Shown here one piece after another: positions 1 to 64,000 of a stretch of DNA of 64,000 nucleotides. The notes beneath the pieces are model-generated. The model was given only the letters and a program-made list of their open reading frames with translations. It was not told where the DNA came from and did no database searches. Numbering within the stretch: the stretch's first letter is position 1; every line of letters begins with the position of its first letter. Position numbers and translations under genes: made by a program. Source of the DNA: Promethearchaeota archaeon (GTDB lineage Archaea > Asgardarchaeota > Lokiarchaeia > Sigyniarchaeales > SOKP01). Location: positions 22,871-86,870 of the forward strand of contig JBHLON010000009.1 in assembly GCA_048940445.1 (NCBI GenBank), in the 5' to 3' direction.

Positions 1-966
1 TTGAGCAATTGCTAATATTTGAGTTTCGATAAACGCATCGTTCTCTTCAATAACTAATACTTTTTTACATTGTTTAAGAAATTTTACAATTATTTGTTCG
101 GGAAGAGGATTTATAATGCCAATCTTAAGAATTGGAGCTTGTAGCTCAAGAAAATTTAATGCTTCGTTTACATAATTGTAAGATACTCCACAAGTAATAA
201 TTCCTAGCCCAAAATCATTTTTATTATTCTCGTTTTCGATCCTGTTCAAAGAACTCTTTTCTGAAAAATCTAGTGCTTTATTCATCCTATTATATATCTG
301 ATCTTCCTTTAATTCTAAAAAATAAAGTCTTGATGCCACATTTACTTCCTTTGATAAATCAAATGTACTTTCTAGTTCTGAAGGTTTTATTTTTCCAATA
401 ATTACATTACTTCTTGCATGAGACACCATAGTAACTGCTCTTAAGATCACTGGAAGCTTTAATTCTCTCGAAAGTGAAAATGCTAATTTAGCAAATTCTA
501 GACATTCTTGCGGATTACTAGGCTCTAGTGCGGGTATTTTAAATAGACTCAGATAGTATCTTGAATCCATCTCTACAGCACTTGAATGTTGTTGTGGATC
601 ATCCGCTACAAAAATAACCAAGGCAGAATTCTTATTCCTTGGATAAGTAGTAGCTAATGCAAATAAAGGATCAGATGCTACATTTAACCCAACATTTTTC
701 ATACCAACCATCGCAGTAGCTCCTCTAGCGTAAGCCGCACCTGCAACTTCTAGCGCAACCTTTTCATTAATACTACTCTCAACCCATTTCATTCCTACTT
801 CTCTAAAAATTTCTGTAAAAAGTTCTCCCACCTCTGAGCTCGGTGTACCTGGATAATATGTATAAACATCTATTCCACTTTCTAAAGCTCCACGAACAAT
901 AGCCTCATTCCCTAGAAAGAATTTTTCTTCCCCAGGATTGCCCTCAACAATTTTTCTAAAATTCAT
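1..966 (-). CDS. iorA: Indolepyruvate:ferredoxin oxidoreductase alpha subunit (3' part lies outside the window)
   Basis: Not in the ORF track. Manual translation from ATG at 966 gives MNFRKIVEGNPGEEKFFLGNEAIVRGALESGIDVYTYYPGTPSSEVGE...EWVESSINEKVALEVAGAA...GMKNVGLNVASDPL...ADDPQQHSSAVEMDSRY, the typical IorA N-terminal motifs. Confidence 0.9.
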   Translation of the reverse strand, partial: MNFRKIVEGNPGEEKFFLGNEAIVRGALESGIDVYTYYPGTPSSEVGELFTEIFREVGMKWVESSINEKVALEVAGAAYARGATAMVGMKNVGLNVASDPLFALATTYPRNKNSALVIFVADDPQQHSSAVEMDSRYYLSLFKIPALEPSNPQECLEFAKLAFSLSRELKLPVILRAVTMVSHARSNVIIGKIKPSELESTFDLSKEVNVASRLYFLELKEDQIYNRMNKALDFSEKSSLNRIENENNKNDFGLGIITCGVSYNYVNEALNFLELQAPILKIGIINPLPEQIIVKFLKQCKKVLVIEENDAFIETQILAIAQ

Positions 967-1090
967 GGTAATTTCAATAAAATCAGTTATTATTTAACTA
1001 ATAAAAAAGATTCTTGGGTTTATTAAATGTGTATAAACTTATAAGATTATAAATCTTAAATTTTAAGATTTATTGTAATCTATAATAATT

Positions 1091-2083
1091 ATGAAACTCA
1101 ATCTTGAAAAATTTGATATATTTTATATCATTGCTATTGCTGGAACTACAATTTTCATGGTATTGGAACTTATTTTAGGATTTATTTCACTAAACTTCAC
1201 ATTTTTAATCTTCTTTTGGACAATGAAACTAATTTCTGGTTTTGGTTTAATCATTTCTATTTCAAATGCTATTTTATGGATATTAAATCGTTTTACTGAG
1301 AAATTCACTAAAAAATATGTTCAAATTCTTATCATCTTTCAAGTAATAGTCCCGGGAGTCTTAGCAGGATACGCTATCTACTCCATTTTTTCAAATTTAC
1401 CTCCAGCAACTTCTTCTACTGGTTTAAATTACTGGTTAAACCTTATTTTATTCCTATATGGTATGATTTCTTTTACAGTTTCTTTATATATAATTCCTTT
1501 AATAAGAGTTGAATTTCAAGAAGCTGTAGAGACTGGATTGCTGAAAAAGATCAAAAAAAGCGCTACAAAAGTTGGACGGGGTATTAAAAAAAGATATTTT
1601 AACTGGAGGGGAAAATATGCTAAAGTCCACATTCAGGATCAAATGACTTTAGGAGAAGTTCTAGAAATTTGGAGAGATCGATTCGCAGTTTACTTATTAC
1701 TCCCAATTGCAGTTGGTTCGGTTATTTTTACTCCAATTTCCTTCATTTGCCTCATTTTTTGGTTAAAGATTTTTGTTCTTGATAAAGGAGACCCAAAGTT
1801 TTATGAAAGAATCGCTTTAATGGTTTCAATGGCATGGATTACAATCATCGCTTCATTATCATATCTATTTAATTTAGAATTCTATACTACTATTCAATCG
1901 TTATTTTGGACTATTCAAATATTTTATTTGGCTGGAATTATTATCTCGGGAATTATTTTTATTTATCAATTTGCACATCTCAAAGGGATAACCTTAAAAA
2001 AGATTAAAAAAGAAATCAAAGAAGAAATTAAAGAAGTAAAAGCTAGGGTTTCTAAAAAGGAGGATAGTGAAGAATCAGAATAA
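1091..2083 (+). CDS. Hypothetical polytopic membrane protein
   Basis: About 7-8 hydrophobic segments, a basic cytoplasmic loop and a charged tail; no family recognised. Confidence 0.7.
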   Translation: MKLNLEKFDIFYIIAIAGTTIFMVLELILGFISLNFTFLIFFWTMKLISGFGLIISISNAILWILNRFTEKFTKKYVQILIIFQVIVPGVLAGYAIYSIFSNLPPATSSTGLNYWLNLILFLYGMISFTVSLYIIPLIRVEFQEAVETGLLKKIKKSATKVGRGIKKRYFNWRGKYAKVHIQDQMTLGEVLEIWRDRFAVYLLLPIAVGSVIFTPISFICLIFWLKIFVLDKGDPKFYERIALMVSMAWITIIASLSYLFNLEFYTTIQSLFWTIQIFYLAGIIISGIIFIYQFAHLKGITLKKIKKEIKEEIKEVKARVSKKEDSEESE

Positions 2084-2193
2084 TAAAATTAATCCCTAAT
2101 TAAATTTTTCTTACTTTTTTGTAGTTGAATGATTTTTTTTAGAATTTAGTAAGTTTTTAAATGTCTTGATAAAAGTGACAAATAATAATTAGG

Positions 2194-2412
2194 ATGAAAT
2201 ATCTAATAATACTTATGATTCCACGATCTTTGTTTGATGAATTAAAAGATAAACGCATTAGAATCTTTGTGAAAGACTTACCAGACCCTCACTGTGTTCA
2301 AACTGGAAAAATTGAGACGGTTACCGAGCATTTAATCGTACTGTATGATGAAAAACATGATATTCATATTTATCTACCAATCGAAGAAATAAGTTTAATT
2401 AGAACAATATAA
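2194..2412 (+). CDS. Small protein, possible Sm/Hfq-like beta-barrel (start probably ATG 2215)
   Basis: Helix followed by IRIFVK..TGKIETVTEHLIVLYDE..IYLPIEEISLIR, resembling an Sm1/Sm2 strand pattern. Confidence 0.5.
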   Translation: MKYLIILMIPRSLFDELKDKRIRIFVKDLPDPHCVQTGKIETVTEHLIVLYDEKHDIHIYLPIEEISLIRTI

Positions 2413-2427
2413 TTGATGAGCTCTCTT

Positions 2428-2595
2428 TCATTTTACATAATCTCTAAATGAAGCTTTCAGTTCGTTTTTCATTAATAACTTAAATTCAGACTGAGAAAGA
2501 TCAATAATTTTTATAGCTTTTTTTGTTAACTTATCTCGGGTCAATTTTATAGTGGCAATATTTTTATGAATAGCTTCCAGTCCTAAGGCAATATT
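2428..2595 (-). pseudogene. Start-less 3' gene remnant resembling a malic enzyme C-terminus
   Basis: Open frame NIALGLEAIHKNIATIKLTRDKLTKKAIKIIDLSQSEFKLLMKNELKASFRDYVK*, preceded by an in-frame TAG and with no start codon at its 5' end. It resembles the ..AVGMKAIEQGIARVKLSREEL..A..II..S...KLLM tail of archaeal malic enzymes (from memory). Confidence 0.4.
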
Positions 2596-2705
2596 CTATT
2601 TTATTATAAATTATAAAAATTGGCAATTATATACATTTAATAATCAGTTTTAATAATATGGTTTTAGTCTTATTAAGTAAGATGTATTAATTATAATGGT
2701 TAAAG

Positions 2706-3206
2706 ATGAATAAGTATCATCTAAGAAGAATTGAAAAGGAGATATCGGAAAGGGAGGTCCTTCTTGAAATAATAAAAAAAGGGAAATTTACCACAATCTC
2801 TATGTGTAAAGAAAATGAAGCATATTTAGTGACAATGAGTTACGGATATGACGGTAAAAAAAATGCTCTTTATTTTCATTGTGCTAAGGAAGGCCAAAAA
2901 ATAGATTTTATAAAATCTAATCCAAATGTATGTGGTACAGTAATAGAAAATAGAGGTTATGAAGAAGGTTGTGGTCAAGCATTTCGTTCAGTAGTATTTA
3001 GGGGAGAAATGAAAATTGTAGAAAGTTTACAAGAAAAGAAGTATGGATTCGATGTTTTATTAAAACATTTAGAAGAAGACCCTAAATTAATTAAGCATAA
3101 ATTTCTGAAGAAGGATGAAACCTATGAAAATTCAGGTATGCTAAGATTAGATATAATGTATATTACTGGTAAAGAAGAAAAAGCAGAATCACAAACTACA
3201 TCTTGA
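2706..3206 (+). CDS. Pyridoxamine 5'-phosphate oxidase-like FMN-binding protein (NimA-like)
   Basis: RR.EKEI, YLVTMSYGY, LYFHCAKEGQKID, FRSVVFRG and ITGK motifs. Confidence 0.85.
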   Translation: MNKYHLRRIEKEISEREVLLEIIKKGKFTTISMCKENEAYLVTMSYGYDGKKNALYFHCAKEGQKIDFIKSNPNVCGTVIENRGYEEGCGQAFRSVVFRGEMKIVESLQEKKYGFDVLLKHLEEDPKLIKHKFLKKDETYENSGMLRLDIMYITGKEEKAESQTTS

Positions 3207-3693
3207 TTTCATTCAATATATCATCGAGATAATGTAATTTTTCATATTCAATTTCATCCTTTAATGCATTTGCTAAAGAATATTTAAATGCCCAAATCTC
3301 GATGTTTTTATGTAATTCTTTTACTTTTTTAATAACAGGTAGAAAATCTCCATCTCCGGATACCAATATTGCTGTATCATAGGCATTTTCGTATCCAAAA
3401 GAAATTATATCTATTGCAATCTTTATATCTACTTTTTTCTCAAAAGTATTATTGAGAGCAATTTTATCAAAACTAACCTTAACCTCATAACCACTTATAG
3501 CACTCAGATCTTCATACCACTTCTTTTTTTCTGGATTCATTGGATAAACAGCTCCTTCATACAAGAATATGCCCGTTAATTTCCGATTCTTAGTAATTAT
3601 GCTTTTTAATTTCTCATAATCTGCCTTTACGTTATACTTTCTAAAACCTTTGAAGATATTGCTATTATCAATAAAAATCATTATCCGATCCAA
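3196..3693 (-). CDS. NYN domain protein (LabA/DUF88, PIN-like)
   Basis: IFIDNSN, EKKVDIKIAID and ILVSGDGDFLP motifs. Confidence 0.9.
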   Translation of the reverse strand: MDRIMIFIDNSNIFKGFRKYNVKADYEKLKSIITKNRKLTGIFLYEGAVYPMNPEKKKWYEDLSAISGYEVKVSFDKIALNNTFEKKVDIKIAIDIISFGYENAYDTAILVSGDGDFLPVIKKVKELHKNIEIWAFKYSLANALKDEIEYEKLHYLDDILNEIKM

Positions 3694-3856
3694 CTATAAA
3701 ACCCTTTCTTTACTTCTTAAGAAGCAAAAAGAAGTAGTATTTTTTTAGAAAATATTTATAATAATCTGTATTCTTATCAATTTAATTAGTTTTACTAAAA
3801 ATGTAAAAAAATATATTTAGATACATCAAGAACCTAATTCCTTGAGATTTTTATTC

Positions 3857-4009
3857 TTAACAACATCTTCTTTTAAATTGGGTTTCTTTGACCTCAAAAT
3901 TTACCTTCTGCTCAACAGAATCATCAATATTAACCAACTCTCTTCCACAATATTCACAATATTTTTGATTAATATCTCGGATTCTACTCCCACAATCTGG
4001 ACAATTCAC
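3857..4009 (-). CDS. Small zinc-ribbon protein (50 aa) with a C-terminal KRRCC; not in the ORF track
   Basis: GTG start with GGAG about 9 nt upstream. Translation: MNCPDCGSRIRDINQKYCEYCGRELVNIDDSVEQKVNFEVKETQFKRRCC*, containing CxxCG...CxxCG. Confidence 0.75.
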   Translation of the reverse strand: MNCPDCGSRIRDINQKYCEYCGRELVNIDDSVEQKVNFEVKETQFKRRCC

Positions 4010-4197
4010 TTAAATCTACTCCATAGATTGAATTCAAATAGAAAAATATCTATTAAAATAGAATAATTCCAGTATTAATAAAATAGTTCCAATATTTTAT
4101 AAGTAAATCTTAAGTTGTAACCAATTAATTTCACTTGATTTAATTAATTTGGATTCTTATTAATTATTTAACCTTTCATTAAAAGAGCGATCATAAA

Positions 4198-5118
4198 ATG
4201 AAAAGAACTGATCCAGATTCCGCTGAGGGATGGTTTAATCGTGGACTCAATTACATACAAGATGGAGATATAAAGAGAGCAATTAACGCTTTTAAGAAAG
4301 TTTTAACAATAAATCCTAATGATGTAGAGGCTTGGGTTAATTTAGGATTAGCTTTCAGTATGCTGGGGAATACTAATGAGGAAATCAAATCTTATAAAAA
4401 AGCTTTAGAATTAAAACCAAATAACCCTGAGCTCTGGGTAAATTTAGGGGTAGCATACGGACAAAAAGATGAAATTGATTCTGAGATCAACGCCTATAGG
4501 AAAGCTTTAGAAATTAATCCAAATGATGCTGATACATTATATAATTTGGGTGTAGCTTTTGGAAAATCAGAAAATTATGAAGAAGCTGTCGTTTACTTTA
4601 AAAACTCACTCAAAATAAATCCTAATGATTCTGAAGTATGGAATAATCTTGGTAGAGCATACGGAATGTTAGGGAACGCTAAAGAAGAAATCAGTGCTTT
4701 CAAAAAAGCAATAGAAATAGATCCTCAGAATGAGATTGCTTGGTTCAACCTTGGTTTAACATCACTTAATAATGAGAAGTTCGAACAAGCGATTAATTGC
4801 TTTAAAGAGACTATTAAAATCGATCCACAATTAAGTATTGCATTTTTTGGTCTTGGTTTTGCTTTTGAAAAAATGAATAAGCTTGAGGAAGCTATAAAGG
4901 CATATAAAAGTGTTTTAAACCTTGAACCGGAGGATGTTGAGACATTAATTCATATTTCAATTGTCTATCAAAAAAAAGGTAATGACAAGGAAGCATTGAA
5001 TGTTCTAGAAAAAGCAATTAGCATCGATAAGGATTTAGTATTAATCTTAGATGAAGAAGAGAACCTACTTCAAAATCTAAAAGATTTGAATGGATTTGAA
5101 AAAATATTGGAGAGTTAG
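4198..5118 (+). CDS. Tetratricopeptide repeat protein
   Basis: About 8 tandem 34-aa repeats of the form W.NLG.A......EEI.AYKKALEINP. Confidence 0.92.
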   Translation: MKRTDPDSAEGWFNRGLNYIQDGDIKRAINAFKKVLTINPNDVEAWVNLGLAFSMLGNTNEEIKSYKKALELKPNNPELWVNLGVAYGQKDEIDSEINAYRKALEINPNDADTLYNLGVAFGKSENYEEAVVYFKNSLKINPNDSEVWNNLGRAYGMLGNAKEEISAFKKAIEIDPQNEIAWFNLGLTSLNNEKFEQAINCFKETIKIDPQLSIAFFGLGFAFEKMNKLEEAIKAYKSVLNLEPEDVETLIHISIVYQKKGNDKEALNVLEKAISIDKDLVLILDEEENLLQNLKDLNGFEKILES

Positions 5119-5120
5119 GA

Positions 5121-5783
5121 TTAATTATTTTTCTTTTTAAGAGTAATTTTCATCCAACCATCTGTTAATTGCATTCTAAAGTTTGTATTAAAATCTGTGT
5201 GTTTAATCATTTCTTTTATACTCGTATTATATTTAATCCATTCAAAACCATGTAATTTTTGGATACGAGTGAGAATATTATATTTTATTACACCATATTT
5301 TCTTTTTAATTTGACTTGTTCTTCATCAGGAGAATTATAACATCCATCATATATCCAAGCTTCTTTGTTATTTTTTAAAATTCGATAACATTCATTGAAA
5401 ACTTTAATTGGATATTTCCAGTGATGAAATGAGCCTGTACTAATAATTAAATCAATGGAATTATCCTCAAAGGGAATCTTAACAGCATTTGCTAATTTAA
5501 ATTGTACATTTTTATATTTTTTAGCGTTTCCAGAGGCGATCTCTACCATCTTCTTACTCAAATCAATTCCATAAATATTCAAATCTGGAGTTCTTTTAGC
5601 AATTTCTATTGAAAGATATCCAGTCCCAGATCCCACGTCTACTAAAACACCTTGTTTTATACTTTGGACTACACTTTTAGATATTTCTGTTTCTGATTTG
5701 CTTAAAATTCTTTTTACAAAAGCATTATAAAAAATTGCCCCAGGATTGGGAATAGCTTCCATTTTTACTTGTATATTTTTCAC
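5121..5783 (-). CDS. Class I SAM-dependent methyltransferase
   Basis: LVDVGSGTG, GIDLS, IPFEDNSIDLI, SFHHW and ECYRILK motifs. Confidence 0.9.
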   Translation of the reverse strand: MKNIQVKMEAIPNPGAIFYNAFVKRILSKSETEISKSVVQSIKQGVLVDVGSGTGYLSIEIAKRTPDLNIYGIDLSKKMVEIASGNAKKYKNVQFKLANAVKIPFEDNSIDLIISTGSFHHWKYPIKVFNECYRILKNNKEAWIYDGCYNSPDEEQVKLKRKYGVIKYNILTRIQKLHGFEWIKYNTSIKEMIKHTDFNTNFRMQLTDGWMKITLKKKNN

Positions 5784-5945
5784 AAAATCTTCTAAAAAAA
5801 TGTTTCAGCCACCCATTGAAAAAGATATTCCCCATACATTTTGAAACAATGATCTTAATTATAAAAAATACAGTAAGTATAATAACCTTCTATATATAAT
5901 ATGAAAGTTCAATTTTTATAATAAATTTTTAACAAAAATTTCTCT

Positions 5946-6674
5946 TTAATTAATCTTAAGTGAATATTTCTTTAAAGAAATGGATTTTTTAGACATGAGT
6001 TCATAGATCTCATGTGCACGTTTCATAATCTGTTCTTTGCTAATAGGGTCACTTTTTTTGCATTTTTTATATCTTTTTATAGCAATATTTCTCCATTTCT
6101 TTTTCCATGAAGGAAATCCTATCTTAACGAACCGTTCACGATTAGGAAAATCGCGACAGACCCAATCAAACAAGATAAAATACCTTTGTGCGCCGGATTC
6201 TTTCGTTAGATTCTTTGAAGATACTCCTAGTTTTCGGAGGTGTTGGATATATCTACCTTCCACAGCATCTTGTAGTTCTCCTTCAATAATCGCAGGTTCA
6301 TAGTATATATTATTCTCATCAAAGTAGTCTCTAACAAGATCAAAACAATTTCCCCTACATAGTAAAATCCTATCTTTATTGTTATGTTTGAGTTTTTTAA
6401 GTGTTTTAATTACTAGTTTGAGTATGTGTTTTTTCGGACGTGCATCATCCTTATTATCGTCATTATAGAGTCCAACAGGAATTGATTGAAATAATATCTT
6501 TCCCGTTTTTGTGTCTCGAAATCCAATAAAAGCATCTCCAACAAGGTCTCCAGTCCCAGCATCATCAATTTCTATTGTTCTCCCATTCCACTCGCTGGGA
6601 TTATTAGTGGATTGGCACGACGTCATGTCGTCACTTTCTATTTTTGTCTTCATTATGAATTTAAATGATTGCAC
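5946..6674 (-). CDS. Hypothetical protein with an RNase HII-like N-terminal acidic motif
   Basis: TIEIDDAGTGDLVGDAFIG resembles the RNase HII GxDEAGRG.xxG motif; the rest is divergent. True start is probably downstream of the annotated GTG. Confidence 0.5.
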   Translation of the reverse strand: MQSFKFIMKTKIESDDMTSCQSTNNPSEWNGRTIEIDDAGTGDLVGDAFIGFRDTKTGKILFQSIPVGLYNDDNKDDARPKKHILKLVIKTLKKLKHNNKDRILLCRGNCFDLVRDYFDENNIYYEPAIIEGELQDAVEGRYIQHLRKLGVSSKNLTKESGAQRYFILFDWVCRDFPNRERFVKIGFPSWKKKWRNIAIKRYKKCKKSDPISKEQIMKRAHEIYELMSKKSISLKKYSLKIN

Positions 6675-6728
6675 TCATAAATAAATTGGGATTTCGAACT
6701 ACAAATGAAATAATTCCATTCTTAAGTA

Positions 6729-7571
6729 CTATTTTTGGTTTATGATTTCTTGAATAGAAATTTCAGGATGGTGATATCTTCCTGCTTTTAAAGTATCATT
6801 TCCAAATTGGATCGCCTGTTCTGGGCAAAAATGCATACAAGCTAAACATAGTTGGCATTTATGATGCCATTTGGGGGTTCCATTTATTATTTTAATATTA
6901 TTTACAGGACATACCTTTTCACATATGCCACATCCATTACAATTTTCAGTAGCATAGTATGATTCATCCATTTCATTAACTTCATTACGAAAATTCTTGT
7001 TAATTCTCGCATTTCGTTCTATTATTTTTTCAAGAATTTCTTTATTTAAATTATCTTTTTTTTGCTTGATCATTTCACTGATTGATTGAACTTGATTAGG
7101 CACTTTATCAAACAACTTTCTTTTGTGCGCCTCTGATGAGACGTTATATCCCATAATATAGTTATTAGGCATATTTATAAAGAAGCCAGAATTAAGCTTC
7201 TTTCCTTTTATTTTTAAAGCATTATTAATTTGTTGAAATGGAAATTCATTTTTATCTTCTGCACTTGTGATAACAGAAAAAAAGTATTCGGATTTATAAG
7301 GAGATAATTTCTCCAGAAAGTTATATACAATTTGGGGTAATCCAAAATAATAAAGCGGAAAAATAAATCCAACATTTTCGGTTACAGATTCTATTTTTTC
7401 GGTTTGTCCTGTTTTAGCAATAGGTATAAGTTCGCAATCTCCTAGATTCTCTGCAAGAACTTTTGCAATATTTAGTGAATTCCCTGTTCCAGTAAAAAAA
7501 AATATAGTAGTATCCATTAATAAACACCATAAAAAGTATTTAGAATATATAAAAAAATGAATCTTGCCCAT
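6729..7571 (-). CDS. EFR1-family flavodoxin-ferredoxin fusion (start probably ATG about 7517)
   Basis: FFTGTGNS flavodoxin motif plus CNGCGICEKVCP and CQLCLACMHFCP. Confidence 0.9.
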   Translation of the reverse strand: MGKIHFFIYSKYFLWCLLMDTTIFFFTGTGNSLNIAKVLAENLGDCELIPIAKTGQTEKIESVTENVGFIFPLYYFGLPQIVYNFLEKLSPYKSEYFFSVITSAEDKNEFPFQQINNALKIKGKKLNSGFFINMPNNYIMGYNVSSEAHKRKLFDKVPNQVQSISEMIKQKKDNLNKEILEKIIERNARINKNFRNEVNEMDESYYATENCNGCGICEKVCPVNNIKIINGTPKWHHKCQLCLACMHFCPEQAIQFGNDTLKAGRYHHPEISIQEIINQK

Positions 7572-7865
7572 TTATAGTTTAGAGTTTTGAACTTCATTTG
7601 AACTTAGACTTGAATTTTAAATAGAATAAAATTAAATAGCAGGAAATTCGATCAAACTCCAAAAAAAATATGCAATAATTAAATTTCAATAATTAATTTT
7701 TTCTTATTGCTTTTACTCAGAATTTTATAATTAAATTGATTTATGACTTTTTTATAAGCTACTTACCAGTAAATCCAGAATTTGTCTCTTTTGATATAGA
7801 AAACTTTTAAATTAAAAATGTCCTAACATTTATTTAATCCAATATTTACAATAAAGTGAAATCTA

Positions 7866-10800
7866 ATGAAACAAAATTATTTTAGATTAGTCATATTTTT
7901 AATTCTCATTACATTGTTTACGAATCCGATTTTCTTTTTATCGTTCTCTGGAATAGATAAAAAGTCATTTTCTTTAATTAATGAGACACCTACTTACTTT
8001 GATACCAGTAATGGAGCAGATTATTATCATTTTAAGGTAGGTACCATAAATGAGCCCTATACTATTGACCCCGTTGACGCATGGGACAGTGGGTCTTATA
8101 ATGTATTAAAACAAGTGGTTGAAACCTTGTTTGCGTACGATTTGAACGATCCAAATCTTCCTCGGATTAACAGGCTAGCAGAGTCCTATTGGTGGCTCGA
8201 TACAACCACGCTTCAGGTTAAACTTCGAGAAGGAGTACTATTTCATGATGGGACGCCCTTTAACGCCTCAGCTGCTAAATGGAACTTTGATAGATTGTTA
8301 TACCTAACTAATTGTAGCGGAACTAATACGGGTAATGTTACCGCGACTCAAACCTTATGGATGCTCCCTGATGGGGTTACGCCCATTATCAGCGATGTCT
8401 CCGCAGTTGGTGATTGGAACATAACCATCACGCTCAATGCTCCTTATGCTGCCTTTATAGACCTCTTATCCTTTATTAATGCTGCAATGCTCTCCCCAAC
8501 CAGTACTTCAACCAATCAATTAATAGATCTATCCTCTGGACAAGTTATAGGAACAGGTCCATTTAAATACGAATACTATTTAAGCGGGATAGAAGTTTAC
8601 TTCACAAGATGGGATAATTATTGGCAAACTCCCGCTTTTTTTGAAGAGATGTCTTTTATTTTTTTCCCTGATTCACCCACCCTAAATAATGCTATGCTAA
8701 GCTACGATATCGACTACTTATTAAACCCATTATACGCATTCTTCCCTTCTTTTGATGCCGATCCCAACATTACTCTAAAAAGATATAGTGACGACACTGG
8801 TAAAACGGGATTTACTTATTATTTTTTAGGATTTAACAACCAACTTTACAATGTTACTTGGAGAAAAGTTATGTCTTTAGCTATAAACTACACCTATATG
8901 TTAGATGAGATACTAATTGGTAATGCAATACGAGCTAACTCACCAATTTCTCCAAGCTTTGGTGATGCATATAATGCGTCCGCCATGGCTGCTAACTTCG
9001 ACATCGCAACAGCGCGATTGATAATGCAATCGATGGGATTCGGTGTGGGGTTTACCACAGATGCAGAATGGATCGCTCAAGCTGAAGGATCTTCACCTTT
9101 CTTAACGCTTAATTTCACCTATAATCTAGGAAATGTGATCCGAGCAGATATGTATTCAATGCTAAATAATGATTTTAAGCTTCTTGGAATTAAGTTGGAA
9201 GAAGCTGCTTTATCGTACTCAGATTATATTAATCGCCTCTTTAATATAGATGATGGTTGGAACAAACTTTGCACTTTCATCTCTGGATGGATGCCCGACT
9301 ATTTGGAGCCTTACAACATGTTATATCCATTATTTACTCCTGGTTCTCTTGGTAACCCAGGTCAAGTAGATGACCCATGGTTAAATGCTCAATTAGCGCT
9401 TGCTATTAATACTTTGGACGATAACGCGAGAAACGATATTTATAAAGATATTCAGTCGTACTTGGCAGAAGTCGGATATTTTCAAGCTCCTTTATATCAT
9501 CCTAAAATATATTTCGTTCATTTGTCCGATATACAAGGAGTACCTTATCACGCTTTAGGGGAACTTTACGCATATCCAATCCATCGGGCGTTACCAAGTA
9601 CATTTTTATTATCTTCGGATGCTGGAGTCCCTGACAACGATGGTAATTTTAACATTAATTGGACAGCATCTATGGGAGCAACAAATTATTCTGTGTACGA
9701 ATATTCGAGCTATATTACCGAGATAAACGGAAGTTTAACTTCTTTAGCCGATGAAATTACAGATCTCGGACTTTATCTAAGTGGTTATCCAGACGGAACA
9801 TACTATTTCATTGTTGTCGCTCATAATGAATACGGGGATACACTCTCAAACTGTATAAGTGTAACGGTTGCTCTTCCTTTGAACCACGATTTAGAGGTGG
9901 ATCTTTTACTCCCGTCATCCATTGATGTCAATATGAGTTACATTATTTATGCAATGGTGGAAAACATTGGTCTAAACGACGAAACGGGCGTACAATTGTT
10001 TTTATACCTTGATGAAGTGTTAGTTAATTCCACTCCTACCTTTGATTTAGATGTTGGACAGACTGTTATCATCCAATACAACTGGACTCCCTCAGAATAT
10101 AGGGCTTATAACTTTACTGTTTACGCTCCACCAGTACCTCTTGAATCTTATGTGGATAATAATATCCAAACTAGGTTTGCGTATGTAGTAAAAGCCGGTT
10201 GGTTAGATGGTTTGTACATTACTCATCGTTTTGGTCAAATGGGGGCGTTTTACGAGACGAACTTCAGTTATGTCCCTTATATAGGGGGGTTGTATAATGA
10301 ATCTTTCGAAATTGCGGGTATGGTAAACTATACATGGCAAGTTGATCCTCAAACAAGAGTAATGTCAGGAGGGTCATTGTTCGGAGATGGTTATCACACG
10401 CCTGCGTGGATTTTCACTAATACTTCTCTTTATGATATTATCCCAATAGCGGTCGACGGTGATGGAGACCACGATTTTTATGTAGCACGAGAATTTCTGT
10501 ATGATCTTTCCGGATTTGGTCTAGTAGAAGTATGGGAACTCGAAGATTTAACTGAACCTGGAGGCCTCGCTTGGTATGAGAAGAGCACAGGAATTCTATT
10601 AAATGGTACGTTCTTTTACGGAGGAGGTGTGTACTATTATGTTTTCGAATTTGTTGATACCAATGCAAACTTTAAGTATATAGTTTTTGATCATGAGATT
10701 AAAGTCTTCCTAGATATCCCATCAATCGTAGAAGCTAACAATTCCTACGTTATTACCGCTACAGTCATAAATAATGGTCTATATTCCGAAGCAGACGTAG

Positions 10801-11885
10801 AATTATTCCTATATCTCGATAAAATACTTGTAAACTCAACTATAATACCTAGTCTTGGCGTTGGCATGAGTCAATCCATCGAATATATATGGACTCCCAC
10901 TGAATATAGAGCGTATAACTTTACTGCGATAGCCCCTGCTGTTCCATTGGAGTCATACCTCGACAATAATAGGATAACTAATATTATATACATAATAGAG
11001 ACGAAATTATTTGATGGATTGTATATAAAGCATATTTTCAACCTTATGGGAACCATTTATAACACAAATGTGACATATAGTTATTATAACGGCAGGCTAT
11101 TCTATGAAACTTTGAATCTCGAATATATGGGGATGACAATGGCTTATCCGTGGATGGTTGACGCGTTAACGCGAGTAATGTCAGGGGCTTCATTATTCGG
11201 AAATGGTCAGCATAGCCCATTTTGGTTATTTACCGATATTTCGCTTTATGACACCATCCCGATAGGAATCTTCGGTGAAGGAGACCATAACTTTTACGTT
11301 GCAAGAGATTTGATCTATAACCTCCCAGGATTTGGTCCAGTGGACGTATGGGAACTCGAAGATTTAACTCAACCCGGTGGACTTGCGTGGTATGAGAAGA
11401 GCACAGGAATTCTATTAAGTGGTACATTTTTTTTTGGAGGAGGTGTAGGTAATTACACTTTCGATTTTGTTGATACTAACACGAATTTAGCCGTTGTGGA
11501 ATCACAACCTCCCGGAAATTTCACCTTGTCTTCGAATGCAGGTAGTCCTGATACGGACGGAAATTTCGATCTAGTGTGGACGGCGTCTTCCGGAGCCGAT
11601 GATTATTCCATTTATCGCAGTTCTAGCTTTATTACAACAATTACTGGGAGTTTAACTTTATTAGCAGACGATATTTCCGCTCTTAGTATGGCATTAAGCG
11701 GCTATGCAGATGGCACATACTATTTTATAGTGGTTGCACACAATAGTATGGGAGATACTCTTTCAAATTGTATATCGGTCACGGTATCTAAACCAGGAAT
11801 TCCAGGTTATAATGTTATGGTCATTAGCGCTGTGCTAGGTATTACTGTAGCTCTAATTATTAAAAAAAAGTATAGAATGAAGTAA
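7866..11885 (+). CDS. Family-5 (Opp/Dpp) substrate-binding protein fused to FN3-like and CARDB-like repeats, with a Loki-CTERM-type anchor
   Basis: Signal/TM N-terminus; TIDPVDAWD, KLREGVLFHDGTPFNASA.KWNFDR, IGTGPF and GWMPDY motifs; C-terminal IPGYN+TM+KKKYRMK. Confidence 0.9.
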   Translation: MKQNYFRLVIFLILITLFTNPIFFLSFSGIDKKSFSLINETPTYFDTSNGADYYHFKVGTINEPYTIDPVDAWDSGSYNVLKQVVETLFAYDLNDPNLPRINRLAESYWWLDTTTLQVKLREGVLFHDGTPFNASAAKWNFDRLLYLTNCSGTNTGNVTATQTLWMLPDGVTPIISDVSAVGDWNITITLNAPYAAFIDLLSFINAAMLSPTSTSTNQLIDLSSGQVIGTGPFKYEYYLSGIEVYFTRWDNYWQTPAFFEEMSFIFFPDSPTLNNAMLSYDIDYLLNPLYAFFPSFDADPNITLKRYSDDTGKTGFTYYFLGFNNQLYNVTWRKVMSLAINYTYMLDEILIGNAIRANSPISPSFGDAYNASAMAANFDIATARLIMQSMGFGVGFTTDAEWIAQAEGSSPFLTLNFTYNLGNVIRADMYSMLNNDFKLLGIKLEEAALSYSDYINRLFNIDDGWNKLCTFISGWMPDYLEPYNMLYPLFTPGSLGNPGQVDDPWLNAQLALAINTLDDNARNDIYKDIQSYLAEVGYFQAPLYHPKIYFVHLSDIQGVPYHALGELYAYPIHRALPSTFLLSSDAGVPDNDGNFNINWTASMGATNYSVYEYSSYITEINGSLTSLADEITDLGLYLSGYPDGTYYFIVVAHNEYGDTLSNCISVTVALPLNHDLEVDLLLPSSIDVNMSYIIYAMVENIGLNDETGVQLFLYLDEVLVNSTPTFDLDVGQTVIIQYNWTPSEYRAYNFTVYAPPVPLESYVDNNIQTRFAYVVKAGWLDGLYITHRFGQMGAFYETNFSYVPYIGGLYNESFEIAGMVNYTWQVDPQTRVMSGGSLFGDGYHTPAWIFTNTSLYDIIPIAVDGDGDHDFYVAREFLYDLSGFGLVEVWELEDLTEPGGLAWYEKSTGILLNGTFFYGGGVYYYVFEFVDTNANFKYIVFDHEIKVFLDIPSIVEANNSYVITATVINNGLYSEADVELFLYLDKILVNSTIIPSLGVGMSQSIEYIWTPTEYRAYNFTAIAPAVPLESYLDNNRITNIIYIIETKLFDGLYIKHIFNLMGTIYNTNVTYSYYNGRLFYETLNLEYMGMTMAYPWMVDALTRVMSGASLFGNGQHSPFWLFTDISLYDTIPIGIFGEGDHNFYVARDLIYNLPGFGPVDVWELEDLTQPGGLAWYEKSTGILLSGTFFFGGGVGNYTFDFVDTNTNLAVVESQPPGNFTLSSNAGSPDTDGNFDLVWTASSGADDYSIYRSSSFITTITGSLTLLADDISALSMALSGYADGTYYFIVVAHNSMGDTLSNCISVTVSKPGIPGYNVMVISAVLGITVALIIKKKYRMK
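9591..11787 (+). repeat. Intragenic A-B-B-A domain repeats
   Basis: A (about 9591-9869 and 11508-11787): P..F.LSS.AG.PD.DGNF...WTAS...DGTYYFIVVAHN..GDTLSNCISVTV. B (about 9882-10673 and 10689-11489): H(D/E)..V.L..PS...WTP.EYRAYNFT...VWELEDLT.PGGLAWYEKSTGILL.GTFF; nucleotide similarity between the B copies is still visible. Confidence 0.9.
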
Positions 11886-12010
11886 TTCTCCATTATAAAT
11901 TCTTTTTTTTTATTTTAAAATGAAATGATAGATTATGTTTTTCTAATCATTTGTTAGTAAATATTTATATTTTGATTATAAATAGAGAAAAGTGGAAGGA
12001 GTTTAATATG

Positions 12011-12763
12011 TTAGTTACTTCCCCTCTTTCCAATAACTCCTACATAAATAGCTGTTTCAGTAACCCCATCGATTCCAATTGACTTGTTTATCTCATCATC
12101 ATAAATGGCCCCTATAGTACAGGCTCCTAACCCTAGAGCCTCAGCAATCAAATAAAAATTTTGACCAATATGACCTACATCCATATAAATATAACGATAA
12201 CATCTCTGAAGATATTTCCATTTAGATCTTTCAATGATAGCTGTCCATACAATATTTAAGGCAGAATTAAACGCTAATTGTTGATCTAAACACCCTCTCA
12301 TAATTTCAGACCGGAAATCTCCTTCCCTTAATAACTCAACGCTATGATTTGGTATGTTATAATGATAAATTCCCCTCTCGATACCTTCAACATTATTGAT
12401 CACTGGGTAAGTTTCAATGGGATACAAGCCTCCTGCTGAAGGGACTGTTCGAAATGCAAATTGTGGGAAAATTCGAGTTAGACCTGTTATCCCAAATAAT
12501 AGAAGACTTAATTGTGGCAGCGTAATTGGATTATTTTTAAACTTTCGAATAGACTTCCGATTTAAAATGACATCCCAAAAGCTTATTTTTTTATCAAATT
12601 TTGGTGTGGGTAATTTTATAATTCTTACTGCATCAGGGTATGATTTATAGGTTTCAGGTTTATTTATCCAATCTAATCTATGATGAGGCAATTTATCGCG
12701 GAAATATTTTGATTTTTGTTGAAACTTATCTCCGTATGCATCTAGATTATTGTTCATATACAA
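12011..12763 (-). CDS. SagB/ThcOx-family nitroreductase-like dehydrogenase
   Basis: RKSIRKF, RTVPSAGGLYP.E, GIYHY, YRYIYMDVGHIGQNFYL and LGACTIGA motifs. Confidence 0.9.
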   Translation of the reverse strand: MYMNNNLDAYGDKFQQKSKYFRDKLPHHRLDWINKPETYKSYPDAVRIIKLPTPKFDKKISFWDVILNRKSIRKFKNNPITLPQLSLLLFGITGLTRIFPQFAFRTVPSAGGLYPIETYPVINNVEGIERGIYHYNIPNHSVELLREGDFRSEIMRGCLDQQLAFNSALNIVWTAIIERSKWKYLQRCYRYIYMDVGHIGQNFYLIAEALGLGACTIGAIYDDEINKSIGIDGVTETAIYVGVIGKRGSN

Positions 12764-12873
12764 TTAGATTAACAGAACCTTAAAAATTTTAATTTAATAT
12801 ATTAAAAGAAAATTAACTAATGATATCTAGTCTATTGCTAATCCTTATAAAATAAAGTAATTTAAGATAATTT

Positions 12874-13272
12874 ATGGCTAAAAAAAAGAAAAATCCCATA
12901 ATATTTGAAAGAATGTACTTTCAACTAAAAGTAGCTGATATTGAACGAGCGAAAAAATTTTATGAGGAAATCTTCAACTTTGATCTCTCTTGGTATATGT
13001 CTCCCGAGGCTGGCTGGTGTGAATTTGATTTACCAGGTGGAACTCCAAGACTTGGGTTAAATACTATTGCAGAAGGTGAGAAGGTTATTCCTGATTCTGG
13101 TACTTTTACAATAGAGGTACAAAATATAGAACAAACAAAAAAATACTTAGAAGAAAAAGCTATTGAAACTTCTGAAATAACTGACATACCAAATATGGTT
13201 TCTTACTTCAATATGACGGATTCAGAAGGAAATAGAATTCAGATAGTATCTGAACCTAGGATTAAAGAATAA
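12874..13272 (+). CDS. VOC/glyoxalase family protein
   Basis: VADIERAKKFYEEIF and F..TDSEGNRIQI motifs. Confidence 0.88.
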   Translation: MAKKKKNPIIFERMYFQLKVADIERAKKFYEEIFNFDLSWYMSPEAGWCEFDLPGGTPRLGLNTIAEGEKVIPDSGTFTIEVQNIEQTKKYLEEKAIETSEITDIPNMVSYFNMTDSEGNRIQIVSEPRIKE

Positions 13273-13300
13273 TCTAATTTCATCAATAGCGGTTTTACCT

Positions 13301-14521
13301 TCATTGAGCTGCCAGCATTTCCATAAAAGCTTCAAGACGAGTTAATATTTGACCATATGAATAATTCCTTTCATCGATGCAATCAACATCAAGATGAATC
13401 AGTGGAACCCCTACTTTTTGAAGCGCTTCTTTAAATAATACCCTAGCACCTGAGGATTGCCGACAACCCCAATGTGCAGGGTTAATTGCACCATCTACGT
13501 TAAATTCCTTTGCTAATTGCGTAAGTACCTTAAGCCGGCGTTCTACAGGACCAACTAAGGGGTGAGTAATTACTCGATATGCAAGACTCCTTAGAGGGTC
13601 GTTATTATCTAGATTATCCCACCAAATGTGATTTAATTCATCGATTACTACATTTGCACCATATTTTTCCTCCAGAATATCTAAAAGGTCCGTTTTAAAC
13701 TGTATTCTATTCTGAATCCAAAGTAACCGATAATTCTCTTTTGGTAAACCAAATATGTTATTATTAATTCTATTTTGAAATTCATCTCGATAAAGTTTAG
13801 CAACTTCAACTCCTTCCTTGGTTCCTAAAAGAAGAATAAAAATTATAAAATTTTTTAAATCATTAGAAGTAGAAGGACTGGGAACATGTTTACAGAGTTC
13901 CTCTACCTCTAATAGATATTCTCTAGCTTGATTATTATAGTCTATGGTATGCTTAAGTTTCTGATAATCTAATTTACGTCCCGTATTTTCTTCAATATAA
14001 TCGATCATTTGTTCATATTGTTCAACTAAGTAATCCACAGATTTAGAGGTTATTTCAATTGGAATATTAAGAATGAATACCTCCTTATTGAAGATTTCAC
14101 CTATGCGCTTTAATGCTTTTACACCACCATTACATGGGATACTTGCTCCTATAAGTATCTCCGGTTCAGGAATAAGACCATCCATGGCTGCTCCTATTAT
14201 TGTTCTGTGATATGAGCAACTATCTGTAGAATAGCCTTTACTTTCAGCTAGTTCAAAATATTTTCGAGCCATCCCAGTTCCAGAAAGCATTGCTCCAAAA
14301 AATTCAACAAACATACCTGAAACATTCATAGAGTTTAAGATTTCGTATGGTACAAAAACGGTTGTCCATCCAGTGGACCAATCATCATTAAAAATACGAG
14401 AACCGATACGAGCTATTTCATATACAAATTTTCTACGAGCAGTTAATTTTGACTCCATCTTTTGTTTTAGAGCAGACTCCAGTTGGAAAAAATACTTTTT
14501 TAATATATTATGATCAACCAT
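13301..14521 (-). CDS. 2-hydroxyacyl-CoA dehydratase subunit (HgdA/FldB/HadB-like)
   Basis: GYSTDSCSYHR, PCNGG.K, VDGAI..HWGCRQ, DVDCID and TRLEAFMEML motifs. Confidence 0.88.
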   Translation of the reverse strand: MVDHNILKKYFFQLESALKQKMESKLTARRKFVYEIARIGSRIFNDDWSTGWTTVFVPYEILNSMNVSGMFVEFFGAMLSGTGMARKYFELAESKGYSTDSCSYHRTIIGAAMDGLIPEPEILIGASIPCNGGVKALKRIGEIFNKEVFILNIPIEITSKSVDYLVEQYEQMIDYIEENTGRKLDYQKLKHTIDYNNQAREYLLEVEELCKHVPSPSTSNDLKNFIIFILLLGTKEGVEVAKLYRDEFQNRINNNIFGLPKENYRLLWIQNRIQFKTDLLDILEEKYGANVVIDELNHIWWDNLDNNDPLRSLAYRVITHPLVGPVERRLKVLTQLAKEFNVDGAINPAHWGCRQSSGARVLFKEALQKVGVPLIHLDVDCIDERNYSYGQILTRLEAFMEMLAAQ

Positions 14522-14530
14522 AGTTGACTA

Positions 14531-15595
14531 TCACATCCCTTTTTTTAACATCTCTGAAAATGCCTCAATTCTAGTCTTTAATTGGTTAATACTTCCTAGC
14601 GTTCCATCACTCTCAATAAATAATACATTTAATCCTTCATCCATCAATATTTCTTTTAATTTTGGTACATCATATAAATATGTATCACAAAACTTCAATG
14701 AATGATGAATAATTCCATTAACCTTGAACTCTCTGGACTTCATTATCAAATTCTCTGCTCGTTTTTCTACTTTCATCATACGTGCGCAGGGAGTCTTATA
14801 TAAATAAGCCTCACTCAACGAACTTAAAAGATCTTTAGATTTCCTTATATTTAGATCAAAAAATTTACCTCCAGAGCAAACATCCTCAAATACAACATTT
14901 AAATCACAATCTTCAATGAACGAGATGAAATCTGTATCATGAATGGGACTTCCTGACAAAAGTACTCTAGGTTTTTTATTTTCTGGAGAAGTATTATTCC
15001 GAATTTTTAGTAATTTTTCATTTGTACTTTTATTCCATAATTTTGGATCTGATTTAAAGAACTTAGTTATTAAGTTATTAACTTCACTTCCTCTTATCAG
15101 AGGTGGATTGTCCAACCTTAAAGAATTAAGTTTATGAAATAATAATCGAGATTCCATAAATAAATCTATAGATTCTTCAAGTACCTTATCTTGAATAAGA
15201 TTTGATGTGTATTTTTCCAAAGCAACTTTTAATTTTTCGAATTCCTCTCTAATGTACCTTAACCCTAAAGACGAATAACCCATTGGTATGTCAAAGATAT
15301 AGATAAATTTTGAAGGAATGTATCTTTTCCAGAGATCATAAAGTCTTCTCATAGCATCACACGAATTAACAAAAATTACACCTTCAAGAAAATCATACCC
15401 TCCTTCTATTGCTACATCCACAGTAGATCTTACGAATTGACAAAAATTCGTATGGATATATGAGTCAGCATCTACTACGGGATTTGAATGGCCCACTATA
15501 CGATAAGGTAGAAATCCGGCAGCATATATCAATTCCAAAGGAGTATATGAACACACCCATCCCATTTGAGGTTTTTCGGAAGTATTAATTTTCAT
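14531..15595 (-). CDS. 2-hydroxyacyl-CoA dehydratase subunit (HgdB/FldC/HadC-like)
   Basis: CSYTPLELIYAAG, NFCQF, NSCDAMRR, EDVCSG, PCAR, KFCD and QLKTRIEAF.EML motifs. Confidence 0.88.
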   Translation of the reverse strand: MKINTSEKPQMGWVCSYTPLELIYAAGFLPYRIVGHSNPVVDADSYIHTNFCQFVRSTVDVAIEGGYDFLEGVIFVNSCDAMRRLYDLWKRYIPSKFIYIFDIPMGYSSLGLRYIREEFEKLKVALEKYTSNLIQDKVLEESIDLFMESRLLFHKLNSLRLDNPPLIRGSEVNNLITKFFKSDPKLWNKSTNEKLLKIRNNTSPENKKPRVLLSGSPIHDTDFISFIEDCDLNVVFEDVCSGGKFFDLNIRKSKDLLSSLSEAYLYKTPCARMMKVEKRAENLIMKSREFKVNGIIHHSLKFCDTYLYDVPKLKEILMDEGLNVLFIESDGTLGSINQLKTRIEAFSEMLKKGM

Positions 15596-15642
15596 ATTTT
15601 TTACTTATCTTAACTTGAATCCCCTAATCTATGAATAAAAAT

Positions 15643-15670
15643 TTATACTAAATTAATAATTTTAGTATAA
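15643..15670. promoter_or_regulatory. Inverted repeat, candidate operator in a divergent promoter
   Basis: TTATACTAAA-N8-TTTAGTATAA, with perfect 10-bp arms, between the dehydratase genes and the CoA ligase. Confidence 0.5.
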
Positions 15671-15738
15671 TTTTATTAGAAAATTATTAATAAAAGTTGT
15701 AACAATAGATTAAATTATAAATTAAAAAAGGTGCAAAT

Positions 15739-17376
15739 ATGGTTAAATTTAAACGAGGACATCTTTACTATCCAGAAATTCCAATCTATAAAATTTTAGA
15801 AGATACAGCGGAGAGATTTCCAAAGCGATTTGCGTTCCTATATCCAGAGGAAATGACATTTAAGCAATTTAAAGAACAAGTGGACGTATTTGCTACAGTA
15901 TTAAACAACCTTGGAATAAAGAAGGGAGATCGAGTTGCTTTATATGGACCAAATTCAATCCAATGGGCAATTTGTTTTTACGGATTAGAGAAAGCAGGAG
16001 GCATCTTGGTTCCTATGAATCCATTATTTAAAGAGGTTGAAGTAGAATATGAACTTAATGATTCGGGAGCAGAAACTATAATAGTTTTCCAACCATTATA
16101 TCCTAATGTAGCAGCAGTTAAAGATAAAACGAAACTCAAGAATATTATTATCCTCGAATCAGAGAGAAATCCTGAAACACCAGATTCAACTATTGGGTTT
16201 TCAGAGATAATGAAAAATACCAAACCAAATCCTCCAAATTACACTTTCAATCCTAAAGAAGATCTTGCTACATTAGTATATACAAGTGGTACAACAGGGT
16301 TGCCAAAAGGAACTATGCTTACCCATTATAATCTGGTATCCAATGTACTTCAAATATCTCAGATCTTTGAATTAAGTGAATTAGATGTTGCTATAGCTGT
16401 ACTTCCACTTTACCATATCTATGGATTAAGTGTGTGTATGAATCAAGCGGTCTGGATAGGAGCAGCACAAGTGATCACTCCGCGATTTGAGGTAAAGCAA
16501 TTCTGTGAACTCATTGAAAAGTATAAAGTTACCTATAGTTTATGTGTTCCTCCCATATTTCTCGCCGTTGTTCGTCATCTAGAAAATGAAAATGTGAAAG
16601 GATATGATTGGTCTAACCTTAAAATCTTCAATAATGGAGCTGCACCTATTGCTCTAGAACTTCTTGAAAGATTCGATAAATTAGCTAAAGAAAAATGTAA
16701 TGCAAAAGAAGTAGCGGTTCAACATGGTTGGGGATTAACAGAAGCGTCTCCAGTTGTTGCAGTAAATCCCATGTACCGTCGTAAAATGGAATCGCAAGGG
16801 ACTTTAATTCCCGATACATTTCATAAGATTATTGATTTAGAGACTGGCAGAGAATTGCCAGAAAGCGGACAAGTCGGTGAATTAGTAATTAAAGGGCCTC
16901 AAGTAATGAAAGGTTATTGGAATAAACCTGATGCTACAGACGAAGCCTTTTGGATCGATCCCCATACTGACCAAAAATGGTTAAGAACAGGTGATATGGC
17001 ATATATCGATGAAGAGGGATATGAACATTTACTTGATCGCATAAAAGAGATGATAAAATATAAAGGATGGAGCATTGCACCTGCAGAAATTGAAGATTTA
17101 CTTTTTAAAAATCCAGATGTATTTGATGCAGCCGTAATAGGTAAACCATCAAAAGAATTAGATATAGGCGAAATTCCGAAAGCTTTTATCATTCTGAAGC
17201 CAGAATCTAAGGGTAAAGTTAATGAACAAGATATTATAGATTGGGTTGCTGAAAGAATTTCTGCCTATAAAAAAATACGGGAAGTTGAATTTGTAGATAC
17301 AATTCCAAAATCAGGTTCAGGTAAAATCCTAAGACGAGAATTAGTCAAACAAGAAAAAGAAAGATTGGAGTTATAA
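15739..17376 (+). CDS. AMP-forming acyl-CoA synthetase (long-chain/aryl acid-CoA ligase family)
   Basis: YTSGTTGLPKG, GWGLTEASP, GPQVMKGYW, RTGD and IPKSGSGKILRR motifs. Confidence 0.93.
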   Translation: MVKFKRGHLYYPEIPIYKILEDTAERFPKRFAFLYPEEMTFKQFKEQVDVFATVLNNLGIKKGDRVALYGPNSIQWAICFYGLEKAGGILVPMNPLFKEVEVEYELNDSGAETIIVFQPLYPNVAAVKDKTKLKNIIILESERNPETPDSTIGFSEIMKNTKPNPPNYTFNPKEDLATLVYTSGTTGLPKGTMLTHYNLVSNVLQISQIFELSELDVAIAVLPLYHIYGLSVCMNQAVWIGAAQVITPRFEVKQFCELIEKYKVTYSLCVPPIFLAVVRHLENENVKGYDWSNLKIFNNGAAPIALELLERFDKLAKEKCNAKEVAVQHGWGLTEASPVVAVNPMYRRKMESQGTLIPDTFHKIIDLETGRELPESGQVGELVIKGPQVMKGYWNKPDATDEAFWIDPHTDQKWLRTGDMAYIDEEGYEHLLDRIKEMIKYKGWSIAPAEIEDLLFKNPDVFDAAVIGKPSKELDIGEIPKAFIILKPESKGKVNEQDIIDWVAERISAYKKIREVEFVDTIPKSGSGKILRRELVKQEKERLEL

Positions 17377-17390
17377 ATAAAAATATGATA

Positions 17391-18188
17391 TTATGGAAGA
17401 GACATAATCCTCTTTATCTTTAACCTTATTGGATATGCAATTTTAGGGCGTTTAGAAATAAAGGAAGCATCAAAATCTTTACTCATACGTTTAGCAATCT
17501 CAAATGGAATACCCATTGATAAGTAATTCTGTGGAAACCAATTATTTCCTGTGGGATCAGTCGGTCCAACAATAATACAATTCTTTGGACCTTTTTCGGT
17601 TAACCCTGCTGGATAGGATACAAAAGAAGCACAGGAAGAACCCCATGGAATTATAATATTAAAATCTAACTCTGAGCCAAAGAATGCTAATGAACATAGA
17701 TTTCTTATTTGTTCCGAAATTCCAAAACAAATAAATGCTCTAACATTAAAATCTTGCTCATCTATAGAATTATATTTTCGAATCACAGTGTAGTTCCCTA
17801 GGGATGTAACTTTACCAATAGAATTTATTCTCTGTTCAGCAAGATCAGGATTTGCTATTAAAAATTCCGCAGCTCCGCCTCTATAATCTTTTGATCCGGT
17901 TGAAAGAAAGTACTTTAACATTGGTACAAAGGCTTTATAACCAAACCACGCCTGACCCCCTGGACAACATCCCTCTAATGTATCATTTCCAATATATATT
18001 GAATTAATCTCTTTACTAATTGATAAATCAAAAATAGCTTTGGCAATGCACCGATTAATCTTATTTATCGGAACAGCGTTCTCAGGAAAAGATTCGGAAC
18101 CATATATGCACAACGGACTTGCTTGTAGTTTTCCTGCTTGTACTAATTTCAATCCAATTTCTTTAATTGTGAAATTCATCATATTCAT
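17391..18188 (-). CDS. DUF169-like protein
   Basis: GCCPGG..WFG, PWGSSC and IVGPTDPT...LSMGIP pattern. Confidence 0.6.
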   Translation of the reverse strand: MNMMNFTIKEIGLKLVQAGKLQASPLCIYGSESFPENAVPINKINRCIAKAIFDLSISKEINSIYIGNDTLEGCCPGGQAWFGYKAFVPMLKYFLSTGSKDYRGGAAEFLIANPDLAEQRINSIGKVTSLGNYTVIRKYNSIDEQDFNVRAFICFGISEQIRNLCSLAFFGSELDFNIIIPWGSSCASFVSYPAGLTEKGPKNCIIVGPTDPTGNNWFPQNYLSMGIPFEIAKRMSKDFDASFISKRPKIAYPIRLKIKRIMSLP

Positions 18189-18291
18189 TTACAATTTTTT
18201 ACATTTAATATTTTTTCAAATGAGCATAAACTTCAATTTAATATTATGCTCTATCAACATTTAATATTACCAGAAAAACATTAATTAATAT

Positions 18292-19038
18292 TTAATCAAT
18301 ATATTTCTTTCCATATTTATTGCTATATATAAAATCTTCTTTTTCTCTTCGGACTCTTAAATATTTGCGGGTCTTAGAAAGAGCGTAGCCTAATCTGGCA
18401 CTAAAAGCAATTTTCATTTGATTGGGAATATTCAGAATAGTTTTTATCTCTTGTTCGACACCATCTGTACTTAGAGCAGTTATCACGTGAAAAGCAATTC
18501 CCAAGGACTCCGCCATTAGCCACATATTTTCCATAACACACCCGAGACCCATAATGCCCAAGAAATCCCCTTTTGATGCAGGCGCTCTTTTGGTTGGATC
18601 ATATAATATGATAAGAAGAATTGGATTTGACTGTATAAATCTTCCAATAGATGAAACCACTTTTTCGCGGGATTCTTTATCGAGGGTTGGGTTTCTTAAT
18701 AACGCAGGAGGAAACATTGTACCTAAGAGACCGACTTTTTTCTTCAAAAATTCCTCCTTCGAAAAAGAAAGTTGTTGATAATTTTCTCTGATAAATTCGT
18801 CTGAAATAGCATATTCTATATTACCAATCTTTTCTAGAATCTTCTTATTATCGATAACCATTATTTCGAAGTTCTGCATGTTATGAGGCGTTGGGGCCCA
18901 ACGAGCTGCTTCTAAAATCTGATCTAAACTTTCCCTTCTCAGAGAACGATTTGGATCAAATGAGGATCTCGTTGATTGCCTATTTTTTATTATATTTAGA
19001 ATATTATTATTCTTCATAGCGAATTTCCTTCTTTTCAT
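18292..19038 (-). CDS. Nitroreductase family protein
   Basis: IKNRQSTR, ILEAARWAPTPHNMQ, ENMWLMAESLGI and LGY motifs. Confidence 0.9.
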   Translation of the reverse strand: MKRRKFAMKNNNILNIIKNRQSTRSSFDPNRSLRRESLDQILEAARWAPTPHNMQNFEIMVIDNKKILEKIGNIEYAISDEFIRENYQQLSFSKEEFLKKKVGLLGTMFPPALLRNPTLDKESREKVVSSIGRFIQSNPILLIILYDPTKRAPASKGDFLGIMGLGCVMENMWLMAESLGIAFHVITALSTDGVEQEIKTILNIPNQMKIAFSARLGYALSKTRKYLRVRREKEDFIYSNKYGKKYID

Positions 19039-19041
19039 AAC

Positions 19042-19254
19042 TTAATAATTCATTCTACTAAACACTTGGTGAAAATTGCTTTTTGATGTCGTCCTCAAAC
19101 CTTCGGCTTCGCTAACGTCAGCGTCTTTTAATTTCGTTTCTCTTCTTCCACAAATAATGACTTCGTTATCAGCATTTAAGAAGTGTTCTGCAAGGGAGAA
19201 TGCTATACCCGTTGCTCCACCGGTTATCAAAATCGTGTTTTTAGTGATTTTCAT
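19042..19254 (-). pseudogene. Truncated DltE-like short-chain dehydrogenase fragment
   Basis: MKITKNTILITGGATGIAFSLA..F....NEVIICGRRE.KL is an SDR N-terminus. The frame ends after 70 aa with no YxxxK and abuts the next gene. Confidence 0.75.
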
Positions 19255-19563
19255 AAATGTACTTATGAGATTGATAATTTAAAGTTATTATCTTAATTTT
19301 GTTAATTTGAAAAGGTAATTTATTGTTTTATTTTCAAATTTTATTTTAATAACATACTTTCAACGAAATTGTTGATAATAGTTATTTTAATTTTTTATGA
19401 GAAAAATTAATAAAAGTAAATAAAATTCAATCAGAATATTTTTTTTAAAGACAAAATAAATATATTTGGTTCTCAATTTATTAATTTTGGTAATTGTTGT
19501 TGATACTAAAAATTACATCTTTTAATATCTTTAAGTTCCTAAAAGTAATTGTGAAATATAACT

Positions 19564-20628
19564 ATGACAGAAACTACAGAGACTCCTAAAAAACTCTCAA
19601 ATCTGGATAAGTTCCTTACACTATGGATATTCATAGCAATGGTTATGGGTATTTTGCTTTCTTACTTCATCCCCAGTTTTGAACAATTTCTTTCAATATT
19701 TCAAGTAGGTTATACAAATATACCAATTGCAATTGGGTTAATCTTAATGATGTATCCTCCTCTCGCCAAGGTGCATTATGAGGAATTAGGAGACGTATTT
19801 AAGGATAAAAAAGTTTTAGGTTTGGCTTTAATTCAAAATTGGTTAATTGGACCGTTTTTAATGTTCGTGCTCGCCATTATATTTCTAGGGAACTATCCAG
19901 GATATATGGTTGGAGTCATTCTTATAGGGCTTGCTAGATGTATTGCAATGGTTATTGTATGGAACGATTTAGCGGGAGGTAGTCGTGAATATGCTGCTGG
20001 TTTGGTAGCATTTAATAGCATATTTCAAGTAATCTTTTATAGCGTGTTTGCATGGTTTTATATTACATTATTACCCCATCTACTTGGTCTTCAATCTAAT
20101 GTTGTTAATATAGGAATAGGATCAATTGCAGAAAGCGTAATTATTTATCTGGGAATTCCATTTACGTTAGGATTTCTTACTCGTACTATATTGGTTAAAA
20201 AGAAAGGGCATGAATGGTATGCTAAAAAATTTATCCCTAAAGTAAGTCCAATCACATTAATTGCTCTCTTATTCACCATCATAGTAATGTTTGGGTTAAA
20301 AGGAAATATAATTGTATCAATTCCGTTAGATGTAGTTAAAATAGCTATTCCTCTGCTTCTTTACTTCATTTTGATGTTTTTGATCAGTTTTGCTCTGAGT
20401 AAAAAACTAGGTGCAGATTATCAGAAATCAACTAGTCTTTCGTTTACTGCTGCAAGTAATAATTTTGAACTCTCACTTGCTATTGCAGTATCAATATTTG
20501 GCTTAGGATCTAGTATTGCATTTGCTGCAGTCATTGGACCATTAATTGAAGTTCCCGTAATGATTTCCTTAGTAAATGTTGCAAAATTTTTCAAAAAGAA
20601 ATTTTATAGATCATCACTAAGAAGTTAG
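19564..20628 (+). CDS. acr3: ACR3-family arsenite efflux transporter
   Basis: [54 protein letters not shown] and [10 protein letters not shown] motifs. Confidence 0.95.
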
Positions 20629-20670
20629 ATAAATTGACTGTTTAATCTGAAGAAAAATCAACTTCAAAAA

Positions 20671-21702
20671 TCATTTAATTTCTGTGTATATAGCTTCATA
20701 TATATCCCTAATAAAATCCCCTAAATAGCGGATTAGAAACTCAGGATCAGGCGTTAAAAGTATAAAACGGTAAAATGCATAAAAATCGGCTCCATATAAT
20801 TGCCAAGTGGGTTTTATTAAAAACTTATCTGACCATTTTTGGCAAATTCCTTCTAATAACACATCATTACGAGTTACTCTCTTATCTAAATTTAATTCCA
20901 AGACATAGCGTACTATTTTATTTTTTTTCACATATTTTGAATGAGGAACTTTCTCTTGTTGTTCTCCCTCATCTCTCAGAAAAAAACTTTCTTCCATACT
21001 AGTCATCATTTGCAGAGTTTCACGTATTTGTGATAATTCTTCTTTTAATTGACGCACAATTTTGAATTGCCCTTTCTCTTCTTCAATAATAGCTTCTAGA
21101 TTGTCTTTTGTTTGTTCTAAACGTTTTAGATATTGATCTAACCACTTTTTGGAAATAGTATGATTTATAATACTAGTATTTACGCAATTAATATTAGGAA
21201 TTAGAGAAACGGTCTCATCTATATGTTTCAATTTGGTATAATTGAGTGAAATTTCAATAACAATGCCATCAGAACCATTTACATTGATATAATCACCAAC
21301 TGTAAACGGTCGGACTAATAGAATCCATATTCCCGCAATAAAGTTATTTATTGCATTCATAGAAGCGAATGCTATGGCACTCACGACGATCCCCGACACT
21401 ATTAATATGTAACTTGACTCAATCTTTAAAAAATTCATGATCAAAATTATAATTACAATTCCTAAAACTAATCGTACTCCAAACTTTAAACCGTTATAAA
21501 TATCCGGAGTGGAGCCTTGCAAAGTTATTCTTTTATTAATCTTTCTAAAAATGTATTTATATATAATAATGATGACCACAATAATCCCTACCAGAAGAAT
21601 CAATCCCATGATTGGAATTAACCAACCCCATAAATCTAAGTATCCTAAAATGCCAAAAAAGTCATCTATCGGGTTAGTTCCTTGAAAAGTTAAGTTGATC
21701 AC
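20671..21702 (-). CDS. MscS-family mechanosensitive channel with a coiled-coil insertion
   Basis: NNFIAGIWILLVRPFTVGDYINVNG..G.V.EISLNYT.L......IPN motif. Confidence 0.85.
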   Translation of the reverse strand: MINLTFQGTNPIDDFFGILGYLDLWGWLIPIMGLILLVGIIVVIIIIYKYIFRKINKRITLQGSTPDIYNGLKFGVRLVLGIVIIILIMNFLKIESSYILIVSGIVVSAIAFASMNAINNFIAGIWILLVRPFTVGDYINVNGSDGIVIEISLNYTKLKHIDETVSLIPNINCVNTSIINHTISKKWLDQYLKRLEQTKDNLEAIIEEEKGQFKIVRQLKEELSQIRETLQMMTSMEESFFLRDEGEQQEKVPHSKYVKKNKIVRYVLELNLDKRVTRNDVLLEGICQKWSDKFLIKPTWQLYGADFYAFYRFILLTPDPEFLIRYLGDFIRDIYEAIYTEIK

Positions 21703-21705
21703 GGT

Positions 21706-22599
21706 TTATCCTCCTCCGTAAATAGCGATCATTAAATCTTTAATGAAGTGTGAGTGGTTTCTAATTATAATTAAAGGATTATGACAATAAATCTTAAACC
21801 TAAAATGTACACGCCAATAGATGTATGATACAATAAATTGCGGACGATATCGATAAATATTCTTATGTTTATCGCATATTATATTTACAGCTTCGATCGT
21901 TTTTTCTGGTAATCGATCTAAATCAACTGCGATCTCGAAAGTGTATCTAATAATTTCGTTCTCCAAAATTATGCTCTTTAAATCATTCAATTTTAATTTT
22001 TTAGATATTTTTTTTTTAATTTTAGTTTTCTTAGCCACCGTTTTTTCATTAGTCTCTAAAAGCTGCTTTTTCTTTTTAATAGGGCTACCAATACTATTAA
22101 GTATTTCTGGGGTTAATTTTACTGTATATTTAAGAACTTCAGCATCCAGAATAGTCTTATTTGGGATTTTCACGATTGTACCGCTAAATTTTTGAAGTGT
22201 TGTAAAATTGAGCCCAATTTCTAATATCAATCCATCAATGCCATTAATGTTAACCAAATCATTTACTCTAAAGGGTCTGGATGAGAGTAAGTAAATTCCT
22301 GCTACAAATTGGCTTACTACTTGAGTGGAGGCAAATCCTATAATGACACCGGTGATTGAAGATATAGAAACTAAATAGGAAGAAGCTCCCGGAATAAAAG
22401 TAAGAAGAGCAATAATGATTAAAAAGATGGTTATTAAACGTAGGATTATTTTAATCCCATTTGTTGCTTCAAGAGGTACTCGTTGCTTTTTTGCACCACT
22501 TCGAACTACATACATCAGGATGCGATAAATAATTAAAATTGTGATAACAATTATCGCCACTATTATTGTTTGCCATAAAAGATCTAACCATGTTACCAT
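21706..22599 (-). CDS. MscS-family mechanosensitive channel with a Lys-rich insertion
   Basis: IGFA....QFVAGIYLLSSRPFRVNDLVNINGIDG.I.EIGLNFT.L......KIPN motif. Confidence 0.85.
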   Translation of the reverse strand: MVTWLDLLWQTIIVAIIVITILIIYRILMYVVRSGAKKQRVPLEATNGIKIILRLITIFLIIIALLTFIPGASSYLVSISSITGVIIGFASTQVVSQFVAGIYLLSSRPFRVNDLVNINGIDGLILEIGLNFTTLQKFSGTIVKIPNKTILDAEVLKYTVKLTPEILNSIGSPIKKKKQLLETNEKTVAKKTKIKKKISKKLKLNDLKSIILENEIIRYTFEIAVDLDRLPEKTIEAVNIICDKHKNIYRYRPQFIVSYIYWRVHFRFKIYCHNPLIIIRNHSHFIKDLMIAIYGGG

Positions 22600-22767
22600 C
22601 TCTTTTCACCACTTAGATATTATGTTCTTTATTCTAAAAACTATTATTATTTATTAATTCTTATTATAAAAATTATAAATAAGGGAAGTTAAACATTAGA
22701 AACATCGAAACTCTTTAAGCTTAAACTCTTTCTTTTCTATTTATCGCTATTTATCTTTTAAAAAAGA

Positions 22768-23145
22768 TCATTTAGCATCTGGATCACTTTTCATTATTCC
22801 TGTAACAATCCCTTCAGGATCTTCAAAATAAGCTATCCACCCTACTCCAGGAACTGCATGTTTAGGGCGTATAATTTTTCCACCATTAGATTGGATCTTT
22901 TTAATAATTGAATCAATATCATCAACATCGATAGTATTTACTACGTTAGGAAAATCTTCTTCAGCAAAACCAAGACCACCATCAATCCCGGGTTCATCTT
23001 CTTTTCCTGTCATAATTAACCAATAGTCTATAGGGCCTTCCCACTTTTTTATTTCCCAACTAAATACTTTTTCATAAAATTTTATAATTTTGTCTACATC
23101 TTTTACATTCAATTCAAAATGTACAATTCTTCCCATCTTTTTCAC
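22768..23145 (-). CDS. VOC/glyoxalase family protein
   Basis: IVHFEL, FYEKVFSW, PGIDGG and VPGVGWIAYFEDPEG motifs. Confidence 0.92.
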   Translation of the reverse strand: MKKMGRIVHFELNVKDVDKIIKFYEKVFSWEIKKWEGPIDYWLIMTGKEDEPGIDGGLGFAEEDFPNVVNTIDVDDIDSIIKKIQSNGGKIIRPKHAVPGVGWIAYFEDPEGIVTGIMKSDPDAK

Positions 23146-23158
23146 CTCTTTTTCTTAT

Positions 23159-23749
23159 TTAAACGTTTAAATAATTCTTGCCTATACTCCAAGCTTTTCC
23201 AGCTTTTTCTCCCATCTTCCAATAGAAATTATCATTTTGAGTCAATGTAAATGGTTTCATTTTAGCTAAGTCTGGAACTCCATTTGTTAAATACTTTTCA
23301 TCCGCATAAGCATTCACTATTTTCCCAATAAAAATATTATGGCCTTTTTTATCGGAATCAATTAATTCATTTGTATTTAATATTTTTACTACTTCACATT
23401 CAAGGTTTAATGGTGCTTGCATTATCATTGGTGCGGTTTTTAAGTCACCAAAGAATATTTCAAATATTTCTGATTTATTTTGATTTTTACCCGAATGCAA
23501 ACCACAATAATCAGTAGCTTTGATCATAGTTTCTGAGGGAGTGTTTACACTAAAAGTTTTATTTTCAATAATACCTTCATTTGTGTAGTGTGAATTTGAT
23601 GATGATATCAAAATCATTGGAGGTTCATGTTCAGCCATACAAATCCAAGCAAGTGGCATAAAATTTGGTTTACTCCTTATATTCGCTCCAATTAGAACAA
23701 CAGGCATTGGATAGATAAGAGGATTAACTCTAATCTTACTCTTAGGCAA
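23159..23749 (-). CDS. Flavin reductase (flavoredoxin-like)
   Basis: YPMPVVLIG, EPPM, DYCGLHSG, APMI...PLNLEC and H.IFIGKI motifs. Confidence 0.9.
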   Translation of the reverse strand: MPKSKIRVNPLIYPMPVVLIGANIRSKPNFMPLAWICMAEHEPPMILISSSNSHYTNEGIIENKTFSVNTPSETMIKATDYCGLHSGKNQNKSEIFEIFFGDLKTAPMIMQAPLNLECEVVKILNTNELIDSDKKGHNIFIGKIVNAYADEKYLTNGVPDLAKMKPFTLTQNDNFYWKMGEKAGKAWSIGKNYLNV

Positions 23750-23841
23750 GTATCATCAACTTTTGTTTTACTTTAATCCTAATCATTATTAGAATTTAAA
23801 TATTTGTGATTAGATCAATTTTGAGACTAAAAGATTCCTAT

Positions 23842-24717
23842 TTAGATCTTGAAAAATATCTTGATAATAATACCCAGAATAAATGACAATCCAGCGATTC
23901 CTAGACTAATAAACACCATTTCTAAAAATCGTTTTTTAAAGTTAAAATCCTTAGCTACAGAAACATAATAATTAAAAACAAAAATAATTAAAATCGCATT
24001 GAATAACATGAAACCAAGACAAAAATAATAATTTGAATAGATTAAATAAGGGAATATTAAAAGCATTACAGTTGTTAAATAAGCTAATCCAGTATAAACA
24101 GCAGCTTTCCGTGGTTTTTTTCCAATTTGTTCCGATTTAGTTGATAAGTATTCTGAAGTCGCCATAGATAATGTTGCGGCGATTCCTGTTATAAAGCCAG
24201 TGGCTGCAATTAATTGACTATTTTGAAATGCAAAAGTAAATCCTGCAAGAGCACCAGTCAGTTCCACGAGAGCATCATTGATCCCTAGTACCATTGATCC
24301 AACATATTTAAGACGTTCTTCATCAATTAAATTGATAAGTTCCTGTTCATGGTCAATTTCATCCTCTATAATCTCTTTTGTTTGGGGAAAAATTTTTGTC
24401 AATTTTTGATATTCTTGCTGAGCACTTTTTTCTCCATTTTCCATACGTTTAATGGTAAAAGTTAAACCAAATATTTTTGAGACTACATAGTAAAACCATA
24501 TCTTCCATTTATTTGGCTCGACTTCCTCTTTAGAAAGCTCCTTACCAACGTTATAATGTTTTAATTCTTCATCTGCGATCTGTTTTAAAATGCGCTTATT
24601 ATTTGAGTCTTTAATTGACGTTGCCAGCTTTTTATATATATGAAATTCCGTAATTTCATTCTTCTGTGCCTTTAATAGCATTTTTTTGACTTCTGGAATC
24701 AAAATGTCTTCAGCCAT
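23842..24717 (-). CDS. Rubrerythrin/ferritin-like domain fused to a VIT1/CCC1 iron transporter
   Basis: E..IY..LA, DEELKH and EDEIDHE, followed by VLGINDALVELTGALAG and LSMATSEYLS. Confidence 0.9.
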   Translation of the reverse strand: MAEDILIPEVKKMLLKAQKNEITEFHIYKKLATSIKDSNNKRILKQIADEELKHYNVGKELSKEEVEPNKWKIWFYYVVSKIFGLTFTIKRMENGEKSAQQEYQKLTKIFPQTKEIIEDEIDHEQELINLIDEERLKYVGSMVLGINDALVELTGALAGFTFAFQNSQLIAATGFITGIAATLSMATSEYLSTKSEQIGKKPRKAAVYTGLAYLTTVMLLIFPYLIYSNYYFCLGFMLFNAILIIFVFNYYVSVAKDFNFKKRFLEMVFISLGIAGLSFILGIIIKIFFKI

Positions 24718-24779
24718 TCTGTATTATTATCTTTTAAAAATATCTATTGAATCATGACTATAATAGAAAATAAGCTTAC

Positions 24780-25163
24780 TTATTCAATATCTAAAGCAGC
24801 CCGAGCTTTTTCTAAGTTATCAACACCTAAAACTATTCTATTATTCTCAGCAAAATAAATTAGGTCGATATTAACACCGGCATTGCCTATTTTTCGAGCC
24901 ATTTTACCTCCTGTACCCGGTTTTCCTACGATATTGCCAATATCCAAGACTAGTACATCACGTATAGCACGAACTTGGAAACCAGCATCTTCGAGAGCCC
25001 ATTGAGCTGTTGTATCATCTTCAACCAGAATGTGAATTACACCCTCATCTTTCTGAGGATAACCACATAAACCTTCCATGTTTATACCCATTTTACCCAA
25101 AGATTCTCCCATATCTGCTAATGACCCAGGTTCATTTTTAACAATAACTGTTAAATCTTTCAA
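24780..25163 (-). CDS. Tandem ACT-domain protein
   Basis: NEPGSLA....LG..GINM and KPG.......IGNAGVNID.IY motifs; GGAGG RBS before TTG. Confidence 0.85.
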   Translation of the reverse strand: MKDLTVIVKNEPGSLADMGESLGKMGINMEGLCGYPQKDEGVIHILVEDDTTAQWALEDAGFQVRAIRDVLVLDIGNIVGKPGTGGKMARKIGNAGVNIDLIYFAENNRIVLGVDNLEKARAALDIE

Positions 25164-25360
25164 TATCTTATTCCTCCTTTTTCTTATCTTTATCGCTTTT
25201 AATTTTCGTACAAAACTAAAGAAAATGTCTTAATCATTAGAATTCCTTGCAATAAGAAATTATGATGACCATTTATTAAAACTTTATTCCATCTCAAAGA
25301 AGTTTGAAAGATCAATTTACTTTGATCCAAAATTTGCGAAATTAAATAAAAAAAAAATAA

Positions 25361-27439
25361 TTAAATACTTGTTAAGTCAACCGTGGCATATAAAGCTGGA
25401 TGATCCGATGCATATCCCCCAGTATAATGGATGTATGTCATTGATCCATTTAATTGCGAAGAGACAAATATATGGTCAATTCTTTCATCTGGAATTATAC
25501 GATCCCCAGGAAGATTAGGATCAACGACTGCATTTGCTGGATTGGAATTAAGTACTAATTCCCAAGCATCATATAGTTGGGCAACTGTAATGTTATATTG
25601 TTTGGTATTAGGTTCAAAGTTAAAATCTCCCATTAGAATTACATTCTCTTGGTTCTCTGTTACATTTAAAATATTCTCTTGCTGGATAATTTGAGTTCTA
25701 TCACCTTCGGTAGCGTTTTCAAAATTGCCAAGGTGAGTTACAAAAATATTAAATCTAATCCCGTTTACGACAATCTGGGCCCAAATAGAAGCAGTTTGTT
25801 CCCCCACACTTTTCATATAAAATGTCTGAGCATTCATGATAGGATATTTAGATAATAACGCTATTCCATAAGTACCAGTTACAGTTTTAGGACCATAATA
25901 CGAATAATATCCCAATGTCTCGCTAATGTATCGTACGAAATCGTTATTTCCATTAACAATTCGGGCCGTATCTGATTCCTCTAAAGCTATTACATCTGGA
26001 TTCAAACTCTCAATTACAGCATGTTGTCCATCAAAATTCATATTTCCTGGTTCATCAGCACCTTGCTGGATATTATAAGTCAAAATTGAAAGAGTAGTAC
26101 TAGAACTGGGTGATCTTATATTTGGTGAATCAAGAATTACGCAACTTATTATAGTTCCTATAGTAAGTATTAAAATTGCACTAACAACTTTATATATCTT
26201 TATTATTTGATTTCTAGATCTCCTAGAAAAAAACATAGATTCTTTTTTAACTAATAAAAGAGGCCACATTATGAATACTCCAATCACTAAAAATATAAGC
26301 CATATCATATCTCTAAATAATGGTCCTATTAAAGGAATGTAATCATACGTTGTAGTGAAGACAGTTGCAAATATTATAACAATAGAAAAAAGGGCTGATG
26401 CAAAAAAGCCTGCCCCCATCTTTCGACTAGATGGTTTGCTTCTAAATAATTCCCTCAATAGAATTACAAAGTCAATAAATATGATCGGGGAGAGGACGAG
26501 CATTATATACAGAATAATTTGATTTAAAATTGTTGCATCGGGAACAAAATATGGATACGATGAGATAAATGCAAATGCAACTTGATTTAACCCAATAGTA
26601 AGCACTAGCATTACCACGAATAATATATTCCAAAGTAGAATACCTTTGGAAGGTATCTTATTGATTAAATCTGGTTTTACAGAAACTATGACTATAAAAC
26701 TCGCTATAATTACTATGATAATCATGACGATTGCTATATAATCTCCTTCAGTCCATCTTGCAATAACCGTAGGACTACTGAATGCAAAATAACATAAAAT
26801 GAGAATGCTAAATAATCCCACGCAAAGACCCAAAATTTTCCACTTGCCTCCAATCTTTCTGAAACCGCCTAATTCTTCTTTATTTGCTTCAACCTTTACT
26901 GGATTTAATAAATTTATCATCATTATTGCAGCAATAGCCGCTAGAATCCATCCAATCCACATAAACCAAAAAGTTAGTGATAAGTCAACCGAAGAACCAA
27001 GCGTTCTAAATAAAATTGACAATGCTAATCCAAAACCTAAACTAATGCCTAGAGATAATCCACTTTTTTCATTATTTACCGAAGCTTTTTTTTGAAGGTA
27101 AACTGGAAAGAAGATCATAAAGCATCCCATACCAATTCCAGTAAATATAATTTGAAGTCTTGCTCCAAAAAATGGTTGTAAAATTCTACATAATATCATA
27201 ACTTCTCCGAATAGTATCATCATCTTTTTAGAAAGACCTTTTTTAAAGAATAACAAAACAACTGGAGTTATTAAAAATAAAATTGCGAGTGCGCTTTCAT
27301 TTAGCCCTGAAACGATAAGGTTTAAAAGATAAATAGAAGCTACAAGTTGAGTTATCTGTTCGAAAAAGAAGTAGAATAATATGCCAAAAAGGATAATTTC
27401 AGAATAATACTTAACTAAATGTTTGTTATAGATTTCCAT
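25361..27439 (-). CDS. Multi-TM protein with a C-terminal EEP domain (CWH43/PGAP2IP-like architecture)
   Basis: About 12-13 TM segments, then LTYNIQQG, PDVIALEESD, YGIALLSKYPI, THL, ILMGDFN, RIDHIF and ASDH. Confidence 0.85.
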   Translation of the reverse strand: MEIYNKHLVKYYSEIILFGILFYFFFEQITQLVASIYLLNLIVSGLNESALAILFLITPVVLLFFKKGLSKKMMILFGEVMILCRILQPFFGARLQIIFTGIGMGCFMIFFPVYLQKKASVNNEKSGLSLGISLGFGLALSILFRTLGSSVDLSLTFWFMWIGWILAAIAAIMMINLLNPVKVEANKEELGGFRKIGGKWKILGLCVGLFSILILCYFAFSSPTVIARWTEGDYIAIVMIIIVIIASFIVIVSVKPDLINKIPSKGILLWNILFVVMLVLTIGLNQVAFAFISSYPYFVPDATILNQIILYIMLVLSPIIFIDFVILLRELFRSKPSSRKMGAGFFASALFSIVIIFATVFTTTYDYIPLIGPLFRDMIWLIFLVIGVFIMWPLLLVKKESMFFSRRSRNQIIKIYKVVSAILILTIGTIISCVILDSPNIRSPSSSTTLSILTYNIQQGADEPGNMNFDGQHAVIESLNPDVIALEESDTARIVNGNNDFVRYISETLGYYSYYGPKTVTGTYGIALLSKYPIMNAQTFYMKSVGEQTASIWAQIVVNGIRFNIFVTHLGNFENATEGDRTQIIQQENILNVTENQENVILMGDFNFEPNTKQYNITVAQLYDAWELVLNSNPANAVVDPNLPGDRIIPDERIDHIFVSSQLNGSMTYIHYTGGYASDHPALYATVDLTSI

Positions 27440-27591
27440 AATAGTATAATTTACTTACATCACATTTAAACCTTTAATGCTAATCTAATTAAGAAAATTA
27501 TGAGATTTGATTCCCTCTACATTTAAAAAGTTAGTTTTTAGAAAATATATTTATGTAAAAAAATTCTTTATTCCATAGTATTATAATAATT

Positions 27592-27789
27592 ATGGTGAAA
27601 TTTTTGCCAGAATACCTAGCTGAGATTAAATTCCATATTTTTCCTTATCGAAAATTGAAAATTAGCGCTAAGAATGAGGTTGAAGCGAAAAAGATCGCAA
27701 TCACTCATGCGGAAGACATAGTAAAAAATCTGAAATTCACAATTAAAAAATTGAAGCAAAGACAAGTTTTAATAGAAGACTTTTTATGA
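27592..27789 (+). CDS. Small hypothetical protein
   Basis: 65-aa ORF alone in an intergenic space, with plausible composition (ISAKNEVEAKKIA). Confidence 0.5.
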   Translation: MVKFLPEYLAEIKFHIFPYRKLKISAKNEVEAKKIAITHAEDIVKNLKFTIKKLKQRQVLIEDFL

Positions 27790-27948
27790 AAAACCTTAGA
27801 CAATTTCTTTGACAAGGTCTATTTTTTCATTAAATTAAAAAAAAAGGAATATAGAAGATAAGAATTAAAAATTGGACTACAGAGAGCTTATATTCTTCCT
27901 TTCTCAATATTTTTTATAGAAAATAAATAAAATAAGATTATTTGTATC

Positions 27949-28530
27949 ATGAAACTTTTTACAAAAGGAAATGCAGGTATAGTATTGTTCGTTGGTTGTA
28001 TTCAGTGGTTAATGATGATGATTATATTAGAAAGTTTTCAACCGGGCTATAACAGTGCTCTACATTACGTAAGTTCTCTAGGAGTTGGTACTACTTCTAT
28101 TTTATATAATATTTCAATTATATTGTTTGGTATTAGTGTGATATTCACTTCGATTATTCTTTATAAATCTATTAGGTTTAGGTTATTCAATATAATCTTA
28201 CTAATTACTGGGTTATTTATAGTAGGAGTCGGATTTTTTCCAGAGAATATTCGCCCTATTCATGGTTATGTCACAGCTTTTGCATTTATCTTTGCAGTTA
28301 TTAGTGCATTAATTTCTTATAAAGTGTTAGATGCTCCTTTTTCTTATATGTCAATAATCTTTGGAGTGATATCACTAATAACATTAACACTCTTCTTTCC
28401 TTATTTAGGTCTACCAGCAGATTCAACTCTATTATTCTTAGGATTAGCAAAGGGAACTATGGAACGAATTGTAATTTATATTCTCATGTTTTGGATCCTA
28501 AGTTTCAGTTTGTATCTTACTAAAAAATAG
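27949..28530 (+). CDS. DUF998-like membrane protein
   Basis: PGYN....VSSLG, GVG.FP, H...A and G.MER motifs. Confidence 0.75.
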   Translation: MKLFTKGNAGIVLFVGCIQWLMMMIILESFQPGYNSALHYVSSLGVGTTSILYNISIILFGISVIFTSIILYKSIRFRLFNIILLITGLFIVGVGFFPENIRPIHGYVTAFAFIFAVISALISYKVLDAPFSYMSIIFGVISLITLTLFFPYLGLPADSTLLFLGLAKGTMERIVIYILMFWILSFSLYLTKK

Positions 28531-28644
28531 TTAATAGTAAATATCAAAAAATTATTCATCTCTTCTTTTTTTAAAGTAATAAGTTAGAAATACGATAATT
28601 AATTTCTACAATCAATTTAAACTCAGGTATCTGAGATCTTCAAA

Positions 28645-29268
28645 ATGGATTTATTTGAAAAAATTAATGAGTTTAAAATCATTCCGGTTGCGGTTATACA
28701 AAATTTAAATGATGCTATCCCCTTAGGGAAAGCTTTAATTGAGGTTAATCTTCCTATTATAGAAGTCACATTTAGAACTGAAATCGCAGCTGAAGCTATT
28801 AAGAAACTCACAATAACATATCCCAATCTTCTTGTCGGAGCGGGCACTATTTTGAAAGTTGAACAAGTAAAACAAGCAATCAATGCTGGTGCTTTGTTTA
28901 TTGTAACTCCTGGCTTCAACCCAAAAGTTGTTGATTATTGCATAGAAAATAAGATCTCTATAATTCCAGGTGTAAATACACCAACAATGGTAGAATGGGC
29001 TCTTGATAGAGGTGTTGTAGTTGTAAAATTCTTCCCCGCTGATCTTTCAGGAGGTCCTAAAATGCTTAAAAGTTTAGCAGGACCATATCCTGAGATGAAA
29101 TTTGTACCAACTGGGGGAATTAATAATAATAACATAAAGGATTATTTGCAGTTACCAAATGTTATAGCATGCGGAGGAAGCTGGATAGTGAAACAAGATT
29201 TAATTTCTGAAGGAAAATTCGATGAAATCATGAAATTAACTCAGAAAACACTTTCTTTAATAAAATAA
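28645..29268 (+). CDS. eda: KDPG/KHG aldolase
   Basis: IEVTFRT, VGAGT, FIVTPG, PGVNTPT, KFFPA, FVPTGGI and CGGSW motifs. Confidence 0.93.
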   Translation: MDLFEKINEFKIIPVAVIQNLNDAIPLGKALIEVNLPIIEVTFRTEIAAEAIKKLTITYPNLLVGAGTILKVEQVKQAINAGALFIVTPGFNPKVVDYCIENKISIIPGVNTPTMVEWALDRGVVVVKFFPADLSGGPKMLKSLAGPYPEMKFVPTGGINNNNIKDYLQLPNVIACGGSWIVKQDLISEGKFDEIMKLTQKTLSLIK

Positions 29269-29354
29269 AGTGTACATATTTAAAGTTGAATTGAAATTAA
29301 TAACGGTCTAATAATCATAAAATTATACCATTAAGAGGAAATATAATAAAGAGC

Positions 29355-30413
29355 TTGTTTAATAACAAAATGGACCTTTTAAATTACGTCGGTTTAAGCG
29401 AGGAGAAAAAAAGGAAACTTAGGATTCAAAGTTATTTAGATTCTCTCTTAAGCGATGACGAAAAAACTAATAATAAATATAAAATGGTCTCAATCTCTCC
29501 ACTAAGATACGCAGGTGGAAAATCTAGAGCAGTTGGGTATATCTTAGAACATCTTCCTGAAAACATAGATAATAAAATTGTGTCCCCTTTCTTTGGAGGA
29601 GGTTCATTTGAATTTGCTTTAAGTGCTAATCTAGATTTTGAAATAATTGGATATGATATTTTTGAAATTTTAGTAAATTATTGGTATTTTCAAATTAATA
29701 AACCTCAAGAATTATATGAGGAATTGAGACTGCTTATTCCCGATAAAAAGAATTATACACGAAATAGACATATTCTATTGCATTATTGGGATAAAGTGAA
29801 ACCAGAAACCCTTGATTACATTACGAGAAGAAAAGTTCAGCTTACAGAAGAAGAAAAGACTATGCTTGATCATAATGACTTAAAAAGAGCAGCTTATTAT
29901 TATTACAATCACCAATTATCTTATGGCCCCATGTTTCTAGGCTGGGGATCATCTGTTTATTTAAACCAAAATAGATATGACATTATTCTTGAGAAAGTGA
30001 AGAATTTTAAAGCGGGGAATGTCACCGTAAAATGCGATTCATTTGAAAATGTTTTTAAAAAATATAAAACTGATTTTATATATGCGGATCCTCCTTATTA
30101 CTTAGAAGGGGATTCAAAAATGTTTAAAGGTATTTATCCTAATAGCAACTTTGCGATTCATCATAAAAATTTTGATCATAAGTTATTAAGAGAGCTATTA
30201 AGAACACATAAAGGGGGGTTCATTATTACTTATAATGATTGCAGTGATATTAGAGAGATGTATAAAGACTATGAACAATATTTTCCGGCATGGCAATATT
30301 CATATGGTCAAGGAGAAACAAGAATTGGGAAAAATAGGCTAGCCAAGAAGAAAGTTAATAATATTAAGAAATCCCACGAAATTATTATCGTCTGTCCTCC
30401 CAATGATTCTTAA
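29355..30413 (+). CDS. D12-class N6-adenine DNA methyltransferase (orphan)
   Basis: SPLRYAGGKS, SPFFGGGS, YADPPY and ITYND motifs. Confidence 0.9.
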   Translation: MFNNKMDLLNYVGLSEEKKRKLRIQSYLDSLLSDDEKTNNKYKMVSISPLRYAGGKSRAVGYILEHLPENIDNKIVSPFFGGGSFEFALSANLDFEIIGYDIFEILVNYWYFQINKPQELYEELRLLIPDKKNYTRNRHILLHYWDKVKPETLDYITRRKVQLTEEEKTMLDHNDLKRAAYYYYNHQLSYGPMFLGWGSSVYLNQNRYDIILEKVKNFKAGNVTVKCDSFENVFKKYKTDFIYADPPYYLEGDSKMFKGIYPNSNFAIHHKNFDHKLLRELLRTHKGGFIITYNDCSDIREMYKDYEQYFPAWQYSYGQGETRIGKNRLAKKKVNNIKKSHEIIIVCPPNDS

Positions 30414-30439
30414 ATAGAGTAGATATTTAAAATATAAAA

Positions 30440-31237
30440 CTAGATGAATAGTAAGAAGGCACTGTACAAAATTCTTGATAATAGCTTTTTCCATAAACTA
30501 ACTCTTATTCTAATATAATATCTTCTTTTTGAATCAGTCCAACCATGTTTCTTCCAATATTCATAATCGATACTATTAGATAATTCTGGGTTGCTTCGAT
30601 ATTTTTGTTGAATCTTAAATGAGGTAAGTCCTATTATAGATGGATTAAGATAAGACTTATTTTTTACTGCTGAATATAACTTTCTTGCCAGCTGTGAAAT
30701 TTCTTTACTATAATTGTGCCTTAAAATTTCTAATGAATCATTTGAACTACTCGTCTTAAAACCTTTTGTTCCAATAATCTTGAATCCCCAACTATATGTG
30801 GCGGCACCAATTGTACGAATTGTTCTTTTCAAACTTGTCTTATTAGTAGTAACAATAATCATAGCGCATTTATCATAAAATTCTTGACGGTGACAAGTAT
30901 AGGCTAATCTATCAATTAATGCCTTCATCATGGAGTTCACATCACCTACATACACAGGACTTGCAAGGACTACTGCATCCGCTTCCTTTATCTTACTTTT
31001 AATTTTGGGGATGTCATCCTGTAGAGGACATTTTTCCTCTCCATAATCCATGCATGCTCGACAACCTCTACAATGTTCTATATTATAATCAGCCAAGAAG
31101 ATGGTTTCAAAATGTATGAAATCATGATTATGTTCAACAATTTGATTAACATCCTTTTCCAATAAAGATACTATTTGAGATGTATGCCCTTTTTTCCTAC
31201 CACTGCTTATAATACTTAAAATTTTCATTATTTCCAC
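30440..31237 (-). CDS. NADPH-dependent FMN reductase / iron-sulfur flavoprotein-like protein
   Basis: SSGRKKGHT, CRGCRAC.....CPLQDD, LASPVY and MKALIDR motifs. Confidence 0.87.
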   Translation of the reverse strand: MEIMKILSIISSGRKKGHTSQIVSLLEKDVNQIVEHNHDFIHFETIFLADYNIEHCRGCRACMDYGEEKCPLQDDIPKIKSKIKEADAVVLASPVYVGDVNSMMKALIDRLAYTCHRQEFYDKCAMIIVTTNKTSLKRTIRTIGAATYSWGFKIIGTKGFKTSSSNDSLEILRHNYSKEISQLARKLYSAVKNKSYLNPSIIGLTSFKIQQKYRSNPELSNSIDYEYWKKHGWTDSKRRYYIRIRVSLWKKLLSRILYSAFLLFI

Positions 31238-31465
31238 CTAATAATTGTAGATAACGATCTTTATTATTTCACATGAATCAATTTCATTTAAAGTGATGTT
31301 TAGGTAGTCTTGGATTTAAGATCCAAAATTAATGAGAAAAATGATCTATTTATCCACCAAAAGATAAAAATTTGATTACTTCTGGGAACTTATTTATCAA
31401 CTAAATGGTATAATAAAACTTCATTGCGTTATTTAGTGAATTTCTAAATAAAAAGATAAAAAAAT

Positions 31466-31651
31466 TTATTTTTTTATAGCTTTCTTGACGGCATTAAGGG
31501 TTTCGGTTGGGATAGGATCCATGTTATGAGCCCATTTAGCATGATTCCCAATATGTTTCATTAATTCATTTTCTGTCCCTGCTTCCACTTTAAAGCCGCA
31601 GTCAATACCAACGTCAGCACACGCAAATTTTGGCACTTCTAAATACCTCAA
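31466..31651 (-). CDS. DUF1059 small metal-binding protein
   Basis: F.C.D.G.DC.F...A.TE.EL.....HA...H pattern. Confidence 0.85.
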   Translation of the reverse strand: MRYLEVPKFACADVGIDCGFKVEAGTENELMKHIGNHAKWAHNMDPIPTETLNAVKKAIKK

Positions 31652-32158
31652 TTATTATTATTTTTTATAATAATCTGGTAAAACAGCATATTTATGGATT
31701 ATATTTATATAACATAACACTATTTAGATTTTCATTAATATAGATAAAGTGTTAGAATTCTTACAATAATTATTTAGAAAAAACAGCTAGACAAACTTAT
31801 CCATAAATATCAAGCAAATTAATATTTTAAAATAGATGAAGATTTAGTCCCACCATCATTGCTTTAGGTACAGAAAATTAACACCAAATTTTTCCAAAAG
31901 ATGATTAGAATTAAATTTTTTGCGTTAATCCTTGCTTTGATTACATAATTCATTTTGGGAGCACTTTTATATTAAAAAATTCTATTTGGACAGCAGTTAA
32001 TTAAGCTCAAAATAAAAAATCTGAATTGAATTTATAGACGCCCAATCAATCTCGGATGATATTTGAAATAGACATGAGAGTCTACCTATGTCTGATTACT
32101 AAGCCTTTTAATGAACTAAATGGTTCCAATCAACATATTATTCCCAGATTTTTATTGT

Positions 32159-32692
32159 TCACACCTTCCAGAGGAGACTAGAATAATCATTTTCTATATT
32201 AAGCTGATCTAAAAGCACTGACACTCCACCTCGGTGATGGGTTTCATGATTGAAAAGATGCGACAAAATATGCCATATGATATATTCAAATTTCCCTCGG
32301 CGCCCTTCAACTACAATTTTAGTGGAATACTCAGAAGCGGGGAGAGATTTAACCGTGCGTTCTATCATATCATCAATTTCTGAGCGAACACCTTTATACT
32401 CATCTAGAGTTTTCCAATAAAGCTTATCTGGGGGAAGACGTTCAGTAGGAAAGCGCTCTAAGAGAGACGGTATAAAATCCAGGCTCGAGATATGAGTTCC
32501 CAAAACTCGAAGCCATCCTATATCAGCATGTAATTGGTGGTTCAGGAGCCCCATAATAGACAAATAATAGGATCCAAGATCTTCAGTCAATTTATTTGAT
32601 TCAACTCCTTCTAAAACTTTAATCATATCAATATTTGTGAGTTTATTATATTTAGAGAATAATTCAAAAACAGTTTTTATATCATCTACCAT
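32159..32692 (-). CDS. DinB family protein
   Basis: YN..N, SI.G.LNH...AD..WL and HLFNHETHHRG motifs. Confidence 0.9.
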   Translation of the reverse strand: MVDDIKTVFELFSKYNKLTNIDMIKVLEGVESNKLTEDLGSYYLSIMGLLNHQLHADIGWLRVLGTHISSLDFIPSLLERFPTERLPPDKLYWKTLDEYKGVRSEIDDMIERTVKSLPASEYSTKIVVEGRRGKFEYIIWHILSHLFNHETHHRGGVSVLLDQLNIENDYSSLLWKV

Positions 32693-32775
32693 TTATGTTT
32701 ACCTCCTTTTCATAATAATTAATTATTTTTAACAAAGATCATTTAATTTTCTTAAATATTAATAATATTCTCTTA

Positions 32776-33348
32776 ATGTTTATAATGTCTAAATCAAACA
32801 ACATTGAAATAAAGAATGAAGAATTGCCACGTCCTGGATCGGTTTTATATAACTTCCATTATCAGGATGAGGCATCTATAATAAAAACTTTAAAGCGATG
32901 GAAAAAATTAAATAAGTATTTGATGGTTCCATTATATCGAATAAGATTTTTGCAATTATTTGGGTTTGGAAGAATATTTCTCATTTTAAAGACCAAAGGA
33001 TGGAAAACGGGTAAAGTAAGAAGAACTCCATTAGAATATAGAAAGTTTGAAGGTATTATTACTATCTTTGCTGCAAGGGGCGAAAATGCAAATTGGGTTA
33101 AAAACTTAAGAGCAAGTCCAGATGATATATCAGTTATTTGTGGATTCCGTCATTTCAAACCACGTATAGAGTTTATCTCCGAAGATAACCGTAAGAAGCT
33201 AATCATGAAATGGTACGTGACGAAGTATAGTAAAGCAGCAAATGTATTATTTGGATGGAATCCTAAAACAGATGATCCTGAATCCATTGATTTCTCTAAA
33301 TTAACGAATTTAATTTCAATACTCTTACTTCATAAATCTGGAAAATAG
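32776..33348 (+). CDS. Deazaflavin (F420)-dependent nitroreductase/DDN-like protein
   Basis: LILKTKGWKTGKVRRTPL and NWVKNLRA.P motifs. Confidence 0.8.
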   Translation: MFIMSKSNNIEIKNEELPRPGSVLYNFHYQDEASIIKTLKRWKKLNKYLMVPLYRIRFLQLFGFGRIFLILKTKGWKTGKVRRTPLEYRKFEGIITIFAARGENANWVKNLRASPDDISVICGFRHFKPRIEFISEDNRKKLIMKWYVTKYSKAANVLFGWNPKTDDPESIDFSKLTNLISILLLHKSGK

Positions 33349-33401
33349 GTTATCTTGGTTTCATATATGTTCTTATTCCATTTTACGGATATCTTCTAAT
33401 T

Positions 33402-34289
33402 TTAATCACTAATCTTTCCTGCAATAAATTTAAAAAATAAACCCCAATTTTTTATGTGAACAAACAATGCAGGAGTGACTTTTCTATATTCTTTATAGGA
33501 ATTCCCAAATCTATTAATTAATTCTTTTTCCTCTACAAAATAAATGTGAATATTCATTCCTAAGTATAATATCAGAAAGAATGAAATTGAATAAATGTTT
33601 AATTGAATAATCATTACACCTAAGCAAATCAATATGACCGCACTATATGCTGGATGTCGTAATATTGAATAAATTTTATGATTTTGTAATTCACTTTCTT
33701 CTGGGAAATAGAGATAGGTAACAGTCATATAGTCAATTCCAAAAGTCTCTAAGGCTCGATACATTTGTATAATACCTACTATGCACAAAAAACTTCCTAA
33801 AAAAAAGCGGATATATCCAAAGAAAAGAGAGATTGGAGAAAGATATGATGTTAAAGGAGTTATGAATATCGAGAAAGGAAATTGAGACCAGAAATTAGGA
33901 TTCCATTCATAAAACGGTATCAAAGTATTTACTACAATGCTAAAAATAATGACAACTCCTCCCAATCCTATCAGAAATATCTTTTGATATGATAATCGAC
34001 CATACTTAACCTTTAAACGATCTCGCCGATGCCACATTTGATATATTAATAATATTGCAAGAGATCCCATCAAAATCACTCCTAATGCTGGAAAACTAAT
34101 GAGGAAATATTTGAATTCTCCGTTAATAGGAATTAAAGATGGTAATAAGTCAAAATAAATTTGAAATAATAAACTAAGACTAAAAACCAAAAAACAATAG
34201 ATAGGTAAAATTATTATTTTTTTGCCAGAAAATTTTGGTATCCTTTCTCGAAATTTTTTTATTCCTTTCAACTTCAAATTCTTCACCAT
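33402..34289 (-). CDS. ICMT/PEMT-family membrane methyltransferase with an N-terminal TM extension
   Basis: IYSILRHPAY and EEKELINRFG.SY.EY....P motifs. Confidence 0.85.
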   Translation of the reverse strand: MVKNLKLKGIKKFRERIPKFSGKKIIILPIYCFLVFSLSLLFQIYFDLLPSLIPINGEFKYFLISFPALGVILMGSLAILLIYQMWHRRDRLKVKYGRLSYQKIFLIGLGGVVIIFSIVVNTLIPFYEWNPNFWSQFPFSIFITPLTSYLSPISLFFGYIRFFLGSFLCIVGIIQMYRALETFGIDYMTVTYLYFPEESELQNHKIYSILRHPAYSAVILICLGVMIIQLNIYSISFFLILYLGMNIHIYFVEEKELINRFGNSYKEYRKVTPALFVHIKNWGLFFKFIAGKISD

Positions 34290-34388
34290 AAGGTTTTAAG
34301 TGTTTTAATCATTCGTAGTTCAAGGAAAAATATTTAATATCCCAAAAATCAATTACTTATCTTAAAAATAAATATATCCATTATAAAA

Positions 34389-34847
34389 TTAAATAATTGA
34401 TTTATCCCCAAAATATCCAATAAAAAGTAAAACTAAGATAATACTGCAGAAGAATAGCTCAAAAAATCCAAACGGAATAAAAATTATATCCATTATCATT
34501 GTAAGAATTATACTTATTATCCCAATATAAAACCCCCACATTAAATTTTTAAATATACCTATTGTGGATACAATTCGCATAAAAGTAAAACTTAGGAAGA
34601 AAGGTAAAAAGAAAAAAGGTTGATTTAATAGAACTTCCTGGATTTCAGGGATAATTAACCCCAAACTAATATAAAGATTTGGAGCAAGCTTTAAAATTAT
34701 TAAGGATAAAAAAATACAATCGCTTATTTCAATTATGGAATAGATCAAAAAAGAAATTCCTACAATAAGCATGTACCTATTTCTCATTATATTTTTATTA
34801 ATGAATTGCTTTGTTTTTAGATCTTTTTCAATATCCGTTGCTTTCAT
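34389..34847 (-). CDS. Hypothetical membrane protein (about 4 TM)
   Basis: Hydrophobic ORF co-oriented between two ICMT-family genes. Confidence 0.7.
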   Translation of the reverse strand: MKATDIEKDLKTKQFINKNIMRNRYMLIVGISFLIYSIIEISDCIFLSLIILKLAPNLYISLGLIIPEIQEVLLNQPFFFLPFFLSFTFMRIVSTIGIFKNLMWGFYIGIISIILTMIMDIIFIPFGFFELFFCSIILVLLFIGYFGDKSII

Positions 34848-34876
34848 ATATGATCAAACTCACTTGATTATCAAAT

Positions 34877-35488
34877 TTATTTTCTCAGTTTAGGAAACAA
34901 TGCTCCAGTACTTTTTTGGTATTCTCGATACTTATCACCGAAACGTTCAATGAGATCTTTTTCCTCATAATGAATCATGATTGGAATATAAATGATTATG
35001 AATAATGATGAAATTACTACTAAAAACCATGAATTGAATGCAAAACTAAGTGCGGGAAAAAGAGGAAATTCTCCTAATGATTGGGGATGTCGAATATATC
35101 TATAGATCCCTCCATACATTTCAGTTTCCTTCGATGGACTAAGAGTTTCAGATCCAGCAGCCTTAATACCTAAGAACAATAAAATGCAACATGGTATAGC
35201 TATACAAATTCCTATAGTAATTCCAATCCAAATGTTAGGACTTATTACCCATGTATCTACAATAGGTAAGGGAAACCAGATCCAGACAAACAAATTAACT
35301 ATTGAGATTAATTCAAGCAATCCTCCAATACTTCGAAACTTTTTACAATCTTTCCATGCCTTTTCACCAAATTTTTTCGATCTTTTAATCGGTTGGATAC
35401 TTAAGATATATAAATAACTCATAACAACACAAGAGACTATAAAGGAACTAAAATTTATTATAGAGACAATCATATTTACACTACTCAT
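34877..35488 (-). CDS. ICMT/PEMT-family membrane methyltransferase
   Basis: GGIYRYIRHPQ.LG and EEKDLIERFGDKYREYQK.TG..FP motifs. Confidence 0.88.
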   Translation of the reverse strand: MSSVNMIVSIINFSSFIVSCVVMSYLYILSIQPIKRSKKFGEKAWKDCKKFRSIGGLLELISIVNLFVWIWFPLPIVDTWVISPNIWIGITIGICIAIPCCILLFLGIKAAGSETLSPSKETEMYGGIYRYIRHPQSLGEFPLFPALSFAFNSWFLVVISSLFIIIYIPIMIHYEEKDLIERFGDKYREYQKSTGALFPKLRK

Positions 35489-35592
35489 CTAAAGATTTAC
35501 AATTCATACTTATTACTTGTTATCACCAAAAAGAATTCTTTGATATATAAATATGCATAATAGAGAATCTATATCATGAAAGTATTTTCGAA

Positions 35593-35614
35593 TAATACGA
35601 AAAATTTCGTATTA
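35593..35614. promoter_or_regulatory. Inverted repeat, candidate operator
   Basis: TAATACGAAA-AA-TTTCGTATTA, with perfect 10-bp arms, between the ICMT genes and a divergent wHTH regulator. Confidence 0.55.
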
Positions 35615-35684
35615 ACTCAAAATTTTCAACCATTTACTCAGATTGCTCTCTTAGAAAAAGAAATGGATTTAACGAAGATTTTTC

Positions 35685-36551
35685 TTGATATCTATATTAA
35701 TCCTAATAATGAATGAGTTTGAACTAGATAGTAATTTAGTTGGGCTATTTAAATCGAAAAAAAGTTTAAAAATTCTTGACTTTTTCATGAATAATCATGA
35801 TTTTTTTCATTTTAATGAGATTGCTAACCAATTAAAAATTAGACCCTCCACCTTAGAATATCATATTAAACGATTAACAGATCTTGGATTATTAATACAC
35901 ATAAAAAATCAATACAGAAGTAATGCATATACCAAATTGATCTGGATTGCTTTTCATAATCTCTCTAAATTAGAACCCCTTATTCCTTTTTTGAAAACTC
36001 ATAATCTACCCATAAATAATGCCAGATTGATAAATCAATTATTTAGTTTGGAATTAAAAGTCATACCAGACATGATCTCATTACTTACTTTGATGAAAGA
36101 CAAACTTGCCAAAAATATCTTAAAAATTCAGCTCGCAGGAATTTTTGACCTTAGATTAGAAGAGAAGATGATGCGTTTTAGTGAATTGGATTTTAAAATC
36201 GAAGGGATTGAAATAATCACTAATTATGAGAACTTTATTAAATTCATTAATTACGAAAATTTTGAATATTTCTTATCCTTTTCAAAATTAGAAAATATTA
36301 AGCTTTTTTTGATTGATGAATGCAACTTTTATATAGCTATCGCGGATAATATTGGAATTCTTTTTTTACCAAAAGTAAATAACATTATAGATTTTCAGCA
36401 ATGCTTATTATTTGAAGGTGAGAATAATCTTCAGTGGCTAAAAGAAACATTCGAATGGTTAAAAAATCAGTCAAGAAATATTACATTAACAGAAGGTTTT
36501 ATTGAAGACAAGGACCTTTTCATAAAGTATCTCCATGAAATAATAAATTAA
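35685..36551 (+). CDS. ArsR-like winged-HTH regulator with a DUF1724-like C-terminal domain (start probably ATG 35709)
   Basis: FNEIANQLKIRPSTLEYHIKRL.D.GLL HTH; C-terminal ...LQWLKETFEW.K..S. Confidence 0.75.
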   Translation: MISILILIMNEFELDSNLVGLFKSKKSLKILDFFMNNHDFFHFNEIANQLKIRPSTLEYHIKRLTDLGLLIHIKNQYRSNAYTKLIWIAFHNLSKLEPLIPFLKTHNLPINNARLINQLFSLELKVIPDMISLLTLMKDKLAKNILKIQLAGIFDLRLEEKMMRFSELDFKIEGIEIITNYENFIKFINYENFEYFLSFSKLENIKLFLIDECNFYIAIADNIGILFLPKVNNIIDFQQCLLFEGENNLQWLKETFEWLKNQSRNITLTEGFIEDKDLFIKYLHEIIN

Positions 36552-36847
36552 AAATCAAATACCTATTGTTCTATTTAAATTTCAAACTTATTTGTAATAA
36601 TCGGCACTTTTAAAATTTAAAACTTTAAACTTTTTATTTTCTTATCCTGTTCAACTATAACTAAACCCATTTGTTTTCATAAGTTTTTACAAATTCTCAC
36701 TTCTTATAAAGCTTTTCTTCACAAAAAGAGATTAGTCCTAACTTATAAATCAATAATTTATAGTTAAAATATTAATTTACTAAAAAACGTCCTAAACCTT
36801 AAACTATTCCCAAAAAAATACTCACTTTTCTACAGTAAAAAAGTAAT

Positions 36848-36872
36848 ATTTTGTCAAACCTAAATTTATATA
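36848..36872. promoter_or_regulatory. TATA box with an adjacent imperfect DtxR-like half-palindrome upstream of feoA
   Basis: TTTATATA at 36865-36872, directly preceded by ATTTTGTCAAACCTAAAT (reverse complement ATTTAGGTTTGACAAAAT). Further CCTAA copies at about 36737 and 36791. Confidence 0.3.
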
Positions 36873-36923
36873 TAATGAAATATTACTAATAATTGATGAG
36901 TTCATGGCTTAAGGTGAAAAAGA

Positions 36924-37220
36924 ATAATAAATTCTAAATCTGAGGATAAATTCAAAAGGAAAAAAACTGAAGATTCTCTAATTAAATGTTTAACTGAATG
37001 TGAAAAAGGTGAAACTGTAACAATAGTAAATGTTAGTGCTGGTCGTAGGGCAAAAATGCGTCTTGCAAACTTAGGAATTATACCTGGGGTAGAAATTAAA
37101 AAAATGAAGTCTGCTCCATTAAGAGGACCAGTAGAGATAATCGTGAAAGGATCCTCAATCGTGCTTGGAAGAGGGATCGCGTCAAAAATTATCGTTAGCT
37201 GTAATAAAGAATGTAAATAA
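36924..37220 (+). CDS. feoA: Ferrous iron transport protein A; not in the ORF track, apparent ATA start
   Basis: Translation ..CLTECEKGETVTIVNVSAGRRAKMRLANLGIIPGVEIKKMKSAPLRGPVEIIVKGSSIVLGRGIASKIIV. In-frame TGA at 36915; SD AGGTGA (36912-36917) followed by ATA ATA. Confidence 0.88.
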   Translation: MINSKSEDKFKRKKTEDSLIKCLTECEKGETVTIVNVSAGRRAKMRLANLGIIPGVEIKKMKSAPLRGPVEIIVKGSSIVLGRGIASKIIVSCNKECK

Positions 37221-37284
37221 AGAAAATTTCCACTCTAATTTTAATATATTAAGTTATATAATGGGATATTACTGAGCATAGGTT

Positions 37285-39417
37285 ATGAGTTGTCATTTAC
37301 CTAATAAACCTAAACAAAAAAACGTATATGAAAAGTCAATAAATATTGCATTAGCTGGTAATCCAAATGTCGGTAAATCAGTCATATTTAATCAGTTAAC
37401 AGGGCTCTCACAAACGATAGGAAATTGGCCCGGAAAAACAGTAGAAAAAATGGAAGGATATTTAGATTTTCAAGGGTACCATTTTAATATTGTTGATTTA
37501 CCCGGAATTTATTCATTGTCAACATACAGTATAGAAGAAATTGTGAGTAGAGAGTTTATTGTTTCCGAAGATGTTGATATCATCATAAATGTTATTGATG
37601 GTACTAATCTTGAACGTAATCTATTTTTCACGTTCCAACTTTTAGAGTTACACGTTCCAATGATCCTTGCAATAAACCAAATGGATATTTTACACAAGAG
37701 AAATATAGATTTAGATTTTGATAAATTAGAGGATTTTTTCCAATTACCAGTTATGCCTGTTATTGCAGTACATGGGAAAGGCGTTCATCAACTTCTCGAA
37801 AAGGCAATAGAAATGCTAGTAGATCACCATTACCACCTACACCATCATGAAAATAAGAACAAGTGGAGGAAAGAACATCATCAGAGCCATTTTCATGAAA
37901 AAGTTGAAAAACGATCTTCATCAAATCGTAAGTTTATCTTTCCCGAATTAACAGATTTACTATCTTTCGGAAAAGAAGTTGAGATAAAAATTAAAGAACT
38001 CATAAAATTCTTTAAATCTAATCCAAACTCAATATCTAATCTTCACTATCCTTTGCGATTTTTAGCAATAAAACTTATAGAAAATGATGAAGAAATTCAA
38101 AAACTATTTCTAAATAATGAACTCTCTTCGAAGGCAATCCAAAAAGCAAATGATTTAAGAAATGAACTTGAAGTGCTTCATGGTGAAGAAATTGGTACTA
38201 TTATCTCTTCAGAAATTTATAATAATATTAATAAAGTTATACAACAAGTTCTAATTGTAAAATCGGGAAAAAATGCTAGGAAAATATCAATTGCAGATAA
38301 ACTAGATCATGTTACCACTCATTCCATATTTGGATACGTTATCTTAATTGTAGTAGTAATATTAATCTATATGTTTACTTTTTCAGTAGGAAATTTTCTT
38401 GGCGAATTAATAGATAATTGGTATGTGACTTGGACTGGTGGAATTCATTCATTATTTGGGGAAAACAATTTACTCATAAAGATTTTTTGGGATGGAGGAA
38501 TGGGGGGATTTTTAGGAGCAATTGGAGGAGTCTTAGTTTATGTAGTTCCATTTTTCTTCATAATTGAAATTTTGCAAGACTCTGGTTATTTACCACGTGC
38601 TGCATTTTTAATGGATAGGATCATGCACGTAATTGGAGTTCACGGAAAAACAATTATTCCGATGATACTCGGGTTTGGCTGTAATGTACCCGCTTGTGCT
38701 GGTTGTAGAATTATGGAGACTGAACGAGAAAAAAAAATATCAATTGCCTTGACTTCTCTTATACCTTGTGCTGCAACGATGACAGTTGTTATGGGACTGG
38801 TGGGACGATACTTGGGATTTGGATGGATTATTGTTCTTTTTGTGATAAATTTTTCAGTAATCTTAATTGTCGGTAGGATTTTAAATAAAACAATGCCTGG
38901 AGAGTGTACAGAATTGATTATGGAAATGCATGATTATCGCATGCCAAATTATAATGTAATAGTAAAACAGACGTGGTTAAGAAGTAAAGAATTTATTTAT
39001 AGAGCGCTTCCAATAATAATTATTTTAGGGATAGCTTTAGAAATACTATTGATTTTTAATGCGTTAGAACCAATAAATATAGTTTTATATCCAATATCCG
39101 TATTGTGGTTGGGTTTACCTGCTGCTGCTGGTATTTTTTTAATATATGGAATCTTACGTAAGGAATTAACACTAGTTCTTCTAGCTCTTTTTGCAGAGAA
39201 TTTGGGACTTTCTGTATTACAACTTCTAACTCCCGTTCAGATGATTGTATTTAGTTTGGTAACTATGCTTTACATTCCATGTTTCGCAACGATCATCATT
39301 ATTGCTAAACAAACGAATTGGAAATATGCACTACAGATTTCAGTGATGGAAATTGGCATAGCCTTACTTATTGGAGGTATTATTAACTGGGGATATATTA
39401 TTTTTTCATCTTTGTGA
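37285..39417 (+). CDS. feoB: Ferrous iron transporter B with a His-rich insertion
   Basis: GNPNVGKS, GNWPGKTVE, DLPGIYSL, NQMD, DSGYLPRAAF.MD, GFGCNVPA and LYIPC motifs. Confidence 0.96.
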   Translation: MSCHLPNKPKQKNVYEKSINIALAGNPNVGKSVIFNQLTGLSQTIGNWPGKTVEKMEGYLDFQGYHFNIVDLPGIYSLSTYSIEEIVSREFIVSEDVDIIINVIDGTNLERNLFFTFQLLELHVPMILAINQMDILHKRNIDLDFDKLEDFFQLPVMPVIAVHGKGVHQLLEKAIEMLVDHHYHLHHHENKNKWRKEHHQSHFHEKVEKRSSSNRKFIFPELTDLLSFGKEVEIKIKELIKFFKSNPNSISNLHYPLRFLAIKLIENDEEIQKLFLNNELSSKAIQKANDLRNELEVLHGEEIGTIISSEIYNNINKVIQQVLIVKSGKNARKISIADKLDHVTTHSIFGYVILIVVVILIYMFTFSVGNFLGELIDNWYVTWTGGIHSLFGENNLLIKIFWDGGMGGFLGAIGGVLVYVVPFFFIIEILQDSGYLPRAAFLMDRIMHVIGVHGKTIIPMILGFGCNVPACAGCRIMETEREKKISIALTSLIPCAATMTVVMGLVGRYLGFGWIIVLFVINFSVILIVGRILNKTMPGECTELIMEMHDYRMPNYNVIVKQTWLRSKEFIYRALPIIIILGIALEILLIFNALEPINIVLYPISVLWLGLPAAAGIFLIYGILRKELTLVLLALFAENLGLSVLQLLTPVQMIVFSLVTMLYIPCFATIIIIAKQTNWKYALQISVMEIGIALLIGGIINWGYIIFSSL

Positions 39418-39425
39418 AGTTCTAA

Positions 39426-40091
39426 TTATTTTTTCAGCAAAATTATCTGAAAAACACTTAAGAACTTTTTAATAGGAATTTGTTTTAATGGTTTAAAACC
39501 AGATATTTTTAGTTCTTTCAATATATTTCTCTGCATTTCGAACGAATGGGAAGTTAACTTTTCAATAAAACCCAGATAAAAGTTATAAAATAGTCTCAGT
39601 GAACTTTTGGTAGGTTCATGATGTTCAAAAATTAAAAATGTACCTCCACTTTTCAATACCCTATACACTTCAGATAACACATTGAGTCTTTGTTCCTTTT
39701 CCATCTCATGTAAAGCAGCTGAAATGATAACATGATCAAAGTACTCATTTGAAAATTTTAATCTATTTGCATCCATTACCTTAAATTCTAAGTTAGGATA
39801 TCTATTTTTCTCTCGTGCTCTGGCGATTTGACCAGAAGATAAGTCCACTCCTATAATTTCACAATCCTTATATAGCAATTTTGCGAGTAAAATGGGTAAT
39901 GTGCCAGTTCCACAGCATAAGTCTAAGACTCGGTCCTTTCTTTGAATGAATGGAGCCAAATTTAGAAACACACTAGTTCGAAGTATACTTTCTCCAACTG
40001 GAGTTAAACCGATTTTTAATCCAATATCATAAAATTGAGAAATAAATTGATTGTATACTTGTTTATATCGTTCTGATTGATATTTTGCCAT
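39426..40091 (-). CDS. Class I SAM methyltransferase (UbiE-like)
   Basis: VLDLCCGTG, GVDLS, ALHEM and EVYRVLKSGG motifs. Confidence 0.9.
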   Translation of the reverse strand: MAKYQSERYKQVYNQFISQFYDIGLKIGLTPVGESILRTSVFLNLAPFIQRKDRVLDLCCGTGTLPILLAKLLYKDCEIIGVDLSSGQIARAREKNRYPNLEFKVMDANRLKFSNEYFDHVIISAALHEMEKEQRLNVLSEVYRVLKSGGTFLIFEHHEPTKSSLRLFYNFYLGFIEKLTSHSFEMQRNILKELKISGFKPLKQIPIKKFLSVFQIILLKK

Positions 40092-40197
40092 CTTGAGGTA
40101 TTATTATGTCATTTTGAACATTTTAATAGTAAATAAAAAACAGAATTAAATATTGAAAAAAACTCTGTTTATTTAATATAAATAAAAGCAATGGAAC

Positions 40198-40884
40198 ATG
40201 AAAAGAGACCAAAAACTTACAGATCATTTAATTCGATTCGCACATAAAATCGGCATTGATCTGATTGGTTTTGCGCATCCTAAAGGATATGAACGATTTA
40301 AAAAGGAGAACAGACCAGAAACTTTCTTAGAAAATGTAAATACTGTAATCGTAATTGGAATTCATGTATATGATATTATTCTTGACGCTTGGAGTCAAGA
40401 TCAAGCTACTGGTAAAAGTTTTCACTATTTAGATTCAATATTAGAAAGTCGAGCATACCGAATAAAGGATTTTTTATTTCAAAAAACATATAACTCTATT
40501 ATTCTTCCTTACAGTCCGGGGCTTTTTTTAAAAGATTCAGCAGCATTAGCTGGGCTAGGTCCAATAGGGAAAAGTAATTTATTTATTAGCAAAAATTTTG
40601 GGTCTCAAGTCAGGCTAAGAGCAATAGTAACTGAAGCTCCATTAAAAACAGGAAACCCTACAATAGGGAATGAATGCTGTAAAGGATGTGAATTATGTAT
40701 TGTTAACTGTCCAGCTAAGGCTTTGACTTCAGATGGCTATAATAAACAAGCCTGCTTGTCATATAATATTGCAAATCTGAGAATGCTTTCGGATTACACC
40801 TCAATTTGGTGTAATATTTGCATAGAAATTTGTCCCTATAGCAAAAAAGGCTTGAAAAGTAATCTAAAGGGATATTTTCACTAA
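40198..40884 (+). CDS. QueG-like (epoxyqueuosine reductase family) Fe-S protein
   Basis: AALAGLGPIGKSNL......GSQVRLRAIVTEAPL, C..C..C...CPAKA and CNICIEICP motifs. Confidence 0.8.
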   Translation: MKRDQKLTDHLIRFAHKIGIDLIGFAHPKGYERFKKENRPETFLENVNTVIVIGIHVYDIILDAWSQDQATGKSFHYLDSILESRAYRIKDFLFQKTYNSIILPYSPGLFLKDSAALAGLGPIGKSNLFISKNFGSQVRLRAIVTEAPLKTGNPTIGNECCKGCELCIVNCPAKALTSDGYNKQACLSYNIANLRMLSDYTSIWCNICIEICPYSKKGLKSNLKGYFH

Positions 40885-40989
40885 ATTAAAGTGTACTCCC
40901 TATTACCTATAGTTTAAAATTATAACTTTTAAATAAAACAAAATAGTTATAAAATAATAATCTAAACTATTTCCAAATATGGTAAACCA

Positions 40990-41745
40990 ATGAGTGAAGA
41001 AAAACCAAAATCAACTAGTTTAAAACAGAATAAACTTGTGGGCCCCGGGTTGGGGTTAATTATCATGGGAGCGGCATACCTTGTGTGGTGGTTAATATTC
41101 ATAGAAAATGCGATATTAGACCCAAGATGGGCTCATAATTTTACTTATGCCATTATAATTTTAAATGTAGGTTTAGCTTGGTATCACAAGACTCCATTAT
41201 CAAGAACCACTGCCATGTTTCAATCTTTTATGCTTCCTATAACAGCTAGTGGATCCTTTAACACTGTAATTTGTATCATTGTCTCTGCAATCATCTTTAC
41301 TATTTGGATCATTATTAGTATGCTTGAAAGGACTAAAGGAAAACATTATTTGGAGGACAAATTAAGTAAAAGAGGAAATAATTGGTTGAATATGCATACC
41401 CTAATCATTGCCTGGATTCTGGTAGGACACATGGGGTTAATGTTTTTTGTTGTTCGATTACCTCTAGAAGCTCAACTATACAATTACGGCGCTACTGCTG
41501 GATATCTTATGAATTTACCACCAGAAAGTCTTGAATATTCCACTTGGGCTTTTAATATAGGGTTATTTATTCTAGTTGCAATAATGCTATGGGAACAATA
41601 TAAAATGGGTTACAATGTCCAAAATAACCCATGGCCAAGAATAAGTTTTTGGATGGTACTTATTACCATGGCAGCTTCCCTAATTGCATTGGCAATTCAA
41701 AGTGTGACGATTGGCTTTGATTGGGTAAGTGTAGTCTATGGGTAG
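40990..41745 (+). CDS. Hypothetical membrane protein (6-7 TM, several His and Trp)
   Basis: Hydrophobic segments; WAHN, NMH and VGHM motifs; no family recognised. Confidence 0.7.
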   Translation: MSEEKPKSTSLKQNKLVGPGLGLIIMGAAYLVWWLIFIENAILDPRWAHNFTYAIIILNVGLAWYHKTPLSRTTAMFQSFMLPITASGSFNTVICIIVSAIIFTIWIIISMLERTKGKHYLEDKLSKRGNNWLNMHTLIIAWILVGHMGLMFFVVRLPLEAQLYNYGATAGYLMNLPPESLEYSTWAFNIGLFILVAIMLWEQYKMGYNVQNNPWPRISFWMVLITMAASLIALAIQSVTIGFDWVSVVYG

Positions 41746-41780
41746 AGTCTTTAATAAATAAGGAGATAAAGGAAATTTAT

Positions 41781-42857
41781 ATGAAAAGTGAAGATGTTCC
41801 ATTAAAACACACCGGAATGACTTCGGAAATTGAACTCCAAAAGCAATACTTCTATGAAGGTAAAATCTTTATCCTTCAAATAGAATCCACATTAAAATGT
41901 AATCAACTATGTGATTATTGCTATGCAGGAAGTACACCTGATAGTCCTCACGGAATGAATTCTGAAAAAATCAGAGAATTATTAGATTCTGCTTCTAAAC
42001 TAGGAGTTCATATGATTGATTGGTTGGGAGGTGATCCTCTCTTAAGAAACGATTGGTACGAGTTATGTAAATATGCTTTAGAGTTAGGATTCATCAATAA
42101 TATCTGGACAAGTGGTATCCCTTTAGCAAATCCAGATACAGCAAAAAAAGCAGTAGAGGTAACTGAGGGAGGATTTATCTCCACACATTTAGATACTCTT
42201 AATCTAGAATTATATAGTATGCTACATGGAAGTGAAGGATATGATGGCAATTCCGGAAAAATTAACCTTATTCTAAATGGAATTCAAAATACACTAGCTA
42301 ATGGGAAAGATCCAAGAGCAATGGTGAATTGCATTACCTATACTTCCCCCTTAGCAGATGGGGAAGCAAAAAGAATGATTTCTTATATGCAAGACGAATT
42401 TGGTATTAAAACCTGCTTAACATTATTCAATCCAGTCATAAATCGGAATACTAATGCTTCCTGGGAACCTAATCTTGCTCAAATTAAGGATGCATTTATT
42501 CACAGAGATAAAGTGAACTATCCAGATGATCCATCATGTGGACCAATGGATGTATCAAAATTTTACTGCGGTACAGTAATTTGTGTGACTTATGATGGTT
42601 GGATTACTCCTTGTTCGGTTATTCGTACCCAAGAGTTTGGTAATGTTAATGATCAGAAGCTTCATATCTTAGTTGAAAAACATAAAGAAAGACTTCTGTT
42701 TTTAGATTTTCGAGATCCTTCCAAGCTTCCTAGAAGTTGTGCTAATTGCGTTAACAATTCATTCTGTTTTGGATGTAGAAGTAGTGCATATTATTATAAA
42801 GGAGATATTTTAGCAGCCGATCCTAAATGCTACAAATTTACCCCCAAACCTTCTTGA
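41781..42857 (+). CDS. Radical SAM protein with a SPASM domain
   Basis: CNQLCDYC (CX3CX2C), LGGDPL, C..(DG.ITPCS)..CANC.....CFGCR..AY.......DP.C. ATG 41781 follows AAGGAG/AAGGA and is preferred over TTG 41721. Confidence 0.92.
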   Translation: MKSEDVPLKHTGMTSEIELQKQYFYEGKIFILQIESTLKCNQLCDYCYAGSTPDSPHGMNSEKIRELLDSASKLGVHMIDWLGGDPLLRNDWYELCKYALELGFINNIWTSGIPLANPDTAKKAVEVTEGGFISTHLDTLNLELYSMLHGSEGYDGNSGKINLILNGIQNTLANGKDPRAMVNCITYTSPLADGEAKRMISYMQDEFGIKTCLTLFNPVINRNTNASWEPNLAQIKDAFIHRDKVNYPDDPSCGPMDVSKFYCGTVICVTYDGWITPCSVIRTQEFGNVNDQKLHILVEKHKERLLFLDFRDPSKLPRSCANCVNNSFCFGCRSSAYYYKGDILAADPKCYKFTPKPS

Positions 42858-42904
42858 GGAAGATTAGTAGATGCATTAATTTTGATATAAAAAAATGGTA
42901 AAGA

Positions 42905-43708
42905 ATGAAACATAAAAAGTATGATTTTTCAGTATGGGATGTAAGTCAGTTTTATGCTGGTTCTGGTGGTAAACTATGGGAGCTCCTTATGGGTGAACAA
43001 ATCCATGTTGGTGGAGCAGAACAAACGGATTTTTTAGCAAGGAAAGTTGGAATTGATAGAAATGAGGATATTTATCTGTTAGACATTTGTTCTGCTTTGG
43101 GGGGCCCGGTAAGACATTTAGCAGAAAAGTATAGAATTAGAGCAGTTGGATTAGATATAACTCCTGAAATGATTGAAGAAGCTAAGGCACGAACCATAGG
43201 GAAACCATATTCGGATAGAATAGAATACCGGTTAGGATCAGCTTTAGATATACCTGCACATAGTAAAACTTTTGATGTTGTATGGGGACAAGATGCGTGG
43301 TGTTATATTAGAGACAAAGCAAGACTTATAGAAGAGGCTAATAGGGTTTTGAAATCTGGAGGCTTTTTAGCATTTACAGATTGGATCTGGGGTTCAATTA
43401 ATGCTCCCGAGAACGAAGTTGATCACCTGATGGAATTTATGGTGTTCCCAGATATGCAAACACTAGATGGATACATTAGGCTCATTGGAGATATAGGATT
43501 GTTCCTTATCGAACATCAAGATCTCGGTGATAATTTTGCTCATCATATGGATAATTATGTCTTGAACCTCCAAAGAAGTAAAGCGAGCATAGTTGAAGGA
43601 TTTGGAGAAGAACTGTATATTGAAGCAGAAAAAGGAGTACTTGCTTGGCAGAAAGCAGCTCATAATAAGTGGGTAAGCAGAGGTTTATGGATTGCTAAAA
43701 AGCCTTAA
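42905..43708 (+). CDS. SAM-dependent methyltransferase (resembles sarcosine/dimethylglycine or phosphoethanolamine N-methyltransferases)
   Basis: GEQIHVGG, LDICSALGG..R.LA, FDVVWGQDAWCY and RVLKSGG...FTD motifs. Confidence 0.85.
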   Translation: MKHKKYDFSVWDVSQFYAGSGGKLWELLMGEQIHVGGAEQTDFLARKVGIDRNEDIYLLDICSALGGPVRHLAEKYRIRAVGLDITPEMIEEAKARTIGKPYSDRIEYRLGSALDIPAHSKTFDVVWGQDAWCYIRDKARLIEEANRVLKSGGFLAFTDWIWGSINAPENEVDHLMEFMVFPDMQTLDGYIRLIGDIGLFLIEHQDLGDNFAHHMDNYVLNLQRSKASIVEGFGEELYIEAEKGVLAWQKAAHNKWVSRGLWIAKKP

Positions 43709-43743
43709 TGTTCCATAAAAAGTTTAATTTGACGGTTTAAAAT

Positions 43744-44547
43744 ATGAATTCAGCAGTTATAATATTTACAAAGGTACCAATTCCAGGGTTAGTAAAAACA
43801 CGTTTAACTCATAATACATGTTTAACACAACTAGATTCTGCTAAAATTGCTGAAGCAATGCTTAAAGACACGATTACATTAGCTTCGAAAACCAATACAG
43901 ATTCAATTCATCTAGGTTATTACCCTGATGAACATGTTGCTAAACTACATGAAATTATTAATTATATTAGAAGAGAGGGCAAACTAACTAAACCTCTTGA
44001 TTTTGTACTCCAAAATGGTTCAAATTTCGATCGACGGTTTGGATCAGTTGTACAGGAAGCTTTTCGAAAAGATTTTGAAATATTGGTAATTTTAGGTGCA
44101 GATTTACCCTTTCTAAGCCCCGAAATAATTAATATGGCTTTAGAATATTTAACAAAACACAAAGACGAGAGACCAATAATTCTTGGGCCATCTATAGGAG
44201 GGGGGATATATCTGATTGGTTTCACTAATAATTTTAATCCAAGTTGGTTTTCAGATTACCAATTATTTAGTAGTGGTTTAGAATTATCTAAAGTCGCTAA
44301 TTTCTGTAAAGAAAATAACTTTCTATTGAATTCTCTCCCTCCCTATGGAGACGTAGACATTGAAGAAGATTTAGTAACCCTAATATCTTATATCAATTTG
44401 CTTAAAAATTCAGAGAAATACGTTGGTTTCCATTATCCGTATTTTACTGCCAAAATCATAGAACAATTACGTCTTACTATTGTTGAAGAAAAAAATCAAA
44501 CACGTCAACGAAAAATCTCAAAAAAAGATGATTCCTCTTTGTTATGA
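43744..44547 (+). CDS. TIGR04282/DUF2064-type transferase (CofC-like fold; 'rSAM/selenodomain-associated transferase 1')
   Basis: IIFTKVPIPGLVKTRL, Q.G..F..R, ILGADLP, LGPSIGGGIYLIG and DVDIEEDL motifs. Confidence 0.85.
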   Translation: MNSAVIIFTKVPIPGLVKTRLTHNTCLTQLDSAKIAEAMLKDTITLASKTNTDSIHLGYYPDEHVAKLHEIINYIRREGKLTKPLDFVLQNGSNFDRRFGSVVQEAFRKDFEILVILGADLPFLSPEIINMALEYLTKHKDERPIILGPSIGGGIYLIGFTNNFNPSWFSDYQLFSSGLELSKVANFCKENNFLLNSLPPYGDVDIEEDLVTLISYINLLKNSEKYVGFHYPYFTAKIIEQLRLTIVEEKNQTRQRKISKKDDSSLL

Positions 44548-45317
44548 TTGTGAGTATTATTATCATTACTTTGAATGAAGAAGAAAATATTGAATTAGCC
44601 ATACAGAATGTTCGCCTAGCAGCACGATTGCCCTCTGGAAAAGTTGTTCCTATTGAAATTATTGTTAGTGATGGTGGATCCACAGATGGAACTCTTAAAA
44701 TTGCTCAAAAACTAGCGGATAAGGTGATCATTGGCTCACAAGGAAGATATAAGCAACTTAATACTGGTGCGAAGCGTGCTAAGGGAGAAATTCTACTCTT
44801 TTTACATGCTGATTCCATTTTACCAGAAGGTGCAATAGCTCGTATTCTACATAGATTAAGAGATCCAATGGTCATTGGAGGAGGGTTTAAAAAACACTGG
44901 AATTGGAATCCTAATACGAAACGATCATCATTTCTTAAGTTTCTCAGCTTCTGGTGGCAAGGAATAGGTAATTGGCTTGTAATCTTGTTGAGAACTTATC
45001 CTGGAGATAATGCAATCTTTGTTCGTAAATCCGTTTATAACAAAATTGGTGGCTTTCGCCCTTTATGGATATGCGAGGATTTTGACTTTTCACGGCGCTT
45101 GAAAAAGTATGGGAAGAAACGATTTATATATATACATTCCCCAATACTAACATCAACTAGGCGATATGAAAAGTATGGATTCTTATATACAAATCTAATA
45201 TGGTTTTTTATATATTTGTTCTGGCGTATAGGTATGCCCCAAGAACGCCTAAAAGACAAATTTAATAAATACATAATAACTCCAGAGAGAGAGTATAGAA
45301 AATATCTTAGATTTTAA
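44544..45317 (+). CDS. TIGR04283-type GT2 glycosyltransferase ('rSAM/selenodomain-associated transferase 2')
   Basis: LNEEENI, VSDGGSTDGT, GR..QLN.GA, LFLHAD, GDNAIFVR, GGF....ICED and TSTRR motifs; ATGA overlap with the upstream gene. Confidence 0.88.
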   Translation: MIVSIIIITLNEEENIELAIQNVRLAARLPSGKVVPIEIIVSDGGSTDGTLKIAQKLADKVIIGSQGRYKQLNTGAKRAKGEILLFLHADSILPEGAIARILHRLRDPMVIGGGFKKHWNWNPNTKRSSFLKFLSFWWQGIGNWLVILLRTYPGDNAIFVRKSVYNKIGGFRPLWICEDFDFSRRLKKYGKKRFIYIHSPILTSTRRYEKYGFLYTNLIWFFIYLFWRIGMPQERLKDKFNKYIITPEREYRKYLRF

Positions 45318-45372
45318 GAGTTTGACAGAATTAAAAATTATAACAATAAAAAATTTAAAAGAAAAAAAATGA

Positions 45373-45996
45373 GTGGTGATTAGTATGAGAATTGGTATTA
45401 TTGGAACAGGAAACATTGGCCGCACGCTCGGTAAGAAATGGATTAATGCTGGACATCAGGTTAAATTTGGAACTCGCAACCTAAGTAAGGAAGATACTAT
45501 ATCTTTTGTAAAAAGTCTGGGTAGCAATGCTTCGTTTTCAAACATTAAAGAAGCAATTAGCACTAGTGAAATCATTGTACTTGCTATTCCAGGAAGTGTT
45601 GTGCAAGAATTTTTTAGTGCTTATGGAAAAGATCTAACGGGGAAGGTTATAATCGATCCCTCAAATAATATTAACGCTGAGACTATGAACAGCTTACAAT
45701 ACTTTAACAAATTCGTTGAAGAGTCTGAATATTATAGAGCATTCAACAGTTTGGGATGGGAGAATTATGATAATCCTACATTCGGAACATTAAAAGCAGA
45801 TTTACTTTATTGTGGATCAAATAATAAAGGCCAAAGTAAGGTTGAACAGCTTATTAAGAACGTTGGTCTTAACCCAATCTGTATAGGTGGACTTGAGGTT
45901 ATTTCGATTGTAGATTCAATACTAGGGGTATGGTTTCAATTAGCATTGAAGAAAGGCTATGGCAGGCATCTAGCCTTTAAAGTATTAAAAGATTAA
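45373..45996 (+). CDS. F420-dependent NADP oxidoreductase-like dinucleotide-binding protein
   Basis: IGIIGTGNIG, GH.V.FGTR, LAIP, GKVIID.SN and RAFN motifs. Confidence 0.82.
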   Translation: MVISMRIGIIGTGNIGRTLGKKWINAGHQVKFGTRNLSKEDTISFVKSLGSNASFSNIKEAISTSEIIVLAIPGSVVQEFFSAYGKDLTGKVIIDPSNNINAETMNSLQYFNKFVEESEYYRAFNSLGWENYDNPTFGTLKADLLYCGSNNKGQSKVEQLIKNVGLNPICIGGLEVISIVDSILGVWFQLALKKGYGRHLAFKVLKD

Positions 45997-46043
45997 GCTA
46001 TCAATACAAAATATTACTGAAATTTTTTTCAAAAGTTGCATCA

Positions 46044-46306
46044 TTTCGCCCTTTATAGATCTGTGAAGATTTTATTTTTCAAGATGCTTGAAAAAGTATG
46101 TAAAGAAACAATTTACATATATACATTCCTCAGTACTAACATCAACCAACCATTATGAAAAGTATGTATTCTTATATACAAATCTAATATGATTTTCTAT
46201 GTATTTGCTTTGGTGTATAGGCATCCCACAAGAACACCTAAAAGTTAAATTTAAAACATCCAAAATGAGTCCAAGGAGAACTCATAGGAAATATCCTATA
46301 TTTTAA
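46044..46306 (+). pseudogene. Decayed duplicate of the 3' end (45054-45317) of the TIGR04283-type gene
   Basis: Manual alignment gives about 48 differences in 264 nt (about 82% identity), one 1-nt deletion, TGG>TAG and TGG>TGA stops, and the same terminal ATTTTAA. Confidence 0.9.
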
Positions 46307-46436
46307 TATTTTTTAGAATTTTTGAAAGTGTATATTTCCAATTTCAGTAATGTTGCAGAATTACTACCTGAAAGGAAGAATATTAAATTTAATATAGGTA
46401 ATCTAAGATGATATTATTAAAAAGAAATTATTAGAT

Positions 46437-47360
46437 GTGAAAATATTGTTCATCAATTCAATGTCAAGATATAAAAGCTACATGCTTGTACTATTCGTTC
46501 TAATCCTAGTAATACTGATACCTTCTAATCCGTATAAAAATCAAATTCAGCAAAAGACCTCCCAATTTAATACAAGTGCAATCCCAAATAGGTATAAAAT
46601 TACTGTGAATTATCCTTATAACTGGATTGATGCTTCTAGTGGAATCGAATTAATACTTGGTGATGATAATCACGCTTCAACTACACTCCCATTTAACTTC
46701 ACCTTTTATGACAATAGCTTTACAAAACTTCACATTGTAACAGAGGGTTATTTAACTTTTTCATTTAAGTCCGTTCAAAAGACCGGAACAATACCTTCAA
46801 GTCATCCACATCAGCGAAACATCATTGCCCCATATTGGAACAACTTGGATGGAAATTTAGGGCAAATATACATTAAAAATTATAGTTCTTACTGGATAGT
46901 TGCTTGGGAAAATTATCATCTTGATAATGGTTCATTTTTAGGCACTTTTGAAGCTATTTTGTACAATAATGGTGATATTGTCTTTAATTATGATATATTA
47001 GCAAATGTAAGTACCTACTCTTGCGGTTTAAATTATGGAGATGGAGTTAATTATAGTTCTTATAACGAATTATTCTCTGGTGTTAATGATTTTTCAATAA
47101 AGTTTAGTTCTGTTATTGGTGGGGGTAATGGGGCTATTGATAATACTCTAACAAATATAATTATTGGGGTGGTTGTAACTCTAGGCGCCATAGCTATAAT
47201 TGGGGGAATCACTATATATTACTATAGAAAGAATCCAGAACAGTTTAAAGCAAGGTTAAGTCGAGGGAAAGCCAAAATTAAAGAGGGTATATCAAAATTG
47301 AAGGAAAAAGGAAGCAAAGAGAAAAAAAGAATAAAACATAAGACACCCAATAATGAATAA
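46437..47360 (+). CDS. Type I membrane surface protein with a NIDO-like extracellular domain
   Basis: Signal peptide; GDD.....LPFNFTFYD.......GYLTF...IIAPYW.NLD...FEAILY.NG.I.FNY; Gly linker, TM, Lys-rich tail. Confidence 0.7.
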   Translation: MKILFINSMSRYKSYMLVLFVLILVILIPSNPYKNQIQQKTSQFNTSAIPNRYKITVNYPYNWIDASSGIELILGDDNHASTTLPFNFTFYDNSFTKLHIVTEGYLTFSFKSVQKTGTIPSSHPHQRNIIAPYWNNLDGNLGQIYIKNYSSYWIVAWENYHLDNGSFLGTFEAILYNNGDIVFNYDILANVSTYSCGLNYGDGVNYSSYNELFSGVNDFSIKFSSVIGGGNGAIDNTLTNIIIGVVVTLGAIAIIGGITIYYYRKNPEQFKARLSRGKAKIKEGISKLKEKGSKEKKRIKHKTPNNE

Positions 47361-47438
47361 TTATAAAAAATAAGAGAGAGCTTTAAATAATAGAATCAGC
47401 CACACTTTAAGCATTATACATACAAATCACAAACCTAG

Positions 47439-48866
47439 CTAAAGATTAGTTGATTTTAGTCTCGATGGTTTCACTCGTTCCAAAACAGTAAGAAAATGTT
47501 CCATTTTAATTCTAATATTTTCTAAAATACTGATCGGAATTGGAACGTCATAATCAATTTCATGCATAATTTCACTTGCTGCTATCATTGAGGCTTCCAT
47601 TACTAATGCCTTGAGATTTGCTCCAACAAAACCTTCGGTTTTTTCTGAAATAATGCGTAGATTAACATCTTCATTTAAAGGTACCCCACGTGTATGAATC
47701 TTTAAAATTTCGTATCTTCCATCTACACTGGGAGGCTTAATCTCAATTTCTCTATCAAATATTCCCGGTCGCCGCAAGGACTTATCAACATCGTCTATTC
47801 TACTAGTTTCACCGATTACTATTACATCTCCTCGACTTGTTATTCCATCCATTAATGTTAAAAACTGAGCAAAAACTCTTCTATCTCTATTATCTATTAC
47901 AAATGATTCTTTTGGAGCAAGAACGTCTATCTTATCGAAATAAATTATCGATGGAGCATTTAGCTCAGCCTCTTGAAATATTTCTCTGAGTTTACGTTCA
48001 CTAGAACCATAATATTTGCCTATAATTTCAGGACTATTCACTATAATAAAGTGTGCTTTACTTTCATGTGATATGGCTCTTGCTAGTAAGGTTTTTCCTA
48101 CTCCTGGAACTCCGTATAATAAAACACTTCGAGGAGGATTCACGTTTAGTCTTTGAAAAATCTCAGGATGTTTTAAAGGTAACTCGATAATTTCTCGAAT
48201 TTTTTGGATTTCATCGCTTAACCCTCCAACATCATCATAAGTGGTAACCCCTCCAGATACATTCAAAACAGCTACTTTTTTATTAACCTTAATAGCTGTA
48301 TCCCGAGTGATTTTTACTATTTTATCAGAGGGAATTGCATTTTCAACGATCAATCTTAACAAGCCTAGAGTGGGGCGCTTTCTTTGGGTCTTTACCAACA
48401 TGTTCATAATTTCATTCATAGGATTACTTGGATCACTCTTTTGATATACAACTCCTAAAACTTCAACAATATCCCCTATAACAACTGGTTTCTCAATTAA
48501 CTTCGCTTTTATGGCATCTACTTGTTTTATAAGATCAAAGTTAGCTTTAGTAGGAGTTAGTTCAATCTCTTCAGCGGGGACCACTTGTGCTGCTTTAATA
48601 TTTACAAATTCGCCAATTGTAGCTCCTGCATTTAGTCTTTGAAGACCATCTAATCTAATAATCCTCTTTCCTCTATCATTAATATTCGATACAACAATAC
48701 CGGCCGTCTTTTTTTTTCCTCTTATTTCAATAATATTTCCAGTGGTTAAACCTAATTCCTCAAGAACAATTCCATCTATATAAGCTAGGGATCGACCACT
48801 ACGGCTCTTATCAAGGTCTTCAATTCTTAATTTTACTTCTTTCCTTTTTGAACCCTTTGAGAACAT
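47439..48866 (-). CDS. Single-AAA Cdc48/p97 paralog (N-domain + D1 only) with degenerate catalytic motifs
   Basis: CDC48 N-domain (IRLDG.QR.NAG..IGE.V), YDDVGGL..EIQKIREIIELPLKHPE, Walker A GVPGVGKT, Walker B IIYFDKID, GETSR, LRRPGIFDRE. The protein ends at VKPSRLKS, the D1-D2 linker. Confidence 0.9.
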   Translation of the reverse strand: MFSKGSKRKEVKLRIEDLDKSRSGRSLAYIDGIVLEELGLTTGNIIEIRGKKKTAGIVVSNINDRGKRIIRLDGLQRLNAGATIGEFVNIKAAQVVPAEEIELTPTKANFDLIKQVDAIKAKLIEKPVVIGDIVEVLGVVYQKSDPSNPMNEIMNMLVKTQRKRPTLGLLRLIVENAIPSDKIVKITRDTAIKVNKKVAVLNVSGGVTTYDDVGGLSDEIQKIREIIELPLKHPEIFQRLNVNPPRSVLLYGVPGVGKTLLARAISHESKAHFIIVNSPEIIGKYYGSSERKLREIFQEAELNAPSIIYFDKIDVLAPKESFVIDNRDRRVFAQFLTLMDGITSRGDVIVIGETSRIDDVDKSLRRPGIFDREIEIKPPSVDGRYEILKIHTRGVPLNEDVNLRIISEKTEGFVGANLKALVMEASMIAASEIMHEIDYDVPIPISILENIRIKMEHFLTVLERVKPSRLKSTNL

Positions 48867-48906
48867 ATCCTCTCTTATTTCCTTTTTATAAAGTTTTATA
48901 TTTGGA

Positions 48907-50433
48907 TCAATTTTTAATTTCGACTGGAATTATGGTAACATTCTTCTTTGATCCACCTCCCCCTCCAGGAGGTTTAAAGATAAATGGAAATGGAAAAAAT
49001 CCTCCCTCATTATCATCCTTTTTATGTCCACACCATTCACAGATATCTTTACCCTTGGTCATTATTCTTCCACAGTAAGAGCATCTCGATTCAAGTTTCC
49101 TATATCGTTCTAAAATCTTCTGTTTTAGGATTAATTTTTCTTTCAAAGCATCAATCTTTGGGAAAGGATTGTTATTTAAAAATTCATTCGTAATAGACTC
49201 CAAATCTTCATTAAAAGGTCTTCTTGATAAATTGTGATGTTGCTCTATAAGCTTCTGATTAATTAGTTGAATATATCCTTTAATATCATTTCCAGTTTTT
49301 TCATCAACTTGATCGACAAGATTTTCCAATGCATTTTTTAGATTATTTAAAAATTCAGGAAACCTGTATCTTGAGAAAAGTGGGAAAGTAGAAACCATAG
49401 GCGCTCTTTGAATTAGGGAAAAAAAGACGTTTTTACTTTCGGGTAGTTCTAGAATTTGTAATAATATATATTCAATCAATCTTGGAAATTTCAAAATACA
49501 TGATCTTAAAAAATGAAATAACATTTTCGGCTCAGCAGAAAGTTTTTTAATTAAATTAGTCGATTCTAATATTGATTGAAATTCAGTAGGAGTAAATTCT
49601 TGGATATATCCTTGAGCGAGCAGATATTGAACAACAGAAGGACAGCCACTCTCAAGCCTTTGAGCAATCTCTTCTTTATAAACCTTTCTTGCTTTTGGAT
49701 CTCCTGCCCTAGTTAACTCTCTTAATAAAGGAAATGAAATGTTGCTCATTAAAATCCTAGTATCATAATCATGCTCAACCCAAGTTTGGAGATTTGAACT
49801 ATGCCCCCAAAATTCTTCCTTTGGGGTAATATTATGGTATTGATCTCTAATTGGAGCTGCCATAGGTCCAGTCACGATTCTGTTTTGATATAAGTGTTTA
49901 TTATATAATTTAGCAGCCTCATCTATAGACTCCACCTCATCATATAAAGGTACATCAGTCTTAGGTATATTTAAGATTAAACGAATACATTGAATAAACC
50001 TTCTACCATTAACATAAATATATATCCTTCCATTCTCCAATCTCAGCGTTATATACTGATTAATTTCTTTTTCAAGTGAGGCGGTTGGTCTATATCTATG
50101 ATCCATCTCAGCTCTTATCCAATCTATATTATTTTTTATAGCTGCATTAGGGAGCCAATTTGCTTTAAAGGCATTCTTTTTCATATCGATATTTGCATGG
50201 TTCCTAGCTGTGCCAAAAGCATTTTTTTTGAGGATTTTTTTATGCTTCTTAGAGTTAAGAATGTAAATGTAATAAATAACCATAATAACCCATAATATGA
50301 TAAAAAATGTGAATCCAATTAGCGCTAATCCACTTAAAATGAAAGCAGCAGTAAAGCTAAAGATCATTATAATAGATAAAAATATTACATAAAAAAAACC
50401 TTTAATTCGCTCTCTCATCTTTTTCTCACCCAA
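48907..50433 (-). CDS. Membrane-anchored Lokiarchaeal-domain protein with a C-terminal zinc ribbon and Phe/Pro/Gly tail
   Basis: Two N-terminal TMs; INQYITLRLENG..IYVNG..F.QC...SIDEAA...EEFWGHSSNLQTW...YDTRIL...FPLL.EL..AGDP.A..V.KEEI..R; CSYC..CEWC; FFPFPFIFKPPGGGGG. Confidence 0.8.
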   Translation of the reverse strand: MGEKKMRERIKGFFYVIFLSIIMIFSFTAAFILSGLALIGFTFFIILWVIMVIYYIYILNSKKHKKILKKNAFGTARNHANIDMKKNAFKANWLPNAAIKNNIDWIRAEMDHRYRPTASLEKEINQYITLRLENGRIYIYVNGRRFIQCIRLILNIPKTDVPLYDEVESIDEAAKLYNKHLYQNRIVTGPMAAPIRDQYHNITPKEEFWGHSSNLQTWVEHDYDTRILMSNISFPLLRELTRAGDPKARKVYKEEIAQRLESGCPSVVQYLLAQGYIQEFTPTEFQSILESTNLIKKLSAEPKMLFHFLRSCILKFPRLIEYILLQILELPESKNVFFSLIQRAPMVSTFPLFSRYRFPEFLNNLKNALENLVDQVDEKTGNDIKGYIQLINQKLIEQHHNLSRRPFNEDLESITNEFLNNNPFPKIDALKEKLILKQKILERYRKLESRCSYCGRIMTKGKDICEWCGHKKDDNEGGFFPFPFIFKPPGGGGGSKKNVTIIPVEIKN

Positions 50434-50765
50434 TTATTAACACAGAAATCCAATTATTTATATATTTTACTTTTTAAATCCTACTTTTTGTAATAATTCT
50501 ATCAATAGAACTTTATTAAAGGCGACAATTAACCGCGGAATACATGATTCCAGCAAGTATGGGCCATCATCAATTTTTTTTTTAAAGGGAACCAAAGATC
50601 TTTCCCTTATATTAGTCCCAAAATAATATTTTAACTTATCAATATATAGATATATCACATTCCTATCAATAAGATTAATTCATATTCCATTTAAACAAAA
50701 AATTAACATAAAAATTAATTAGATTAATAAAAAGATTATAATTCGTCAACTTAATTAATAACAAG

Positions 50766-50993
50766 TTAATGTGCTGCTTTATCTCTTTTATATTTTCTAT
50801 AAATTCTCATTCCAATGAATCCTATTATTATACCTAATACAATACCTAAAAGTAAAAAGCCATTATAATATACAAAAAGTTCTATTAATCCAATTGTTAT
50901 AATAACATTTAAACAAAATATCACTAACGTCAACCACTTTATTCTCTCCAAAATCTCTTTCTTGGTAAAATACTCTCTTTGTTCAATCTCCAT
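50766..50993 (-). CDS. Small 2-TM membrane protein
   Basis: GAGGGGTGA SD, two hydrophobic helices and a basic tail. Confidence 0.7.
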   Translation of the reverse strand: MEIEQREYFTKKEILERIKWLTLVIFCLNVIITIGLIELFVYYNGFLLLGIVLGIIIGFIGMRIYRKYKRDKAAH

Positions 50994-51243
50994 CCTTTTT
51001 CACCCCTCTCATATATTTTTAAGTAACTTATATAAAACCAGATATTAATATGCATATCTTAGCATAAAAATATTTAGTTCTTCTATAATGCACTATATTA
51101 TTGAAATAACTAATATCGAATCATATTTCAAACTCAAATATTCTTTTAATCCCTTGTTTTTAATTTATAATAACTAGGGTTATTTACTATTAATCACTTC
51201 CATTATTGAATTTCAAATAATAAAATGTGAGACAAGATAGAAA

Positions 51244-51780
51244 ATGATGCCAATTGGACCATTAATGATAGAACACCGATTAATCGAAAAAATGATCGCT
51301 CTTATGGATGAGGAGATCATCAAAATGAAGAAACACAATAAAGCGAATCCACTTTTTATTGATATTGCTGTAGATTTTATTAGAATGTATGCTGATCGAA
51401 CCCATCATGGAAAAGAAGAAGATATTCTCTTTCGAGAACTAGAGAAGAAAGAATTATCCCCAAATCATAACAAAATCATGGAAGAACTTATAGAAGAGCA
51501 TAAATGGGCAAGAAGTACAGTTGGTAAATTAGTGGACGCAAAAAATCGATATGTAAATGGTAAGGTAGAGGCATTACATGAAATAGTCGATTTAATCACT
51601 GAATTAACTACTTTTTATCCAAAGCATATTGAGAAAGAAGATAAACATTTTTTCATCCCTGTAATGAAATATTTCACTGAAGAAGAGCAACAAAAGATGC
51701 TTCAAGAATTCTGGGATTTTGATAAAACCTTAATTCATGAAAAATATCGAAAGGTTGTTGAGGATCTTCAAAATAAATAA
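51244..51780 (+). CDS. Hemerythrin domain protein
   Basis: LM.EH, HHGKEEDILF, EEH and HIEKED..FF motifs. Confidence 0.92.
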   Translation: MMPIGPLMIEHRLIEKMIALMDEEIIKMKKHNKANPLFIDIAVDFIRMYADRTHHGKEEDILFRELEKKELSPNHNKIMEELIEEHKWARSTVGKLVDAKNRYVNGKVEALHEIVDLITELTTFYPKHIEKEDKHFFIPVMKYFTEEEQQKMLQEFWDFDKTLIHEKYRKVVEDLQNK

Positions 51781-52015
51781 TATTTTTTATTTTCAAACTC
51801 ATAATTATTTTACAATCTCTTGTTTCAATTTCAATTTATTATTAAGTTGATTTTTTATTACGAATTATAACTTCAGCTTAAATTTGTATTATCAATTTTC
51901 TCTTTTTCATCAAGATCTTTTATATCTTATTATGCTTTGACTTATGATGGTAAATTTTTATATAGTTGATAGGTGATTCAACATAGAAAAAAATAATCTG
52001 AAAGCAAATGATGAT

Positions 52016-52900
52016 ATGCATGATAAAATTGTAATGATAACAGGTGCAAATTCTGGAATTGGCAAGGAAACCGCGAAAGTTTTAGCGAAAAAAGGAGCCA
52101 CAATAATTATGGTCTGTCGAAACAAAGAAAGAGGTGAAGCTGCTCTAAGACAGATTAAAGAAGAAACTGGATCTGAAAAAATTGAATTATTTATTGCAGA
52201 TCTGGCTGACCCTGAATCGATTGTAAATGCTGTGACTGAATTTAAGGAAAAATATGACAAACTCGATGTTTTAATCAACAATGCAGGAGTAACGTTAAGT
52301 AAAAGAATTATTACCCCCTTGGGATATGAAAAAACATTTGCAGTTAACCATTTAGGGCATTTTCTACTAACTAACTTACTTTTAGATGTACTTAAAAAAT
52401 CTGCTCCTTCTAGAATTATAAATGTCTCCTCTGGAGCACATACTTATGCACGACTCAATTTAGACGATATTAATCTTTCCTCAAAATATAGGGGTATGCG
52501 GGCGTATTCAAATTCAAAATTAGCGAATTTACTTTTTACATATGAACTCGCACGAAGACTTGAAGGCACAGGAGTAACTGTTAATGCTTTACATCCTGGA
52601 TTTGTGAGATCTAACTTTGGGAGACGCGGAAGGAAATTATATGAGAGATTACTTTTTGACTTCGCACGTCTCTTCGCTTTAAATGTTGAGAAAGGTGCGA
52701 AAACTTCAATTTACCTCGCAAGTTCACCTGAAGTAAAGGAGATAACTGGTAAATATTTCGTAAAATGTAAACCAGTGAAATCAACAAAAGCTTCTTATGA
52801 TCGGGAATCACAAAAAAAGTTATGGAAATTAAGCGAAGATCTATTTAAAGAAAAACATTACCTAATTTTACCAAGCATGATTCAACAACAAACTACTTAA
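52016..52900 (+). CDS. SDR oxidoreductase (retinol dehydrogenase/WWOX-like)
   Basis: TGANSGIG, NNAG, FAVNHLGHFLLT, VSS, YSNSK and HPG.V motifs. Confidence 0.93.
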   Translation: MHDKIVMITGANSGIGKETAKVLAKKGATIIMVCRNKERGEAALRQIKEETGSEKIELFIADLADPESIVNAVTEFKEKYDKLDVLINNAGVTLSKRIITPLGYEKTFAVNHLGHFLLTNLLLDVLKKSAPSRIINVSSGAHTYARLNLDDINLSSKYRGMRAYSNSKLANLLFTYELARRLEGTGVTVNALHPGFVRSNFGRRGRKLYERLLFDFARLFALNVEKGAKTSIYLASSPEVKEITGKYFVKCKPVKSTKASYDRESQKKLWKLSEDLFKEKHYLILPSMIQQQTT

Positions 52901-52982
52901 TTTTTATTTTTCAATTATTTTCAAATATAAAAAGTAACTTTATATAAACGATTATACTCTCATTTATCAAAAAAGTAGTAAT

Positions 52983-53558
52983 TTGAAGAAGATTATGGAA
53001 CATACAGCGAGAGAATTAAAAGAATTCACTTTGAATAACCCTTCTATCCCAAATCATTATTCTGGATTCTGTTTTGGATGTATAAAGAGAAATCAAGAAG
53101 GTTTAAAACTTGATTTTTGGCTTCTTGATGGAAGAGTTTTTACTACTTATGCGATCCCTCCTAAATATAGTGGATTTCAAGGATTAGGACATGGAGGTAT
53201 AATTGCGACTTTGCTTGATGAAGTATCTGCATGGACTGTTTATGTTAATACTAATAATCTTGGGGTTACTCAAAGCTTTACCTTAAATTATGTTAAGCCA
53301 GTTTACATCAACACTGATATTCTTGTCGAAGGAATTATAGGATCAAATGAAGAAACACATCTCATTATCCACGCACATATAAAAGATATGAATAATAAAA
53401 TTTTAGTAGAATCCAATAGTACCTGGAGTTTACCGGATAAAAAAACACTTTCTCAATTATTTAATATAAAATTAGAGGATATAAACGAAATATATAGAAC
53501 CTATTTTACTCCAATACAAAAATTTATCGAAAATAGAGAAGTAAATGATCCTTTCTAA
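52983..53558 (+). CDS. PaaI-family hotdog thioesterase
   Basis: CFGC...N..GL.L.F and HGGIIATLLDE motifs. Confidence 0.88.
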   Translation: MKKIMEHTARELKEFTLNNPSIPNHYSGFCFGCIKRNQEGLKLDFWLLDGRVFTTYAIPPKYSGFQGLGHGGIIATLLDEVSAWTVYVNTNNLGVTQSFTLNYVKPVYINTDILVEGIIGSNEETHLIIHAHIKDMNNKILVESNSTWSLPDKKTLSQLFNIKLEDINEIYRTYFTPIQKFIENREVNDPF

Positions 53559-53711
53559 CATTTTGAACTTTATATACCTCTCCATTCTTAATTTAAGCCA
53601 AATGGGATTTGATTTTTGTATACGACTAAAGGATAGATTCAAATAGATCTTAGTAATACCCATAATTAATATTATAAAGAGATCTATTCTATATTATTAG
53701 AGTGTGAACTA

Positions 53712-54845
53712 ATTATCACTAAAGATGACGAGATCACTTTTGAACTAGAAGATAAGATAAGTCAATTAACCAAAATTAATGACAACTTAGAAAATTTAAT
53801 GGTAAATTTGAATATTGCAGCTCTCTTTGTAGATAGTCAACTTTTAATTATACGATTTACTCCACAAATTAGTAAAATTTTAAATATTACTATCAGAGAT
53901 ATTAACAGCCCATTAAGCAACTTTTCAACTAATTTGGATTATCCAATTGAGGAACTAATTAAAAATCTGTATAAAGTTAAGGAGACTCTTATTCCTTTTG
54001 ATAAAACATTAAAATCTAAATCGGGAAATTGGTACCAAATGAAGATCTTTCCTTATCGCACAGTTATAAACAAGATTGAGGGGCTAGTAATTTCTTTTTT
54101 CGACATCAGTGTTTTAAAAAAATCCGAGATAAAATATATAGAAGCGTATAATACCGCAGATTTCTATAAGAATCTATTTTTACACGATATAAGTAATATA
54201 TTTCAAGTTATATTATCTTCCAATGATTTAATAATTAATAACAAAGATACATATAGTAAAGAGGAACTATTAGCTCAAAATGAAATTATTAATGTAGCTC
54301 TTGATAGAGGATTAAAATTAATAAAAAATCTTCAAAAACTCTCTATCGATGAGGAATTTCCATTCTTAAAGGCCCTCAATCCTATAGATCACCTCAAAAC
54401 AAGCATCAAGGCGATCAAGGAATCATATAAAAATGAACAACTTGAGATCAAATTAAATATTGATCTTAAAGAACTTGTGATTAAAGGTGATGCGTTATTG
54501 TCAGATATTTTTGATAATATATTGATCAATGCCATCGTTCATAATCAATCTAAGAAAAAAATGATTGAAATACAAGTCTCTCGTATTACCGAGGATGATA
54601 AAGCGTATTTCAGATTTGAATTTAATGATAATGGACTAGGGATTAGTGACCAAAAAAAGAAGAAAGTATTTGATTTTTTTGCTCCCAGTTTAAAAAATCT
54701 AAATGAGGTTGGTATTGGCCTCTCACTTGTAAAAAAAATTGTAGCTCGTTACAATGGGAAGATTTGGGTAGAAGACAAAATCAAAAATGATCCTTCTAAG
54801 GGAAGTCGATTTATTGTTCTATTACCAGAAGCAATAGAATTCTGA
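53712..54845 (+). CDS. PAS (CheB/CheR-fusion type) sensor histidine kinase; probable non-ATG start upstream of 53799
   Basis: In-frame upstream ELEDKISQLTKINDNLENL runs into MVNLNIAALFVD..L.I.RFTP. H-box LHDISN, N-box DNILINA, DNGLGI and GIGL present. Confidence 0.85.
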   Translation: MITKDDEITFELEDKISQLTKINDNLENLMVNLNIAALFVDSQLLIIRFTPQISKILNITIRDINSPLSNFSTNLDYPIEELIKNLYKVKETLIPFDKTLKSKSGNWYQMKIFPYRTVINKIEGLVISFFDISVLKKSEIKYIEAYNTADFYKNLFLHDISNIFQVILSSNDLIINNKDTYSKEELLAQNEIINVALDRGLKLIKNLQKLSIDEEFPFLKALNPIDHLKTSIKAIKESYKNEQLEIKLNIDLKELVIKGDALLSDIFDNILINAIVHNQSKKKMIEIQVSRITEDDKAYFRFEFNDNGLGISDQKKKKVFDFFAPSLKNLNEVGIGLSLVKKIVARYNGKIWVEDKIKNDPSKGSRFIVLLPEAIEF

Positions 54846-54989
54846 AGAAGAGGAGTTGATCTATAAATATCCTCTTAGAGTAATATATTTTTAATCAATT
54901 ATTTTTTTCTATACTCTTGTTAAAGTAATAACAAATTCAAAGACAAATTATTTAAAAAAAAAAAAAGAATTTTTATTTCAAGAATTTTC

Positions 54990-55472
54990 TTATTTTATTA
55001 ATGCGATTGACTCCTCGCAAAAATCATCTTTTCCTTTTCTGAATTTTTCAAGCTCATATTGTAAATTAGGACTTAATTCTTTAACTAAACTATTCATAAA
55101 TGGGATAGCACTCTTTCGACAAAACGGTTCTGGGTCTAAGCCCATCATTATGGCAGCCTCATATACAGGGCATCTACCCACTTTCAAGTTAACTTTTTCA
55201 TCACCCTCCTTAAGAATTTCGGCTTTAATACCAAATCCTTTAATAGCGTCTGAAGCTAAAATTGAAACATTATGTGGATTCATCTCTTTAATTTTTTCCC
55301 GCCGTGCTTGGCTCTTCGACATCCTCCCTTGAAGTGCTCCTATGTTCTGACATGTAGTCTCTATCATCTTATATGTTTTATTCTCTCCATTCTCCTTTAA
55401 AACGGTACCAATAAATGCATCTAGTATTATAAAAGCATTTTTCGCACCATTAAACGTATCTTCAAGTGAAAT
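54990..55472 (-). CDS. ATC-hydrolase/V4R-like protein; apparent ATT start
   Basis: The frame extends 35 codons upstream of ATG 55367 to ATT, 7 nt after AAGGAGGG. RCPVYEA...G....FC...C motif. Confidence 0.75.
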   Translation of the reverse strand: MSLEDTFNGAKNAFIILDAFIGTVLKENGENKTYKMIETTCQNIGALQGRMSKSQARREKIKEMNPHNVSILASDAIKGFGIKAEILKEGDEKVNLKVGRCPVYEAAIMMGLDPEPFCRKSAIPFMNSLVKELSPNLQYELEKFRKGKDDFCEESIALIK

Positions 55473-55698
55473 TTTTATTCCCTCCTTAAAATTTGAATTA
55501 GATTTCTAAAATTATTTTGTACAATATTGTAAATAATAAACTTATATTTTAGTATAAAAAATTATCTCTAAAATCTAGTCAAATCTTAGTTAATACGTTT
55601 TAAGGACAAGAGTTAGACTCTATTCAAAAGATTAAAAATAATGGCGCTTTATATAAATATGTTAATTTACTGAACTTATAATAAAAAGTCTGAATTAT

Positions 55699-56886
55699 AT
55701 GAGACTTCCAACGAATAGAGAGATTTTAATAATTTTATTATGTTCCGTATTGGCAACTTATTCAATAATAACAATTATTTATGCTTTATCTCCTTCCTGG
55801 GAATACAAAGTTAAAGGAAATTCATATTCGGTCTCAATTACGTCAAATGGAAAATATATCGTTTCATGTTCGAACATGGGATCTGTCTATCTTTTCCATC
55901 ATACGAGTCCTAACCCAATAATCTCATATAATACTTCTGACTCGATAGATAATGTAGATATATCAGACGATGGACATTACATTGTTGCAGGTGGCAATTA
56001 TCGCTTGCATCTTTATAATGTCAGTTCTAATACGCTGTTATGGACCTACGATGCTCAGAATATTATTAATGATTTAATTATTTCAGGAGACGGAAATTAC
56101 ATTGCAATGACGGATATAGACAATATGATTTATGTTTTTCACAGATCGAGCCCTATTCCTCTTTGGAACAAGACTTATGAGTATATCGCTTCAATCGATA
56201 TCTCATTTGATGGGGCTCTTATTCTTACATGTGGGTATGAGATTGCATTATTCAACTCTTCTACTTCCACACCCATATGGACTTATAAACCACCTATGGC
56301 TTCATACATGGAAGGAAGTCTAACTTCTAATGGAAAATATGCTTGTGTAGGTACTGAATCATCGACAGCCTTATCTGCAATTTACACCTTTCGAACGAAT
56401 AGCTCATATCCAATATGGAATTATACTTCAACAGAAGATATAACTTCAATTAAATTCTCAGCTGATGGAAATTACATCGTAGCCGGTGATTTTGAGGGTA
56501 CTCTGCGCTTATTTAATCGACACTCAGCCATGCCCATTTTTTCTTACAAAATGGAAAGTAAGGTGGAAAAATTATGTATCTCTAATTATGGAGATTATTT
56601 CGCAGCTGGTTTATATTCACAGATATATTTCTTTAAACGTGGTGATTCTTTTCCAGTATGGTCATATTCTACAAATGATTATATATTTTCAATGGATATG
56701 TCAGCGGATGGCAATTATCTTTGCGCAAGCATAATCTATGGCACGATCCTCCTAATACAAACGAGTGCACCTTATATATTTGGAGATAAAACAATGATAC
56801 ATGGGATACTATGGGCGACACTTATACTTTTTATTTTTTCTTTAGCTTCAATCCCTATTTATCGGAGAAATAAGAAGTATCAATAA
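55699..56886 (+). CDS. WD40-like beta-propeller membrane protein
   Basis: About 8 repeats of (V/I).IS.DG.YI.AG....LF...S..P.W.Y; hydrophobic N- and C-terminal helices. Confidence 0.85.
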   Translation: MRLPTNREILIILLCSVLATYSIITIIYALSPSWEYKVKGNSYSVSITSNGKYIVSCSNMGSVYLFHHTSPNPIISYNTSDSIDNVDISDDGHYIVAGGNYRLHLYNVSSNTLLWTYDAQNIINDLIISGDGNYIAMTDIDNMIYVFHRSSPIPLWNKTYEYIASIDISFDGALILTCGYEIALFNSSTSTPIWTYKPPMASYMEGSLTSNGKYACVGTESSTALSAIYTFRTNSSYPIWNYTSTEDITSIKFSADGNYIVAGDFEGTLRLFNRHSAMPIFSYKMESKVEKLCISNYGDYFAAGLYSQIYFFKRGDSFPVWSYSTNDYIFSMDMSADGNYLCASIIYGTILLIQTSAPYIFGDKTMIHGILWATLILFIFSLASIPIYRRNKKYQ

Positions 56887-57058
56887 ATTCATGATATCTT
56901 TATTTAGTTGAATATTTATATTTCACATAATTGTCAATTTTTATGTTATATTATAATGTCCAAAGACTATAATATAATGGACTTTATTATATTAAGCAGT
57001 AAGAAACATTTATTCAATAAAAAAAATTTTACGAAAATTTACATTTAGAGCTGATATT

Positions 57059-59077
57059 ATGGGGTCTGAAAAATCCATTGAAGATCCATGGGAAAAAGAA
57101 AAATCAGAAGAGGAAATGCCTGAAAAAGAAAGATTAGACCGAGAGAGAATAGAAAAAGAAAGACTAGAACGAGAGAGAATAGAACAAGAAAGACTTGAGA
57201 AAGAACGAATTGAAATGGAACGGCTTGAAAGAGAAAGGCTGGAAAAAGAACGATTTGAACGACTGAAAATGGAAAGCAAATTGTATCTAAATAACTCACT
57301 TTTTATGATCCCTAGTTGGAGTGATTTATTAGGGTATCCCACCTTAGGAACCTATGCTAATCATCCCGTCTTAAACATAGAGACTGATGCTGTTGTCTTT
57401 TTTAGTGGATATGATTATTCCATTGAAACTAATAAAGGAACACTCCATTACTTGTTTGGTCTTGGGTGTTACTTCCTTAAATTTGAATTAGAATCCGGTA
57501 AATATATAACTGACAAGAGAATCCTCACTGGACTAGTATTACCAGATTTTGTATATGACCTAATGGCTACTTCAGCAAATATCACATTAGAAGAGGATCC
57601 TGACGTTATTATAGCGGAGAAAGTAATTAAAGTACCTATTAGTTTGTCTAATAAATCAGATGATCACTTAACTTTTATAAAAGGCGCGTTGATGCGAAAT
57701 GTGTTCATCCCTAATAAAGACATGTTTTTAGAGATGATGGAAATAATCCGTAGGGAGGATTCATATCAAATATCAAATGAAGGATCTAAGATTTTAAGTG
57801 CTCATTGGGACTTTTTTAATAAGATTCTAATTTCTGATAAAATGAGAGCCAACGTGGATTCATCTTACTTCAATTCAACGGCAGGATTAGATGACATTAT
57901 TTATGGAGCAGATGAACTTTTAGAAAATACCATCTCTCAAATAAATCTCAGCATTATTGAGGATAACATTAAGACTTTAAAAACAATTTATGCTAATATT
58001 GAGTTCGACCCTATGTATTTATCCTCTATTCTCGAACAAGCAGCTTTATCCTTAAGCTCAGAAATCCCACAAATCTCTTCAAAGCAGATAGCCTCGGGTG
58101 CTCAAAAAAGTTCTAAAAAATCAATCTTTACTTCGGCAGAAGATCGCCTTTTTGAATTTATTAGTTGGCCAATACAATTTCAAAGAAAAGCAAAAAAAGT
58201 AACCAGACCATTACCCAAACTTGTAGAGCCGCCCACATCTTGGGAGCAAATTGATACTAAAAGTCCCGATATTTCAAAGATAGGAACAAAGGAAATACGA
58301 GAGATGGAACAAGAAGAATTTGAATTAGACACTTTAAAGTCTGAAACAGTCGAACTTAAACAATTGCCTCCTCCCCCTAAAGCTGATATTAACCAAATAC
58401 TCCTGTATTTAAAAAGAGTGATTGCAGAAAATTATGACATGCGATCTATTGGCCAAGCTTTTGAAGTCGCCAGGGAAAGTGCTCGGCAAATGGGTGTGAG
58501 TGCAACCACATTACATCAAGCAAAGGTCTGGGAGATGAGTAAATATGCTAACATTTACATTAAAAAAGAACCTGGTTATGGACTCCCAGAAAAAGAAAAA
58601 GGAGATTTAGCTCGTAAAATTGATGAATGGATTTTTGAAATTGCGGAACGAGAAAGATTGGAAAGGGAACGAATAGAAAAAGCCCGTCTAGAGAAAGAAA
58701 GATTAGAACGATTAGAACGGGAGAGAAAAGAAAGAGAACGACAGGAACAGGAGAGAAAGGAAATGGAACGGCTTGAGCGAATACGTCTAGAAAAAGAAAG
58801 ATTGGCTCAAGAACAATTAGAAAAAGAAAAACTAGAAAAGATTGAAAGGGAGAAACAGGAAGCTTTAAGATTAGAAAGGGAACGTGTAGAAAAGGAAAAA
58901 GCAGAAAAGGAAGCTATTGAAAAAGAAAAAGAAGAACTCAAAAGATTGAAAAAAGAAAGAAAACAAAAAGAAAAAGAAGCAAAACAGGAAGCTAAAAAAC
59001 GAAAAAAGCTAGAAAAACAAAAGAAAAAACTAGAAAAAAAGAAGAAAAAGGAACAAGAAAAATTGAAAAACTTTTAA
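57059..59077 (+). CDS. Hypothetical protein with E/R/K-rich charged helical repeats at both ends
   Basis: Pentad (E-R-L/I-E-R/K)n at about 57128-57270 and 58646-58890, a K/E-rich tail, a globular core and a PPPP linker. Confidence 0.85.
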   Translation: MGSEKSIEDPWEKEKSEEEMPEKERLDRERIEKERLERERIEQERLEKERIEMERLERERLEKERFERLKMESKLYLNNSLFMIPSWSDLLGYPTLGTYANHPVLNIETDAVVFFSGYDYSIETNKGTLHYLFGLGCYFLKFELESGKYITDKRILTGLVLPDFVYDLMATSANITLEEDPDVIIAEKVIKVPISLSNKSDDHLTFIKGALMRNVFIPNKDMFLEMMEIIRREDSYQISNEGSKILSAHWDFFNKILISDKMRANVDSSYFNSTAGLDDIIYGADELLENTISQINLSIIEDNIKTLKTIYANIEFDPMYLSSILEQAALSLSSEIPQISSKQIASGAQKSSKKSIFTSAEDRLFEFISWPIQFQRKAKKVTRPLPKLVEPPTSWEQIDTKSPDISKIGTKEIREMEQEEFELDTLKSETVELKQLPPPPKADINQILLYLKRVIAENYDMRSIGQAFEVARESARQMGVSATTLHQAKVWEMSKYANIYIKKEPGYGLPEKEKGDLARKIDEWIFEIAERERLERERIEKARLEKERLERLERERKERERQEQERKEMERLERIRLEKERLAQEQLEKEKLEKIEREKQEALRLERERVEKEKAEKEAIEKEKEELKRLKKERKQKEKEAKQEAKKRKKLEKQKKKLEKKKKKEQEKLKNF

Positions 59078-59343
59078 GTGATTAAATAAGCAATTTAAAA
59101 AGTGGAATCATTTAAATAGATTAATTTATTCAGACTTTAGATTTAATTAAAAAAATAAAAATCCTATTAAACAATTGTTAATTGAGATGATGGAGGATTT
59201 TTTGCACTACTGATTGGTTTAATCATCTTTTTATGTTCTAAATAAATTAAATTGAGATAATAGTAAAGATTTATAAACTTAAATATTTAAATTCTCTTAA
59301 CAGTTTTATTGAAATTCAAATGCTAGAATTTTTGGTGTATTAA

Positions 59344-60591
59344 GTGGCTAATATAAACCTTTTTCGGATACTACAAAAAATGGAATTGTCTCAAACTGAT
59401 CTTAATGGTAAAGTAGCAATTATTACTGGTGCAGGTCGTGGGATCGGTAAAGCTTTAGCTAGAGCTCTCGCTTGGCTGGGTGCAAAAGTAATAATTGCTG
59501 AAATTGCAAACAATGGCAAGGAAGTGGAGAATTTAATCAGATCAGAAGGTGGAGAAGCATTATTCATAAAGACAGATGTGTCAGATGAAAAAAGCATGAA
59601 TGAACTTGCTAAAAAGGCATTTTTAGAGTACAAAAAAGTAGATATCCTTGTCAATAATGCAATTGTATTTTCATTCGGCTCAATTTTAGATCAGTCTCTT
59701 GAAAATTGGGATCGAGTTTTCAGTGTAAATTTGAAAGGAGCGATATTAGGAATTAAATTATTTCTTCCTGGAATGTTGGAACGAAAATCTGGAGTGATTG
59801 TTACCATTACTTCTGATGAGGGAATCGCTTTTTTTGCTCCCTATTCTGCCTCAAAAGCAGCTGTACAATCTTTGGGGTATTCTCTTGTAGGAGAATTAAG
59901 TGAAGATAGTGGGATTTCGGTATTTATTTTTGGACCCGGAATGGTTGATACTCCTGGAGGAAATGAAGCTTTTTCTAAATTAGCGCAGACTTACAATATG
60001 GACCTCCAAGAATTTATTAAATTAGGTAGTGTGGGGGGATTTGAAGGATTAATGCCTGTTGAATATTCTGCTGCAGGTTTTGCACACGCTATCGTTCATG
60101 CTAAAGATCATCATGGTAAAGTTGCTGATCCATTCAGACCACTTAGTAAATTTGGCTTATTAGCTAGCCCTAAAATTCTGGAATCGCATGTATCCTTTTC
60201 TAATGAATCTATATCTTCAGTATTGAAATCTGCAACTGTAGTTAAACAAATATTAGAAGATGTAGAAAAAGAAACAGATGAACTCAACTTTTTTGCAAAA
60301 AAATGGGTAAAAAGAGTATATAGCAAAAGAACAAGCTTAACCATTCAAGATTGGCTCAATACTATCAATCAATTAATTGAACATTTTCAAAAAAAAGAAT
60401 TTAATACTTTCTCTAATACTCAATCTTGGCTGATTTCTAATTTGAATAAACTCGCAAACCATTTTGAACAAAGCAAAGAAGATGCTAGAGGATATTTTAA
60501 AGATTCAGAAAAATTAAATGAAGCTTTAAAAGCCTTAGAAAATAGAAAGAATGGAGTCGATACCCTCATTCAGACTCTACATAATCTATAA
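59344..60591 (+). CDS. SDR oxidoreductase with a C-terminal helical extension
   Basis: TGAGRGIG, DILVNNA and YSASK motifs, plus about 140 aa of extra helical domain. Confidence 0.88.
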   Translation: MANINLFRILQKMELSQTDLNGKVAIITGAGRGIGKALARALAWLGAKVIIAEIANNGKEVENLIRSEGGEALFIKTDVSDEKSMNELAKKAFLEYKKVDILVNNAIVFSFGSILDQSLENWDRVFSVNLKGAILGIKLFLPGMLERKSGVIVTITSDEGIAFFAPYSASKAAVQSLGYSLVGELSEDSGISVFIFGPGMVDTPGGNEAFSKLAQTYNMDLQEFIKLGSVGGFEGLMPVEYSAAGFAHAIVHAKDHHGKVADPFRPLSKFGLLASPKILESHVSFSNESISSVLKSATVVKQILEDVEKETDELNFFAKKWVKRVYSKRTSLTIQDWLNTINQLIEHFQKKEFNTFSNTQSWLISNLNKLANHFEQSKEDARGYFKDSEKLNEALKALENRKNGVDTLIQTLHNL

Positions 60592-60602
60592 ACTCTAATG
60601 GT

Positions 60603-61358
60603 TTGAAGAAAGTTAATTCTTCGGGAAATTATTCACCAGATACTTTTATTTATAAGAATACTTTATTAAAATTTATGGATAATCGTGGAGAAAAAAGTTT
60701 TATCACGTTACCAAAATTTGCTGCTAAATTATACGATAAAATGATGCAATTAGAACCATTACAGATTCAAAGAAGTCAAATTGCTGAACTTTTATTACAA
60801 CAGATAAATGAAGGCTCTTTATTAGACGTTGGAACGGGTCATGGAAGATTATTAATCGAAATTAATAAATTAAATCCTAAGATTGAGTTATATGGGCTTG
60901 ATATTTCAGAAAAGATGATTAATCTTGCGAAAACTAACCTTAAAGATATAAAAGCTGATTTACAACAAGGAAATATCACAAATACTAATTATAAGAGTAA
61001 TTACTTTGACATTATAACATGTACAGGAAGTTTTTATCTTTGGAATTCTCCAATAGAAGGATTAAATGAGATCCATCGTATATTAAAACCGAATAAAATT
61101 GCTCTACTTTTTGAGTCTCATAAAGATTACGATAAATCAAATCTCAAGAAAGAGATTAAAAAAAATCTTTCTAAGGAAGGATTCTTTAATCGAAGACTTG
61201 TTCCGTACTTTCTAAATAAGCAACTTAAAATGACATACGATATAAATGAACTAAAAAATATATTGAACAAATCATTATTCGAAAATAATTTTTCTATTAA
61301 GAAAATTACATTAGCAAATTTACCTATTTGGTTAAAAATTGAATTAACCAAGGAATAA
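60603..61358 (+). CDS. Class I SAM methyltransferase
   Basis: LLDVGTGHG, GLDIS, SFYLW and EIHRILKP motifs. Confidence 0.9.
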   Translation: MKKVNSSGNYSPDTFIYKNTLLKFMDNRGEKSFITLPKFAAKLYDKMMQLEPLQIQRSQIAELLLQQINEGSLLDVGTGHGRLLIEINKLNPKIELYGLDISEKMINLAKTNLKDIKADLQQGNITNTNYKSNYFDIITCTGSFYLWNSPIEGLNEIHRILKPNKIALLFESHKDYDKSNLKKEIKKNLSKEGFFNRRLVPYFLNKQLKMTYDINELKNILNKSLFENNFSIKKITLANLPIWLKIELTKE

Positions 61359-61435
61359 TCTTAATTATCTTCAATTTAAAAATGAAATTCATTAAAGAAA
61401 TATCAGGACTTGCTGAATTAAAACCGATTCTGATA

Positions 61436-61912
61436 CTAAATGTTCATATTTACTAAATTCCTTGCTTTCTCGGGTTTTCTCATATCTAATAGCTTAACTC
61501 CAACGCCAAACGTCGAAATGATATTTGAAGGCACAATTTTTATCCAAACAGATTTTTCCTGTACTCCTGCTTTTTCATCGTATTTTATAATTTTTGTCAT
61601 AATTTCTTTAGCTTTTTCATCGTCTTTTGAAATAAATTCGGCAATAGCTTTAAAATGAAGTTCTGCTGGAGGAGCAGGAATAATTTTGTGGAAGAAATTC
61701 TTTCTAAATGGTATTGTCACAGAAATCTTATTATTAATTTTTATAGTTCTTGCTTTTAATGAATTCTCGCCTGTTTCAAAATACATATCATGTCCATCAC
61801 TCTGATACATTACTACTGAACTGTGTGGTTGTTCTTCTTTATCAACTGTAGATAATACTAACCACATATTCTTTTTTATAATCTTTCTTACTTCTTTAAC
61901 TAAATCTTTCAT
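61436..61912 (-). CDS. Pyridoxamine 5'-phosphate oxidase-like protein
   Basis: VLSTVD....PHSS.V, YF.T...S.K..I..N..IS pattern. Confidence 0.75.
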   Translation of the reverse strand: MKDLVKEVRKIIKKNMWLVLSTVDKEEQPHSSVVMYQSDGHDMYFETGENSLKARTIKINNKISVTIPFRKNFFHKIIPAPPAELHFKAIAEFISKDDEKAKEIMTKIIKYDEKAGVQEKSVWIKIVPSNIISTFGVGVKLLDMRKPEKARNLVNMNI

Positions 61913-62140
61913 AATTCCACTAAATTTTGATGCTAATTATATATAATTTTTATTCTGTATTAGATTCATAGAAAATCGAATAATTTATTTTTTACCGAAA
62001 AATCCAATCATAAGTTATACTGCGGCTATTCAAGTGTCCTAGTTTATATAAATCAATAATTTTCAAGAATCTATTTTTTTAAATGGAATATATATTGAAT
62101 TAATTATATACCTTTTACTTATATCCTTTGGAAAATATAA

Positions 62141-63289
62141 ATGAATAAATCTGGAATGGCTACACTCCCCCTTCATGGAGGTAAAGCACCGCCTTGGTTA
62201 TTTAGACGAATGGTAATGTTAGGAAAACCAATTTTCAAAATTTTATATGATATGGAAGGTTCTGAAGGAATTCTTAGAAGACTATCTGATACTTATTGGT
62301 ATCAAGGCTTAGGATGCATTTTAGGATATGATTGGCATTCCAGTGGAGTTACAACAGTATTAGGGGCAGTTTTGAAGAATATTTTAACTCCAAAAGATCA
62401 CGAAATTGTAGTTACAGGGGGTAAAGGTAAAAATTCTTCAAAAGTAAAACAAGAATTAGAAGAACAGGCAAAATATTTAGGATATAATGAAGCTGAAATT
62501 GAAACCCTTAAAGAAATCAGCAAATTGGTGGCAAAAATAGATAATGCTGCTGTGCAAGATGGATTCACATTATATCACCATAATATGTTCGTATCTGAAA
62601 ATAATTGGGCTATAATACAACAAGGTTTGGACGAACAAATAAACAAGGCAAGAAGATATCATTGGCTCTCTGAAAATGTTACAAATTTCCTTGATAATCC
62701 CCATTCTGATATCAAGTCAGAAGTTATTAAAGATAAAGTATTAGATATGGCTTCTAAAGACAGTCAAAATAGTAGAAAAGTATCATTAGAATTAATAGCG
62801 GAAGGATCAAATCGAATTAAAAGGTACTTAAATTGCTTAAAAAACCCTAAACAGAAAAATTTAGATAATTTTTTAAATCCTACAAATTCTCACAATTCCT
62901 CTGAAACAATTAAAATCCCCCACCTTAATTTGCCTATTCCTTTTAAACTTAAATGGGAAAGTATAGATATGGCTAAAAAACTCCCATTGAATGATTATAC
63001 AGATTTATTAAAAATTCATGGTCTAGGATCTGGAATTATACGTGCACTGGCTTTAATTTCAGAATTTATCTGGGGAGAACCACCAAGTTGGAAGGATCCT
63101 GCCAAATATGCATACACCGTTGGTGGAAAAGATGGAATTCCTTATAAAGTGAATTTGAGAAGGATGGAACAGTGTGCTGAAATTCTTGAAAATGCAATAA
63201 ATCTCGCAAAATTAGATAATAAGAACAAATTACAAGCATTGCAACGATTTCATAGATTCGAACAGAGAGAAAGTTTAGCTCAATACTAA
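62141..63289 (+). CDS. DUF763 domain protein
   Basis: LPLHGGKAPPWL..RM, GYDWHSSG.TT, GGKG, AK.DNAA.QDG..LYHH, ARRYHW and GGKDG.PY motifs. Confidence 0.92.
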   Translation: MNKSGMATLPLHGGKAPPWLFRRMVMLGKPIFKILYDMEGSEGILRRLSDTYWYQGLGCILGYDWHSSGVTTVLGAVLKNILTPKDHEIVVTGGKGKNSSKVKQELEEQAKYLGYNEAEIETLKEISKLVAKIDNAAVQDGFTLYHHNMFVSENNWAIIQQGLDEQINKARRYHWLSENVTNFLDNPHSDIKSEVIKDKVLDMASKDSQNSRKVSLELIAEGSNRIKRYLNCLKNPKQKNLDNFLNPTNSHNSSETIKIPHLNLPIPFKLKWESIDMAKKLPLNDYTDLLKIHGLGSGIIRALALISEFIWGEPPSWKDPAKYAYTVGGKDGIPYKVNLRRMEQCAEILENAINLAKLDNKNKLQALQRFHRFEQRESLAQY

Positions 63290-63384
63290 ATCTGCTCAAA
63301 AGTTTAATAAATCCCTACAACTTTTTCATTTTTTCTCAAAATCAAATAAATTTATATATATGAAATAGGATTATTTAAATTGGA

Positions 63385-63891
63385 TTGAAAATAGATATAA
63401 TCTCTCGGAAATATAATTGGTTTCTAGCCAAGGTAACTGCTAGTATCATAAATTTTGAGAATATAGTTATTACCAACCAAGAAACTATCAAGAAATATGA
63501 TCTATCACCTGGTAGATATATCAAAATAAGCAGTCTTTTTCAACATCGTTCTAGCGACAGATTTTTGGATAAATTCATCTTATTACCATATTTTAAAGAA
63601 ATGGCTAATAATTATTGGCTTTTACAAGATGTAATTCAATCGCTAGTTAAAGATACATACAAATGCCTCGATAAAGAATACATTAGCCAAATAATAAAAT
63701 TAATGAGCTGCTTTTATCAAGCTAGCACTAACAAAAGTAGCTTAAAACTAGAATTATTACTGGATCTTGAAGATGAAGAAAGCAGCCAACTGGAAATAGC
63801 ACTTCCCAAATCTTGGCTAAATGAACATAGCATTGATCTAGGAGAAACTGTGGTCTTAAGAAATGACTTTCCCTCACCTATTATTTTTTGA
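63385..63891 (+). CDS. Hypothetical protein
   Basis: 168-aa ORF with a TATA-like TTTATATA upstream; no family recognised. Confidence 0.55.
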   Translation: MKIDIISRKYNWFLAKVTASIINFENIVITNQETIKKYDLSPGRYIKISSLFQHRSSDRFLDKFILLPYFKEMANNYWLLQDVIQSLVKDTYKCLDKEYISQIIKLMSCFYQASTNKSSLKLELLLDLEDEESSQLEIALPKSWLNEHSIDLGETVVLRNDFPSPIIF

Positions 63892-63927
63892 AACTTCTTT
63901 AAGTATCACACTTCTTACGATTTCTCC

Positions 63928-64000
63928 TTAAAATTCTATTGCCTTATTTAGCTCGGGTCTAATTACTGTAATTTCAGAATCCTTAAAAAATTTAATAAAG
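63928..64000 (-). CDS. 3' end of a CDS entering from beyond the window
   Basis: Open frame ...FIKFFKDSEITVIRPELNKAIEF*. Confidence 0.4.
   Translation of the reverse strand, partial: FIKFFKDSEITVIRPELNKAIEF

Follow-up and report, generated by a model that had tools for sequence, protein, structure and literature searches.

Two described systems offer the closest comparison for the locus analysed here. The radical SAM (rSAM) enzyme ArsS adenosylates dimethylarsenite to give 5′-deoxy-5′-dimethylarsinoyladenosine (PMC13598754), and in clusters that pair it with the methyltransferase ArsM (such as L051 and L134, on plasmids of Acinetobacter portensis and Burkholderia glumae) both genes adjoin a TIGR04282/TIGR04283 transferase pair, with a membrane protein alongside. 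Methylthioxylose (MTX) capping in Mycobacterium tuberculosis involves MtxS (Rv0539), MtxT (Rv0541c), an S-methyl-5′-thioadenosine (MTA) phosphorylase and an epimerase. We take Rv0539 to be a member of TIGR04283 and Rv0540 a member of DUF2064. MtxS generates the lipid-linked MTX donor and MtxT carries out the transfer (PMC8780516, PMC12088412).

A parallel to MTX is found in plasmid loci, where the family-2 glycosyltransferase (GT2)/DUF2064 pair has an MTA phosphorylase or an epimerase as neighbour. Of the four inspected loci with further pathway genes, three (two from Burkholderia and one from Acinetobacter) have the TIGR04283/TIGR04282 pair next to MTA phosphorylase, and two of these also have an ArsS annotation nearby; in the fourth, from a Hymenobacter plasmid, the TIGR04283 gene adjoins an NAD-dependent epimerase/dehydratase and ArsS. 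In a fifth locus, from Gloeothece, the TIGR04283 gene stands alone among unrelated genes.

Like the ArsS/ArsM clusters, the locus described below, which lies in a 64,000-nucleotide stretch of a Promethearchaeota archaeon contig (the window), combines an rSAM and a methyltransferase gene with both transferases and a membrane protein, and its GT2 shares 33-35% identity with plasmid genes that carry a TIGR04283 annotation and scores 179.1 bits on that model, within 3 bits of the cut-off of 182. Unlike in those clusters, the rSAM is a SPASM enzyme and not ArsS, a methyltransferase other than ArsM is present, a novel seven-transmembrane (7-TM) protein takes the place of the TVP38/DedA-FAD fusion as membrane partner, and MTA phosphorylase, PiT, DUF547, thioredoxin/CcdA and ars genes are not linked. 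With MTX capping the locus shares the proposed logic, whereby a small GT2 loads a SAM-derived 5-deoxy-5-substituted pentose onto a lipid carrier and the lipid-linked pentose then goes to a membrane protein (PMC8780516, PMC12088412); it has an rSAM enzyme and a methyltransferase where MTX has an epimerase and a phosphorylase, and its membrane partner is not a GT-C enzyme.

A conserved and patchily distributed cassette

The seven co-oriented, tightly packed genes of the earlier note are borne out by the ORF coordinates (Table 1), with successive spacings of 105, 35, 47, 35, −4 and 55 nt, and Pfam and NCBIfam matches agree with the families that it described, including the TIGR04282/TIGR04283-type transferases coupled by an ATGA overlap. 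The rSAM ORF is open from TTG 41721; ATG 41781, the start position in homologues, is most likely the start, so that the gene would not overlap that of the membrane protein.

Table 1. Features of the cassette and its surroundings, in window positions
Feature	Position	Strand	Length	Family match
acr3	19594-20583			444.7 bits
UbiE/MenG-like class I SAM methyltransferase	39426-40091	-	221 aa	Pfam Methyltransf_25, 86 bits
Short QueG/reductive-dehalogenase-like protein, two [4Fe-4S] motifs	40198-40884	+	228 aa	
7-TM membrane protein (core)	40990-41745	+	251 aa	no Pfam family
Radical SAM enzyme, full SPASM-type Cys-rich C-terminus (core)	41781-42857 (ORF from 41721)	+	358 aa	PF04055, 43.7 bits
Class I SAM methyltransferase, PEAMT/SDMT/RebM structural type (core)	42905-43708	+	267 aa	Methyltransf_11, 66.5 bits
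DUF2064/TIGR04282-like, CofC-like putative nucleotidyltransferase (core)	43744-44547	+	267 aa	PF09837, 49.4 bits (cut-off 25.8)
Family-2 glycosyltransferase, TIGR04283-like (core)	44544-45317	+	257 aa	PF00535, 78.4 bits
F420/NADP oxidoreductase-like protein	45373-45996	+		F420_oxidored, 62 bits

We fetched 124 loci in which a homologue of the rSAM gene is accompanied by some or all of the five cassette genes; they come from Asgard archaea, Halobacteriota, Methanoculleus, Thermoplasmata and metagenome contigs without an assignment. The conserved unit consists of the 7-TM protein, the rSAM/SPASM enzyme, the class I methyltransferase, the DUF2064 protein and the GT2. Its invariant core is the rSAM/SPASM enzyme with the methyltransferase directly after it, sometimes as a fusion; the methyltransferase gene occurs in 86 of the 124 loci, always immediately downstream of the rSAM gene. 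Usually next are the DUF2064 nucleotidyltransferase-like protein (71 loci) and, travelling as a pair, the GT2 (TIGR04283-like in 56 loci, of other types in 11) and the 7-TM protein (56 loci, mostly adjoining the GT2 gene). Among the 32 loci that extend at least 5 kb to each side of the rSAM gene, the methyltransferase is found in 30, the GT2 in 26, DUF2064 in 24, the 7-TM protein in 23 and all five genes in 18, a linkage far beyond chance. The association of the rSAM/methyltransferase pair with the transferase pair, on which the earlier note's reading hinged, thus holds across phyla.

The flanking genes behave differently. The F420/NADP oxidoreductase-like gene, counted by the earlier note as part of the cluster, is present as described but is a mere neighbour, with a counterpart in none of the 124 loci. 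The QueG-like Fe-S gene, recognized as such from the start, scores 55 bits on TIGR00276 QueG (cut-off 200) and 46 bits on RDH, aligns to residues 158-276 of the catalytic core of epoxyqueuosine reductase (5d6s) and possibly encodes a cobalamin-dependent reductase; it recurs in 12 related loci. Outside the range covered by the earlier note, and missed there, is a UbiE-like methyltransferase gene (best NCBIfam match UbiE, 89.5 bits, cut-off 216) that 12 related loci, L007, L008, L018, L020 and L021 among them, also have next to the cassette; it is divergent here, and in some relatives co-oriented and directly upstream of the 7-TM gene. Both the QueG-like and the UbiE-like genes are accessories confined almost entirely to Asgard-type loci.

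By genome distribution the cassette is itself accessory, being present in 23 of 301 Asgard genomes, in 9-10 of the 27 genomes of the window's own genus and in some Methanoculleus. These data describe a conserved, horizontally mobile biosynthetic cassette that is real and widely shared yet patchily distributed, with two lineage-specific extras besides its five core genes. Its occurrence in Methanoculleus would agree with a role in making N-methylated aminopentanetetrol (APT) head groups, as in the zwitterionic lipids that typify archaea of the order Methanomicrobiales: APT, a C5 polyol amine, bears between one and three N-methyl groups (PMC11346949, PMC6423904), and a C5 amine would fit a ribose-derived unit and an N-methyltransferase-like enzyme. 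APT lipids are, however, a hallmark of the whole order (PMC2686161, PMC6423904), of which just 19 of 151 genomes carry the rSAM, and the enzyme expected to form their phosphodiester linkage is a CDP-alcohol transferase, not a GT2; we have rejected this extremely improbable reading on both counts.

The radical SAM enzyme and its methyltransferase partner

The rSAM enzyme has the full SPASM domain and LGGDP motif reported earlier, and shares with SPASM/twitch enzymes (anSME, PqqE, SuiB, CteB, SkfB, BlsE, AhbD/NirJ) a CX3CX2C core and a C-terminal domain with seven Cys. Its homologues, 40-92% identical, come from Asgard archaea, Halobacteriota, Methanoculleus, ANME-2, Methanoperedens, Thermoplasmata and Zixibacteria. 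The predicted model (pLDDT 87) matches SPASM folds over its full length with TM-scores of 0.5-0.65, and the nearest (BlsE, SkfB, PqqE, anSME, SuiB and CteB) score about equally. In contrast to these enzymes, it falls under every NCBIfam cut-off (best match TIGR04053, 79.5 bits against 395), is without an RRE and invariably comes with a methyltransferase, as a separate partner or as a fusion. On these scores it is assigned to an unnamed family. The earlier note had named Ahb and GDGT-modifying enzymes as examples of families to exclude: AhbD gives 74.5 bits against a cut-off of 500, and the AhbD/NirJ cut-off is not reached. Identification as a GMGT synthase was likewise rejected, the features of that enzyme being absent.

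SPASM rSAMs are often peptide maturases, and the mycofactocin pathway uses a GT2 (MftF) and a methyltransferase. A comparable maturation, with the rSAM acting on a peptide or protein that is then glycosylated and methylated, would agree with the weak matches to PqqE, MftC and sactipeptide maturases, but we consider it very unlikely: the rSAM lacks an RRE-type N-terminal domain, its core beginning near residue 30; MftC and MftF score only 48.9 bits (cut-off 265) and 29.2 bits (cut-off 280), respectively; the intergenic gaps in the window, none above 105 nt, leave no room for a precursor gene; and among clustered ORFs of at least 70 aa, only core genes recur across loci.

The methyltransferase contains the GEQIHVGG motif and the two Cys noted previously. 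Its similarity to PEAMT, sarcosine/dimethylglycine N-methyltransferase (SDMT) and RebM-type enzymes is full-length and spans the substrate lid, with plant and Plasmodium phosphoethanolamine N-methyltransferases as PDB sequence matches (E 1e-16 to 1e-13); it scores 81.9 bits on SDMT NF041675 against a cut-off of 550, and no PEAMT/SDMT cut-off is reached. The label of N-methyltransferase stands at the level of the fold only, since O- and C-methyltransferases are also found among these structural neighbours. D159 is invariant among 34 family members, at least 90% of which keep Y17, W25, H34, D130, W132, C133, Y134 and W160. Natural fusions to the rSAM (P0241, P0243) retain the motifs of the cassette methyltransferase, and in a proteobacterial rSAM homologue (P0242) a complete homocysteine S-methyltransferase domain (182.9 bits) replaces the class I enzyme; this fusion, known from one protein on one contig, gives a hint that the methyl acceptor may be a thiol or selenol.

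The same evidence bears on a phospho-base pathway of CDP-choline/LicC type, in which the rSAM would make an amine precursor (for example by decarboxylation), the PEAMT-like enzyme would N-methylate a phospho-amine, the CofC-like DUF2064 protein would form its NDP derivative and the membrane proteins would attach a zwitterionic head group or decoration. The phosphoethanolamine N-methyltransferase and SDMT matches, the many conserved aromatic residues, as in onium-binding sites, the resemblance of the DUF2064 protein to CofC (31 bits), which acts on a phospho-acid, and the decarboxylase BlsE as top Foldseek match of the rSAM all speak for it. Such a pathway nevertheless appears improbable, considering that the SDMT score is far under the cut-off, the PDB neighbours of the methyltransferase include sugar O- and C-methyltransferases, BlsE is not set apart from other SPASM folds and the homocysteine S-methyltransferase fusion argues away from N-methylation; moreover, it is not obvious what a GT2 would do in transferring a phospho-base, and the cassette has no recurrent CDP-alcohol or LicD-type transferase in its vicinity.

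The metalloid question

Replacement of both ArsS and ArsM, as suggested by the earlier note, agrees with the scores: the rSAM reaches 36.9 bits on ArsS (cut-off 300) and the methyltransferase 20-45 bits on the ArsM models, below cut-off, with one Cys conserved in at least 90% of its family against the Cys triad that ArsM needs. Sequence comparison thus supports a variant of the rSAM-associated TIGR04282/TIGR04283 system with substituted partners. An organoarsenical pathway could in principle run on such substitutes, with the methyltransferase or a separate ArsM methylating As(III), the SPASM rSAM forming the C-As bond and the transferases building an arsenosugar or arsenolipid. The transferase pair is annotated as arsenosugar-associated and adjoins ArsS on plasmids, the genome encodes a true ArsM elsewhere (335 bits), and acr3 indeed lies about 20 kb away in the window. 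However, this genome lacks ArsS; acr3 is near the cassette in only one of the 124 loci (L109, directly upstream of the rSAM gene), among which no ars gene recurs; and ArsM does not co-occur with the cassette in the genus, where 4 of the 10 genomes with the cassette encode it, as do 4 of the 17 without, so that we regard arsenic chemistry as unlikely. Nearly all genomes of the genus encode SelD, whether they carry the cassette or not. Bit scores and the synteny of the 124 loci therefore uphold the earlier view of a variant system with replaced partners, without positive evidence for the metalloid link that it had raised as one option.

Transferases, membrane protein and proposed function

The DUF2064 protein, whose gene is the only one of its kind in the genome, scores 100.8 bits on TIGR04282, well below the cut-off of 134, and matches PDB 3cgx ("putative nucleotide-diphospho-sugar transferase") with E 8e-12. 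The 7-TM protein belongs to a family with only 39 representative clusters among 1.84 billion proteins. The His/Trp-richness described earlier holds for Trp (4.8%) but not for His (2.0%), although the invariant residues of the protein (D44, R46, W47, H49, N50, E113, H136, H147, R156, E179 and E202; alignment A1) include three His. Its AlphaFold model (pLDDT 80) consists of seven long helices, for which a PDB fold search returned no convincing match. On adjacency alone, we propose that it is the membrane partner of the GT2; in some cassettes, however, it is fused to a ferritin-like domain at the N-terminus, which may instead suggest that it handles metal.

By analogy with the model systems, we tentatively favor a pathway, plausible though short of probable, in which the rSAM-methyltransferase pair would make or tailor a SAM-derived methylated 5-deoxypentose, the DUF2064 protein would activate it and the GT2 and 7-TM protein would pass it on at the membrane. 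In the ArsS arsenosugar and MTX systems, a SAM-derived 5′-substituted 5′-deoxyadenosine would be phosphorolysed to a 5-deoxy-5-X-pentose-1-phosphate, which DUF2064/TIGR04282 would convert to an NDP-sugar; the GT2 (TIGR04283, MtxS-like) would then hand the sugar on, the probable recipient being a polyprenyl-phosphate carrier or an acceptor in the membrane. In the cassette, the rSAM-methyltransferase pair would act on the sugar itself or would make or modify its methylated substituent X, which seems more likely to be a methyl-S/Se or onium group than arsenic. Phosphorolysis would be supplied by the true MTA phosphorylase encoded elsewhere in the genome (300 bits), none being linked to the cassette in the 124 loci. 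The 7-TM protein would serve as flippase, transferase or acceptor for the lipid-linked sugar, and lineage-specific tailoring would fall to the mini-QueG-like Fe-S protein and the UbiE-like methyltransferase. We know of no SPASM enzyme that forms adenosyl adducts; the rSAM may alternatively act on a sugar, a lipid or a peptide.

In summary, the cassette resembles a modified form of the arsenic-sugar and methylthio-sugar pathways of bacteria, and its product is most likely, by the same analogy, a rare, strain-variable sugar decoration of the envelope or of lipids, as would fit its patchy distribution at the strain level.

Gene content and conservation of the cassette

The seven co-oriented open reading frames that an earlier note had placed at 40198-45996 are present, with intergenic gaps of 105, 35, 47, 35, −4 and 55 nt, and Pfam and NCBIfam scans agree with its gene list. 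The motifs quoted there (LGGDP and GEQIHVGG), the two cysteines of the methyltransferase and the ATGA overlap that couples the fifth (DUF2064) and sixth (GT2) genes were likewise found in the sequences. Because its homologues start there, the gene of the radical SAM enzyme (rSAM) most likely begins at ATG 41781.

Genes of the cassette and its surroundings, in window coordinates
Feature	Position	Strand	Remarks
acr3	19594-20583		arsenite efflux gene, 444.7 bits
feoB	37285-39417		upstream of the cassette
UbiE-like methyltransferase	39426-40091	-	
QueG/reductive-dehalogenase-like short protein	40198-40884	+	two [4Fe-4S] motifs
Membrane protein (7-TM)	40990-41745	+	no family in Pfam/NCBIfam scans
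Radical SAM enzyme	41781-42857	+	Cys-rich C-terminus
Class I methyltransferase	42905-43708	+	Pfam/NCBIfam scans
DUF2064 protein	43744-44547	+	TIGR04282 100.8 bits (cut-off 134)
GT2	44544-45317	+	TIGR04283 179.1 bits (cut-off 182)
F420_oxidored-type protein	45373-45996	+	Pfam/NCBIfam scans

Related loci were collected by a one-genome-per-species scan (34 loci) and a metagenome scan (80 more) and supplemented with ten Methanomicrobiales loci, and the ORFs of the resulting 124 loci were clustered. The rSAM family is present in 100 of these, the methyltransferase in 86, DUF2064 in 71, and the 7-TM protein and a TIGR04283-like GT2 in 56 each, with other GT2 types in 11 additional loci; as many contigs are short, these counts are lower bounds. 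Where at least 5 kb is available on both sides of the rSAM gene (32 loci), the methyltransferase recurs in 30, the GT2 in 26, DUF2064 in 24, the 7-TM protein in 23 and all five in 18. Across the related loci the methyltransferase gene always lies directly 3' of the rSAM gene, the GT2 and 7-TM genes are mostly adjacent, and the coupling of GT2 to DUF2064, with the rSAM gene two genes upstream, is kept as in the window; the rSAM/methyltransferase pair and the transferase genes, whose linkage had been proposed from the window, thus recur together.

The QueG-like gene and the UbiE-like methyltransferase gene, the latter left out of the original gene set, were each found in 12 loci, nearly all of Asgard type. 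None of the 124 loci has anything matching the F420/NADP oxidoreductase gene, which is a neighbour, not a cassette member; what had been described as a seven-gene unit is a genuine conserved cluster, with a core of five genes. Upstream, feoB stands beside the cassette in only one of the 124 loci, and where an empty site was sought beside it in congeneric genomes without the cassette, synteny breaks down beyond this gene. The G+C content is 0.34-0.35 across 42-46 kb, slightly above that of the flanks (0.27-0.32).

Several other genes occur near the cassette elsewhere. A B12-binding rSAM paired with an uncharacterised 277-aa protein accompanies it in nine loci (L055, L061, L077, L078, L080, L081, L118, L121 and L125), in six loci a small DUF3795 gene separates the methyltransferase gene from that of DUF2064 and in two more it lies nearby (L085-L095, L131), and occasional neighbours include a polyprenyl synthase (five loci) and DUF373/DUF7121 (six loci).

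The rSAM-methyltransferase pair and the membrane protein

The rSAM belongs to the SPASM subgroup by its CX3CX2C motif and its C-terminal auxiliary-cluster domain of seven cysteines; C40, C44 and C47, together with C263, C278, C320, C323, C329, C332 and C350, are invariant in the rSAM alignment (A3), and PF13186 is annotated on many homologues. Since its model (pLDDT 87) matches the folds of BlsE, SkfB, PqqE, anSME, SuiB and CteB about equally, it is assigned to an unnamed SPASM family. No family cut-off is reached, and the placement in a known family such as Ahb or the GDGT-modifying enzymes that would have counted against the earlier proposal is not seen: the scores are 61-78 bits for the AhbD/AhbC/NirJ equivalogs (cut-offs 500-650), 67 bits for PqqE (cut-off 381) and 36.9 bits for ArsS (TIGR04167), the last covering the N-terminal rSAM core only, against a cut-off of 300 that includes the C-terminal domain. 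A GMGT synthase (Gms) has more than 400 aa and a COG4001 domain (PMC11214058); at 358 aa the rSAM is too short and carries neither COG4001 nor any other extra domain, and on these grounds this reading, like that of other GDGT-modifying enzymes, was rejected. For peptide maturation of the mycofactocin type, another reading of such an enzyme, there is neither a precursor nor an RRE gene, as MftA and MftB would be, and the rSAM itself has no RRE domain; the corresponding scores are 48.9 bits for MftC (cut-off 265) and 29.2 bits for MftF (cut-off 280). Selenocysteine in the rSAM was also considered and rejected, the 'TGA inside' flags of the Methanomicrobiales sequences being merely the stop codon.

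Two homologous proteins, P0241 and P0243, are natural rSAM-methyltransferase fusions that keep the motifs of the cassette methyltransferase. In a third, P0242 (679 aa, from a Proteobacteria MAG), the class I methyltransferase is replaced by a complete homocysteine S-methyltransferase domain (PF02574, 182.9 bits) with its GGCCG motif intact; a separate gene for such an enzyme was found in none of the related loci. The homocysteine S-methyltransferase family methylates thiols and selenols, and the domain gives a hint, from a single protein on one contig, as to the substituent.

The cassette methyltransferase itself has full-length PDB matches to phosphoethanolamine N-methyltransferases (PEAMT) and an SDMT, and also to sugar O- and C-methyltransferases. 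Its likeness to PEAMT/SDMT is at the level of fold and lid only, and its best NCBIfam score, obtained with the PEAMT/SDMT equivalog NF041675, reaches 81.9 of the 550 bits required. PEAMT-like and CofC-like enzymes would suit a phospho-base pathway, in which the GT2, however, would have no part. Over the ArsM models the methyltransferase scores 20-45 bits (41.8 for NF008823, cut-off 263; 20.3 for NF038099, cut-off 400). Many aromatic residues are conserved among 34 family members, and C133 is the sole cysteine kept in at least 90% of them, so that an ArsM-type As(III) site is absent. With ArsS and ArsM scores this low, the description of the locus as a variant rSAM-associated TIGR04282/TIGR04283 system whose core enzymes have been replaced is borne out.

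The 7-TM protein is modelled as seven long helices (pLDDT 80), and D44, R46, W47, H49, N50, E113, H136, H147, R156, E179 and E202 are invariant among 18 homologues. Foldseek returned nothing at E ≤ 0.001, a structural all-against-all search gave unrelated helical bundles (best VIA-align Z 6.7) and no convincing relative, and the ESM Atlas held no informative cluster. Only 39 clusters came up when 1.84 billion representative proteins were searched with a profile, which makes this a small, cassette-bound family. Some cassettes encode a 7-TM protein of about 390 aa that begins with a ferritin-like (rubrerythrin/COQ7-like) domain (proteins P0248 and P0255 and the minus-strand gene L070:5380-6552), an architecture that recalls membrane-bound ferritin/VIT1-type proteins; this fusion may be a sign of metal or redox chemistry taking place at the membrane.

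The transferases and the arsenic and selenium context

The GT2 aligns to model positions 1-219 of 221 and falls 3 bits short of the whole-protein cut-off of TIGR04283, of which it is, judged by this score, a borderline, close relative. With 49.4 bits for PF09837 (cut-off 25.8), its partner is classed as a DUF2064 member outside the curated TIGR04282 equivalog. The QueG-like protein has 228 aa, as against 380-437 aa for QueG, and aligns by the core with the two Fe-S motifs alone, scoring 55 bits where the full-length enzyme (TIGR00276) requires 200.

The acr3 gene reported some 20 kb from the cassette is a bona fide one. The metalloid link proposed along with it finds no support in the related genomes: acr3 is near the cassette in one of the 124 loci (L109, directly upstream of the rSAM gene), no ars gene recurs near it across these loci, and ArsM, found within the genus in 4 of 10 genomes with the cassette and 4 of 17 without it, shows no association. 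ArsS is absent from the host genome, where the best score anywhere is 38.6 bits (cut-off 300). Whether or not the cassette is present, SelD is found in nearly all genomes of the genus (40 of 41). An in-frame TGA is present in all SelD matches listed, including that on a contig outside the window (G000:C2:48483-49280), and these Asgard archaea therefore appear to use selenocysteine, SelD itself being a putative selenoprotein. Many genomes of the genus hold two SelD copies. On another contig, likewise outside the window, lies a bona fide ArsM gene (G000:C4:39769-40599), whose 335 bits exceed the cut-off, 2.5 kb from a 302-aa rSAM ORF (C4:37082-37318), and the two may constitute a separate arsenic-related unit.

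Plasmid genes annotated TIGR04283 are 33-35% identical to the GT2 of the window. As for canonical loci, the gene order in Acinetobacter portensis is ArsS, TVP38/FAD oxidoreductase, DUF547, TIGR04283, TIGR04282, methyltransferase, PiT and MtnP, and that in Burkholderia thailandensis and B. glumae is MtnP, TIGR04283, TIGR04282 and FAD oxidoreductase, with ArsS annotated about 7 kb off in B. glumae and no ArsS found along the B. thailandensis stretch. Downstream of TIGR04283, the Hymenobacter locus carries an NAD-dependent epimerase/dehydratase, an SDR and ArsS; the TIGR04283 gene of Gloeothece has only unrelated genes around it. MtnP is MTA phosphorylase, a true version of which is encoded in the host genome, unlinked to the cassette. 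Rv0539 and Rv0540 of M. tuberculosis we take to be members of the TIGR04283 and DUF2064 families, respectively; the papers found to name TIGR04282 or DUF2064 say nothing on the function of the TIGR04282/TIGR04283 pair, and none of the literature searched mentions Rv0540.

Distribution and a candidate pathway

The closest rSAM relatives are in Promethearchaeota MAGs, which marks the host as an Asgard archaeon; identities of 65-92% extend over Promethearchaeota, Thor-, Hermod-, Odin- and Hodarchaeota and peat Halobacteriota, and those of 40-55% over Methanoculleus, ANME-2, Methanoperedens, Thermoplasmata and one Zixibacteria MAG. Carried by 23 of 301 Asgard genomes, 8 of the 90 of high quality and 9 of 27 in the window's own genus, the cassette is accessory and patchy at strain level. 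Aminopentanetetrol lipids are order-wide in Methanomicrobiales (PMC2686161, PMC6423904), and the rSAM occurs in just 19 of 151 genomes of that order, a distribution on which this lipid head group was rejected as the product.

In the rSAM tree, a peat Halobacteriota/Methanomicrobia clade (support 100/100; loci L023, L025, L026, L028, L029, L030 and L032) is nested inside the Promethearchaeota clade (99/98), with the true Hodarchaeota outside; its rSAMs are 65-67% identical to those of loci L007-L022, and those of the Hodarchaeota loci L034 and L035 only about 49%. This nesting suggests that the cassette has passed between phyla, in either direction. The same peat Halobacteriota loci lack the 7-TM gene, and upstream of their rSAM gene stands a GT2 of another kind, with 353 aa.

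The product of ArsS is 5'-deoxy-5'-dimethylarsinoyladenosine (PMC13598754), and in M. tuberculosis MtxS (Rv0539) makes a decaprenyl-phosphate-linked methylthioxylose donor, with MtxT transferring the methylthioxylose (PMC8780516, PMC12088412). In the canonical route, a 5'-substituted 5'-deoxyadenosine would be phosphorolysed to a 5-deoxy-5-X-ribose-1-phosphate, which the CofC-like DUF2064 protein would activate for transfer by the GT2; the repeated MtnP adjacency in the canonical loci fits such a sequence of phosphorolysis, activation and transfer. A tentative and rather doubtful extension of this parallel, which draws on reviews for its methylthioxylose side, is that the cassette places a new SAM-derived 5-deoxy-5-(methyl-chalcogen or onium) pentose on the archaeal envelope via a lipid carrier, by a SPASM rSAM with new adenosyl-adduct or C-S/C-Se chemistry and with a new 7-TM family handling the lipid-linked sugar. 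In the more general model, which is favoured but still tentative, the rSAM-methyltransferase pair would create or tailor a methylated substituent on a SAM-derived 5-deoxypentose, or tailor the sugar itself; the DUF2064 protein would yield the NDP-sugar, the GT2 would pass the sugar to a lipid carrier or acceptor and the 7-TM protein would handle it at the membrane, with the mini-QueG and UbiE-like proteins as putative Asgard-specific tailoring enzymes.

In summary, of the five core proteins the rSAM, methyltransferase and 7-TM protein come from families in which no member is characterised; the cassette, with rSAM identities of 40-80%, is common to Asgard archaea, methane-cycling archaea (Methanoperedens, ANME-2, Methanoculleus and peat Halobacteriota) and some anoxic-sediment bacteria. 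The analysis newly brings out that MtnP is adjacent in canonical loci, that fusions to a homocysteine methyltransferase and to a ferritin-like domain exist, that the 7-TM family is tiny and that the cassette is patchy from strain to strain, and it rejects both the lipid-head-group and the GMGT reading. As the carriers include cultured Methanoculleus species, with homologues on record for M. sediminis, M. methanifontis and the strains Wushi-C6 and YWC-01, the function is open to experiment. The product, once found, would add a new radical SAM reaction, would clarify the general role of the widespread DUF2064/TIGR04283 pair, at present called 'arsenosugar' by association only, and could prove to be a surface or lipid sugar that varies between strains of the archaea closest to eukaryotes. 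The proposed envelope pentose, if real, would be the archaeal equivalent of methylthioxylose in mycobacteria and of the arsenosugars.
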